IMG/VR virus record: IMGVR_UViG_3300005512_000068
Span: 1 to 45,853 of that record
DNA: 45,853 bases
From: a virus
Lineage: Duplodnaviria; Caudoviricetes
Reading direction: 5' to 3' (one strand)
Program-made: the position numbers and the translations under genes
Notes under the pieces: generated by a model
What the model saw: only the letters and a program-made list of their open reading frames with translations
Databases searched by the model: none
What the model was told of the DNA's origin: nothing
Part shown: positions 1 to 45,853 of the stretch, in pieces
Numbering within the stretch: the stretch's first letter is position 1
Layout: each line of letters starts with the position of its first letter

Positions 1-123
1 ATGGTTACCTCTCCGCTTCAATACTGTTGACGGTGAGGATTACGGTCGTGGCAGAGTCGAAGAGTTTCTAGGTGATCTCAAATCCCTAGAGGCACTGTCT
101 CAAGCACTGGTAGAAGGCTCAGC
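1..123. repeat. Terminal duplication, identical to 45731-45853 (circular assembly overlap)
   Basis: atggttacct...tagaaggctcagc is present at both ends and lies in the middle of the portal ORF. Confidence 0.95.
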
Positions 124-904
124 CGCCGCCGCAAAGGTGGTCTTTGTTGTGTCTCCCTCCAGTACAACCAAGCCAAAGACCATTGCCGACGCTGGTAATG
201 GTGCCATAGTTCAGGGTAGACCTGATGACATTGGTGTCATTCAAGTTGGTAAGACTGCAGATTTTAGAACTGCAGCTGAGATGGCAAACCAGTTAGGCCA
301 ACGAATCAATGATGGATTCTTGGTGCTACAGATCAGGCAAAGTGAAAGGACTACCGCTGAGGAGGTACGCCTAACACAGCTTGAACTTGAACAAGGGTTA
401 GGTGGGATGTTCTCACTGCTAACCGTAGAGTTCTTGGTTCCTTATCTCAACAGGATTATGTTGGTGCTACAACGTAGCAAGCAACTTCCCACCCTACCAA
501 AATCATTGGTAAGACCAACGATCGTTGCTGGTGTAAACGCACTGGGACGTGGGCAAGATAATCAATCGCTCACTCAGTTCATCACTACCATCGCTCAGAC
601 GATGGGACCTGAAACGATCATGCGATTCATCAACCCAGATGAGTATTTGAAACGACTAGCAGCAGCTCAAGGTATTGATGTGCTTAACCTCATCAAGTCT
701 AAAGAAGAGCTGGAGGAAGATATGGGTCAGCAGCAAGAGCAGCAGACACAGATGGAACTCCTTAAGCAAGCTGGTCAGTTCGCTAACTCTCCGATGATGG
801 ATCCAGAAAAGAACCCTGAAGGAATAGAGAGTCTGCAAGATGCGGGAGATGAATTATCAGAAGCCGACCAAGACGCCGCGCAAGGCGGTGGCGAAGAAGG
901 CTGA
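2..904 (+). CDS. Portal / head-tail connector (T7 gp8-like), C-terminal part; continues from 45009 across the junction
   Basis: Frame from nt 2 reads WLPLRFNTVDGEDYGRG, then ERTTAEEVR and ALGRGQD, typical T7-like portal motifs; joined ORF about 541 aa. Confidence 0.93.
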   Translation, partial: WLPLRFNTVDGEDYGRGRVEEFLGDLKSLEALSQALVEGSAAAAKVVFVVSPSSTTKPKTIADAGNGAIVQGRPDDIGVIQVGKTADFRTAAEMANQLGQRINDGFLVLQIRQSERTTAEEVRLTQLELEQGLGGMFSLLTVEFLVPYLNRIMLVLQRSKQLPTLPKSLVRPTIVAGVNALGRGQDNQSLTQFITTIAQTMGPETIMRFINPDEYLKRLAAAQGIDVLNLIKSKEELEEDMGQQQEQQTQMELLKQAGQFANSPMMDPEKNPEGIESLQDAGDELSEADQDAAQGGGEEG

Positions 905-1067
905 ACCTAAAACTGAAGAACAACGTCAAGAAGACAAACAAGTTGGCGTGATGAAATTGCAAGAGAAGTGTGCACCACTGATCGGTCGTAGTGCTAACTA
1001 TGTCGAACGTGTTGGACTTGGTACCTTGCGTGTCATCACAGCTGATGGCTTGGAGGATAATAAATAA
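840..1067 (+). CDS. Hypothetical protein between portal and scaffold
   Basis: 75-aa ORF whose stop overlaps the scaffold ATG (TAATG); true start uncertain. Confidence 0.6.
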   Translation: MREMNYQKPTKTPRKAVAKKAEPKTEEQRQEDKQVGVMKLQEKCAPLIGRSANYVERVGLGTLRVITADGLEDNK

Positions 1068-1870
1068 TGACTACCATGACCTACGATCCCACTCCAGCGG
1101 ATCAACCTGAGTTCTCAGCTGATGAACTCGATTCACTGCAAGTAGGTGAGAACCTGCAGCAAGCTGAAGAACAGCTGTTAGCTGGTAAGTATGAAAATGC
1201 CCAACAACTAGAGAAGGCATACCTTGAACTACAACAAAAGCTCGGCCGCAATGAAGGTGACAGCGATGCCGAAGTCGATGATGCTGAAGATAACTCCGAA
1301 GCGGAAGAGACGGAAGAAGAAGAACTGTCACCAGTGCAGCAAGTAATCCAAGAGGCTTGGGCTGAGTACGATGAAAATGGTGAGCTGAATCCTGAAACTA
1401 TGGAGCAGTTCAAATCCATGAACTCAACTGAATTAGTTGAGGCGTACATGGCTATGCAAGATGCAGCAGATAACAGTCCAGAGATTGGTGGTGAGGTTCG
1501 TGACCTTAGTAATGAGGAAGTGAATCAGATCGTCAACTTTGCAGGTGGTGAAGAGCAGTACTCTGCTATCACTGAATGGGCTGGAGAGAATATGGCTGAG
1601 GCTTATGTCGATGCCTTCGATGCTGTTGTGGATAGTGGTGATCCTGCTGCTATCCAACTTGCACTTGCTGGACTTATGGCTACTTACTACGAACAGAATG
1701 GATATGAAGGTCGGATGTACACCGGCAAGGGTGCAGTTGATCAAGGCGCTCCTGTGTTCCGTTCACAGGCAGAAGTCGTGGCAGCTATGAATGACCCACG
1801 GTATGACAGCGATCCTGCATATCGAAACGATGTGTTTGAAGCACTCGATCGATCGAACATTGATTTTTAA
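1067..1870 (+). CDS. Capsid assembly scaffolding protein (T7 gp9-like)
   Basis: Very acidic; LAGKYENAQQLEKAYLELQQKLG, AGGEEQY..ITEWA and FRSQAEVVAAMNDPRYDSDPAYR motifs; follows portal. Confidence 0.92.
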   Translation: MTTMTYDPTPADQPEFSADELDSLQVGENLQQAEEQLLAGKYENAQQLEKAYLELQQKLGRNEGDSDAEVDDAEDNSEAEETEEEELSPVQQVIQEAWAEYDENGELNPETMEQFKSMNSTELVEAYMAMQDAADNSPEIGGEVRDLSNEEVNQIVNFAGGEEQYSAITEWAGENMAEAYVDAFDAVVDSGDPAAIQLALAGLMATYYEQNGYEGRMYTGKGAVDQGAPVFRSQAEVVAAMNDPRYDSDPAYRNDVFEALDRSNIDF

Positions 1871-1877
1871 TTATTAA

Positions 1878-2933
1878 ATGGCAGCTACTATCACACTACC
1901 AAAGCAGTCCCTTTGGGATCGCTATGTTGAGTGGGTTAGCAGCACTGAGAACCGGCTCTATGTAGGACACTTCGGTGTCCTCATGGTGCCTTGTCTACTG
2001 GCAGCTACCACTTGTTTTATCGTTGCATTTATTGCAGCGCCTCCCGTTGATATTGACGGTATCCGTGAGCCAGTGTCTGGTTCTCTACTCTATGGAAACA
2101 ACATCATCTCTGGAGCAGTCGTCCCAAGCTCCAATGCAATCGGACTACATTTCTATCCCATCTGGGAAGCAGCCAGTCTCGACGAATGGCTATACAACGG
2201 TGGACCCTACCAGCTTGTTGTCTTCCACTTCCTTATCGGTGTCTTCGCTTACATGGGACGGGAATGGGAACTTAGTTATCGACTCGGAATGAGGCCCTGG
2301 ATTTGTGTTGCATACTCAGCTCCAGTCGCCGCCGCCTCTGCGGTCTTCCTTGTATATCCTTTTGGGCAAGGTAGTTTTTCTGATGGTATGCCTCTCGGCA
2401 TATCTGGAACGTTCAACTACATGTTGGTATTCCAAGCTGAACACAATATTCTCATGCATCCTTTCCATATGTTGGGAGTTGCTGGTGTATTTGGTGGCAG
2501 TTTGTTTAGTGCTATGCACGGATCTCTGGTCACAAGCTCGTTGGTTCGTGAAACTACTGAAGCTGAATCTCATAACAAAGGTTATAAGTTCGGCCAAGAA
2601 GAAGAGACGTACAACATCGTAGCCGCACATGGTTACTTCGGACGTTTGATCTTTCAATATGCGTCTTTTAATAATTCACGTAGCCTTCACTTTTTCCTGG
2701 CTGCTTGGCCTGTGGTTGGCATCTGGTTCACTGCGCTTGGTGTCAGCACCATGGCATTTAACCTGAATGGATTTAACTTTAACCAATCTATCCTTGATAG
2801 TAGCAATCGTGTCATTCCTACTTGGGCTGACATCTTGAACCGTCAAGGGTTGGGAATGGAAGTAATGCATGAACGTAATGCTCACAACTTCCCACTTGAT
2901 CTGGCGACACATGAAGCGCCAGCTATCGCTTAA
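1878..2933 (+). CDS. psbA: Photosystem II reaction centre protein D1
   Basis: Unambiguous D1 sequence ([40 protein letters not shown]); Mn-cluster ligands and TyrZ retained. Confidence 0.99.
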
Positions 2934-2954
2934 TTATACAAATTCTTTAATTAC

Positions 2955-3329
2955 ATGTTTAACAAAATCGCTCTTTCCACCCTCGCGGTGTCTTGTTTTG
3001 CTGCTCCCGCTATCGCCGGTCCTTATGTGAACGTCGAAGCTAAGCAGAAATGGTCTGGTGAAGATTACAAATCTGCCACTCTGGAGACGCACGTGGGCTA
3101 TGAAAACAAGCTCGGTGACTCTGCCTCTTGGTATATCCAAGCTGGCCCACAAATCAACTTCCCTGACAACGCTGAGCAAGTCGGCGCTGCCTCTGGCAAA
3201 ACTGGTTTGAAGTTCAAAGTCACTAAGCGCCTGAGTGCATACGGTGAAATCTCTGCTGCTACCAAAGAAGGTATGGAGCTGGAAGGTCTCGGCGTTGGTA
3301 CTAAGGCTGGTCTTAAGTACAAATTCTAA
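2955..3329 (+). CDS. Small secreted outer-membrane beta-barrel-like protein
   Basis: Signal peptide ending AIA|G, alternating amphipathic strands, C-terminal GLKYKF beta-signal; resembles the GPYVNVE family of picocyanobacteria and cyanophages as recalled. Confidence 0.75.
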   Translation: MFNKIALSTLAVSCFAAPAIAGPYVNVEAKQKWSGEDYKSATLETHVGYENKLGDSASWYIQAGPQINFPDNAEQVGAASGKTGLKFKVTKRLSAYGEISAATKEGMELEGLGVGTKAGLKYKF

Positions 3330-3341
3330 ACTTTTAATCCC

Positions 3342-3671
3342 ATGGGAATGGCATACAACCCAAAACTTATTAGTGGGCTGGAGATTCTTTATTGTGTACC
3401 CGTCAACGGTGAATCCAACGCAGCTGTACAAGCTGGTGTGTTGAGTGGTGCTACTGCAATTAGTTCTTCTACCACTCCTGCCAATGGTGTTAGCGCACTT
3501 TCTAAACCATTCATTCCTGTGAATGGTCCTGTCGCCTCTGATGGTGACGGTGCTACTGCTAGTGAAACCTTGGCTGGACAGCGTGCTCAGTGCCTGCGGC
3601 TGGTCGATCGTGACCATGACTCCGATGGCACCAATGAGAGTGTTGGTCTTACTGTGTACGCAAATACATGA
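3342..3671 (+). CDS. Hypothetical protein
   Basis: 109-aa ORF in operon context, overlapping the next start (ATGA). Confidence 0.7.
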   Translation: MGMAYNPKLISGLEILYCVPVNGESNAAVQAGVLSGATAISSSTTPANGVSALSKPFIPVNGPVASDGDGATASETLAGQRAQCLRLVDRDHDSDGTNESVGLTVYANT

Positions 3672-3907
3672 TTGAAGCCGGCATAACCTTGGGCGTAGCT
3701 ATCGTCTCTGGTGTCGGCATTCTTTTTACTCGTGTCAATTCCCGTGTGTCTGATCTAGACAAACGTATTGATACTGTAGAACTCCGTATCGCAGAGAAAT
3801 ACGTACCCAAGGTAGAGCTATCACAAGCTCTATCTCGTGTAGAACAACACATGGTACGCATTGAGAATAAGCTCGATGCAATTATTGGCAAGAACCTTCA
3901 TTGCTGA
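3668..3907 (+). CDS. Small membrane protein (N-terminal TM helix plus coiled coil)
   Basis: IEAGITLGVAIVSGVGILF hydrophobic helix followed by a heptad-like RVEQHMVRIENKLDAII region. Confidence 0.75.
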   Translation: MIEAGITLGVAIVSGVGILFTRVNSRVSDLDKRIDTVELRIAEKYVPKVELSQALSRVEQHMVRIENKLDAIIGKNLHC

Positions 3908-3910
3908 TTC

Positions 3911-3975
3911 GTCCGTTCATCTTGCAGCTACGCTGCTTGACGCATGACGCCTAACTATGGAACGGGAGTTAGGTC
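3911..3975 (+). ncRNA. Glutamine-II (Downstream-peptide) riboswitch
   Basis: P1 CCGTTCA/TGGAACGG; P2 GCAGC-TAC-GCTGC; conserved GACGCA and ATGGAACGGG; pseudoknot CCTAACT/AGTTAGG; immediately upstream of a YRG peptide ORF. Confidence 0.85.
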
Positions 3976-3989
3976 ATTGGAGAAATCCC

Positions 3990-4040
3990 ATGAAGGTGAA
4001 ACTCGTCTATCGTGGTGTGCCTTATACGCGCACTCGCTAA
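3990..4040 (+). CDS. DUF4278-like YRG peptide MKVKLVYRGVPYTRTR (16 aa; not in ORF track)
   Basis: GGAG RBS at 3979, ATG at 3990, TAA ending 4040; L-x-YRGV-x-Y motif typical of peptides following Downstream-peptide RNAs. Confidence 0.8.
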   Translation: MKVKLVYRGVPYTRTR

Positions 4041-4080
4041 ATCTGGTGATTAATGGGAGGTTCGATTCCTCCCTTAGCCA
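4036..4080 (+). other. tRNA-like minihelix (T-arm plus short acceptor-like stem); not a full tRNA
   Basis: GGGAGG-TTCGATT-CCTCCC T-loop hairpin; GCTAA(4036)/TTAGC(4074) pairing; ends ..GCCA. Confidence 0.55.
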
Positions 4081-4170
4081 TTTGGCATTGGCCCGCTGAG
4101 GCGGACACCCTTTGCCGAACCGGTTTGGTAAAGACCATAATTTTTTACCGAAAAAATCTAGCGCTAGGAT
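4081..4170 (+). promoter_or_regulatory. Structured 5' leader of the major capsid gene
   Basis: TTTGGCA/TGCCGAA stem enclosing CCGC-TGAG-GCGG; TTTGGTAAAG/TTTTACCGAA stem; CTAGCGCTAG palindrome. Confidence 0.5.
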
Positions 4171-4200
4171 CAGTTAAATACTTAGAACTATCCTTTAGAA

Positions 4201-5244
4201 ATGGCTAACGCTACTACTACTCCTTTTGGTTCGCTTAACTCGAACCCATCTGCTCTCGAACTGTCTACTTCTTATAACGACGGGAGTACTACAGGTAAGT
4301 ACGCAACTTATCTGAAACTATTTAGTGGTGAAGTTTTCAAAGCATATGAGTCCTCTTGCATTGCTAAGGGCACTGTGCAGAACCGCACTCTTACCAACGG
4401 TAAGTCTATGCAGTTCATCTTCACCGGCCGTATGACGGCTGACTACCACACTCCTGGCACTCCTATCCTGGGTGATGGTAATCCTCCTCTGGCTGAGAAG
4501 ACCATTGTGATGGATGACCTGTTGGTCTCCAGCGCTTTTGTCTACTCGCTCGATGAAACTCTTGCTCACTACGATCTGCGTGGTGAGATCTCCAAGAAGA
4601 TTGGTTATGCACTCGCTGAGGCATACGACAAGAAGATCTTCCGTACCATCGCTAAGGCTGCTCGCGAAGCTCACCCTGTGACTGCTTCTCCTGGTCCTGA
4701 GCCCGGTGGTTCGATCATCCGCTTGGGTGCTAACAACGAGTACAACGCTCAGTCCCTGGTTGACGCCTTCTTCGAAGCTGCTGCAATCCTGGATGAAAAG
4801 AATGTGCCTCGCGAAGGTCGCTTCGCTGTGCTGTCTCCGCGTCAGTACTACGCACTTGTTTCCCAGGTTGATAGCAACATCCTCAACCGTGACTTCGGTG
4901 CCACCTCTGGCAGCCTGAACTCTGGTGAAGGTCTGTATGAGATCGCTGGTATCTCCATCAAGCGCTCTAACAACTTGCCCTTCATGCTCGACGGTACCAG
5001 CTCTGGTTCTGTTGCACAGGTGAGTGGTGAGAACAATGATTACTCTGGTGACTTCCGCACCCACGCTGGTCTGATTTACCAGAAGGATGCTGCTGGTGTG
5101 TTGACCGCTATCGGTCCTCAGGTCCAGACCACCGGAAATGACGTTCGTGCAATGTATCAAGGTGATTTGATCATCGGCCGCTTGGCTATGGGTGCTGGCA
5201 CTCTGAATCCTGCTGCTGCAATCGAACTGCAAGCCGCAGCTTGA
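4201..5244 (+). CDS. Major capsid protein (T7 gp10-like)
   Basis: YLKLFSGEV, RTLTNGKSMQFIFTGR, HTPGTPI, GRLAMGAGTLNPAAAIEL motifs; strongly biased codon use. Confidence 0.97.
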   Translation: MANATTTPFGSLNSNPSALELSTSYNDGSTTGKYATYLKLFSGEVFKAYESSCIAKGTVQNRTLTNGKSMQFIFTGRMTADYHTPGTPILGDGNPPLAEKTIVMDDLLVSSAFVYSLDETLAHYDLRGEISKKIGYALAEAYDKKIFRTIAKAAREAHPVTASPGPEPGGSIIRLGANNEYNAQSLVDAFFEAAAILDEKNVPREGRFAVLSPRQYYALVSQVDSNILNRDFGATSGSLNSGEGLYEIAGISIKRSNNLPFMLDGTSSGSVAQVSGENNDYSGDFRTHAGLIYQKDAAGVLTAIGPQVQTTGNDVRAMYQGDLIIGRLAMGAGTLNPAAAIELQAAA

Positions 5245-5258
5245 TCGGAGGTAGATAG

Positions 5259-5654
5259 ATGCCTCAATTTACTAATCCTGGTATTGGGCTGACTAACTCT
5301 CTGACCCAAGATCCTCTGCGCCCAATTGAATTTGGTCGTGGTGGTAAGAGTGCTGCAGAGGCCTACATCAATGAATCATTGGCTGTTGGTGATGCTCTGG
5401 TTATTCGTGAGCACGGTGCTGATTACACCGCTGCTACTGATGTAGCTACTACGAACGTCACTGAAGCAAACAACACCTACCTTGGAGACCTGTCTCCTGG
5501 TGTTGCTTTGTCGGTTGACACTACTGTCGTTGATGGTCGTGTCACTGCCGCAGTTGTTCGCGACCTGCCTACGACTGATTACCGCCGTGGTGATCTGGTA
5601 AGTGTTGATGGAAACACTGCTGGATCTGCCGATTGTATTCTTATGATTCCTTAG
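5259..5654 (+). CDS. Putative capsid-associated structural protein
   Basis: GGAGG RBS; between the capsid gene and terminator; T/V/D/G-rich beta-type composition. Confidence 0.7.
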   Translation: MPQFTNPGIGLTNSLTQDPLRPIEFGRGGKSAAEAYINESLAVGDALVIREHGADYTAATDVATTNVTEANNTYLGDLSPGVALSVDTTVVDGRVTAAVVRDLPTTDYRRGDLVSVDGNTAGSADCILMIP

Positions 5655-5658
5655 AACT

Positions 5659-6153
5659 ATGCCTTCTGCAAAACGATTTTCTCCGGCAGGCACTCAGTTC
5701 AGCAAAGATACTGCCTACTCCGCTACTACCGTGTATTCACTGACTGGTGATGGTAGTGATGGTGATGGCTCTATGCGCTTCGCCTACAACGGCGGAATGG
5801 AAGGCTCTACGCCTCCCAACGCATACTGCCGTGGTGTCGCTGAAGCTGATGCAACGCCTCCGGCTAGCTCTGAAGCAGCGGCTGTGGACACTGTTGTCCA
5901 AGCTGATGTTTCTTCTGACCTGAATCTTCCTGCTTCTACTGCAACTACTGTTGTTTGTCCTACTCGGACTGTTAGCGGTGAGGGTGCTGGTCTTGTTGTT
6001 CGGTTCGCTACTACGACCGGCACAACTCCTCAGAACAACGCCACTGCTGGCAACTACACCATCATTCACCGTGGCAATGGCTACGCTGATAACGATGTTG
6101 TTGAAATTGTCGGCTTCCCTGGCAGCCGTCTGAACATTAACGGCATCCAGTGA
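5659..6153 (+). CDS. Putative capsid-associated structural protein
   Basis: Same transcript position; GxGLVV...GNGYADNDVVEI beta-domain motif of the kind seen in cyanophage structural proteins. Confidence 0.7.
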   Translation: MPSAKRFSPAGTQFSKDTAYSATTVYSLTGDGSDGDGSMRFAYNGGMEGSTPPNAYCRGVAEADATPPASSEAAAVDTVVQADVSSDLNLPASTATTVVCPTRTVSGEGAGLVVRFATTTGTTPQNNATAGNYTIIHRGNGYADNDVVEIVGFPGSRLNINGIQ

Positions 6154-6162
6154 TGCATACCT

Positions 6163-6190
6163 GGGAGGGCTTCGGCTCTCCCTTTTTTTT
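6163..6190 (+). terminator. Intrinsic terminator after the capsid cluster (T7 T-phi position)
   Basis: GGGAGGGC-TTCG-GCTCTCCC followed by T8. Confidence 0.92.
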
Positions 6191-6213
6191 AATCCTTATT
6201 GATAATCAATAGC

Positions 6214-6864
6214 ATGAGTACATTTACACTCGATAGTGACCTGTCCGCAGTCAATTCAATACTTGCTGCTATTGGTCAAGCTCCTACCACGGCTGCTGCG
6301 CTCGATGATGCGTACACCAACCCAGAGCTGGCTCTCATCTACAACCTCCTGAAAGAGACGACAGTAGATGTGAACAGTGAGGAGTGGCACTACAACACTG
6401 AGAAACACAAAGACTTACAACCTACAGATGTAGGTACTGAGAAACACTTCACCATCCCTGCCAGCGTCTTACGGATGGATGTAAGTAATGGACAAACTAC
6501 TCGGACTACCGATGTAGTGATGAAGCAAGGCAAGCTCTACAACAACGAGAAACATACCTACGATGTGAAGCAGTGGGATGTAAGTAGTTCTGATAACTAC
6601 AAGATGTATTTTGACATTGTATACAACTATGCTTTCACTGAAGTACCAGCTATCTTCCAGCGTTATATTACTCTCCGTGCCAGTCAGCGTGCTGCTACAC
6701 AGCTGGTGTCTAATGCTGAACTCACAAAATTACTAGCCGAACAAGTAGGACTAGCACGAGCAGCTTGTATTGAGTTTGACACTAATCAATCTGACGCCAA
6801 CATGTTTGGTTTTAGCGATCAGAACTACACCGCATATCAACCATTTAGGACTCTTATTCGATGA
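6214..6864 (+). CDS. Tail tubular protein A (T7 gp11-like)
   Basis: LSAVNSILAAIGQAP N-terminus, WHYNTE, VPAIFQRYI motifs; ATG at 6214 preferred over 6199. Confidence 0.92.
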   Translation: MSTFTLDSDLSAVNSILAAIGQAPTTAAALDDAYTNPELALIYNLLKETTVDVNSEEWHYNTEKHKDLQPTDVGTEKHFTIPASVLRMDVSNGQTTRTTDVVMKQGKLYNNEKHTYDVKQWDVSSSDNYKMYFDIVYNYAFTEVPAIFQRYITLRASQRAATQLVSNAELTKLLAEQVGLARAACIEFDTNQSDANMFGFSDQNYTAYQPFRTLIR

Positions 6865-9332
6865 GCAGCGTATCTCAGACTATCCCTAACTACATATTTG
6901 GTATTAACGAACAGCCAGATTATCTGAAGCGTCCTGGTCAGGTTAGGGACAGTCTGAACATGACGCCTGACGTGACTAAAGGATTGATCAAACGTCCTGG
7001 TTCACGCTTCATTTGCAATGTAGAAGATGACACAGATGGTAAGTGGTTTAACTATTACCGTACAGATGCAGAGCAATATATTGGTCACATTCAAGCGAAT
7101 GGTTTTGTCCGTGTTTGGAATGCTGATGGTACCGCATGTACAGTGACACAATTAACAGGTGTAACTGATACCTCAACAGCTGCTAACTACTTAACCCATA
7201 CAGATGCAGCAGACCTACAAACTCTGACAGTTAATGACTATACGTTTGTCTGCAACAGAAATACAACAGTTGCCTATAACAATACAGTAAGCGCAACACC
7301 TCCTAATGAAGGATTGATTGAACTTAAGGTGATTGCATATGGTAGAAACTATACAGTTGACTTTAAAAACAGCAGCGGAACAGCTCTGTTCTCTGCTACT
7401 ATTAATACTACTGCAGACTCTACACAAGTAATTAATTCAGATACTATCCTGAATGACTTGGTAAGTGATATCAATGGACAGACCAACTTTACTGCTACTC
7501 GGATTGGTAACACAATCCATGTAGTCAATTCAGCTGCCACATTCACCATGGAAACAAGTGATGTGACTTTGCTGAGTGTCTTTACGGAACAAGTTAATAA
7601 TGTAGAGCGACTTCCTTACCAGTGTCACCATGGTTATGTTGTCAAGATTGTCAACAGCAATACTGAAGAGGATGATTACTACGCAGTCTTTCAAGGCAAA
7701 GATGATGTAGATGGATCAGGTGTCTGGCAAGAAACTGTTGGATGGAACAGAAATGTAAATGCCAACACAGGTGCATTTGTAAACTACACAGGCATTAATA
7801 CAACACTTGATCCAGATACTATGCCGCATGTATTGATATGTACGGCGCTTAACACATTCACTGTAGCTGCTGCTGATGGCACAACACCAAATGCCAACAC
7901 TGCAATGAGCTACTCAACGAGGGAGGTTGGTGATCTTGGTACTAATCCTGACCCAAGTTTTGTTGGTAGTCAGATCAATCAGATGCTCTTATTCAGGAAC
8001 AGGATTGTGTTCCTCAGTGGTGAGAACGTGGTGATGACCACATCAGGTGGTCTGCGTCCTGTCAATTTCTTTTCTACATCTGCACTTACCTCTCTAGCTA
8101 CTGATCCGATTGATGTATCAGCAGCATCTAAAGAACCTGCACTCCTGTGGGATGGATTAGAAATTAATAATGGTCTGCTGTTGTTCGCAGAGAATCAGCA
8201 ATACCTGATGACAACTGACTCAGACCTGTTGACTCAAGAGACAACTAAGCTGAATGCTATTAGCTATTACCCATACAGCAAGAGCTGTTCTCCATTCTCT
8301 CTAGGAACTACAGTTGCATTCATTGATAACAGCGGTAGCAATGCACGTATGTTTGAAATGTCAAACATTAATCGCAATGAAGAACCTACTGTTATTGAGC
8401 AATCGAAACCAGTATCTAGATTAACGCCAGGCACTATCAATGAGATCGCTGACTCAAGAGAATCAAGCATAGTACTACTATCATCATCAAACTCTGATGA
8501 ATTGTTTGGCTATAAATATTTCCAAGATGGTCCAGAGAGACAACTATCTTCTTGGTTCAAATGGCAGTTGACAGGTACTGTCATCTATCATTGCATCATG
8601 AGAGATAAGTACTACACAGTTGTACGTTATCAAAACCAGAATCGACTACTGGTTATGGATCTGCAAGATACAAGTGATACAGCATTTGTGAGCTTCGATG
8701 GAGACAAATATCAGGTACATCTAGACAACCGGGTTACTGTTGCCAATGGAGACATAACCTATGACAGCGCTACTGATACCAGCACTTTCACTATGCCTCA
8801 GAATGCAAGTGAAAATGTGTTGGACACTGCGCACAAGGATGTACATGCTTACGTAACTACTGCTGGTGACAACCTTGGCAGATTTGCACAAGTAAGTTTT
8901 AACGGTAACACTGGTAGTCTCACTGGTGACTGGGCTTCAGAGGATATACAACTAGGGTATTTGTTTGAAAGTAGTGTCACTGTTCCTCAATTCTATCTGA
9001 GCAGACCTGAAGGGAATAGTGTCAGGTCTAATACTCGCAATAACCTGACTCTACACAGACTGTTCTTAGAGACAGGTGCTATCGGAGTAACTGACTACAC
9101 CCTTGAACGTAAGGGTAAGGACAATTATGTAGGCACCATTGAAGGTGTCAGGTTTGATGAGTATGACGCTAACGATCCTCTGTTGAGTGAGAGCTTACGT
9201 ACCTACATCCCAGTCTACGAACGAAACACAAACGTAGTCCTGAAACTACACAGCGAACATCCCTCTCCATTCAGTTTGTTCTCAATCTCTTGGGAAGGTG
9301 ATGCTAGTAATCGATACTATCAAAGTGCCTAA
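6861..9332 (+). CDS. Tail tubular protein B (T7 gp12-like)
   Basis: VSQTIPNYIFGINEQPD, GLIKRPG, NPDPSFVG, FRNRIVFLS, SSWFKW motifs; 823 aa. Confidence 0.94.
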   Translation: MSSVSQTIPNYIFGINEQPDYLKRPGQVRDSLNMTPDVTKGLIKRPGSRFICNVEDDTDGKWFNYYRTDAEQYIGHIQANGFVRVWNADGTACTVTQLTGVTDTSTAANYLTHTDAADLQTLTVNDYTFVCNRNTTVAYNNTVSATPPNEGLIELKVIAYGRNYTVDFKNSSGTALFSATINTTADSTQVINSDTILNDLVSDINGQTNFTATRIGNTIHVVNSAATFTMETSDVTLLSVFTEQVNNVERLPYQCHHGYVVKIVNSNTEEDDYYAVFQGKDDVDGSGVWQETVGWNRNVNANTGAFVNYTGINTTLDPDTMPHVLICTALNTFTVAAADGTTPNANTAMSYSTREVGDLGTNPDPSFVGSQINQMLLFRNRIVFLSGENVVMTTSGGLRPVNFFSTSALTSLATDPIDVSAASKEPALLWDGLEINNGLLLFAENQQYLMTTDSDLLTQETTKLNAISYYPYSKSCSPFSLGTTVAFIDNSGSNARMFEMSNINRNEEPTVIEQSKPVSRLTPGTINEIADSRESSIVLLSSSNSDELFGYKYFQDGPERQLSSWFKWQLTGTVIYHCIMRDKYYTVVRYQNQNRLLVMDLQDTSDTAFVSFDGDKYQVHLDNRVTVANGDITYDSATDTSTFTMPQNASENVLDTAHKDVHAYVTTAGDNLGRFAQVSFNGNTGSLTGDWASEDIQLGYLFESSVTVPQFYLSRPEGNSVRSNTRNNLTLHRLFLETGAIGVTDYTLERKGKDNYVGTIEGVRFDEYDANDPLLSESLRTYIPVYERNTNVVLKLHSEHPSPFSLFSISWEGDASNRYYQSA

Positions 9333-9786
9333 TTACATTCACCCACTCACAAAGGAGGCTGCGATCTACGTGGCCTCCCACCTTCGTGATGACGATTACC
9401 GAGAGATCACAGAAGGCTATGGCTGGCATCCATTGCAAGCTGCTATGTATCCACTAGAGGATGATGCAGTTTGGTTTGAAGTGCCTAACGGTAAGACTGC
9501 CGGTATGGCAGGTGTAGCACCAGACGGACAAGTCTGGATGCTCTGCACTCCAGCAATTCACGAGTACCCACTGACATTTGCTCGTGAGTCAAAACGGTTT
9601 ATTGACAGACGGAAAGAGCCAAGGCTTTGGAACATTGTCGATAAACGGAATACAGCCCATATCAAGATCCTTAAGTTCCTAGGTTTTGAACTAGGTAAAG
9701 AGATTGTGTATGGACCAAACAAGATAACTTTTATCGAATTTAGCCGTAATGGTATTACCAATTCCAGCAGCGTTCGGTCTGGCTAG
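9325..9786 (+). CDS. T7 gp13-like protein (acetyltransferase-like fold)
   Basis: HLRDDDYREI, VWMLCT, LWNIVDKRNTAHIKILKFLGF; follows tail tube B; GTG start at 9325 likely. Confidence 0.82.
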   Translation: MPNYIHPLTKEAAIYVASHLRDDDYREITEGYGWHPLQAAMYPLEDDAVWFEVPNGKTAGMAGVAPDGQVWMLCTPAIHEYPLTFARESKRFIDRRKEPRLWNIVDKRNTAHIKILKFLGFELGKEIVYGPNKITFIEFSRNGITNSSSVRSG

Positions 9787-10462
9787 TTTTGCCAGCAACG
9801 CTCTAGGTGCCTTTGGGCAACAGCAACAAGAAGACGAAGAATATCGATATTCAGAGAAGAAGCGGAAGATGCAAGATCGCTTTGCTCTCAATGATTATCA
9901 CAGACGAGTAAGGCAATCACAAAGCAACTGGAATCAAGCTATTGCTGTTAGGCAAGCTGAGATCAAGCAGTACCAGGGACAGATCCAAGAGAACAACCGT
10001 TCAGCCAACAGTGCGATGTATCGCAACAACCGGCAGATGGCTGAGATTCAGGATCGTCAGAAGTCAAAAGCACTAGATCAATACCTAAGTGTTCTTGAGA
10101 TGAATGCTGAGTCTGCAGCTGGTGGTCAGACAGGCCGACGTGCTGGTCAAGGAAGGCGAGCCAATATGGCTGCTCTTGGTAGGCAAATGTCATACCAAGG
10201 TCAAGCACTTGTACGACATCAGGAAGAGACAGAACTAGCAAACCAAGAAGTACAGAACCAACGACGTGTTGCTGACATGAATGCTTTCTACCCAGTGAGT
10301 GTTCCGATGCAGCGTCCTATGGCACCTGCACCACCGCAAAGGTCTATCGCTGGTGTCCGTCCTAATCGGATGGGTATGTACTCAAGTTTGATTCAAGGTG
10401 GTCTTGGTGCGGCTCAACTGACAGGCTCACTGAACCCTGGTGGATTTCTAGGATTTACATAA
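9749..10462 (+). CDS. Internal virion protein (T7 gp14-like)
   Basis: Q/R/A-rich helical protein with Gly-rich hydrophobic ends; synteny. Confidence 0.72.
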   Translation: MVLPIPAAFGLASFASNALGAFGQQQQEDEEYRYSEKKRKMQDRFALNDYHRRVRQSQSNWNQAIAVRQAEIKQYQGQIQENNRSANSAMYRNNRQMAEIQDRQKSKALDQYLSVLEMNAESAAGGQTGRRAGQGRRANMAALGRQMSYQGQALVRHQEETELANQEVQNQRRVADMNAFYPVSVPMQRPMAPAPPQRSIAGVRPNRMGMYSSLIQGGLGAAQLTGSLNPGGFLGFT

Positions 10463-10516
10463 TGTATGATAAAACTTCTACCCATAATATTGTTACTTTC
10501 AACTACACCATATGAC

Positions 10517-13153
10517 ATGGCAAAAAAGTACAGACCAAGTAATGACTCTCAAGTAATTGCTAAAGGTGGTTCATTCAATCCACAAAAGATTGGATCAGCT
10601 GCCGGTGCGCTACGTGGTGAGTTTGACCGACAGAATGCTAATCAAAACTTAATTGATGAGCAAGAGAAGATCAATGAAGGAAGGCAACTGTCAAACCTTG
10701 AACAACGCAAGCTCAATGCTCAAGCGTTCGGTAAGGATATGGTTGACCTTGCAGCGCTCAGTGGCACCCTTACTGAAGCCCTTGTAGGTGTACAGAAAAC
10801 ACGTAATGAGGAAGCCAAACAACGTGGAGTCATGAAGGCTTACACGGATGGCACTAACCCTCAATCACAAGCTGAGTTTGATGAGCGCTATGAAGCACTA
10901 GAGAAGCTCGATGAGCAAGGCAGAGCTGCTGCTGCAGATGCCTATACAAAGGGTGTACCTGCTGATCGTGTTCGTCAGATCCGTAAGCTGTCTGGCTGGG
11001 AAGCTGTTGGCTACGCAGAGGGTCAAGCCCGTATGGGTGGTTACCAATACGGTGACTACTTCCGTGAAGCTAAGCGCACCGTGAAGGTGATGATCAATGG
11101 TGAAGAGAAAACCTACGATCAAGCCGAGACACTGCCTGAACGGCAAGAGATTGAAGACGCTATCCGTAAGAGCTACATCGCTCGCTACTCAGATATGAAG
11201 CCTGAGATGCTGCAGAAGGCTGGTTTCTTTGACTCACTACGGAAGTATGAGGCAGCAGAAGCTGTTGAATGGCAGAAGAATCAAGATATCAGGTTTAAGA
11301 ATGAGAAAGATGATGAAGCTCGTAGCTACATTCTTGACGCTGTAAGAAGTGAAGATGGTGGTGCTAGGGTACATAAAGCACTAGAAAAGTTTGAAGCTGA
11401 CTATGGTGGTCCTGCAGGTGCTAGGAAGTTTATCTCAGACCACCTGAAAGACTTAGCCAGTAATGGTCTTCTAAGTGTTGCAGAAGCGCAGAGGATTCAA
11501 GACTTCCGTTTCATTAACAGATCTGGAAAGGAGACAACATTAGGTGAACAATTTCCTGAGTTTGCCAACCTAGACGATGTTGCTTTGAAAAAAAGCTATG
11601 ACATCTCTCAAAACGATCAGCGTCAATTAGAAATTAACAAGAACGAGTTCGAAGCCAAGCTGAAAGCTGAAGAGCGTGACATGCTCAATGAAGAGCCTCC
11701 TCGTCGCTTCACAGAAGATGATAAAAAGAAAATGATTGCCGATTGGCAACGGGACTTTGGTGGTGAGATACCAGATTACTTAAACACTCTTCTTACTAGG
11801 GAGACTGAAGACGACAAGCTCAAGCAAGAACAGCTAGATCAGTTGCTTGCATCTAGAGGCTATTTGACTGAAGGTGATTTCGTTGGCTCATCCACTAAGG
11901 TATATTTAGCCAACAAGGACAAGATTGCTGACACAAAAGCAATGGCGAGTGTGCCAAGTGACTTGATCAAATATGCAGAAGACTCTATTGAGGCACAACT
12001 GAGGAAGACTCTTATCAGTGCTGGTATGAGTTCTAGTCTAGATGATCCTGATGCTGTTGAACTGAAGCAGCGTGGTGTGGAACTACACCGCTCTCTACTA
12101 TCTAAAAATCTTGCAGAAGGAATGCCTGTTGGCAAGGCAAACCAAGAAGCAATCAATACTATCAAGGCGATGCTTGAGCCATCAGAAGCTGGTGGTGGTC
12201 TTACCTCAACTGAACTCTATAAGCCAAAGTACGGCTATCAAGACGCAACAGAGGAGAACCAACGTACTCAACGCAACGCATTGACTTGGGTTGGAAACAA
12301 CAAAGAGAAGATATTAACTGAACAGATCCCTGGTACTGAGAAAGAACTAGGCGAGCTGGTAAAGCTGGCAGAAACCGGTAGAGGATCAATCCCACGTCTG
12401 TACAACTTGATTGCCCATAGCACTAATGGTCAGTATTCCGGCTGGGATATTGCAGAGATGCAGCTAAAGGCAACAGGCAAAGGAACGCTTATGCGTCCTG
12501 ATGTTGAACAGGAAGTGCAAAAACTCAACCCAAACCTGCAGCGTCTTCTTAACTTTAAACCTACTAATGCTTCTACTTATGCTGCTATGTCAGGTGGATA
12601 CAGCGTTGCTGGTCCTGCTACTGCTAGCGGCTTGAAAGGTAACTGGAAGACCTTCCTAGATATGGTCGCCAGTGTTGAGTCGGAATCCCACGGTGGATAT
12701 GACGCCTACAACCTTGGTGGTTCCAATGGTGGTCATACTCCTCATGGCTCTGGCAACTCAACTGATGGTCGCTTTGGAAAACCACTTACTCAACTAACTG
12801 TTCAAGAAGTGATGGACCTGGGAGCTGCACCAACTGGCAGGCATATCCATGCTGCTGGTAGGTATCAGTTCATTCCTTCTACTCTTATTGAAACAGTCAG
12901 AGAAGCAGGTATTGATCCAAAGACCACACTGTTTGATGAAGCAACACAAGATAAGTTAGCTATAGCTCGTGCACGCTGGCGTATCCGCAATGATCGCGGA
13001 ATGGCTGGATTGCGCAGAGAGTGGATTGGCTTGACCCATGTAAGAGATGCAGTGCTGAGGCCTGCCATGCAAGGGATTGTCAATACTGACTCTCCATACA
13101 ATCAACCTGATGTTCTTTCACCAAGTGTCAGGAAAAAGGTCTACAAGTACTAA
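10517..13153 (+). CDS. Internal virion protein (T7 gp15-like) with a C-terminal lysozyme/lytic transglycosylase-like domain
   Basis: Synteny and size; C-terminal MVASVES..YDAYN..AAGRYQF..QDKLA..EWIGL signature; start 10517 or 10466. Confidence 0.8.
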   Translation: MAKKYRPSNDSQVIAKGGSFNPQKIGSAAGALRGEFDRQNANQNLIDEQEKINEGRQLSNLEQRKLNAQAFGKDMVDLAALSGTLTEALVGVQKTRNEEAKQRGVMKAYTDGTNPQSQAEFDERYEALEKLDEQGRAAAADAYTKGVPADRVRQIRKLSGWEAVGYAEGQARMGGYQYGDYFREAKRTVKVMINGEEKTYDQAETLPERQEIEDAIRKSYIARYSDMKPEMLQKAGFFDSLRKYEAAEAVEWQKNQDIRFKNEKDDEARSYILDAVRSEDGGARVHKALEKFEADYGGPAGARKFISDHLKDLASNGLLSVAEAQRIQDFRFINRSGKETTLGEQFPEFANLDDVALKKSYDISQNDQRQLEINKNEFEAKLKAEERDMLNEEPPRRFTEDDKKKMIADWQRDFGGEIPDYLNTLLTRETEDDKLKQEQLDQLLASRGYLTEGDFVGSSTKVYLANKDKIADTKAMASVPSDLIKYAEDSIEAQLRKTLISAGMSSSLDDPDAVELKQRGVELHRSLLSKNLAEGMPVGKANQEAINTIKAMLEPSEAGGGLTSTELYKPKYGYQDATEENQRTQRNALTWVGNNKEKILTEQIPGTEKELGELVKLAETGRGSIPRLYNLIAHSTNGQYSGWDIAEMQLKATGKGTLMRPDVEQEVQKLNPNLQRLLNFKPTNASTYAAMSGGYSVAGPATASGLKGNWKTFLDMVASVESESHGGYDAYNLGGSNGGHTPHGSGNSTDGRFGKPLTQLTVQEVMDLGAAPTGRHIHAAGRYQFIPSTLIETVREAGIDPKTTLFDEATQDKLAIARARWRIRNDRGMAGLRREWIGLTHVRDAVLRPAMQGIVNTDSPYNQPDVLSPSVRKKVYKY

Positions 13154-13160
13154 CAGGTAA

Positions 13161-16100
13161 ATGAATGATTTCACAATCGATACCGATCAGATAGATGCTG
13201 ATCAGCTGCTTGAGGGCGCTGATGCTATTGATGAACGGCTTGGAGAACGCGAGGATGAGCGAGAACTAGAAGCTCAACAGCAGGCTGAAGCTGAGGCTCA
13301 GGCAAAGCTCCAAGAAGGAAAACCACAACTAGCTGCTAATGACCCACGACGTGACGGTGTTGGATTTAACATCCCTGACATTGCTGCTGAATTTGGTGCA
13401 GCTACTGGTGGCGGATTAATAGACACTGGATCTTCCATTCTCACTGCTAAAGAACGTGTCCAAGACATGTTCAACGGTGAGATGGCAAGGGAAGGTGAGG
13501 ATTACGAACCTGAATGGAACCCTCTTAAGGGTAAGAACTCTCCTGTCACCACTACTTGGTGGGGCGGTCTGATTCGTGGAGGTGTGCACTTTGCCTCTAT
13601 GACTGCTGCTCTGGCGGCAGCTATCAAAGGTGCTGCTCTTATCCCTGTTGTTGGGGCTCCAGCTGCTGCTGCAGCCGGTGGTCTCTCTGCACTAGGGAAA
13701 GCAGGTAAGTACGGATGGCTAGCCAAAGGTGCCATCACAGGTGGCGCAGTCGATCTGGTGTCTGAGTACTCCCAGGAAGACAACGCCATGGGAGAGCTGA
13801 AAAAGCACTTCCCTTGGATGGAAGGAAACCCACTGGCTACTAACCCAGAAGACTCACCATTCATGAAAACCCTCAAGAATGTAGTTGAGGGTATGGGTAT
13901 CGGGATCGTCTTTGACGGTGCACTGATGGCAGTCCGCAAAGGAATGCGGATGCGCAAAGGGATCCAAGAGCCTGACACAGATGGTCTGGATCGGGCTATT
14001 GCACGGAATGACGACATTGAAGCTCAGAAGGTAGAGATGGGAGTTGAGCAGCTACAGCTGCCTGGCTTTGGTGCCTACAAAAACGAGCCCATTGCTGACC
14101 TACATCAGGGTGCTCCTATGTCGCGTGCTCCTGGTCAGCTGGACAACATCAACGAGCGCAGACAACTGTCCATTCAATGGGGCGCTGACATGGAAGGCTC
14201 CATGAGCAGCATGAATACTCCTGCTCAGCTAGCCCGTAGTTCTGACTTCACCAAGCTCCCTACTGATGAGATCGACAAGATCTTCAAAGAGTCACTAGGT
14301 GACGACAGGGCTGCTGCACTGATGGCAGACCTACAGAGCCGAGTGAAGAACCCATATGAGGTCCTTGCTGAGAGCTACCAAGGCTTCCGAGAATTAGTGG
14401 ATGGAAGGAACGTCACTGACGCCACCACCCTTGAGGACTACTTCGATCCTGTGCTGAATGGTCTGAACGCTGAGGATCTACCGATTAAAGACTTCGGACA
14501 AAAGATCGTGATCATGGACTTGGTGAATGCTGCCAATGCCAAGAACTTGCGTGACATGGCTATCGGTGCACGGGAGATCGTTGACGTTGCTGACGTGTTC
14601 GCTCCTGATGGACCGATGAAGGTCATCGCTGACCGTCTGGCATACGGCATTACTCAAGTCAAAACTGCTCGATATCTCTGGGGCGAAGCTGGTAGGCAGA
14701 TGCGTACGCCTGAAGGTGCAGCCAAAGGTGCTGAAGCTTTCAAGGCACGTCAAGCCAAGATCAAAGGTCAGAAGGACCGGATGCTTGAGATGAAGCGTGA
14801 TGCCTATGAGGCAGTGACTGCAATGATGCAAGTCGCACAACGCTCTAAGAATGAAGACCTGACGAAAGCTCTACTTGAAGCTTTCTCTATGTCGAACAAG
14901 GTTACAAACCTAGAGGATCTCTACAAATACTTTGAATCCAAACTGAAGGGAGGTGAGTTCGGTAAAACCAGCTCTTCGCAGCTCATTCGTGAACTGCAAG
15001 GCGTGATGGTACATAGCGTTCTAAGCGGCCCTAAGACGCCTGTAAGAGCAATTATGGGCACAACTACCGCAACCATGCTTAGGCCCTTTGCACAGGCCAT
15101 TGGAGGCGCTGTAGCGATGGATGGAGCGATGATGCGTGAGGGCTTGGCTTCGCTTAATGCGATGCGTGAAGTTCTACCTGAAGCATTCCAACTATTCCGC
15201 TCACGTCTTAACAGCTACTGGACTGGTGAGTTGTCTACGGTAAAGACTAAGAACTTCGAGTTCAGCAAGCGAGATCAAGAGTGGGATGCAATCGGTGAAA
15301 TGATCCGCATCCGTAAGGAGATGGGTAAGGAAGTCAGTCCTGGTACTGAAGCTGCATATCACATTGCTAATGCTGCACGTGCTGCTAACAACTCCAACCT
15401 TCTCACTTATTCCACCAAGATCATGGCTGCTACTGATGATGCCTTTGGTTTCATCATGGCTAGGGCTCGTGCACGGCAGCTTGCTATGCGTGAAGCTCTG
15501 GAGAACCAGAAGATTGGTAACCTCTCAGATGTTAATCCTGAGCTACTGAAAGAAGCAGAAGATAAGTTCTACAAGCAATTCCTGGATAGCGAAGGGAATG
15601 TTGACTTCAACACTGATGCTGCTCTTAAGTTTGCACGTGAAGAAGGTACGTTGACTCGTGACTTGTCTGGCTTCTCTAAAGGCCTAGACAACCTGATGGG
15701 TCAAACACCGTGGGCTAAGCCCTTCATGCTGTTCGCCCGTACTGGTGTGAACGGTCTGGAGCTGACCATGAAGCACATGCCGTTGTTCAACCGTCTTGTT
15801 AAAGACGAACGACGGATCCTCAATGCAACTCTCGATCAAGCTGATGCTGGTGAATTGTTTGATATCGGCATCATGAACGCTAAGGACTTAATGCAGTCCA
15901 AGGCAATTATGAAAGGTCGTGGTGCTATTGGCGCTGGTCTTATCACCATGGCTTCTATGCACTTCATGAGTGGCAACCTGACTGGTAATGGTCCACAGGA
16001 TCGGCAACAGCGTCAGATGAAGCTGGATGCTGGTTGGCGTCCACGCTCTATCAAGATCGGAAACGTATGGGTTAGCTATGACTCCTTTGAACCGTTTAAC

Positions 16101-16997
16101 TCGATCCTTAGCTTTGTTGCTGATATTGGTGATCACTATGAGTTGATGGGTCCAGAGTGGACTGAGAAGAACCTATTCAAAACCTCGCTGGTTCTTGCAC
16201 AAGGTGTGGCTAACAAGTCCTACATGGCTGGTCTACAGCAGTTTGTTGATCTGCTTTCTGCACAGCCTGGTCAAGCAGAGAAGATTGTTGCAAGCCTGGT
16301 AAACAATCAGGTTCCACTGTCCAGTCTTCGCAATGAGCTGGGCAAGCTGTTCAATCCTTATATGAAGGAACTGAACTCTGGTTTCCTAGACAACATCCGT
16401 AACCGTAACCAACTGAGCGAAGCACTGAGTGGCGATCCTCTGCCTGTCAAATACGACTTGCTGACTGGTGATCCAATCAAGGACCATGACTTCCCAACTC
16501 GGATGTTCAACATGTTCAGTCCAGTACAGATGAACCTGGATTACTCTCCTGGTCGCGCCATGCTATTTAACAGTGGCTATGACCTGCGGATCGCTGGTTA
16601 CTCATCACCTACTGGTGTGAGCCTGAAAGATTCACCTGCTGTTCGGTCGATGTATCAACAGGCAATCGGCAAGCAAGGTCTACAAAAGAAACTGGACAAG
16701 TTGGCAGAAAGCCAAAAGGTCAAAGACTCTCTAGCCCAAATGGAAGCTGACAAGAATGCTGGTCGGTTCGGTAAAGATCCCATGGACTACCACCACAACC
16801 GTGTGATTCGTCAACTTATGAACGATGCACAACGACGTGCCTGGGCTTCTATTGCCCAAGATCCTGAGGTTGCTCAGTTGATCGAAAAGAAACGCCTGCT
16901 TGATTCAGCTAAAGCAAACACACGTCGTGGCAACTACGACGCCGCAAACACTGTCTATGACCAAGCACAAGAAGTCCTTAACATGCCTATTCGTTAA
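13161..16997 (+). CDS. Internal virion protein (T7 gp16-like)
   Basis: 1278-aa helical protein directly before the tail fibre; synteny. Confidence 0.8.
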   Translation: MNDFTIDTDQIDADQLLEGADAIDERLGEREDERELEAQQQAEAEAQAKLQEGKPQLAANDPRRDGVGFNIPDIAAEFGAATGGGLIDTGSSILTAKERVQDMFNGEMAREGEDYEPEWNPLKGKNSPVTTTWWGGLIRGGVHFASMTAALAAAIKGAALIPVVGAPAAAAAGGLSALGKAGKYGWLAKGAITGGAVDLVSEYSQEDNAMGELKKHFPWMEGNPLATNPEDSPFMKTLKNVVEGMGIGIVFDGALMAVRKGMRMRKGIQEPDTDGLDRAIARNDDIEAQKVEMGVEQLQLPGFGAYKNEPIADLHQGAPMSRAPGQLDNINERRQLSIQWGADMEGSMSSMNTPAQLARSSDFTKLPTDEIDKIFKESLGDDRAAALMADLQSRVKNPYEVLAESYQGFRELVDGRNVTDATTLEDYFDPVLNGLNAEDLPIKDFGQKIVIMDLVNAANAKNLRDMAIGAREIVDVADVFAPDGPMKVIADRLAYGITQVKTARYLWGEAGRQMRTPEGAAKGAEAFKARQAKIKGQKDRMLEMKRDAYEAVTAMMQVAQRSKNEDLTKALLEAFSMSNKVTNLEDLYKYFESKLKGGEFGKTSSSQLIRELQGVMVHSVLSGPKTPVRAIMGTTTATMLRPFAQAIGGAVAMDGAMMREGLASLNAMREVLPEAFQLFRSRLNSYWTGELSTVKTKNFEFSKRDQEWDAIGEMIRIRKEMGKEVSPGTEAAYHIANAARAANNSNLLTYSTKIMAATDDAFGFIMARARARQLAMREALENQKIGNLSDVNPELLKEAEDKFYKQFLDSEGNVDFNTDAALKFAREEGTLTRDLSGFSKGLDNLMGQTPWAKPFMLFARTGVNGLELTMKHMPLFNRLVKDERRILNATLDQADAGELFDIGIMNAKDLMQSKAIMKGRGAIGAGLITMASMHFMSGNLTGNGPQDRQQRQMKLDAGWRPRSIKIGNVWVSYDSFEPFNSILSFVADIGDHYELMGPEWTEKNLFKTSLVLAQGVANKSYMAGLQQFVDLLSAQPGQAEKIVASLVNNQVPLSSLRNELGKLFNPYMKELNSGFLDNIRNRNQLSEALSGDPLPVKYDLLTGDPIKDHDFPTRMFNMFSPVQMNLDYSPGRAMLFNSGYDLRIAGYSSPTGVSLKDSPAVRSMYQQAIGKQGLQKKLDKLAESQKVKDSLAQMEADKNAGRFGKDPMDYHHNRVIRQLMNDAQRRAWASIAQDPEVAQLIEKKRLLDSAKANTRRGNYDAANTVYDQAQEVLNMPIR

Positions 16998-16999
16998 TC

Positions 17000-19900
17000 A
17001 TGCCACAGAATTTAGGAGCTAATCACCCTCTACAAACTCCGTCTACTACTACTACATTGTCCAGTTCAGCTGGACCTGTAAATATTTCATTTTCGTTTAT
17101 CAACGATGCGGATGTTCTTGTATTTCTTGGCGGGACTCTGCGGACAAACGGAACTGGATCTGATAACTATACAATTAACACAGCCAAGACACAGGTTACT
17201 TTTAACAACACCGTAAGTGGTGAAGTAATCATTACTCGTAAGAGTGACCTTTTAAATAAAGTCCGTACGTTTACGGCTGGTTCTTCTGTACGTGCTGCTG
17301 ACCTGAACACCCAGTTTGATCAGGTTATGCAGCTGATTCAAGACAACTATGAGTTGCTGCGTAGCGTAGTGCTGAATGATGCCAATGACGAAATTACTGT
17401 TGGCCGCGACAGCATCATTGCTAACGACAAAGTACGGACTGAATCAATCCAAGATAATGCTGTAACTCTGTCGAAGATTGCAGCAGGCAATGCCAACCAA
17501 GTCCTTATCACTAGCAGCGGTGAGCCTACATGGTCTAACGATGTAGATGTTCAAGGCACGCTAGATGTAACTGGTACTACTACTCTTGATGGTGCACTCA
17601 ATGTTGCAGGTAATGCTGATCTTAACGGTACCCTTGACGTTGACGGCAATACTGAGCTTGACGATGTAAATGTTTCTGGAACTTTAGATGTTGCAGGCAA
17701 TTCAACCTTTGATGGTGATGTTGATCTGGGTAACTCTGCTGCTGATACTATTACCATTACTGGTGAAGTAGATAGCAACATTGTTCCTAGCACTGATGGT
17801 TCTCGTGACCTTGGTTCAAGCACTAAGCGCTGGAATGAAGTCCATGCTGACAACATTCAGGCAACAACGCTGAGTGATGGTGCTCGTATTACAGCTTCCG
17901 AGCAAGTAGCTCATACTCCGAACGACACTACCTACTACACAACTTCTGCTGCTGACCAACGGTTCTGGCGCCAAGATGCTGCAGGTAATGAGATTATTCA
18001 AACCTCTGCAACCTGGACTGCTGACGACTCTCGCGTCGCTACCACTGGTGCTATTGATGCGCGTATTGTCAACCTTGTAACTGAGGTTGGTGGTTTCGTT
18101 CCTATTGCTAATGAAACCAGCTTCCCAGCTACTAACCCAGACATCAACGATGGTGCAGGCACGATTGTCAGCATTGGTGCACTTGCAAGTGACCTGACCT
18201 TTAATGGTAGTGGTCAAGCAACTATCACCAATGGTGCAGGTACCGGCAATAACGTAACCATTACTGGTGGTCCTGCTAGTACAACCATTGCATCTAACAG
18301 TGGTGCATTGGTAGAAACTTCAGCTGTTCTCCATACCTATACATGGCACCGTACAACTCCTGATGGAGTTAATGTCAATACGGTTGCAAACAGCATTGCA
18401 AACGTCAATACTGTTGCGGGTAGTATCGCCAATGTCAACACAGTTGTTGGCGACATTGCCAACATCAATACGGTTGCAGGCGATATTGCGAACGTAAACA
18501 CAGTTGCTGGCATTAGTGCCAACGTAACTACTGTTGCGGGTATCTCCGCAGATGTAACCACGGTTGCGGGTATCTCAGCAGATGTAACTACTGTTGCTGG
18601 TGTTAGTACTGAAGTGGGTCGTCTTGGTACAGCAGATGCTGTAGCCGATATGAATACGTTGGCAACAACAGCTATCGTCAGCGATATGGATACGTTGGCA
18701 GATATTTCAGCCAACATCACTACAGTTGCAGGTATTTCTGCAAATGTGACTACTGTTGCTAATAACGATGCAAACATCACGACAGTCGCTAATGACCTAA
18801 ATGAAGCCACTAGCGAGATTGATACAGTTGCTACTAACATCACCAACGTAAATAATGTTGGCAATAACATTGCTAACGTCAACACTGTTGCCGGTAATAT
18901 GGCAGGTGTTAACGACTTTGCTGCTCGCTATCGTGCACCGCAAACGACAAGTAATGAATACGACACTGATAATGATACTGGTGACCTTTATTTCAACACC
19001 TCATCTAATGAGCTGAGAGTTTGGAACGGTTCTTCTTGGCAAGCAGGTGTTACATCTGCAACTGGTTTTGCCAGTCTTAGTGGTGATACTTTTACTGGTC
19101 CTATTCTACTCGATAACAACGACGATGTAGGCACTCCTGATCTTTCTTTTGATGGAGATGCTAATACTGGTATTTATTCAGACGCTGCAGACCACATCAG
19201 CTTTTCTGCTGGTGGCACTAAGGTATTTGAAATTGGTGCCAATGGTGTTGAGGTCGGTGCTTGGAATGGCACGACTATTGCAGAAGGCGCTGGTGGTACT
19301 GGTGAAACAACCTATACAGATGGTCAGCTCCTGATTGGTAATAGCAGTGGTAATGGTCTTACTAAAGCCACTCTTACTGGAACTGCACCTGTAACGATTA
19401 CTAATGGCAATGGTTCTATTGCTATTGATGTAAGCAATGCTTCGACATCTGCTGACGGCCTTATGTCGTCTGGAGATAAGACAAAGTTAGATGGTATTGC
19501 TACAGGTGCTGAGGTTAACGTAGCAACCAATCTTAGTGTCTCTACTACTGCAACTACTAATGTAATTGCAAGTTCTACTGGTACTAACACGACTATTGGA
19601 GAAGCTACTAGCTCAGCAGCTGGTCTGATGAGCACTACCCATCACGACAAACTTGACGGTATTGCAACTGGTGCTGAAGTAAACGTAGCAACTAACCTTG
19701 GCCAAACAACCGGTGCAAGCTCACTAACTATTACCTCTAGTACTGGTAACAACGTAACTGTTGCTGAAGCTACTAGCACTATTGCTGGCTTAATGTCAAC
19801 TACACATCATGACAAGCTTGATGGGATTGAAACCGGTGCTGATGTAACTGACGCTACTAATGTTAACGCTGCTGGCGCTGTGATGAACAGTGACACTAGC

Positions 19901-20200
19901 ACTGCATCTATGAGCTTTGTTGTTGATGAAGATGCTATGGGTAGCAACAGTGCTACTAAAGTTCCAACTCAACAATCAGTCAAAGCATATGTAGACAATC
20001 AAGTTGCAGCTGCGGGTGCATCAGGTGGTGGCTCTGATCAAATTTTCTATGAAAACGACCAAGCTGTCACCTCTAACTACACCATTGACTCTAATAAAAA
20101 CGCCGTGACAGCAGGTAATATTACTATCAATAGCGGTGTGTCAGTAACTCTCGCAAACACTGGTTCTGGCGGCAATGGTGCTCGCTGGGTCATTGTATAA
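17000..20200 (+). CDS. Tail fibre protein (T7 gp17-like N-terminal adaptor)
   Basis: N-terminal FSFINDADV..IITRKS..FTAGSSVRAADLNTQFDQ; internal repeats; C-terminal GGGSDQIFYENDQ...WVIV. Confidence 0.9.
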   Translation: MPQNLGANHPLQTPSTTTTLSSSAGPVNISFSFINDADVLVFLGGTLRTNGTGSDNYTINTAKTQVTFNNTVSGEVIITRKSDLLNKVRTFTAGSSVRAADLNTQFDQVMQLIQDNYELLRSVVLNDANDEITVGRDSIIANDKVRTESIQDNAVTLSKIAAGNANQVLITSSGEPTWSNDVDVQGTLDVTGTTTLDGALNVAGNADLNGTLDVDGNTELDDVNVSGTLDVAGNSTFDGDVDLGNSAADTITITGEVDSNIVPSTDGSRDLGSSTKRWNEVHADNIQATTLSDGARITASEQVAHTPNDTTYYTTSAADQRFWRQDAAGNEIIQTSATWTADDSRVATTGAIDARIVNLVTEVGGFVPIANETSFPATNPDINDGAGTIVSIGALASDLTFNGSGQATITNGAGTGNNVTITGGPASTTIASNSGALVETSAVLHTYTWHRTTPDGVNVNTVANSIANVNTVAGSIANVNTVVGDIANINTVAGDIANVNTVAGISANVTTVAGISADVTTVAGISADVTTVAGVSTEVGRLGTADAVADMNTLATTAIVSDMDTLADISANITTVAGISANVTTVANNDANITTVANDLNEATSEIDTVATNITNVNNVGNNIANVNTVAGNMAGVNDFAARYRAPQTTSNEYDTDNDTGDLYFNTSSNELRVWNGSSWQAGVTSATGFASLSGDTFTGPILLDNNDDVGTPDLSFDGDANTGIYSDAADHISFSAGGTKVFEIGANGVEVGAWNGTTIAEGAGGTGETTYTDGQLLIGNSSGNGLTKATLTGTAPVTITNGNGSIAIDVSNASTSADGLMSSGDKTKLDGIATGAEVNVATNLSVSTTATTNVIASSTGTNTTIGEATSSAAGLMSTTHHDKLDGIATGAEVNVATNLGQTTGASSLTITSSTGNNVTVAEATSTIAGLMSTTHHDKLDGIETGADVTDATNVNAAGAVMNSDTSTASMSFVVDEDAMGSNSATKVPTQQSVKAYVDNQVAAAGASGGGSDQIFYENDQAVTSNYTIDSNKNAVTAGNITINSGVSVTLANTGSGGNGARWVIV
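18370..18900 (+). repeat. Degenerate 30-nt (10-aa) tandem repeats in the tail fibre
   Basis: NVNTVAGSIA / NVTTVAGISA / DVTTVAGISA units. Confidence 0.85.
19438..19850 (+). repeat. About 2.5 copies of a 165-nt (55-aa) repeat in the tail fibre
   Basis: GLMS..KLDGI(A/E)TGA recurs; DGIATG codons at 19490 and 19655. Confidence 0.85.
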
Positions 20201-20211
20201 CTTATTTTATT

Positions 20212-20832
20212 ATGGCAATTGAATTTAACGCAGGCACAGGCGCTAACACAGGTACCATTACAGGACTTGCTGTTGGTGGCCTGCCTTCAGGAATCATTGA
20301 TGCTGACACTGTTGCTGACAGCAGCATTGCAGCTGCAAAAACAGCATTCGGTGGTGGTACAAAACTTAAACACATTCATTGTATTACTAATAACACTAGA
20401 GCTTCCATAGCAACTGGTCAAGCAAATACTGGTTCTACTTGGCATACAATGTGGGACCTCACTTATGACAAGCAATTTGCTAATACAGAATTGGTTTGTT
20501 ATTTTATGATTAATGGATTTGGCTCTACCGTGTCTGGTGCTCATAGTCCAGCCGTTTATTTCGAGTCAGATAGCAACACATCATTAAACCAACGAATTAC
20601 TAATTGTATTAATTTTGCATATACTGGGCATAGTTATATGATTTGTAGCGCTGGAACAGCTCACTGTACGACTATTTTGCCTGCTGGAAATGTCTCTATT
20701 ATTTTGCAGCACAGTAATCCTGGTAGTGGTACAGCACGTCCTATCCAATATATTAATCCAAGTGGTAGTGACGACAATCGTTTAACAGGCGGCACAGAAT
20801 CAAGTGTTGTAATTATGGAGGTTGAACCATAA
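20212..20832 (+). CDS. Putative tail fibre tip / receptor-binding protein, paralogue 1
   Basis: GTITGLAVGGLP N-terminus, SDDNRL..IMEV C-terminus, shared with the next two ORFs. Confidence 0.7.
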   Translation: MAIEFNAGTGANTGTITGLAVGGLPSGIIDADTVADSSIAAAKTAFGGGTKLKHIHCITNNTRASIATGQANTGSTWHTMWDLTYDKQFANTELVCYFMINGFGSTVSGAHSPAVYFESDSNTSLNQRITNCINFAYTGHSYMICSAGTAHCTTILPAGNVSIILQHSNPGSGTARPIQYINPSGSDDNRLTGGTESSVVIMEVEP

Positions 20833-21416
20833 TGGCACTTGTATTGAATGGAAACGGAACAATTACAGGTTTGGCTGTAGGTGGTGTTCCAGATGGAAGT
20901 ATTACCTCTGCCAATATTGCAGCCAATACTCTAACTGATGGTAAATTTGCAGTTAGTCCTAACCGAAATAACATTGTAAAAGTACAACATTTTACTGATA
21001 ACACCAGAACCAGTCTAAGTCTTAATTCAGGTAATGTAACTTTGTGGTCTTTTACTTACAGTAAAGTGACAGCCTCAAATGACATTATTATAATGTTCAA
21101 CTTACCTTTTGCGAGTTCGGGTGGTTCGGGTGCTATTCGGACTTACGGCAGATGTACACAAGGCAGTAACACAGATAATCATTATGGAACTTGGGTCTAT
21201 GCATATGCTAGCAATTGTTGTCCTACCACTGGTATAGCTCATTTTACTGGAAGTTTTGGAACAGGAAACCATACAATTAGTATTGGTTGGGACAACGGCG
21301 GATATTCTTCTGGCAGACCAGCGGTAACATATTGCCCACAACAATCATCAGGTGATGACGGTCGTATTGGTAATACCGTGGCAACTTGTACAGTTATTGA
21401 ATACACACCTGCATAA
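20832..21416 (+). CDS. Putative tail fibre tip / receptor-binding protein, paralogue 2
   Basis: GTITGLAVGGVP N-terminus, GDDGRI..VIEY C-terminus. Confidence 0.7.
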   Translation: MALVLNGNGTITGLAVGGVPDGSITSANIAANTLTDGKFAVSPNRNNIVKVQHFTDNTRTSLSLNSGNVTLWSFTYSKVTASNDIIIMFNLPFASSGGSGAIRTYGRCTQGSNTDNHYGTWVYAYASNCCPTTGIAHFTGSFGTGNHTISIGWDNGGYSSGRPAVTYCPQQSSGDDGRIGNTVATCTVIEYTPA

Positions 21417-21418
21417 TT

Positions 21419-22033
21419 ATGGCTATTACTATTAATCAAGCCGACAATACTATTTCAGGTATTTCAGTCGGTGGTTTACCGGATGGCTGCATTGACAGTG
21501 ATTGTTTTGCAGATGGAACCATCCAAGAAAGCGATTGTGTAAGTGGGACTGTTTCAGGCTCTATTTGTAACGCAGAAGTTATTTACAACACTACAAGAAC
21601 TGTATTTAGTTTTAGCGGCGGCACGATGTCGCCTGCTGCTTATTTAGATGTTACTTACACTAAACTACGTGCAGACACAGATCTAGCTATTTTTTGTACA
21701 TTAATTACCCATGGTGGTGGTGGTTCTGGTGCCAATGGCATGGAATTAACTTTAACCAAAGGCAGCTCCTCGCATACTACTCCTAGTGCTTCTGGAGCAA
21801 TTACCATTGGCAATGGTTATCACACTTCAATTAATACTAGCACGTGTGGTTGGGTTGTTGATTCGTCTAATTGTAATGAAGCCGGTGATTGGCAAATTAC
21901 TGAACAAGTGCATCCTTTTAGTGATGTAGCTAACAACAACCCATTTACTATTTTAAATCCAACTAGCAGTGACGACTCTCGATTACATCAAACCAATAGC
22001 AGTATGCTGATCTTTGAATACTTACCAACATGA
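21419..22033 (+). CDS. Putative tail fibre tip / receptor-binding protein, paralogue 3
   Basis: NTISGISVGGLP N-terminus, SDDSRL..IFEY C-terminus. Confidence 0.7.
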   Translation: MAITINQADNTISGISVGGLPDGCIDSDCFADGTIQESDCVSGTVSGSICNAEVIYNTTRTVFSFSGGTMSPAAYLDVTYTKLRADTDLAIFCTLITHGGGGSGANGMELTLTKGSSSHTTPSASGAITIGNGYHTSINTSTCGWVVDSSNCNEAGDWQITEQVHPFSDVANNNPFTILNPTSSDDSRLHQTNSSMLIFEYLPT

Positions 22034-22341
22034 ATTATTTTCTTCAATCTCTTACCAATCTAACCGCTTCATCTAAAACTGGTTGGGTTGTACGTGGTGA
22101 GGATGCCTATGCCAATATTGATTGGTTAGGTAATTCACCTCTTTGCACCGAAGCAGCCCTAAATGCTGAAATTGAACGACTAAAAACTGCAGAACCTAAT
22201 CTTGAAAAGATAGCTCCACTTTTGCAAGATTTTGAAGCTGAAGCCCGTCCTATTTGGGCCAAATGGCAACTCGGTTTGGCTACCGAATCTGACTACACTG
22301 CAAAAGTAGCAGAAGTAAAAGCCCGTTACATCTCTGAGTAA
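22030..22341 (+). CDS. Hypothetical protein, possible fibre assembly chaperone
   Basis: 103-aa ORF coupled (ATGA) to the third paralogue; function inferred from position only. Confidence 0.6.
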   Translation: MNYFLQSLTNLTASSKTGWVVRGEDAYANIDWLGNSPLCTEAALNAEIERLKTAEPNLEKIAPLLQDFEAEARPIWAKWQLGLATESDYTAKVAEVKARYISE

Positions 22342-22346
22342 TCACT

Positions 22347-22514
22347 ATGATCACCCTTATCCGTCCAATCCTGTTCAGCTTTCTGAACTCTGACAAAGTT
22401 AAACTTCTTATCGTTGACATGCTGACCAAACTGGTGGAGTCCACTGATAATGAAGTCGATGACAAAGCCGTTGAGTTTATCCGCAACGGTTTGTTCCCTG
22501 CTTCTAAACTTTAA
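22347..22514 (+). CDS. Small hypothetical protein (55 aa; not in ORF track)
   Basis: MITLIRPILFSFLNSDKVKLLIVDMLTKLVESTDNEVDDKAVEFIRNGLFPASKL; fills the gap exactly, TAATG coupling. Confidence 0.8.
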   Translation: MITLIRPILFSFLNSDKVKLLIVDMLTKLVESTDNEVDDKAVEFIRNGLFPASKL

Positions 22515-22984
22515 TGCCTGGATTGGGAGAACCACCGGTTTTCCCTTCCTTAGTCCTTCCAGACGCACCCAGCTTTCCTACACCAATACTGAGTCTTCCT
22601 TCTGCTGAGATACCGAACTACAAACCTATTGTGGTTCCTCCAGCAGATCTAAGACCACCTCCTGGCATTAAGGGAAAGCCACTAGAAGGGAAACAACCAA
22701 ATAAAAAACCTAATACCTCACAACCTAATACACCCAAAGCACCAGAGGTTGGCTACGTAACTGTACCTTTTATCAATAAAGAAGTACCAGTTCCTAGTCA
22801 AGCAATACTGGTCACTGCCGTAAGTACAGCAACTGTGTCTGTTGCGGCCACCCTTACAGCTACTGCAGTTTTTAAACACATTGTTTCGCTAGCAAAACCC
22901 ATCATTAAAACTGCATGGACAAAGATAACAAAAAAGAAGGATTCATCAAATTCCTCGTCCTCGTCTGGTCAGCCGGACTCTTAA
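22514..22984 (+). CDS. Proline-rich membrane-anchored protein
   Basis: Pro-rich N-terminus, hydrophobic ILVTAVSTATVSVAATLTATAVF segment, basic tail. Confidence 0.75.
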   Translation: MPGLGEPPVFPSLVLPDAPSFPTPILSLPSAEIPNYKPIVVPPADLRPPPGIKGKPLEGKQPNKKPNTSQPNTPKAPEVGYVTVPFINKEVPVPSQAILVTAVSTATVSVAATLTATAVFKHIVSLAKPIIKTAWTKITKKKDSSNSSSSSGQPDS

Positions 22985-23091
22985 CCGCATCGTATGCGGG
23001 ATGGATGGAGAAGATGGATCCAACATATGTTGCTTCTATTCTTAGCGGCACATTGGCAACGTTCTCTATCACCCGTGAAAAGAAAGAATGA
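22915..23091 (+). CDS. Small two-TM membrane protein, holin candidate (58 aa; not in ORF track)
   Basis: MDKDNKKEGFIKFLVLVWSAGLLTASYAGWMEKMDPTYVASILSGTLATFSITREKKE; charged ends; ATGA coupling. Confidence 0.7.
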   Translation: MDKDNKKEGFIKFLVLVWSAGLLTASYAGWMEKMDPTYVASILSGTLATFSITREKKE

Positions 23092-23441
23092 AACATCTAC
23101 TAGCACTTCTAGTTTTTACGCCAGCAGTAGCTCTTGGTCAGACTGTTACGCCTAACTTCACTCAAGGCAGTATGCAGGCCACTACAACTACTACAACCAC
23201 CATCGACCGAGTTATTGAAACTGAGGTGATGGGCGGAGCTTATTCCTCATGGTCTGGCACAAACGTAACACCAAGTGGAGATATCACAAATACATCGACT
23301 ACCTTCTCAGTGCATACCGCAGGCGATCCCTTTCAACTGGAGATCACAACTCGGACTGCTGGTGTAGTCGAAGACATAACAATCACCGAAGACATCGACA
23401 TCACCTCCACTACTACATCCTTGTCGGTCTTCTCTCAATAG
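23088..23441 (+). CDS. Secreted Thr-rich hypothetical protein
   Basis: Signal peptide MKHLLALLVFTPAVALG; PNFTQGSM and SLSVFSQ motifs. Confidence 0.75.
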   Translation: MKHLLALLVFTPAVALGQTVTPNFTQGSMQATTTTTTTIDRVIETEVMGGAYSSWSGTNVTPSGDITNTSTTFSVHTAGDPFQLEITTRTAGVVEDITITEDIDITSTTTSLSVFSQ

Positions 23442-23923
23442 CTCCAGCATACGCTGAGGAGCCAAGAGTACAAAACACATCAAATCCTGTGGCTGCGGCT
23501 ACGGGTAATGTCACTAATCAAGCCGTACAGTTTCAAAATAATGGTGCTCCTTCTAGGCAGTATTTTCATGGTAGTAATTCTTGTAATGGTCCTACGATGA
23601 CTCTTAGCCCATTCATGATGGGTAATGAAGTAAGACCAGTAGATCCTGAAGGATATGTCAAGAATGCAAACTGGGGCGCACAAGTCAACTTCATGATTCC
23701 GCTAGATAGCGGGATGATCGAGCTGTGTAAGCAGATTGCTCGCCGGCATGAACAGAAGATGCGGCTTGACTACGAGTTAATACGGGCTACCAAATGCGCG
23801 GAGATCATGCAGAAGGGTTTTACCTTCCGTCCTGGTACACGTGTTGCACATATGTGTAGTGATCTGGTGCCCATAGTCTCACTAACAAATGAAAAAGAAA
23901 GCAACGGAGAACATGTTCAATGA
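23249..23923 (+). CDS. Cys-containing hypothetical envelope protein; start uncertain
   Basis: Internal signal-like YYILVGLLSIAPAYA, then NPVAAATGNVTNQAVQ and four Cys; overlaps the preceding gene. Confidence 0.7.
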   Translation: MVWHKRNTKWRYHKYIDYLLSAYRRRSLSTGDHNSDCWCSRRHNNHRRHRHHLHYYILVGLLSIAPAYAEEPRVQNTSNPVAAATGNVTNQAVQFQNNGAPSRQYFHGSNSCNGPTMTLSPFMMGNEVRPVDPEGYVKNANWGAQVNFMIPLDSGMIELCKQIARRHEQKMRLDYELIRATKCAEIMQKGFTFRPGTRVAHMCSDLVPIVSLTNEKESNGEHVQ

Positions 23924-24134
23924 TCTCCATAACCTTGTAACTAAAGAGTTCCTTGCACGCATCAAGTCGGGTGAGGCTACTACGCAAGACCTCAAGGCAG
24001 CCTGTGATTGGCTTAAAGCTAATGATATTTCAGGTGTCGCCTTTGAAGGCAATCCACTCGACAAACTAGCCAATGTTATTCCAAAAGTAGACCCTGAGCT
24101 GGTCCAACGGAGGCTCTATGGCTCGAAACTATAA
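23889..24134 (+). CDS. terS: Terminase small subunit (T7 gp18-like)
   Basis: ATENMFNDLHNLVT..RIKSGEATTQDLKAACDWLKANDI pattern of T7-like DNA maturase A. Confidence 0.85.
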   Translation: MKKKATENMFNDLHNLVTKEFLARIKSGEATTQDLKAACDWLKANDISGVAFEGNPLDKLANVIPKVDPELVQRRLYGSKL

Positions 24135-24363
24135 GAAAGAGTATGCACAGCGCTCGGAATACCTAAAGGCATACCGCCGAGCACATAAAGATAAAGATGC
24201 AGCACGTCATAGAGCACGTCGAAAACTAAAACCTGCAGCAGGCATGGAAGTCGATCACATAGACGGCAACGCCATGAATAACAACCGTAGCAACTTACGG
24301 ATTGTTTCCCGCAAACAAAACAGGACTAAAGGTGCTGAAAAGACTAACTCAAAGCGTGCATGA
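24118..24363 (+). CDS. HNH endonuclease
   Basis: EVDHIDGNAMNNNRSNLRIVSRKQN. Confidence 0.85.
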   Translation: MARNYKKEYAQRSEYLKAYRRAHKDKDAARHRARRKLKPAAGMEVDHIDGNAMNNNRSNLRIVSRKQNRTKGAEKTNSKRA

Positions 24364-24686
24364 CTCCTCTTCTTCCAACTCCTGATTACTACTTACAAAA
24401 CCTAATAAGCATGACATCCTCTGAAGCAACTCGCCTTTGGAGGCGAGCCGTTAAAGAACAGTTCGATAGCACATGCGTTTATTGTGGAAAATCTTATGAC
24501 TTATCTCAGCTTACAATTGATCATGTTCGCCCTCGGTCTAGAGGTGGCGAAACAATTACAAGTAACTGCGTACCGGCCTGCCGGTGCTGTAATCAGGACA
24601 AAGGAAGTGAAGACTGGCTCCAGTGGATGAGAGCCAGATTTGGAATAACAGAACGAGAAAACCTTATTACTCAACACATTAACTAA
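24360..24686 (+). CDS. HNH endonuclease (Zn-finger type)
   Basis: CVYCG..LTIDHVRPRSRGG..NCVPACRCCNQDKG. Confidence 0.9.
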   Translation: MTPLLPTPDYYLQNLISMTSSEATRLWRRAVKEQFDSTCVYCGKSYDLSQLTIDHVRPRSRGGETITSNCVPACRCCNQDKGSEDWLQWMRARFGITERENLITQHIN

Positions 24687-25207
24687 TGGCTAAGCGCAAA
24701 GGACTTATGGATGTTCTCTCCGACTATCGTCGCGAAGAGGCACAAAAACGGGAATACAAAGCAAAGAAAACTCCCGACTACTCGAAGAAAGCAGCTGGTA
24801 CTAAGTCCAGCACCAAGAAAGCTTTCTCTGGTAAAGCACTGGGTGGTAGTGGTAAGAAAAAGAGCACTACTAACGTGGCATTTAGCAGTGGGTCTTTTAT
24901 GAAGACCAAGCCTGCTGCTACTAAACCGAAGACTGCAACTAAGGCATCTACTAGCAAGCCCAAGCCCAAGCCCACACCTTCGGCGAAAAGCAACAACGAC
25001 GGTACTTATGGAAAGCCGATGCCGTCTAACCCGGCTGTTGGTATCACCATGAAGCCACGTACGCGCCGTCCTGGTACTGGGCGCACTGGTCAGGCTGCTG
25101 CTCTTGCAGCTCGCCGCGATCAGAACAAACCCAAGAACGTACATAAGGAAACGATGACTGCTGCCGAACGTCGCGCAATGCGTCTTCGCTCACGTCGCGG
25201 TCGCTAA
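24686..25207 (+). CDS. Highly basic Lys/Arg-rich low-complexity protein
   Basis: 173 aa rich in K/R/T/S/P with few acidic residues; TAATG coupling; terminator follows. Confidence 0.7.
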   Translation: MAKRKGLMDVLSDYRREEAQKREYKAKKTPDYSKKAAGTKSSTKKAFSGKALGGSGKKKSTTNVAFSSGSFMKTKPAATKPKTATKASTSKPKPKPTPSAKSNNDGTYGKPMPSNPAVGITMKPRTRRPGTGRTGQAAALAARRDQNKPKNVHKETMTAAERRAMRLRSRRGR

Positions 25208-25236
25208 CTAATCCACTCCAGTACAGATAACTAATC

Positions 25237-25261
25237 GGCTCGCTTCGGCGGGCCTTTTTTT
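25237..25261 (+). terminator. Intrinsic terminator
   Basis: GGCTCGC-TTCG-GCGGGCC followed by T7. Confidence 0.9.
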
Positions 25262-25262
25262 A

Positions 25263-26057
25263 ATGGCTAAAAAGAAACAAGCCGATGGGAACGGCTTATA
25301 TGACCCACGGGATCTTGGCGTCGAATTAACAGTAGAGAATGCTCCGAAATCTCCCGTAGAAGCCAAGAAACAAAAACTGAATGTTTACTACGACGTTCAG
25401 AAGCAAGCCTTTGTCAAGATGCGGTATAAGGATCGTGCTTCCGTAAAACACGGAATGAAGTACGAAGCCGGCTTGCTAAGTAATTATCAAAACATGCGCT
25501 CACGCAACAACAGACAGCGGCGAGCAACTGTAAAAGGTAAGACCATCTCTGTACAGGAAAGGTACGACTGGTACCGGCGTAATCTCTACGAAAATCCCTG
25601 GCAGCGTGCACTACAAGATCATGCTGATGACGCACGCATCAGAGACGAGAAAGCAGCTGATTACCGTCGCAGAGGTGTGGCTTACGAACATCTCAGCCCT
25701 ATCGCTGGTGATGAAGGAACGATGGGTGGGTTTGAACACCACCGCAACATCGAAGGTGCTGAGCCTTATTTAAACGGTAAGAAGTCAGACAAAGTAGCTT
25801 CTGCCTGGACTATGAGGCAAAACGGTGTACCTACTTCTCGTGCTTCTGCTATCCGAATGGATGCACATAAGGTACCTGTTCCTAAACACGATAGGTTTGC
25901 TTCTGTCTACAACGACATCGAGCAATTTGAGCGGCCTAAGTCTGCACTCAAAGATCAACTTAGGTTGAAAGCTAAATCTAAACTTGCACAGAACAGAGCT
26001 GCATCTGAAGCAGCAGAGAAGCTCAAGTTCGGAAAGTTTATGAGGAAGCTCGTATAG
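25263..26057 (+). CDS. Basic hypothetical protein with a degenerate HNH-like motif
   Basis: YEHLSPIAG..GGFEHHRNI......LNGKKSDK resembles H..P...GG.H...N.......N..K. Confidence 0.6.
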   Translation: MAKKKQADGNGLYDPRDLGVELTVENAPKSPVEAKKQKLNVYYDVQKQAFVKMRYKDRASVKHGMKYEAGLLSNYQNMRSRNNRQRRATVKGKTISVQERYDWYRRNLYENPWQRALQDHADDARIRDEKAADYRRRGVAYEHLSPIAGDEGTMGGFEHHRNIEGAEPYLNGKKSDKVASAWTMRQNGVPTSRASAIRMDAHKVPVPKHDRFASVYNDIEQFERPKSALKDQLRLKAKSKLAQNRAASEAAEKLKFGKFMRKLV

Positions 26058-26099
26058 GCCCTAGAAGGCCTCTCAAATACCTCTTAAATACATATCCCT

Positions 26100-27833
26100 A
26101 TGCAAGACGTTTTAAAGGCCTTGCAGGACGATTTCAAGCTGTTCTTACAAGCTCTGTGGGAGCAGCTTGACCTACCGAGTCCTACTCGTGCTCAATACTC
26201 AATTGCAGACTACCTACAGAACGGTCCTAAACGACTACAGATCCAAGCCTTCCGAGGAGTCGGCAAAAGCTGGATCACTGGTGCGTTCGTTCTCTGGACT
26301 CTGTTTAAAGACTCAGAAAAGAAGATCATGATTATCTCTGCCTCTAAAGAGAGAGCAGACAACATGAGTATCTTCCTTCAAAAGCTAATCATCGAAACTC
26401 CTTGGCTTAAACACTTACAACCTAAAGCAGAAGACTCAAGATGGAGCCGTATTTCCTTCGACGTGAATTGCAGTCCACACCAAGCGCCTTCCGTGAAGAG
26501 TGTGGGTATCACTGGCCAACTGACTGGTTCACGTGCAGACCTAATGATTCTGGACGACGTAGAAGTACCAGGCAACTCAATGACAGAACTGATGAGGGAA
26601 AAACTTCTTCAGTTGTGTACAGAGGCAGAATCTATCCTAACGCCCAAGCCAGATTCACGCATCCTTATCCTAGGCACACCTCAAACGACCTTTACTATCT
26701 ATCGCAAACTAGCTGAACGTAACTACCGTCCTTTTGTTTGGCCTGCTAGATACCCACGTAACTCTAAGTTGTATGAGGGCCTGTTAGCTCCACAGCTACA
26801 AGAAGATATTGATAGAGGTGCAGAACCGTGGGAAGTAACTGACCCAGATCGCTTTGATAACGATGACTTACTTGAACGTGAAGCGTCTATGGGACGCAGC
26901 AACTTTATGTTGCAATTTATGGTCGACACCAGCCTCTCAGACGCGGAGAAATTCCCACTCAAGATGGCTGACCTTGTTGTTACCAGTGTCAATCCCTCTC
27001 TTGCTCCTGACAACATCGTCTGGTGCTCAGACCCAGCCAACGTCATTAAAGAACTCCCAACTGTCGGACTACCTGGAGATTATTTCTACAGTCCAATGCA
27101 GTTATCTGGAGAGTGGAGTCCTTACACAGAAACAATCTGCTCAGTTGACCCGTCGGGTAGAGGCACGGATGAGACAGCAGCGGCTTATCTCTCCCAACAC
27201 AATGGTTTTCTGTTCTTGCATGAGGTGCGAGCTTACAGAGATGGATACTCTGACCAGACGCTATTGGACATTCTGAGAGGCTGCGGTAAGTACGGTGTAA
27301 CCAAGCTTGTCGTAGAAACCAACTTCGGTGACGGCTTAGTAGCTGAACTATTTAAGAAACACCTAGTACAAACAAAACAATTAGTAGATGTAGAGGAAGT
27401 CCGTGCAAACGTACGCAAAGAGGATCGGATTATTGATGCTCTTGAGCCTGTTCTCAATCAACATCGCTTGGTCGTTGACAAAAAGGTCGTCGAATGGGAT
27501 TTCAAATCAAACCCAGATGAAGCTCCCGAAAAACGACTCCTGTATATGCTCTTCTACCAGATGAGTCGTATGTGTAGAGAGAAGGGTGCAGTCAAACACG
27601 ATGACAGGCTCGACTGCCTAGCCCAAGGCGTTAAGTACTTTACTGATGCTATGGCTATCTCTGCTCACGAACAGATCAAGCTTAAAAAGCAAGAAGAATG
27701 GCAAGACCTAATCGATTCTTGGTTAGATGATCCTGAAGCAGCAGCTTCACAAATGGCATTCGGAATGGATCTAAACACTAGAAAAAAGGCAAGAATGCTA
27801 GCTGGTAAAAAGACAGTGCCCACCTGGGTTTAG
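26100..27833 (+). CDS. terL: Terminase large subunit (T7 gp19-like)
   Basis: IQAFRGVGKSW Walker A, MILDDVE Walker B, VDPSGRGTDETA and HDDRLD nuclease motifs. Confidence 0.97.
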   Translation: MQDVLKALQDDFKLFLQALWEQLDLPSPTRAQYSIADYLQNGPKRLQIQAFRGVGKSWITGAFVLWTLFKDSEKKIMIISASKERADNMSIFLQKLIIETPWLKHLQPKAEDSRWSRISFDVNCSPHQAPSVKSVGITGQLTGSRADLMILDDVEVPGNSMTELMREKLLQLCTEAESILTPKPDSRILILGTPQTTFTIYRKLAERNYRPFVWPARYPRNSKLYEGLLAPQLQEDIDRGAEPWEVTDPDRFDNDDLLEREASMGRSNFMLQFMVDTSLSDAEKFPLKMADLVVTSVNPSLAPDNIVWCSDPANVIKELPTVGLPGDYFYSPMQLSGEWSPYTETICSVDPSGRGTDETAAAYLSQHNGFLFLHEVRAYRDGYSDQTLLDILRGCGKYGVTKLVVETNFGDGLVAELFKKHLVQTKQLVDVEEVRANVRKEDRIIDALEPVLNQHRLVVDKKVVEWDFKSNPDEAPEKRLLYMLFYQMSRMCREKGAVKHDDRLDCLAQGVKYFTDAMAISAHEQIKLKKQEEWQDLIDSWLDDPEAAASQMAFGMDLNTRKKARMLAGKKTVPTWV

Positions 27834-27835
27834 CT

Positions 27836-27855
27836 TGGTGTGGGCCTTATACAGG
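27836..27855 (+). promoter_or_regulatory. Candidate phage RNA polymerase promoter, copy 1
   Basis: TGGTGTGGGCCTTATACAGG, exact repeat of 34352-34371; TATA-like melting region then a purine-rich start. Confidence 0.65.
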
Positions 27856-27982
27856 AGGAGGGAAGGGTGGACCCACCTTCTGTGAGAGGAGTCGTTGATC
27901 TAAAGACCAACACTCCTCTCCTATTACACAAGAAATGGCGTAGCCATTACTCAAGAAATTCTTATTCACATTCGCTACCCAC

Positions 27983-28267
27983 ATGGAATATAAGTATGAA
28001 GGTAATACTAATGATTGTAGTGTTACTTATAACCGTACTCACACTGGCCCTAACTTCTTTGTTGTCTACTACAAGAATGCAGCTCAGATTAGGTTTACTC
28101 CTAAAGAAGTAGGAAGAGTATTTGGAATAGCTAAGTTTACTCCCTGGGTTAATGCCGCAAGAGATTGGGCTAAAGAGATGGTAGCTAAGTATGAAAAGGG
28201 ATCATCTGAATCATCCCTTAGTGATGATCAGGATGATACAGATACAACTACTAAGATGGTGATATGA
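27983..28267 (+). CDS. Hypothetical protein
   Basis: 94-aa ORF with ATGA coupling to the next ORF. Confidence 0.7.
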   Translation: MEYKYEGNTNDCSVTYNRTHTGPNFFVVYYKNAAQIRFTPKEVGRVFGIAKFTPWVNAARDWAKEMVAKYEKGSSESSLSDDQDDTDTTTKMVI

Positions 28268-28440
28268 GTAATGCTCTTATCTTCTTTCAAGTAGTAGTAC
28301 TTAACTGTCTCTCTCCTTCTAATATCACCGGGTGTCTTGATTACAACCAGTGGTTACCACAATATGTCAACGACTATTGCCGTTTTCGCTTACATGAACC
28401 GTACTCAACTGAGAAAACATGGCTACAAGAAAACAGTTAG
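28264..28440 (+). CDS. Small hypothetical protein (58 aa; not in ORF track)
   Basis: MSNALIFFQVVVLNCLSPSNITGCLDYNQWLPQY...; coupled start. Confidence 0.6.
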   Translation: MSNALIFFQVVVLNCLSPSNITGCLDYNQWLPQYVNDYCRFRLHEPYSTEKTWLQENS

Positions 28441-28550
28441 AAGAGGCTCTTCGTCTTGTTCGGGAAGTTAATGGTAGTCCTGACATCATTGCAGCCTTGT
28501 TGTCCGCTTTAGAACGTAAAACTGATGACGATGATGCAGATCGAGACTGA
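28419..28550 (+). CDS. Small hypothetical protein (43 aa; not in ORF track)
   Basis: MATRKQLEEALRLVREVNGSPDIIAALLSALERKTDDDDADRD; part of an overlapping chain. Confidence 0.55.
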   Translation: MATRKQLEEALRLVREVNGSPDIIAALLSALERKTDDDDADRD

Positions 28551-28695
28551 TATTAATGGCATTAAGCTGTTGATGTACTCTGTAGAGCAAGCTTTGAGGG
28601 TATGGCCTGGTGGGAATCCCGGTCAACAGGTAGAACTGATGGAATTAAAGGTGTTTCTGCAAAGGTGTCTCCTTGAGCTCAGCATGGATTTTTGA
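28531..28695 (+). CDS. Small hypothetical protein (54 aa; not in ORF track)
   Basis: Contains WPGGNPGQQ, resembling a cyanophage WPGG-x-P-x-EQ family as recalled; last gene before the non-coding region. Confidence 0.65.
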   Translation: MMQIETDINGIKLLMYSVEQALRVWPGGNPGQQVELMELKVFLQRCLLELSMDF

Positions 28696-28984
28696 CAGAA
28701 ATTTCTGAAGCCTTATATCGATACAGCCAGGCCGCGATTCACCCTCATAGGGCCTCACACGTCTGCTAGTCGTGCGAAAAACACTGGTATCACTAGCTTT
28801 TTGCTGCTTCATCTCGCCTGTCCGCTAGGCTCGCTCAATGTGAAGCGATCTGTTCGGCGGTTAACCTTTGGTTATGTATTGACCAATGATTGATAAGAAC
28901 AATTAATAACCATTGGTATGACTAGCCTTTGACCATGTGATGTGACAGCTATTCAACTGACTACCGATCCACTACGGTATGCTG

Positions 28985-29383
28985 AGACCAGTATGTTTCT
29001 TTTGATGGTTGAGTATCTCGACTCTCCCTGAAAAGGGTGAGGAGAGTCTCGATCCTTCAACCAAGAAACAACTGAAGAGTCTGGCTAGTCGGTGGCGAAC
29101 CGCTCCTAACCAGCAACAAACCAATCGAGAAATCGTCCACTTACAGCTCCGGTGCTCCTTCAGGACCTGTACCTTAGTGGACAAGCAACCAAATCACAGG
29201 GCTCGACAGAGCACAGCTGCTGAGGAACCAGCGGAATCACCAGAGGGCAAGACTGACCTGGGATGTGATGGGAATACACCTGACTCATCAACAGATGAGT
29301 GGTCAACACATGCCGTGAGCTAGCCAGCTAGCCATCCGAGTTCATGCCTTGGACACGGCCTTGCGTCTACAAGGACGCAACCT
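28985..29383 (+). ncRNA. Putative structured early leader / ncRNA
   Basis: Back-to-back hairpins and multibranch folds visible by eye (see findings); no convincing ORF. Confidence 0.5.
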
Positions 29384-29407
29384 ATTCACTAACGTATTGT
29401 TTATTAC

Positions 29408-29665
29408 ATGTTCAATCAAATCATTCTCAACCGTCACTCTGACGCTGTCTACAGCCTGTCAGTCAATGCCTTACTGGGCTGTGTCTTTGTTGAGTACAAA
29501 TCTGGAGGTTATTACCTCTACAAGAATGTGAGTCGGCGAGCAATCGTCAACCTCATGATGAATCCCAACATGAGCTTGGGCTTCTGGGTTAATAGCAACT
29601 GCAAGGTTGCACGGACCAAGTGCTTTGGCTATGCCAACGCTGGCTCTGCTCCTTCCTACTGCTAA
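29408..29665 (+). CDS. Early hypothetical protein (KTSC-like pattern)
   Basis: VEYKSGGYYLYKNVSRRAIVNLMMNPNMSLGFWVN; first ORF of the early region. Confidence 0.75.
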   Translation: MFNQIILNRHSDAVYSLSVNALLGCVFVEYKSGGYYLYKNVSRRAIVNLMMNPNMSLGFWVNSNCKVARTKCFGYANAGSAPSYC

Positions 29666-29758
29666 TTAATACACTCAGGTATTAGTTGCACTCAGCCATC
29701 TCATTCGAGTTGGTTTTCTGCAGCTCATAGCTGCTGTTCACTTAACACACTCATTCAG

Positions 29759-30091
29759 ATGCGTAAGCTTGAGAAAGCGATGAACCATGCCATTGAGTAC
29801 GACAAGGACTCATGGCAGCTTGGTAACACAAAGGTGACCAAGGATGGTGACACTCACCGTGTATATCTGCACGGCAATGAGATTGCCAGACTTGGCGACA
29901 CTATCTTTCAGATCAGACACGCTGGTTGGACTACTAGCACCACTAAGTCACGCTTAAATGCAATACTTAGTGAGCATGGAGCCGACGGTGATCACATCTA
30001 TCAGAAAGATTATGTGTGGTACTTCCACAATGGTGTCGATAACACGGACACTGAGATGACTGATGAATGGATGGATCTTCCCATCTTTTGA
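29759..30091 (+). CDS. Early hypothetical protein
   Basis: VYLHGNEIA..GWTTSTTKSRLNA..IYQKDYVWY; 110 aa. Confidence 0.8.
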   Translation: MRKLEKAMNHAIEYDKDSWQLGNTKVTKDGDTHRVYLHGNEIARLGDTIFQIRHAGWTTSTTKSRLNAILSEHGADGDHIYQKDYVWYFHNGVDNTDTEMTDEWMDLPIF

Positions 30092-30120
30092 TTCACTAAT
30101 CCACTAACGTACTTATCATC

Positions 30121-30285
30121 ATGAGTTACTACATCAACCGACAGGAAGGCAGGTACCACGAGACCTGCGACGAATACCAATCACGTAGTGAGGCATACAA
30201 GATGCTCTATGAGTATCAGATCATGGATCATGGACGTGCTTGGTATTACGTATCAGAGAAAGCTCGCCCTAACTGGGACGACTGA
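30121..30285 (+). CDS. Early hypothetical protein (54 aa; not in ORF track)
   Basis: MSYYINRQEGRYHETCDEYQSRSEAYKMLYEYQ... Confidence 0.65.
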   Translation: MSYYINRQEGRYHETCDEYQSRSEAYKMLYEYQIMDHGRAWYYVSEKARPNWDD

Positions 30286-30372
30286 CTCTCTCCTTAATGC
30301 ATTCCTATCCACTCAAGGATAGGTTGCATCTATGAGGGATTCAAACCTCAATTGTTCTTTGCTTGCAATTAA

Positions 30373-30546
30373 ATGCGATACAACCCACGGACTGATCAAG
30401 CCATTGATATTGATGTGATTGCACAACAGTGCATGGACGCAGTGATTGCTGCGACTGGATCAAAGTTTAATCGTGATGATGAGTATCACGGTGCCATTAA
30501 CTATGGCAATTCATTCCCTGAAGATTGGTATTGGATGGGTAACTGA
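30373..30546 (+). CDS. Early hypothetical protein (57 aa; not in ORF track)
   Basis: MRYNPRTDQAIDIDVIAQQCMDAV...; TGATG coupling. Confidence 0.65.
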   Translation: MRYNPRTDQAIDIDVIAQQCMDAVIAATGSKFNRDDEYHGAINYGNSFPEDWYWMGN

Positions 30547-30707
30547 TGACTAAGTACGAAGTATTCATTACTAATCCAGACAAGGATGTAGTAGGTAAAT
30601 CACTTGGTGTCGTTAAAGATATCAAGGATGCAGTACGCATTGCTGATTTCTACAGAGAGAAACTACCTCACGTTACTTGCACTTATCGGCCACTCACTAT
30701 CAACTAA
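30546..30707 (+). CDS. Early hypothetical protein (53 aa; not in ORF track)
   Basis: MTKYEVFITNPDKDVVGKSLG...; coupled at both ends. Confidence 0.65.
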   Translation: MTKYEVFITNPDKDVVGKSLGVVKDIKDAVRIADFYREKLPHVTCTYRPLTIN

Positions 30708-30982
30708 TGAACACTACCACCGAAGTAACTTACACGGACGTAGAGGTGATGAACCTCATGCACTTTGAATGGGAGGATGAATTGTATATTGAATTGGATA
30801 GCATGGACTCTATCAAGGTGTCATGCAAACCTGATCGATACATTCAACTACTGCGCAATCTCTTGTGTTCTGGTAAACCAGTAATCACTGAGGATTCTGA
30901 GTGTCTCAAGAAACAATGTGAGATTAATCAACTCAAGGAGATCAAGAATAAGTTAAATAGCATGGCTATTCTTGAGGACTAA
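30707..30982 (+). CDS. Early hypothetical protein
   Basis: TAATG-coupled ATG at 30707 within the tracked ORF. Confidence 0.7.
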   Translation: MNTTTEVTYTDVEVMNLMHFEWEDELYIELDSMDSIKVSCKPDRYIQLLRNLLCSGKPVITEDSECLKKQCEINQLKEIKNKLNSMAILED

Positions 30983-31014
30983 ATATACACGTTACGACGC
31001 AATCGCGGAGACTA

Positions 31015-31176
31015 ATGAATAAATACTATGTGATTTTGTCCAGCGGGCTCTACACAATTGAGGCCGCCGATGACGAGGACGCAGCATGGCTGGCCTCTGA
31101 CTTGTCCAAGGACGTTGATAGCCCACTGCTCGATGTTGTCTCATTTAATGAAACCCAAAAAGCCCTATTTGCCTAA
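31015..31176 (+). CDS. Early hypothetical protein (53 aa; not in ORF track)
   Basis: GGAG RBS; MNKYYVILSSGLYTIEAADDEDAAWLASDLS... Confidence 0.65.
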   Translation: MNKYYVILSSGLYTIEAADDEDAAWLASDLSKDVDSPLLDVVSFNETQKALFA

Positions 31177-31468
31177 CAACTGGCAACGATACAAGGACGC
31201 ACCTGAAGAGGTGTTCAAGTCACTTAGTTTTGAAGAGTTTCACGACTGGAGAATCTGCTCGTGGGATATACCTGACTCAGTGTGTGCAATTGTCCGAGTA
31301 CAAAACAAGGACACCATGAAAGTCAAAGAATATGTATATCGCACCATGAATGGTGTTGAGAAACGTGTTCACAAACTAATGGAAGATCCAGCTAACGAAA
31401 TAACTATTTGCGATTCAGATGAAATCCACCTTATCCGACACGATGACTCCTTGCTTGACAATGACTGA
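31148..31468 (+). CDS. Early hypothetical protein
   Basis: MKPKKPYLPNNWQRYKDAPEE..KVKEYVY; ATG at 31148 preferred over the tracked start. Confidence 0.75.
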   Translation: MKPKKPYLPNNWQRYKDAPEEVFKSLSFEEFHDWRICSWDIPDSVCAIVRVQNKDTMKVKEYVYRTMNGVEKRVHKLMEDPANEITICDSDEIHLIRHDDSLLDND

Positions 31469-31583
31469 AATCGAAGAGCTTTCACCTGAGGAATATTCCT
31501 ATTTCCTCTCCTTTGGTGATCCATTGAAGCCCAACACGCTTGAACAGATGATCGATAACTTCTTGGAAGGTTACTGTATTTGA
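31461..31583 (+). CDS. Small acidic hypothetical protein (40 aa; not in ORF track)
   Basis: MTEIEELSPEEYSYFLSFGD...; overlaps the previous stop. Confidence 0.5.
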   Translation: MTEIEELSPEEYSYFLSFGDPLKPNTLEQMIDNFLEGYCI

Positions 31584-31721
31584 GAAGATATAGATAACCT
31601 GGCTTCACAAATGTTTATGTGCAAAGTCACAGCACAGAACTCAACAATATTGTGTAGTAAGGCATACAACCTGCACGCTGTCTGATACAACAATAGGTAT
31701 ATCTCTCATGAGGATCCAAGG

Positions 31722-31910
31722 TTGAAGCGCGTTCAAGTTCTCATGAGTGAGTCATGCCATCGCATCCTAAAGCAGGTCGCCGTACTTGAGGGTATGACGA
31801 TGAGCGAGTTCATGTATCGATGTTCTCGTGCGTACATCCACAAAAAGGCAAATGAAGATAACCATTTTTTTACTATTCTTCAGTCAGAGGGAATGACACC
31901 GGATAATTAA
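31722..31910 (+). CDS. Ribbon-helix-helix DNA-binding protein
   Basis: KRVQVLMS strand, then HRILKQVAVLEG-MTMSEFM helix-Gly-helix pattern; TTG start with GAGG upstream. Confidence 0.7.
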   Translation: MKRVQVLMSESCHRILKQVAVLEGMTMSEFMYRCSRAYIHKKANEDNHFFTILQSEGMTPDN

Positions 31911-32046
31911 CCTGTTCTTCACCTTTTTTTTGTGACCATCTTCTACTTCAACGACTTCTACTTGGGCTGGGATCCCATTAGTTTCTTTAATGTATCTATC
32001 CACATAGGCAACCTTAGCCTAGAGTGGACGAGTCAACCATCTGAAC

Positions 32047-32400
32047 ATGGATCCACTCCGCTCTCAATGTACCGATGCGCAGATGGAACGACTGCTCAAA
32101 GCAATGGATCTGCTGAGGATTCTCGATAGAGAAATGCCAGCTCAGGTCACCTCTTGTTTCTTGTATGTGGCATCACATAAGAACTGCCACAAGCAAGCGA
32201 TGGAGGAGTATCTGGACATATCCGCTGCTTCTGGATCACGTAACACTGACTGGCTTGGCAAACACCATCGACTAGGCAAGCCTGGACTTGAACTGATCCA
32301 GAAAGAGCAAGATCCAACCAACCGCCGCAGAGCTGTATTGAACCTGACCGATCGCGGTCAGCGTGTTGTAAAGCAACTTCGATCAATCCTCTATGACTGA
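32047..32400 (+). CDS. MarR-type winged-helix transcriptional regulator
   Basis: ISAASGSRNTDWL..LIQKEQDPTNRRRAVLNLTDRG; directly before the integrase. Confidence 0.85.
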   Translation: MDPLRSQCTDAQMERLLKAMDLLRILDREMPAQVTSCFLYVASHKNCHKQAMEEYLDISAASGSRNTDWLGKHHRLGKPGLELIQKEQDPTNRRRAVLNLTDRGQRVVKQLRSILYD

Positions 32401-33292
32401 ACTACAAACGTACCAACAATGCGTTAGGTACATGTATGAGAACAATCCTGTATGGATTCCTCATCAAGGCAAGAAGATTTGGTGTCACTCAGATACCAAA
32501 TGGTTCATGGAGATCATGAGCCCACGCTTTCCGATTGATTGCATCGATGACGGTGTGATTAAAAAGGTAGTGTCAGAGATGAAGAAGCAAGGTAAGTCCA
32601 ACGGCACTTGCAACCGTGTCATCTCTACATCACAAAGCGTTCTTAACTACTGCTACGTGCGTAAGCAAATAGCAAAAGGACCTTGGAAACTTTCGCACAA
32701 CAAGCTGCCTGAAACCAAAGGACGCATGGTGACCTATACGGTTGCTGATGCGCTCAAGATGGTCAAGACAGCCAAAGCCCATCGATTCCCTATGTGGAAT
32801 GACATGGCTGATTTCATCAAAGCTTCTGCATTCACAGGATGCAGGCAGGGTGAACTTTTAGCGTTACGATGCGGCGACGTGTTGTTCGATTCCGGCAACC
32901 TACAAGTCTGGCAACCCAAGCCAAAGCAATACCGGATGCTGCCAATTGAGCGCAAGCTCGTGCTCCCAATCCTCCAAGAGAGGTGCAGGGACATGCCTGA
33001 AGGTGAATATGTCTTCGGCAATGATTGGCTTAACCGTGATCAAAACGCACGGGTATTCCGGGATGTACGAGACCTAGCTTTTGGAGATGAGAAGCGTTAT
33101 CCGCTTCACGTCCTGCGCAATTGTTTCGTCTCTGTGCTCGCTAAGTTGGGTTATTCAGCTGTTGATATTTGCCGCATCATGGGTCACTCTTCAATCGCTG
33201 TTACTGAGCGCTACATGGTTGCTTACAGCAACGTGCAGCATCAGATGATCGCTGATTTGTCAAGCCTTCTCGAAAACGAGTGGGACGAGTGA
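32393..33292 (+). CDS. int: Tyrosine integrase/recombinase
   Basis: FTGCRQGELLAL, HVLR, MGHSSIAVTERY catalytic motifs intact. Confidence 0.92.
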   Translation: MTELQTYQQCVRYMYENNPVWIPHQGKKIWCHSDTKWFMEIMSPRFPIDCIDDGVIKKVVSEMKKQGKSNGTCNRVISTSQSVLNYCYVRKQIAKGPWKLSHNKLPETKGRMVTYTVADALKMVKTAKAHRFPMWNDMADFIKASAFTGCRQGELLALRCGDVLFDSGNLQVWQPKPKQYRMLPIERKLVLPILQERCRDMPEGEYVFGNDWLNRDQNARVFRDVRDLAFGDEKRYPLHVLRNCFVSVLAKLGYSAVDICRIMGHSSIAVTERYMVAYSNVQHQMIADLSSLLENEWDE

Positions 33293-33358
33293 CCTGATGA
33301 GATACCATTTTTCCACCAGCGCCGTGAGATTTGACTCACGTGTCTCGCTGAAACACCA

Positions 33359-33402
33359 GCGGATGTGGTGGAATTGGTAGACACGCACGTTTGAGGGACG
33401 CG
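33359..33402 (+). mobile_element. Putative attP core: 5' half of tRNA-Leu(GAG)
   Basis: GCGGATGTGGTGGAATTGGTAGACACGCACGTTTGAGGG covers acceptor 5' strand, D arm and anticodon loop (GAG); no T arm follows; 66 nt after the int stop. Confidence 0.85.
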
Positions 33403-33426
33403 CTGTTCTCACGTGCACAGACGGAT

Positions 33427-33457
33427 AGGTCAGGGAGAAATCCTTGACCTTCCTTTC
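33427..33457 (+). terminator. GAAA-tetraloop hairpin between attP and RNAP; weak terminator or processing site
   Basis: AGGTCAGGGA-GAAA-TCCTTGACCT followed by TCCTTTC. Confidence 0.5.
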
Positions 33458-33542
33458 ATACCAACGGATCCACTAACGTACACATTAAAAAGAAAAAACG
33501 TGTGCGTCTTTGTAAACAATTACAACTGCGAGGTCTACCTAT

Positions 33543-35879
33543 TTGGCAACACCTGACCAGATCAAGGAACAGGTCCAACTGGAACGCGATGCCATTGCTC
33601 AAGGCATCAAGAAACTGAAAGACAACACCAAGGCGCTCGAAGAAAAGAGTTATGCCTCGGCTTCTGTGTATGGCAGCGCCAGCATTGATGTTCTCATTCC
33701 CAAGCTGGTCGAAAGAATTAAGGACACCAACCTAAGAATCAAGAAAGGGCAGACAGGTGCAGCGTTCAAGGAGATTCGTCAATACTTATCTGACGTGGAA
33801 CCTGAAGCAGCAGCCTGTATTGCTTCGAAGGTGACCTTTGACAAGGTGTTCTCTGTAAAAGATGACAGCAACACCATCCAAAATGTCACTGCTGCTATTG
33901 GCCATGCGATTGAAGATGAGTGCCAGATGCGGCACTACGAAAGAACAGCGCCTGGCTTGTTGAACACAATTATCAAGAACTACAGCCATAACTCACAAGG
34001 CACTGCTCAAAAGCTCACAGTGATTAAAACACTGATGAATCGCTATGAAGTTGAGGAGTGGAAATCTTGGGGCCAACCAAATCGAATACGACTAGGTGGT
34101 TGGTTATTAGATTGCATTATTGAGGTTACACATTGGTTTACGGTAGAGCTAGCACGTGAAGGAAGGAAGACTAAGAACTACATAGTCGCCACGCCTGAGT
34201 TCATGGCTGTGAAAGATCAGCTGATGTACAACGCTGAGTTGTTTGCACCGCTTGCTTGGCCAATGCTGATTGAGCCAAATGACTGGACCAATGAGCGTGC
34301 TGGTGGCTACATCCTAAACGAGGTAATGCGAGGCCACGACTTGGTTCGGCGTGGTGTGGGCCTTATACAGGGAGAAACACCGCTGGCCTTTCTGAACGAA
34401 CTTCAGAAGGTGGCGTACCGTCTGAATCCCACCGTGGTTTCGGTAGCTGAGGAGCTTCAAGAACGAGGTATCTCAGTCGGCAAGTTTCTCCCAATCATCG
34501 ACTATCCTCTGCCGCCCAAACCTGTTGACATTGCAGAGAACTTTGAGTCTCGCAAGGCATACAGGAGAGCAGCGGCTGAGGTGATGAATAGGAATGCTCA
34601 ATCTTTCAAGAAATCCTGTAGAACCAGGATGACAATGGAAGCAGTAGAGAGATTTAAGAATCGGGAACGGTTCTTTATTCCATGGTCGTTTGACTACCGT
34701 GGTCGGATCTACCCAATCCCTGCATTCCTAACACCGCAAGATACTGACTTTGGTAAGAGTTTGCTTCAGTTCGCTGATGCTGCTTACCTAACAGATGAAT
34801 GTGAGAAATGGCTAGCTTTTCAGGTCGCAACCACCTATGGACGCGACAAGGATAGCTGGGATGAACGACAGCAGTGGGTTATTGATAACAGGCAGCTGAT
34901 CGAGAATGTCGGAAAAGATCCGTTACGATTTCTTCCTGACTGGGAATCTGCTGACGAACCTTGGCAGTTCATGGCTGCATGTGATGAATATTATCACTGC
35001 ATAATTGCTAGAGATCGTGATTGGACTAGAAGCTTTATTGCTACAGACGCAAGTTGCTCAGGACTCCAAATCCTGGCAGGGCTCGCCAAGGATCGAAACA
35101 CAGCAAAGCTCGTTAATGTTCTACCAAGCGATCGTCCGCAAGATGCCTATAAGGTTGTAGCTGAAGAAGCTAAACCGAGCTGTCCAGAGTTAATCCGTCC
35201 ACATATGGATAGGAAGACCACGAAAAGGACAGTGATGACGGTTCCTTATAACGCTAAACCTTTCTCTAATCGTGGCTACATACGTGAAGCCTTGAAAGAG
35301 AAAGATGTAGAGATAGAGAAAGAGGATCTAACAGACACAGTTAAAGCGGTACGGAATGCCATGGATGTTGTCGTACCAGGACCAATGGCTGTAATGAAGT
35401 GGATCGAGAAAGAGGTAGCTCAAGCGATTAAGTCTGGTAAAGAGTTCCTAGAGTGGGTCACACCATCTGGGTTTGTCGTACACCAGAAGTTTAATAAGAA
35501 GGAGATTGAACGTATCTCTCTCCATCTTCTTGGGCGTAGGGATCTAAGCGTAGCAACCGAAGATAGTGATGAAGTTGATATCAAACACCATAAGAACGCT
35601 ACAGCTCCCAATCTTATCCATTCACTAGATGCCTCAATCCTCGCACTGGCTGCAACAAGCTTTCAATATCCGCTGGCCGTCATACACGATTCGGTTATAT
35701 GCCGTGCTACTGACATGGATAACCTATCGAAAGTTGTTCGAGAAGCGTACGTTGATATCTTCGCTAAACGCGAATACTTAAAAGAGTGGGCAGCACAGAT
35801 TGGTGCTGTCTCAGAACCACCGATCATCGGAGATCTGAACCCAGAATCCGTGATTGAATCCACCTATTTCTTTTGTTAA
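33543..35879 (+). CDS. Single-subunit DNA-directed RNA polymerase (T7 gp1-like)
   Basis: DYRGRIY, DASCSGLQ (motif A), RKTTKRTVMTVPY (motif B), PNLIHSLDA, IHDS (motif C); TTG start. Confidence 0.98.
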   Translation: MATPDQIKEQVQLERDAIAQGIKKLKDNTKALEEKSYASASVYGSASIDVLIPKLVERIKDTNLRIKKGQTGAAFKEIRQYLSDVEPEAAACIASKVTFDKVFSVKDDSNTIQNVTAAIGHAIEDECQMRHYERTAPGLLNTIIKNYSHNSQGTAQKLTVIKTLMNRYEVEEWKSWGQPNRIRLGGWLLDCIIEVTHWFTVELAREGRKTKNYIVATPEFMAVKDQLMYNAELFAPLAWPMLIEPNDWTNERAGGYILNEVMRGHDLVRRGVGLIQGETPLAFLNELQKVAYRLNPTVVSVAEELQERGISVGKFLPIIDYPLPPKPVDIAENFESRKAYRRAAAEVMNRNAQSFKKSCRTRMTMEAVERFKNRERFFIPWSFDYRGRIYPIPAFLTPQDTDFGKSLLQFADAAYLTDECEKWLAFQVATTYGRDKDSWDERQQWVIDNRQLIENVGKDPLRFLPDWESADEPWQFMAACDEYYHCIIARDRDWTRSFIATDASCSGLQILAGLAKDRNTAKLVNVLPSDRPQDAYKVVAEEAKPSCPELIRPHMDRKTTKRTVMTVPYNAKPFSNRGYIREALKEKDVEIEKEDLTDTVKAVRNAMDVVVPGPMAVMKWIEKEVAQAIKSGKEFLEWVTPSGFVVHQKFNKKEIERISLHLLGRRDLSVATEDSDEVDIKHHKNATAPNLIHSLDASILALAATSFQYPLAVIHDSVICRATDMDNLSKVVREAYVDIFAKREYLKEWAAQIGAVSEPPIIGDLNPESVIESTYFFC
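34352..34371 (+). promoter_or_regulatory. Candidate phage RNA polymerase promoter, copy 2, inside the RNAP gene
   Basis: Exact 20-bp match to 27836-27855; continues as GGGAGA, the T7 initiation sequence. Confidence 0.65.
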
Positions 35880-35884
35880 TTACA

Positions 35885-36121
35885 ATGCGAACCAATCCAA
35901 ACCGTTTCCCTAAAACTGCAACACTTAAATTCATGCTTGAGTATGACGCTCAAGAAGATTGTCTGAAGTGGAAGCACCGTTGGCAGCCTGGTGAATACGG
36001 CTACGAATACAGCACACCTAAGCCTAAAAAATACGGTAAGCGAGCAGATAAAGGAGGCTCGGTAGACTTTGGCTATGAATCCTATTCAGCGAAGAAAATC
36101 ATCGCTGCATTGACTAAATAA
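35885..36121 (+). CDS. Hypothetical protein
   Basis: Fills the RNAP-SSB gap; ATG at 35885. Confidence 0.65.
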   Translation: MRTNPNRFPKTATLKFMLEYDAQEDCLKWKHRWQPGEYGYEYSTPKPKKYGKRADKGGSVDFGYESYSAKKIIAALTK

Positions 36122-36133
36122 TTAAACCACCTA

Positions 36134-36703
36134 ATGGCACGAAACATTTTTAAGACCGAACAGCCTGTACTCCTTGATGGATTCCAAGCTGTGATGAAGC
36201 CCTCTAAGTATGGCTATTCCTTGTCTGCAATTGTCGATCAAGCAATGGTCGATAACTTGGAGGCTGATCGAGTTGAGTCCCTGAAGTGGGCTGAATCGAA
36301 ACTGAAAAATCCTAAGCGTAGTCTTCTCAAGCCTGAGCCTTGGGAAGAAGTTAGTGAAGGTAAGTATAAAGTCAAGTTCTCTTGGAATGAGAGTGATCGC
36401 CCTGGTGTTGTAGACACAGTGGGTACTCCTGTCACTGATGAGAGCACTCCTCTGTACTCTGGTGCAACCGTAAAGCTGGCTCTCTATCAGAAGCCCTACA
36501 TCCTGAAGGATGGTGTTACCTACGGTACATCTCTCAAGCTTGCAGGTGTGCAAGTTATCTCCCTCAATACTGAGGCTGGTGTCGATAGCGGTGACCTGTC
36601 TATCGAAGATGTAGCAGCAATGTTTGGTTCTACCAAAGGATACAAAGCTGCTGAACCCAATGTCGATGCAGCGCCTAGCAGCTTGGAAGACGAAGACTTC
36701 TGA
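36134..36703 (+). CDS. ssb: Single-stranded DNA-binding protein (T7 gp2.5-like)
   Basis: KVKFSW, LYSGATVKL, GTSLKLAGVQVI, acidic tail ending EDEDF. Confidence 0.92.
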   Translation: MARNIFKTEQPVLLDGFQAVMKPSKYGYSLSAIVDQAMVDNLEADRVESLKWAESKLKNPKRSLLKPEPWEEVSEGKYKVKFSWNESDRPGVVDTVGTPVTDESTPLYSGATVKLALYQKPYILKDGVTYGTSLKLAGVQVISLNTEAGVDSGDLSIEDVAAMFGSTKGYKAAEPNVDAAPSSLEDEDF

Positions 36704-36758
36704 GAGTACAACGACTTCGACGAACTATACGATCACTGGATTAGAAAAACCTACGCAA

Positions 36759-36950
36759 ATGACTTCTGATTTTCAATACACCGTCGCTAAAGACGAGGTA
36801 ACTGGTGTCTTTAAGGCAACCTTGGATGTGCAACTGCCTCCTATTTGTGTCACCCGCTATAAGGCTGACAAAAATGATTTCAAGTATGAGATGCAGCGAG
36901 CAGTAACTGAGGTTGTTGAAGCCATCATTGAGAAGCAACTGGATGACTGA
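36759..36950 (+). CDS. Hypothetical protein
   Basis: ATG at 36759 (MTSDFQYTVAKDEVTG...); TGATG coupling to the endonuclease. Confidence 0.7.
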   Translation: MTSDFQYTVAKDEVTGVFKATLDVQLPPICVTRYKADKNDFKYEMQRAVTEVVEAIIEKQLDD

Positions 36951-37303
36951 TGAAGTTCAGATCCAAGCTCGAAGCGCGGATTGCTGAGCTCTTCGAAACA
37001 CTTGGAGTTATCTATGAGTATGAGTCTACAAAGGTTCCCTATGTAATCCAACATAATTACACGCCTGACTTCTGCCTTGCTAACGGCATCTACCTAGAAG
37101 CAAAAGGCTATTGGGATCCAGAGAGTAGGCGCAAGATGCTTGCAGTAAAGAAGGCTAATCCTGAGCTTGATATCAGGATGGTCTTCCAATCTCCATATAA
37201 CACAATAAGCAAAAAATCTAAGACTACTTACGCAAAATTCTGCGAACGCCACGAAATCCCATGGACAACATTCACGGAAATTCCCGTGGAGTGGCTGACA
37301 TAA
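36950..37303 (+). CDS. Endonuclease I / Holliday junction resolvase (T7 gp3-like)
   Basis: FRSKLE, YTPDF, LEAKG, LDIRMVF motifs. Confidence 0.95.
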   Translation: MKFRSKLEARIAELFETLGVIYEYESTKVPYVIQHNYTPDFCLANGIYLEAKGYWDPESRRKMLAVKKANPELDIRMVFQSPYNTISKKSKTTYAKFCERHEIPWTTFTEIPVEWLT

Positions 37304-38856
37304 GTGAGTTCATTAGGCATGAGCCGTGTGATCAGTGTGGCTCATCTGATGCCAAGAGTATCTATACAGATCATGCCTATTGCTTCTCCTGTCACACATA
37401 TTTCCCACCCGAAGGAGAACAACCAAGAGTGACTGCTCACATAGCACTCAAAGGAGAGGCACGCAAACTACCTAAGCGTGGTCTCTCAGAAAAGACTTGT
37501 CAAAAGTACAAGATCTATAGGGATGGAGACACACTCCGTCACTACTACCACTCGAAAGATGGTGCCTTGCTGGGATGCAAGGTCAAGTCAAAGGACAAAA
37601 CCTTTTGGTATGAAGGAGAATCCGATGGAAGCTTTTTCGGCCAGCATCTATGGCCTAGTACAGGAAAACGAATCGTCATCACTGAAGGTGAACTCGATGC
37701 CGCTTCCTACTCACAGGTTCAACCCACGTGGCCTGTTGTTAGTCTCCCTTCGGGTGCTGCGTCTGCCAAGAAAGCTGTTCAGAATAATCTAGAACTTCTG
37801 CAGGGCTACGAGGAAATCATCCTCTTTTTCGATAACGATGAGCCCGGTCAGAAGGCTGCCGAAGAGGCTGCCGCAGTCCTACCACCTGGAAAGGTGCGAA
37901 TCGCCCGTATGGAGGCGTATAAGGATGCCTCAGAGGCTTTACAAGCTAACGATATAGAGGCTATCAGCCGAGCTATTTGGGATGCAAAAGATTACAGACC
38001 AGATGGGATCGTTGATGCCAAGACACTACTCAGTTTAGTTACACAACCCACACCACCTGCTGATCATGAATATCCATTTTCAGGACTCAACAGAAAGCTT
38101 CACGGGATCAGGTATGGAGAGCTTACAACGATTACTGCTGGAAGCGGGATCGGGAAGTCTTCCTTTTGCCGTCAACTCGCAACTCACCTTCTCAGTCTCG
38201 GAGAATCAGTTGGTTACGTGGCGCTTGAAGAATCCAACCATCGTACGGCTCTCGGACTCATGGCCGCACACCTCGGACACCCTTACCACCTAGGAAATCA
38301 TGAACGATCTGATCTCACCGAAGCGTATAACAATACTCTTGCTAAGTGGAATCTCTTTCTTTTTGATGGCTTCGGTTCTTACGATCCCGATGTTATCTAC
38401 AACCGAATTGAATATCTTGCTTGCGGGCTAGATACAAAGATTGTATTCCTAGATCACCTCTCCATTCTGCTGAGTGGATTGGATGGTGATGAGAGAAAGA
38501 CCATTGATAAGACGATGACTCGCTTGCGTGCTCTTACTGAGCGCACAGGCATTGCTTTGTTTCTTGTCTCTCACCTAAGGCGTACACAAACAGATCAGAA
38601 CCACGAGGAGGGAGCACGTGTCACGTTGGGACAGTTACGTGGCTCAGCTGCAATTGCTCAGCTCTCAGATTCAGTCATCGCATTGGAGCGAAATCAACAG
38701 GACGGATCTGAACACGCTGATACAACTGTGCGAGTCCTTAAAAATAGATATTCAGGCGAAACAGGCATCGCGTGCCGCCTCTCATATGACCTAAGTAAAT
38801 GTCAATTTATTGAAAATGAAGCTGAAGAAGAGTTCGATCCAACAACCGATTTTTGA
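37261..38856 (+). CDS. Primase-helicase (T7 gp4-like)
   Basis: CxxC..CxxC zinc domain, ITEGELDA TOPRIM, AGSGIGKS Walker A, FLDHLS, LRGSAAIAQLSD, KNRYSGETG; start may be GTG 37291. Confidence 0.97.
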   Translation: MDNIHGNSRGVADISEFIRHEPCDQCGSSDAKSIYTDHAYCFSCHTYFPPEGEQPRVTAHIALKGEARKLPKRGLSEKTCQKYKIYRDGDTLRHYYHSKDGALLGCKVKSKDKTFWYEGESDGSFFGQHLWPSTGKRIVITEGELDAASYSQVQPTWPVVSLPSGAASAKKAVQNNLELLQGYEEIILFFDNDEPGQKAAEEAAAVLPPGKVRIARMEAYKDASEALQANDIEAISRAIWDAKDYRPDGIVDAKTLLSLVTQPTPPADHEYPFSGLNRKLHGIRYGELTTITAGSGIGKSSFCRQLATHLLSLGESVGYVALEESNHRTALGLMAAHLGHPYHLGNHERSDLTEAYNNTLAKWNLFLFDGFGSYDPDVIYNRIEYLACGLDTKIVFLDHLSILLSGLDGDERKTIDKTMTRLRALTERTGIALFLVSHLRRTQTDQNHEEGARVTLGQLRGSAAIAQLSDSVIALERNQQDGSEHADTTVRVLKNRYSGETGIACRLSYDLSKCQFIENEAEEEFDPTTDF

Positions 38857-38995
38857 TCCTAATGGTGAGCGTGCAGGTTGGGGCGAGAAGTTTCTAACTT
38901 ATGAAGAACGTCTGAACCGGCCAACACCACCATCACCACAAGCCGTGAAACGTGCACGGTTTAGAGATAAGACCTTTGTATGGGTACATAAATGA
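38810..38995 (+). CDS. Hypothetical protein
   Basis: 61-aa ORF bridging the helicase and the next ORF. Confidence 0.5.
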   Translation: MKMKLKKSSIQQPIFDPNGERAGWGEKFLTYEERLNRPTPPSPQAVKRARFRDKTFVWVHK

Positions 38996-39198
38996 ATTTA
39001 GAAGATGCACTGCAGCTATTCATGAAACGAATAGACATCATTGTCTCCATGGAAATGGGAGGCAAGCTACCTACTAAGACTGCATACAAGGAAGTCAAAG
39101 AAGAAGTCCGTAAGTTAAAGAAACACAAGAAACAGATTCACCATGAAAAAGTTGCTGCTCAGCTTGACAGTGCTTATGACGCTGCTCATCGGCTGTAG
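38992..39198 (+). CDS. Hypothetical protein
   Basis: LEDALQLFMKRIDIIVSMEMGGKL..AYKEVK helical protein. Confidence 0.7.
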   Translation: MNLEDALQLFMKRIDIIVSMEMGGKLPTKTAYKEVKEEVRKLKKHKKQIHHEKVAAQLDSAYDAAHRL

Positions 39199-39289
39199 TT
39201 CAAACATTACTGATACCAGTGAGTTTGAATCTAATCTCGACAATATTCTTGCAGAACCTTACAACCCAAGTGAAGGTTCTGAATACTAA
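39143..39289 (+). CDS. Small lipoprotein (48 aa; not in ORF track)
   Basis: MKKLLLSLTVLMTLLIG|CSSN: basic N-region, hydrophobic core, LIGC lipobox; stop overlaps the DNA polymerase ATG. Confidence 0.72.
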   Translation: MKKLLLSLTVLMTLLIGCSSNITDTSEFESNLDNILAEPYNPSEGSEY

Positions 39290-39804
39290 TGCTCATCTTC
39301 GATATCGAAACGGATGGTTTATACCGTGATGTTTCCACAATCCACTGCGTCGTCATTCATGATACGGAAGATCAATCAACGATTCGATATAACGACAAGG
39401 GAAATCATGAACCGATTTCCTCTGCTGTCACGCGCTTGGAAGGTGCGGATTGTATATCCGGCCATAATGTCATCAATTACGACATTCCAGTTATCAAGAA
39501 GTTCTATAGCTTCTTTGAGCCTACTGGTACCGTTGTCGATACTTTATTGCTTAGCCGTCTATACCATCCCAACCTTCTTGAAATAGACAAGAAGCATAAC
39601 TGGAAGCATATGCCTTTGCAGCTGTATGGCCGCCACTCCTTGGAGGCATATGGATATCGAGTAGGTGAGTACAAAGGATCATTCTCCAAGAGCACAGATT
39701 GGAAAGAATGGTCGCAAGAAATGGAAGATTACTGTGCACAAGACGTTACTGTTACCACCAAATTATGCGATCACTTCCAGCCTTACCTGAATGGGTCACG
39801 CTAG
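39289..39804 (+). CDS. DNA polymerase A, 3'-5' exonuclease domain (split gene, part 1)
   Basis: ExoI FDIETDG, ExoII GHNVINYD, HSLEAYGYR, ExoIII YCAQDV. Confidence 0.92.
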   Translation: MLIFDIETDGLYRDVSTIHCVVIHDTEDQSTIRYNDKGNHEPISSAVTRLEGADCISGHNVINYDIPVIKKFYSFFEPTGTVVDTLLLSRLYHPNLLEIDKKHNWKHMPLQLYGRHSLEAYGYRVGEYKGSFSKSTDWKEWSQEMEDYCAQDVTVTTKLCDHFQPYLNGSR

Positions 39805-41027
39805 AACATCAGGTCGCGCAGATACTTACAGAACAGGAGATTCATGGATGGTATTTCTCTGAGCGATGTGGGCGAGAACTTGAGCTATCTCTCAGACGAG
39901 AGCTTCTCGATCTTACTCAAGTACTTCAGGCAAGGTTCCCTTACGTCCCAGGAGCAGAGTTTACTCCGAGACGAAATAACCGAACTTCAGGATATGTGGA
40001 AGGAGCTACATTTCAAAGACTAAAAGAATTTAACCCTGCATCTAGAGATCATATAGCATGGATCCTGACGAACTACGACAACTTCGAGAGTCATTCGACT
40101 ACATCGACTTCTGGGAAAACGAAGATCGACGAACCGATTTTGAAGAGCCATGGAACTGGGCTTTCCCTACAGTTCTTGAGGATCTTGGAGATTACGAAGC
40201 TCCTTGGGATGATATCGGAAGGCGCCAACGCATGGCTGAAGCTATGTACGAGTGCTAAACGTATTCATCACCACTGTTCCGTAGCTACTGCGACTCATAG
40301 AGCAGCCCACCGGTCACCAAATTTAGCCCAAGTACCTAGTGACGAACGAGTACGAAAATTATTTATGGCGTCTCCGGGTCAAGTTATGGTCGGCGCTGAT
40401 CTTGCTGGCATTGAGCTTCGGATGCTTGCTCACTATCTTGCCCGTTACGACGGTGGGAGATACGGAGAAATCCTCCTCAACGGTGACATTCACCAAGTTA
40501 ATGCTGATGCCATTGGTGTAGATAGAAAGACCGTCAAAGGAATTTCCTATTGTTTCATCTATGGAGGAGGCGATGTTAAATTAGGCCTAACTTATGATAA
40601 GCAGCTTACAACCACCCACGCTAAACAAAAAGGCGCTGAAATTAGAGCAGCGTTTGTTAGTGCAATTCCTGGACTTTCTGATTTACTTGATGCGATTAAA
40701 GGTGCGAGCAATCGTGGCTATATCAAGTCGATTGACGGACGCAAGATCATCCTTGATTCGCCGCATAAAGCACTCAACTACTTATTACAATCGGGAGCAG
40801 GCGTTGTTGCGAAGCGATGGATGGTTTTAGCCCATGAAAATCCATTTTGCTGTAGCCAACTAGCGTTTATACATGACGAACTCCAATACGAATGTTCACC
40901 CGAACATGCAGAAGATCTACGATTTCATTTGGAATGGAGCGCAGTCAGAGCAGGAGAATATTACGGACTCAGAGTTCCTATTGCTGCTGAAGGAAAGATC
41001 GGTGATAACTGGGCCGATGTACATTAA
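39765..41027 (+). CDS. DNA polymerase A, polymerase domain (split gene, part 2; T7 gp5-like)
   Basis: PNLAQVP, motif A DLAGIELR, motif B RKTVKGISYCFIYG, motif C IHDE; in the -1 frame relative to part 1. Confidence 0.95.
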   Translation: MRSLPALPEWVTLEHQVAQILTEQEIHGWYFSERCGRELELSLRRELLDLTQVLQARFPYVPGAEFTPRRNNRTSGYVEGATFQRLKEFNPASRDHIAWILTNYDNFESHSTTSTSGKTKIDEPILKSHGTGLSLQFLRILEITKLLGMISEGANAWLKLCTSAKRIHHHCSVATATHRAAHRSPNLAQVPSDERVRKLFMASPGQVMVGADLAGIELRMLAHYLARYDGGRYGEILLNGDIHQVNADAIGVDRKTVKGISYCFIYGGGDVKLGLTYDKQLTTTHAKQKGAEIRAAFVSAIPGLSDLLDAIKGASNRGYIKSIDGRKIILDSPHKALNYLLQSGAGVVAKRWMVLAHENPFCCSQLAFIHDELQYECSPEHAEDLRFHLEWSAVRAGEYYGLRVPIAAEGKIGDNWADVH

Positions 41028-41755
41028 TGAAACTACTGATTGACGCGGACTATATCGTTTATAAGTCCTGCGCAGGATCTGAGTCAGAGATAAATTGGGG
41101 CGATGATGTAATCATGGTCGTCAGCAAGTTCTCTGAAGCACTCAAATTTACAACTAAAGAACTAAAGAAAATTGAAGCCCAATTCCCTTGGGCTAGCGAC
41201 ACTATCCTATTTTTCAGTGACTCTGTAAATTTTAGGAAAAAAATTTCTCCCGATTACAAGGGACATCGAAATAGAAAGAAGCCTTGTGGCTATAGACGTG
41301 TCATACAGGAACTAGAGAAAAGCTACGAGGTAATTCGTATGCCACAGCTAGAAGCTGATGATGCGCTCGGGATTTATGCAACCTTGCATGAAGGCAACGT
41401 GATTGTGTCTCCCGACAAAGACATGAGGCAAATACCTGGAAAGTTATATGACTTGGATACTGTCACGGACATCACACCTGAGGAAGGAGAACAGTGGCAC
41501 TACATCCAAACACTTTCTGGCGACCAAACAGATGGCTATTCAGGTGTACCTGGGATTGGTGTTAAGCGTGCTGCTGCATTGTTTGATACTGAAGGGTACT
41601 CCTGGTCAACTGTAGTCAAAGCTTTTGCAGAGAAGGATCTTGATGAGGAGATTGCTCTGAAGAATGCACGACTAGCAAAGATCCTTACCTGTAGAGAGTA
41701 TGACCTCGGACAACACGAACCAATCTTATGGACTCCCTCCGATGCCAGTAACTGA
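41027..41755 (+). CDS. 5'-3' exonuclease (T7 gp6-like)
   Basis: LLIDAD, YKGHR, LEADDALG, DKDMRQIPG, GDQTDGYSGVPGIG. Confidence 0.95.
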   Translation: MKLLIDADYIVYKSCAGSESEINWGDDVIMVVSKFSEALKFTTKELKKIEAQFPWASDTILFFSDSVNFRKKISPDYKGHRNRKKPCGYRRVIQELEKSYEVIRMPQLEADDALGIYATLHEGNVIVSPDKDMRQIPGKLYDLDTVTDITPEEGEQWHYIQTLSGDQTDGYSGVPGIGVKRAAALFDTEGYSWSTVVKAFAEKDLDEEIALKNARLAKILTCREYDLGQHEPILWTPSDASN

Positions 41756-41984
41756 GCCCACCATGGAGCAAAGTTTTCAGCTGCGTAGGTTGCAAGACCT
41801 TCTACCAGAGGCAAATAAAGAGGACATCATTACTGTTCTCATGGCTCTGCAGCGACAGAACTTTGCCCTAACTAATACCGTAAAGCAACTGCTAAAAGAA
41901 TGGCCAATTCACCCACCTACTACCGACGCGGATCCATCGAAGTATGGGACTTTATTCGTGATCAAGAACTACCCTACCACCTAG
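41700..41984 (+). CDS. nblA: NblA-like phycobilisome degradation adaptor
   Basis: TMEQSFQLRRLQDLL..ANKEDIITVLMALQRQ......VKQLLKEW fits the NblA L(S/T)xEQxF two-helix pattern with terminal W; start 41700 or 41742. Confidence 0.72.
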   Translation: MTSDNTNQSYGLPPMPVTEPTMEQSFQLRRLQDLLPEANKEDIITVLMALQRQNFALTNTVKQLLKEWPIHPPTTDADPSKYGTLFVIKNYPTT

Positions 41985-42178
41985 GTAATGCAGTCAAGTA
42001 TATCTGCCGAGCTGGTTTCAAAGATAACTACGTTGAAGACCTAGAGAAAGCTATTCACTATCTACAAAACGAACTGGAATATGTCACTACTGTCGAATCA
42101 AGCTATCGAGTTCCGCTCAGCGTACGGGATCCAAAACCATTTGAGTGGGAGATCACGGCAGAAGAATTTGATCGTTGA
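41900..42178 (+). CDS. DUF3310 / T7 gp1.7-like nucleotide kinase domain protein
   Basis: NSPTYY..GSIEVWDFI..GNAVKYICRAGFK..EDLEKAIHYL. Confidence 0.85.
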   Translation: MANSPTYYRRGSIEVWDFIRDQELPYHLGNAVKYICRAGFKDNYVEDLEKAIHYLQNELEYVTTVESSYRVPLSVRDPKPFEWEITAEEFDR

Positions 42179-42449
42179 GGAATTTAAAGAGTTCCTAGAG
42201 GCAGATGCCAACATGATTCTCATGCACCCTCAAGATCGTGAGGCGTGTCTGAAAGAACTTGCCGACCTTGTTTATGTGTGTGCTCAGTACGCTGAGAACA
42301 TGGACTGGGATCTTGAGCAAGCCCTCCGCCGTGTTCACCGAAGCAATATGTCAAAGCTAGGTGAAGATGGTAAGCCTATTAAAAGAGAAGATGGAAAAGT
42401 CCTGAAAGGACCTAACTATCAACCACCCGATTTGTCTGACTTAGTTTAA
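42081..42449 (+). CDS. MazG-like NTP pyrophosphohydrolase
   Basis: LIVEEFKEF, LKELADLVYV, VHRSNMSK, DGKVLKGPNY motifs. Confidence 0.85.
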   Translation: MSLLSNQAIEFRSAYGIQNHLSGRSRQKNLIVEEFKEFLEADANMILMHPQDREACLKELADLVYVCAQYAENMDWDLEQALRRVHRSNMSKLGEDGKPIKREDGKVLKGPNYQPPDLSDLV

Positions 42450-43828
42450 TGGTTAATCTTATCTCTCGCACTGGACGAGTGCAGTCCTGGATGGACGATC
42501 CCACCTCACGTTTACCTGTTTCATGCACTGTCTTTGTTGTGGAAGATAGTATGGAAGGTAGTGATGGTATTGAAGCCAGCTGGCGCTTTGTATCCCATGC
42601 TTTGAGGCATGGAGCAGGCGTAGCTGTGCACCTATCAAACCTCCGACCAAAAGGTACGGTGACAACAAAAGGAAACGATGAACTGGTAGCCAGTGGCCCT
42701 GTTTCCTTCGGTAAAATCTACTCTACGTTGAATGAAATCCTGCGTAGAGGCGGAACCTATCGGAATGGTGCTTGCGTTTTGCACCTCGACATTGACCACC
42801 CTGATTCACTTGAATTTATTCAAACTCCACGACATGAACTGCCTTGGGTCAAACGCTGTATCAATCTCACTGAAGAATCCTGGGAAGAATACCCACACAA
42901 AGAAGAACTCTTACAAGGGATTCGGAAAGGAGACATCTGGCTGAATAAAATCAGGTATGACAAAGATGGAAAACGAATCAGAGGAAACGTATGCCTGGAG
43001 GTATATCTGCCCTCACGCGGAACATGCTTGCTCCAACACGTTAATCTCGCTTCCTGCAACGCGGACGACATCCCTTACGCTTTCGTTAACGGTATGTCAG
43101 AACTGTGCGCTCTCCATCCAACAACAGGTGTCGGCGCAAGTGGAGAATATCTTGATCCATCAATCGACAAACAAGTCGGATTGGGAGTCTTAGGGCTTGC
43201 CAATCTTTTGCGTCGGTATGACGTTACTTATGAGCAATTCGGTAAGGCATTAGAACATGTTAATACTGAACGTGTTGATAACAGTCCTGCTAGTGTTCTT
43301 GCTAATCAGATGCGAGCAGGAATTGAACAAGCTGCGGAAGTAGCTAGGAGTCACAAGATGGTGCGAGCTTTTGCTATCGCTCCTACTGCCTCTTGTAGCT
43401 ACCGCAGCACTGATCTCGATGGGTACACAGCCTGTCCTGAGATCGCACCACCCATCGGACGCACGGTTGATCGCGATAGCGGTACCTTCGGTGTCCAAAC
43501 CTTTGACTATGGCGATGTAGAGATTGCCAGTGAAGTTGGTTGGGAGAACTACAAACGAGTAGCCGACCAGCTCATGATTATGCTTGACAAAACAGGACTT
43601 CTTCACGGATACAGCTTCAACTCTTGGAGTGATGTTGTGACCTATGACAATGCGTTCATTGAAGAGTGGCTTAAGTCTCCTCAAACAAGCTTGTATTACT
43701 CGCTCCAAGTGATGGGTGACGTGCAAGACAAGAGTGATGCATACGCTGCACTCGAACAGTCTGATGTAGACGATTACCTTTCACATTTGCTGGAGACTAA
43801 AGAACCTCAATGTGATTGCGCAGAATGA
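42449..43828 (+). CDS. nrdA: Ribonucleotide reductase large subunit (compact cyanopodovirus class I type)
   Basis: PVSCTV, GNVCLEV, VGLGVLGLA, IAPTASCS, SLYY and C-terminal CDC; followed by a ferritin-like beta gene. Confidence 0.9.
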   Translation: MVNLISRTGRVQSWMDDPTSRLPVSCTVFVVEDSMEGSDGIEASWRFVSHALRHGAGVAVHLSNLRPKGTVTTKGNDELVASGPVSFGKIYSTLNEILRRGGTYRNGACVLHLDIDHPDSLEFIQTPRHELPWVKRCINLTEESWEEYPHKEELLQGIRKGDIWLNKIRYDKDGKRIRGNVCLEVYLPSRGTCLLQHVNLASCNADDIPYAFVNGMSELCALHPTTGVGASGEYLDPSIDKQVGLGVLGLANLLRRYDVTYEQFGKALEHVNTERVDNSPASVLANQMRAGIEQAAEVARSHKMVRAFAIAPTASCSYRSTDLDGYTACPEIAPPIGRTVDRDSGTFGVQTFDYGDVEIASEVGWENYKRVADQLMIMLDKTGLLHGYSFNSWSDVVTYDNAFIEEWLKSPQTSLYYSLQVMGDVQDKSDAYAALEQSDVDDYLSHLLETKEPQCDCAE

Positions 43829-44541
43829 CTCCTTATGACAAACTTATTGCGCGTAAGCGTAAGTGGACGCCAGTTCAAACTACAGCTGGCAAACTGAAAG
43901 AAGGCGCGGAAGAGACAGTCTTCCGTGCACTTGCCCTTAGGAATCTTGAGCTACCAGTAGGTGGATTTATCACTGCTGGTCTTAAGGGCGAAGTACCTGA
44001 AGCAGCTCAAGAAATCCTATTAATGAACGTACTAGATGAGGAAAACCATGACAGAGCACTTGGTTATGCAGCACGAGCGATCGGTACTGATTCAAAAGCT
44101 GAAGCGGAAGCAGATGCTCTTAGACAAGCTTGGGAAGATCACCCGGACCATACCGTATGCAAAGCAATGGTATTGGAGAGAAGCATCTTCTTTGTCCTCC
44201 TCCCGTTCTTTCGCTTCTGCGGAGACGCTGGACTGAGGACAATTTCCGCAGATATCAGCCGAGATGAACAAATTCACGTTGCCACGAACACTTTGGTGTG
44301 CAAAGAACTAGGCATCGATTACTCTCCGTCGCTCGATAAGTTGCGTAAGGCAACTATCTCTTGGGTTATGCAACCGCTCAAAGAACATAACACCGATAGA
44401 TTTTTAAGTAAAAAATTTTGGATGGATTCCAGCGATCGTCTGATGTATGAAGGCAAAGCGCCTGAACTTTCTCAGACACGATCAGCTCGTATGCCATCGT
44501 TCTTTGAGCACAGCAATGTAAACCTCCCACAATATGCATGA
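43825..44541 (+). CDS. nrdB: Ribonucleotide reductase small subunit (ferritin-like)
   Basis: DEENHD and DISRDEQIH metal-binding motifs; C-terminal Tyr; ATGA coupling to alpha. Confidence 0.85.
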   Translation: MTPYDKLIARKRKWTPVQTTAGKLKEGAEETVFRALALRNLELPVGGFITAGLKGEVPEAAQEILLMNVLDEENHDRALGYAARAIGTDSKAEAEADALRQAWEDHPDHTVCKAMVLERSIFFVLLPFFRFCGDAGLRTISADISRDEQIHVATNTLVCKELGIDYSPSLDKLRKATISWVMQPLKEHNTDRFLSKKFWMDSSDRLMYEGKAPELSQTRSARMPSFFEHSNVNLPQYA

Positions 44542-44713
44542 AGTCAAACTGATTGAGGCTTTTGGGATTCAAGCCCATGCAATTATCAATGAGTTAGATG
44601 AATTGTTCCCACCCACAAACCCTGGTCCTGGCGACACGATCTCTACGATTATGTATAGGTCTGGTCAGCGATCAGTTATTGAATGGATACACAATCGTCT
44701 TAAGGAAGAATAA
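44534..44713 (+). CDS. Small hypothetical protein (59 aa; not in ORF track)
   Basis: ELDELFPPTNPGP..IMYRSGQRSVIEWI, a motif recalled from pre-portal ORFs of T7-like phages. Confidence 0.75.
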   Translation: MHEVKLIEAFGIQAHAIINELDELFPPTNPGPGDTISTIMYRSGQRSVIEWIHNRLKEE

Positions 44714-44715
44714 CT

Positions 44716-45009
44716 ATGTGTGGACGACGCCGCCGCCGCCGCAGGCCACCACCGCCTCCGCCGCCGCAGCAACCTCAATATCAAGCACCTCCACCGCCGC
44801 CTCCTCCGCCTCCAGCACCTGCACCTCCACCGCCTCCACGGCGTGTAGAGAACTTGGTTACTGATGAAGGTGGTACAACCTTTAAGCCTGGCAAGAAGCG
44901 TAAGAAAGATCGTGGACAACTAGCTAAAGGTAGTGGTCAGCTTCGGATCCCTAGGACTGGTACAAACCTGTCCGGTGGAACCGGTGGCGGTACCGGAGTT
45001 GCTACCTAA
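44716..45009 (+). CDS. Arg/Pro-rich small virion-associated protein (T7 gp6.7/7.3 position)
   Basis: MC start, poly-Pro, K/R cluster, QLRI, Gly-rich end; TAATG-coupled to portal. Confidence 0.7.
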   Translation: MCGRRRRRRRPPPPPPPQQPQYQAPPPPPPPPPAPAPPPPPRRVENLVTDEGGTTFKPGKKRKKDRGQLAKGSGQLRIPRTGTNLSGGTGGGTGVAT

Positions 45010-45853
45010 TGAAAGCAAGAGAGCGGTACCAACAATTACGTGGCAACAGATCTCAGTTCCTGGATGTTGCTAAAGAATGTAGCCGTCTCACTCTTCCGTA
45101 CTTAATCCATGATGATGAGGATTCACGTCAGAGCCATCGTGTTCTGAAGACTCCTTGGCAATCCGTTGGAGCAAAGGCAGTGACTAACCTTGCATCTAAA
45201 TTGATGCTTGCGTTGCTGCCTCCACAAACATCATTCTTCAAGCTGCAAGTCAGAGATGACAAGCTTGGAGAGATGTTTGATCCACAAGTTAAGTCGGAAT
45301 TGGAATTGTCATTCTCTAAGATTGAGAGAATGATTATGGATCATATCAATGCCTCTAGTGATCGAGTAGTTGTACACCAAGCAGTCAAGAATTTGATTGT
45401 TGCTGGTAATGCACTACTGTTCTACGGCAAGACTGGTCTGAAGCATTTCCCTCTCAACCGATACGTGCTTAATCGCGACGGTGATGGGAATGTACTTGAG
45501 ATTGTTACTAAGGAACTTATAAGCCGAAAGGTACTGGGTCGTGATCTGCCCTTGCCTCCTGTCAATCGCCCTGGCGATGAAGGACCTAACTCAGGATCAC
45601 CGGATGATGACGTTGAGGTGTACACCTACGTCAAATTGGATGAGGAAAGTGGGCGCTGGACCTGGCATCAGGAAGTATTCGGAATGATTATTCCTAACAG
45701 CCGTAGCACAGCTCCTAAGAACACCTCTCCATGGTTACCTCTCCGCTTCAATACTGTTGACGGTGAGGATTACGGTCGTGGCAGAGTCGAAGAGTTTCTA
45801 GGTGATCTCAAATCCCTAGAGGCACTGTCTCAAGCACTGGTAGAAGGCTCAGC
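45009..45853 (+). CDS. Portal / head-tail connector, N-terminal part (runs off the window end)
   Basis: MKARERYQQL..LTLPYL..WQSVGAKAVTNLASKLMLALLPPQTSFFKL. Confidence 0.95.
   Translation, partial: MKARERYQQLRGNRSQFLDVAKECSRLTLPYLIHDDEDSRQSHRVLKTPWQSVGAKAVTNLASKLMLALLPPQTSFFKLQVRDDKLGEMFDPQVKSELELSFSKIERMIMDHINASSDRVVVHQAVKNLIVAGNALLFYGKTGLKHFPLNRYVLNRDGDGNVLEIVTKELISRKVLGRDLPLPPVNRPGDEGPNSGSPDDDVEVYTYVKLDEESGRWTWHQEVFGMIIPNSRSTAPKNTSPWLPLRFNTVDGEDYGRGRVEEFLGDLKSLEALSQALVEGS
45731..45853. repeat. Terminal duplication, identical to 1-123
   Basis: Direct sequence identity. Confidence 0.95.

Follow-up and report, generated by a model that had tools for sequence, protein, structure and literature searches.

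The intergenic gap in front of the major capsid protein gene of this virus probably holds two separate units, a glutamine-switched peptide and a tRNA-shaped element that would be cut by RNase Z to form the 5′ end of the capsid mRNA. The stretch of DNA analysed, referred to here as the window, is 45,853 nucleotides long and covers a virus record that is complete and carries terminal repeats. The riboswitch and its peptide do not seem to serve as a control device for the capsid. The tRNA mimic and the leader that follows it form the more valuable result, which suggests a tRNA-type punctuation of the transcript with a prediction at the level of a single nucleotide.

Genome setting and organization of the locus

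The gene set of the window is that of a T7-like cyanopodovirus, with portal, scaffold, psbA, capsid, tail tube, terminase, integrase and single-subunit RNA polymerase genes, and among named phages S-CBP4, S-CBP3, S-CBP1 and S-SRP01 match it most closely over the capsid region. The source is an ocean T7-like cyanopodovirus infecting cyanobacteria. Its psbA gene is located in a host-derived island between the scaffold and capsid genes. The features of the locus are the following:

1878–2933, + strand, psbA (photosystem II D1), phrog_182, E 4e-190
2955–3329, + strand, Phage_OMP gene (PF24653)
3668–3907, + strand, ORF of 79 amino acids (stop codon 3905–3907), phrog_12220
3911–3974, + strand, Glutamine-II (type 2, Downstream-peptide) aptamer, RF01704 37.6 bits, core bases compared with PMC6698751
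3979–3982, + strand, Shine-Dalgarno sequence GGAG, 7 nt before the peptide ATG
3990–4040, + strand, 16-codon YRG micro-ORF, similar to DUF4278 and the IF17 N-terminus by motif alignment
4035–4080, + strand, tRNA-elbow mimic without an anticodon arm, with relatives having whole tRNAs in this register
4081–4200, + strand, uncatalogued capsid leader, supported by covariation, no Rfam match at E≤10
4201–5244, + strand, T7-like major capsid protein gene, phrog_267, E 2e-77, with matches to named cyanopodoviruses

The gap between the stop codon of the 79-residue ORF and the capsid ATG at 4201 is 293 nt long, and two structured elements, the tRNA-elbow mimic and the capsid leader, fill its part from 4035 to 4200. 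The stop codon of the 79-residue ORF lies 3 nt before the aptamer, so the gap there leaves no room for a separate promoter. The Phage_OMP gene, located upstream of the gap in the window, comes directly after the riboswitch-peptide cassette in other genomes. The capsid gene is followed by two ORFs without a confident family match (5259–5654 and 5659–6153), behind which there is a strong terminator-like hairpin at 6163–6182. The DNA polymerase of the window is found in two overlapping ORFs, 39289–39804 (exonuclease part) and 39699–41027 (polymerase part), which reflect a frameshift, a natural split or an assembly error.

tRNA-elbow mimic and its equivalents

The mimic consists of an acceptor-like helix (4036–4040/4074–4078) with the stop codon of the peptide inside it, a D-like TGG at 4044–4046, a T stem of 6 bp (4055–4060/4068–4073), a T loop at 4061–4067 and a discriminator-equivalent A4080. 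The predicted processing site lies between 4080 and 4081. A full tRNA gene in the window was considered and rejected, as ARAGORN finds none and only 14 nt separate the acceptor-like strand from the T stem. The segment 4035–4200 has no Rfam match at E≤10, and a literature search, which covered mostly papers outside subscription, returned no description of the mimic, of the leader or of the riboswitch position before the capsid gene.

The slot in front of the capsid gene is occupied in phages with and without the cassette. Either the T-loop motif or an alternative hairpin was found in 69/69 capsid-anchored loci, these being the loci, out of 80, whose DNA extends 300 nt or more upstream of the capsid gene, and in 14/15 isolates by pattern, the variant of P60 being recognised by eye. 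The distance to the leader is nearly constant: C61 precedes the conserved TTG of the leader by 13–14 nt in 47/49 T-loop elements, and the alternative hairpin is placed 11 nt from the TTG in 54/58. When the alternative hairpin, which is not tRNA-like in appearance, was searched for alone, the capsid gene came next in 76/80 loci and the remaining 4 were too short.

This alternative hairpin, whose loop has a conserved motif of 17 nt, takes the place of the tRNA mimic in roughly half of the phages and occurs in ~1200 viral stretches; examples are L001 (S-CBP4), where it lies ~174 nt before the capsid gene, and L327–L406. Over the 230 nt preceding its capsid gene, one locus, L124, shows neither the T-loop hairpin nor the alternative hairpin.

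In six loci (L052, L069, L077, L078, L083 and NATL1A-7) a whole tRNA, detected by ARAGORN, fills the capsid slot. Five of them come from 51 loci scanned, and the sixth is the annotated tRNA-Gly of NATL1A-7; L149 has one tRNA elsewhere. The six are called as Trp, Gly and irregular Cys/Leu, some of them with irregular anticodon arms. All of them lack CCA, and in each the discriminator directly abuts the first bases of the leader, TTG. The tRNA-like genes with irregular anticodon arms found in the capsid slot (L052:2842–2912, L069:3283–3355, L083:2608–2677 and L068:345–420) may be intermediate forms linking tRNA and mimic.

The bases G53, T54, C56, A58 and C61 are present in 43/43 elements, although they formed part of the search pattern. 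Similarly, in 20 sequences picked by hand the T stem shows 100% pairing and 14 double changes, the scripts having selected T stems for pairing. Covariation is also seen at the 18:55 elbow position: G55 is accompanied by AG in the D loop in 28/31 elements and by GG in none, and T55 by GG in 11/18, in sequences that are not independent; four T55 elements were called AG, and 6 elements gave no call. In individual sequences the acceptor-like helix is a weak one. It was not above its control in a first test (21 vs 28 of 47), and a stricter test gave a median shuffle p of 0.11, with 18/49 at or below 0.1 and 28 different strand pairs. In the window this helix lies 1.6–2.6 kcal/mol above competing folds. 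As judged from the register, a cut by RNase P between 4034 and 4035, the tRNA +1 position, would remove the stop codon of the peptide and yield a non-stop message.

Capsid leader

The leader contains a 5′ stem at 4082–4117 with an inner hairpin, and a second hairpin at about 4122–4136. Its first stem starts at the predicted cut. Over 69 sequences and 12 pairs of the leader, 90.4% of the cells are paired, with 100 double changes; this pairing was matched by 0/500 shuffles, and slid registers reached at most 50%. A U-G pair is kept in 56/69 sequences. The gene downstream of the leader is that of the major capsid protein (phrog_267), as stated in the original prediction. Its ATG in the window is preceded by no Shine-Dalgarno sequence, and SD-like words occur before only 2/97 capsid starts.

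Perfect palindromes are found in the leader of the window at 4118–4125 and 4158–4167, and 86/87 leaders contain one of at least 8 bases, of varying sequence (mean 2.2 vs 0.47 in shuffled leaders). They could be self-complementary loops or DNA cruciforms.

A different origin of the capsid mRNA would be a promoter of its own within 4081–4200, read by the host sigma-70 enzyme or by the phage RNA polymerase, the tRNA-like element then serving only to end or stabilise the upstream transcript. In T7, a promoter precedes gene 10, the temporal boundary of P-SSP7 transcription falls at this place, and there is a sigma-70-like site at 4112–4141. However, 4 sigma-70-like sites were found where 4.9 are expected by chance, alignment A1 shows no conservation of the −10 hexamer, and the genome contains no second copy of any 16-mer from the gap at fewer than 2 mismatches. 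What is conserved is the pairing, the U-G pair among it, which points to RNA, and the exact register with tRNA 3′ ends would be left unexplained by a promoter. A dedicated capsid promoter is thus unlikely, and processing at the mimic is the preferred reading.

Relationship between the cassette and the capsid gene

The original prediction placed the aptamer and its peptide in the late operon as a cassette which may tune capsid output to host nitrogen. The spacing of the elements does not bear this out, since the aptamer is locked to the start of the peptide and not to the capsid gene, which has a conserved upstream unit of its own both where the riboswitch is present and where it is absent. The distance from G41 of the aptamer to the peptide start is 21–29 nt in 102/102 distinct cassettes and 22–26 nt in 94 of them, within the 18–44 nt downstream of the aptamer that the spacing script covered; in the window, the ATG lies 24 nt after G41. 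The distance to the capsid gene varies. Among 57 YRG cassettes drawn from 80 pattern-derived loci, the capsid gene is within 330 nt in 23 and further away in 16, while the Phage_OMP gene comes first in 9, another gene in 3, and 6 are too short.

The expected synteny with the capsid gene across relatives is therefore frequent and no more than that: about half of them have no cassette, and the aptamers of P-SSP10 and NATL1A-7 lie 1261 nt and 1383 nt from the capsid gene, respectively, with other genes between. Matches to RF01704 were found in 22/50 records (47 of the 80 capsid loci and 3 isolates), 16 of them over the cut-off and six below, and in 1/6 near-complete IMG/VR records; among the 61 loci with enough DNA, 30 have a YRG ORF no more than 900 nt from the capsid gene. 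By pattern, the cassette was not found in Syn5, P60, S-CBP2, S-CBP42, S-SRP01 and S-B28, with a pattern that under-calls and missed S-SBP1 and S-CBP3, both of which show a YRG ORF. It is present in many isolates of both host genera.

The aptamer pattern is also loose. In GTDB genomes most of its 120 matches are chance ones and 5 are Prochlorococcus cassettes; in viral contigs 88/120 matches have a YRG ORF, so that an estimate of ~2500 stretches overstates the true copies. The metagenomic loci are related, so that locus counts are not counts of independent events. The patchy and movable presence indicates that the cassette is an accessory cargo of the scaffold-capsid island.

Two phages assigned to Voetvirus, S-TIP28 (L456) and Syn5 (L204), have near letter-identical T-loop elements, and only S-TIP28 carries the riboswitch cassette. 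Genes observed between the YRG peptide and the capsid gene include those of an HNH endonuclease (L124:1687–2031) and of a 2OG-Fe(II) oxygenase (L152:767–1378).

A less direct coupling of nitrogen to the capsid can be envisaged, in which glutamine turns on translation of the peptide and the terminating ribosome melts the acceptor helix of the mimic, changing processing and the level of capsid mRNA. The speed at which capsid mRNA matures would then depend on host nitrogen, through ribosome-gated processing of the tRNA type in about half of the T7-like cyanophages. The position of the peptide stop codon within the acceptor-like helix (4036–4040), 15–25 nt before G53 in 52/54 cassettes, is in agreement with such coupling, as is the commonest position of the cassette, which is that of the final unit ahead of the capsid leader (the 23/57 within 330 nt). 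In the window, moreover, the strand that would be freed, 4074–4083, is a 10-nt perfect complement of the capsid start region 4198–4207 and can pair with it at −12.8 kcal/mol. Against this, the mimic also abuts or overlaps the ends of unrelated upstream genes where there is no cassette (L023, P60), and the cassette is missing in about half of the relatives and ~1.3 kb away in some. The pairing with the capsid start was rejected as a conserved feature, being private to the window genome (1/43 loci; mean −4.07 vs −4.10 when permuted); the capsid start of L007 differs. Both the ribosome-gated step and the nitrogen-set maturation rate that it would imply are unlikely, and two separate units are the preferred reading.

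Glutamine-II aptamer

A search of the whole window with cmscan gave a sole match at the gathering threshold, RF01704 Glutamine-II, at 3911–3974 on the + strand (37.6 bits vs a cut-off of 33, E 1e-5, model positions 1–60), which confirms the complete Downstream-peptide-type fold recognised in the gap by the original prediction. There is a single copy in the complete genome, and the control was positive in 0/14 genomes. The pseudoknot helix PK is formed by 3914–3918/3960–3964 together with C3943:G3965, P1 spans 3920–3940 and includes two U-U mismatches, and P2 is formed by 3949–3957/3966–3974. All three helices named earlier exist, but under other labels: in the naming of PMC6698751 the former “P1” is PK, the former “P2” is P1 and the former “pseudoknot” is P2.

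Compared by the crystal numbering of PMC6698751, 18/18 positions of the aptamer core carry the expected base (C1, G2, U3, U4, C5, A6, C17, G18, C19, A33 and G35–G42), among them the nucleotides of the ligand contacts and of the pseudoknot (C1, G2, G18, C19, A33 and G35–G42). Changing C1, G18 or C39 abolished binding according to PMC6698751, and all three match in the window. Glutamine binding was measured by ITC for other members of the class (PMC6698751), and the MED4 copy is described as raising reporter output after addition of ammonium (PMC6212724). By analogy, the copy in the window would bind glutamine and act in the ON direction.

A hairpin at 3975–3992 is predicted to enclose GGAG and the AUG of the peptide. 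No switching mechanism was found with ViennaRNA, where, with the pseudoknot left out, this hairpin appears in free and bound-like folds alike. There is no NtcA box in positions 1–6500 of the window and no terminator-like site in 3908–4200, so the phage cassette is likely to be on a read-through transcript and to act only on translation.

The RNA class, the peptide family and one occurrence in a cyanopodovirus are already on record. This aptamer was linked to DUF4278, IF17-like ORFs in PMC6212724, and the copy of P-SSP7 (NC_006882), which occupies the same slot before the capsid gene, is a row of the founding 2010 motif alignment in the supplement of PMC2864571; what the original prediction gave for the class, that it precedes DUF4278/YRG peptides and is known in cyanophages, is in line with these sources.

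YRG micro-peptide

The predicted ribosome binding site and 16-codon ORF were both found: GGAG at 3979–3982 is followed by an ATG at 3990 and a TAA at 4038–4040, and the ORF encodes the peptide MKVKLVYRGVPYTRTR. It contains no Gln codon and keeps the LxYRGxxY motif when aligned with 33 phage and host peptides. It ends 4 residues past the motif, and the C-terminal glutamine synthetase (GS)-binding region of IF17 is absent. This region is called crucial in PMC6212724, where the products of the DUF4278 IF17-like ORFs are described as lacking it, and the DUF4278 part of IF17 is reported in PMC6316151 to be dispensable for inhibiting glutamine synthetase.

Across 102 distinct cassettes the peptide has 13–58 residues with a median of 19, and the 16-mer is therefore typical and not unusually bare. 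Residues L22 and Y29 are invariant in 34/34 aligned peptides, in which the mean column identity is 41% and YRG was the selection criterion. A 27-residue in-frame extension of the window peptide has no Pfam match, and 25/33 longer relatives match PF14105 (DUF4278) weakly (E≤0.1; best 7e-8). A profile search of the PDB with the YRG peptides gave no match (best E 5.9), and in the ESM Atlas they fall in unnamed clusters, with DUF4278 only a weak lead. A more host-like form, a peptide of 60 residues with two YRG motifs, lies behind two aptamer-like matches at L153:1567–1746.

An attenuator leader peptide is ruled against by the lack of a Gln codon and of a terminator-like site in 3908–4200. The role as a bare-motif leader peptide, suggested earlier, is not supported, as the LxYRGxxY motif is kept, the 16-mer is of typical length and the YRG peptide is also found in stand-alone host units. 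Together with the weak DUF4278 matches, the missing Gln codon and the kept motif are more compatible with a trans-acting product, and the second option of the original prediction, a peptide with an effect on the host, is a better fit than either dedicated capsid control or a leader role.

That the cassette is a neutral or decaying host-derived passenger, with an aptamer that no longer switches or a peptide without a role, is very unlikely, since its patchy presence, the six records below the cut-off, the apparently broken YRG frame of L012, the lack of a predicted expression platform and the dispensability of the DUF4278 part of IF17 are set against an intact ligand-binding core, the two invariant residues, a fixed aptamer-peptide spacing and occurrence in many isolates of both host genera.

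Proposed mechanism

In the proposed mechanism, transcription would read through from the psbA island across the gap. High host glutamine would cause the aptamer to switch on translation of the YRG peptide, the ON direction being taken from the MED4 reporter of PMC6212724, and the peptide would act in trans. A host tRNA-processing nuclease, likely RNase Z, would cut after A4080, giving the capsid mRNA its own 5′ end, which begins in a stem, and the first stem of the leader would protect this new end. The riboswitch cassette would stay on the upstream piece of RNA, and after the cut capsid output would be shielded from the riboswitch. The cleavage, the nuclease responsible and the protection of the 5′ end are all inferred.

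Cyanobacteria encode both RNase Z and RNase P, and RNase Z cuts tRNA precursors to give the 3′ end for CCA addition (PMC10989914). In Syn5, over 37 kb were reported to be transcribed from one promoter (PMC3950665). The boundary between middle and late transcription in P-SSP7 is placed between genes 28 and 29 (PMC7885011, quoting Lindell 2007); gene 29 is the capsid gene, and the boundary therefore falls in the gap before it. The single-promoter transcription of Syn5 and the boundary of P-SSP7 both fit processing before the capsid gene.

Comparison with known systems

The Glutamine-II/DUF4278 units of marine picocyanobacterial hosts, for example yfr6 of MED4 (PMC2864571, PMC6212724, PMC6698751), share with the phage copy the aptamer core, the helices and the short distance to the YRG ORF. 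In Prochlorococcus, 4/5 host copies are, as judged by eye, preceded by an NtcA-type box and followed by a terminator-like hairpin. The phage copy, in contrast, has neither box nor terminator, encodes a one-motif peptide of 16 residues and is placed inside a phage operon.

Glutamine-I riboswitches (glnA, RF01739) have been described in the T4-like marine phages S-CREM1 and Melnitz (PMC9964418, PMC9004378). These are likewise phage-borne glutamine aptamers with a proposed function in nitrogen sensing, but they differ from the copy in the window in aptamer class, phage family and neighbouring genes.

A tRNA, or a reduced tRNA shape, that marks a nuclease cut defining the end of the neighbouring RNA is known from several systems, including mitochondrial tRNA punctuation, plant mitochondrial t-elements and the mascRNA of MALAT1. 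The likeness of the phage element to these signals is in the T loop, which is kept, in a putative stack of ~12 bp, and in the anticodon arm, which is lost or irregular. Unlike them, it is found in a bacteriophage, before a capsid gene, and in three interchangeable forms (a mini-tRNA, a whole tRNA and an unrelated hairpin), with a cleavage that is predicted.

Gene 10 of T7 has the phi10 promoter, a 5′ stem-loop and a strong Shine-Dalgarno sequence, with RNase III sites elsewhere. As in T7, a dedicated structured 5′ region separates the capsid gene from the genes upstream. Unlike in T7, no repeated phage promoter was found here, and SD-like words are nearly absent before the capsid starts (the 2/97 given above).

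Biological significance

The riboswitch cassette is a common and usually unannotated phage copy of a nitrogen-responsive host unit, and it offers a deletion test for the function of DUF4278 peptides. If ribosome-gated processing were true, it would be a case of a riboswitch acting through tRNA-type maturation on virion output.

T7-like cyanophages are abundant, and they kill marine picocyanobacteria. They overproduce capsid protein with a very small number of promoters and no Shine-Dalgarno sequence, for which no explanation was found in the literature searched. Suitable phages are at hand, with genetics in S-TIP37 and Syn5 and transcriptomes in P-SSP7 and S-SBP1, and a tRNA mimic cut at one predicted nucleotide would be a precise and testable answer to how the capsid is overproduced.
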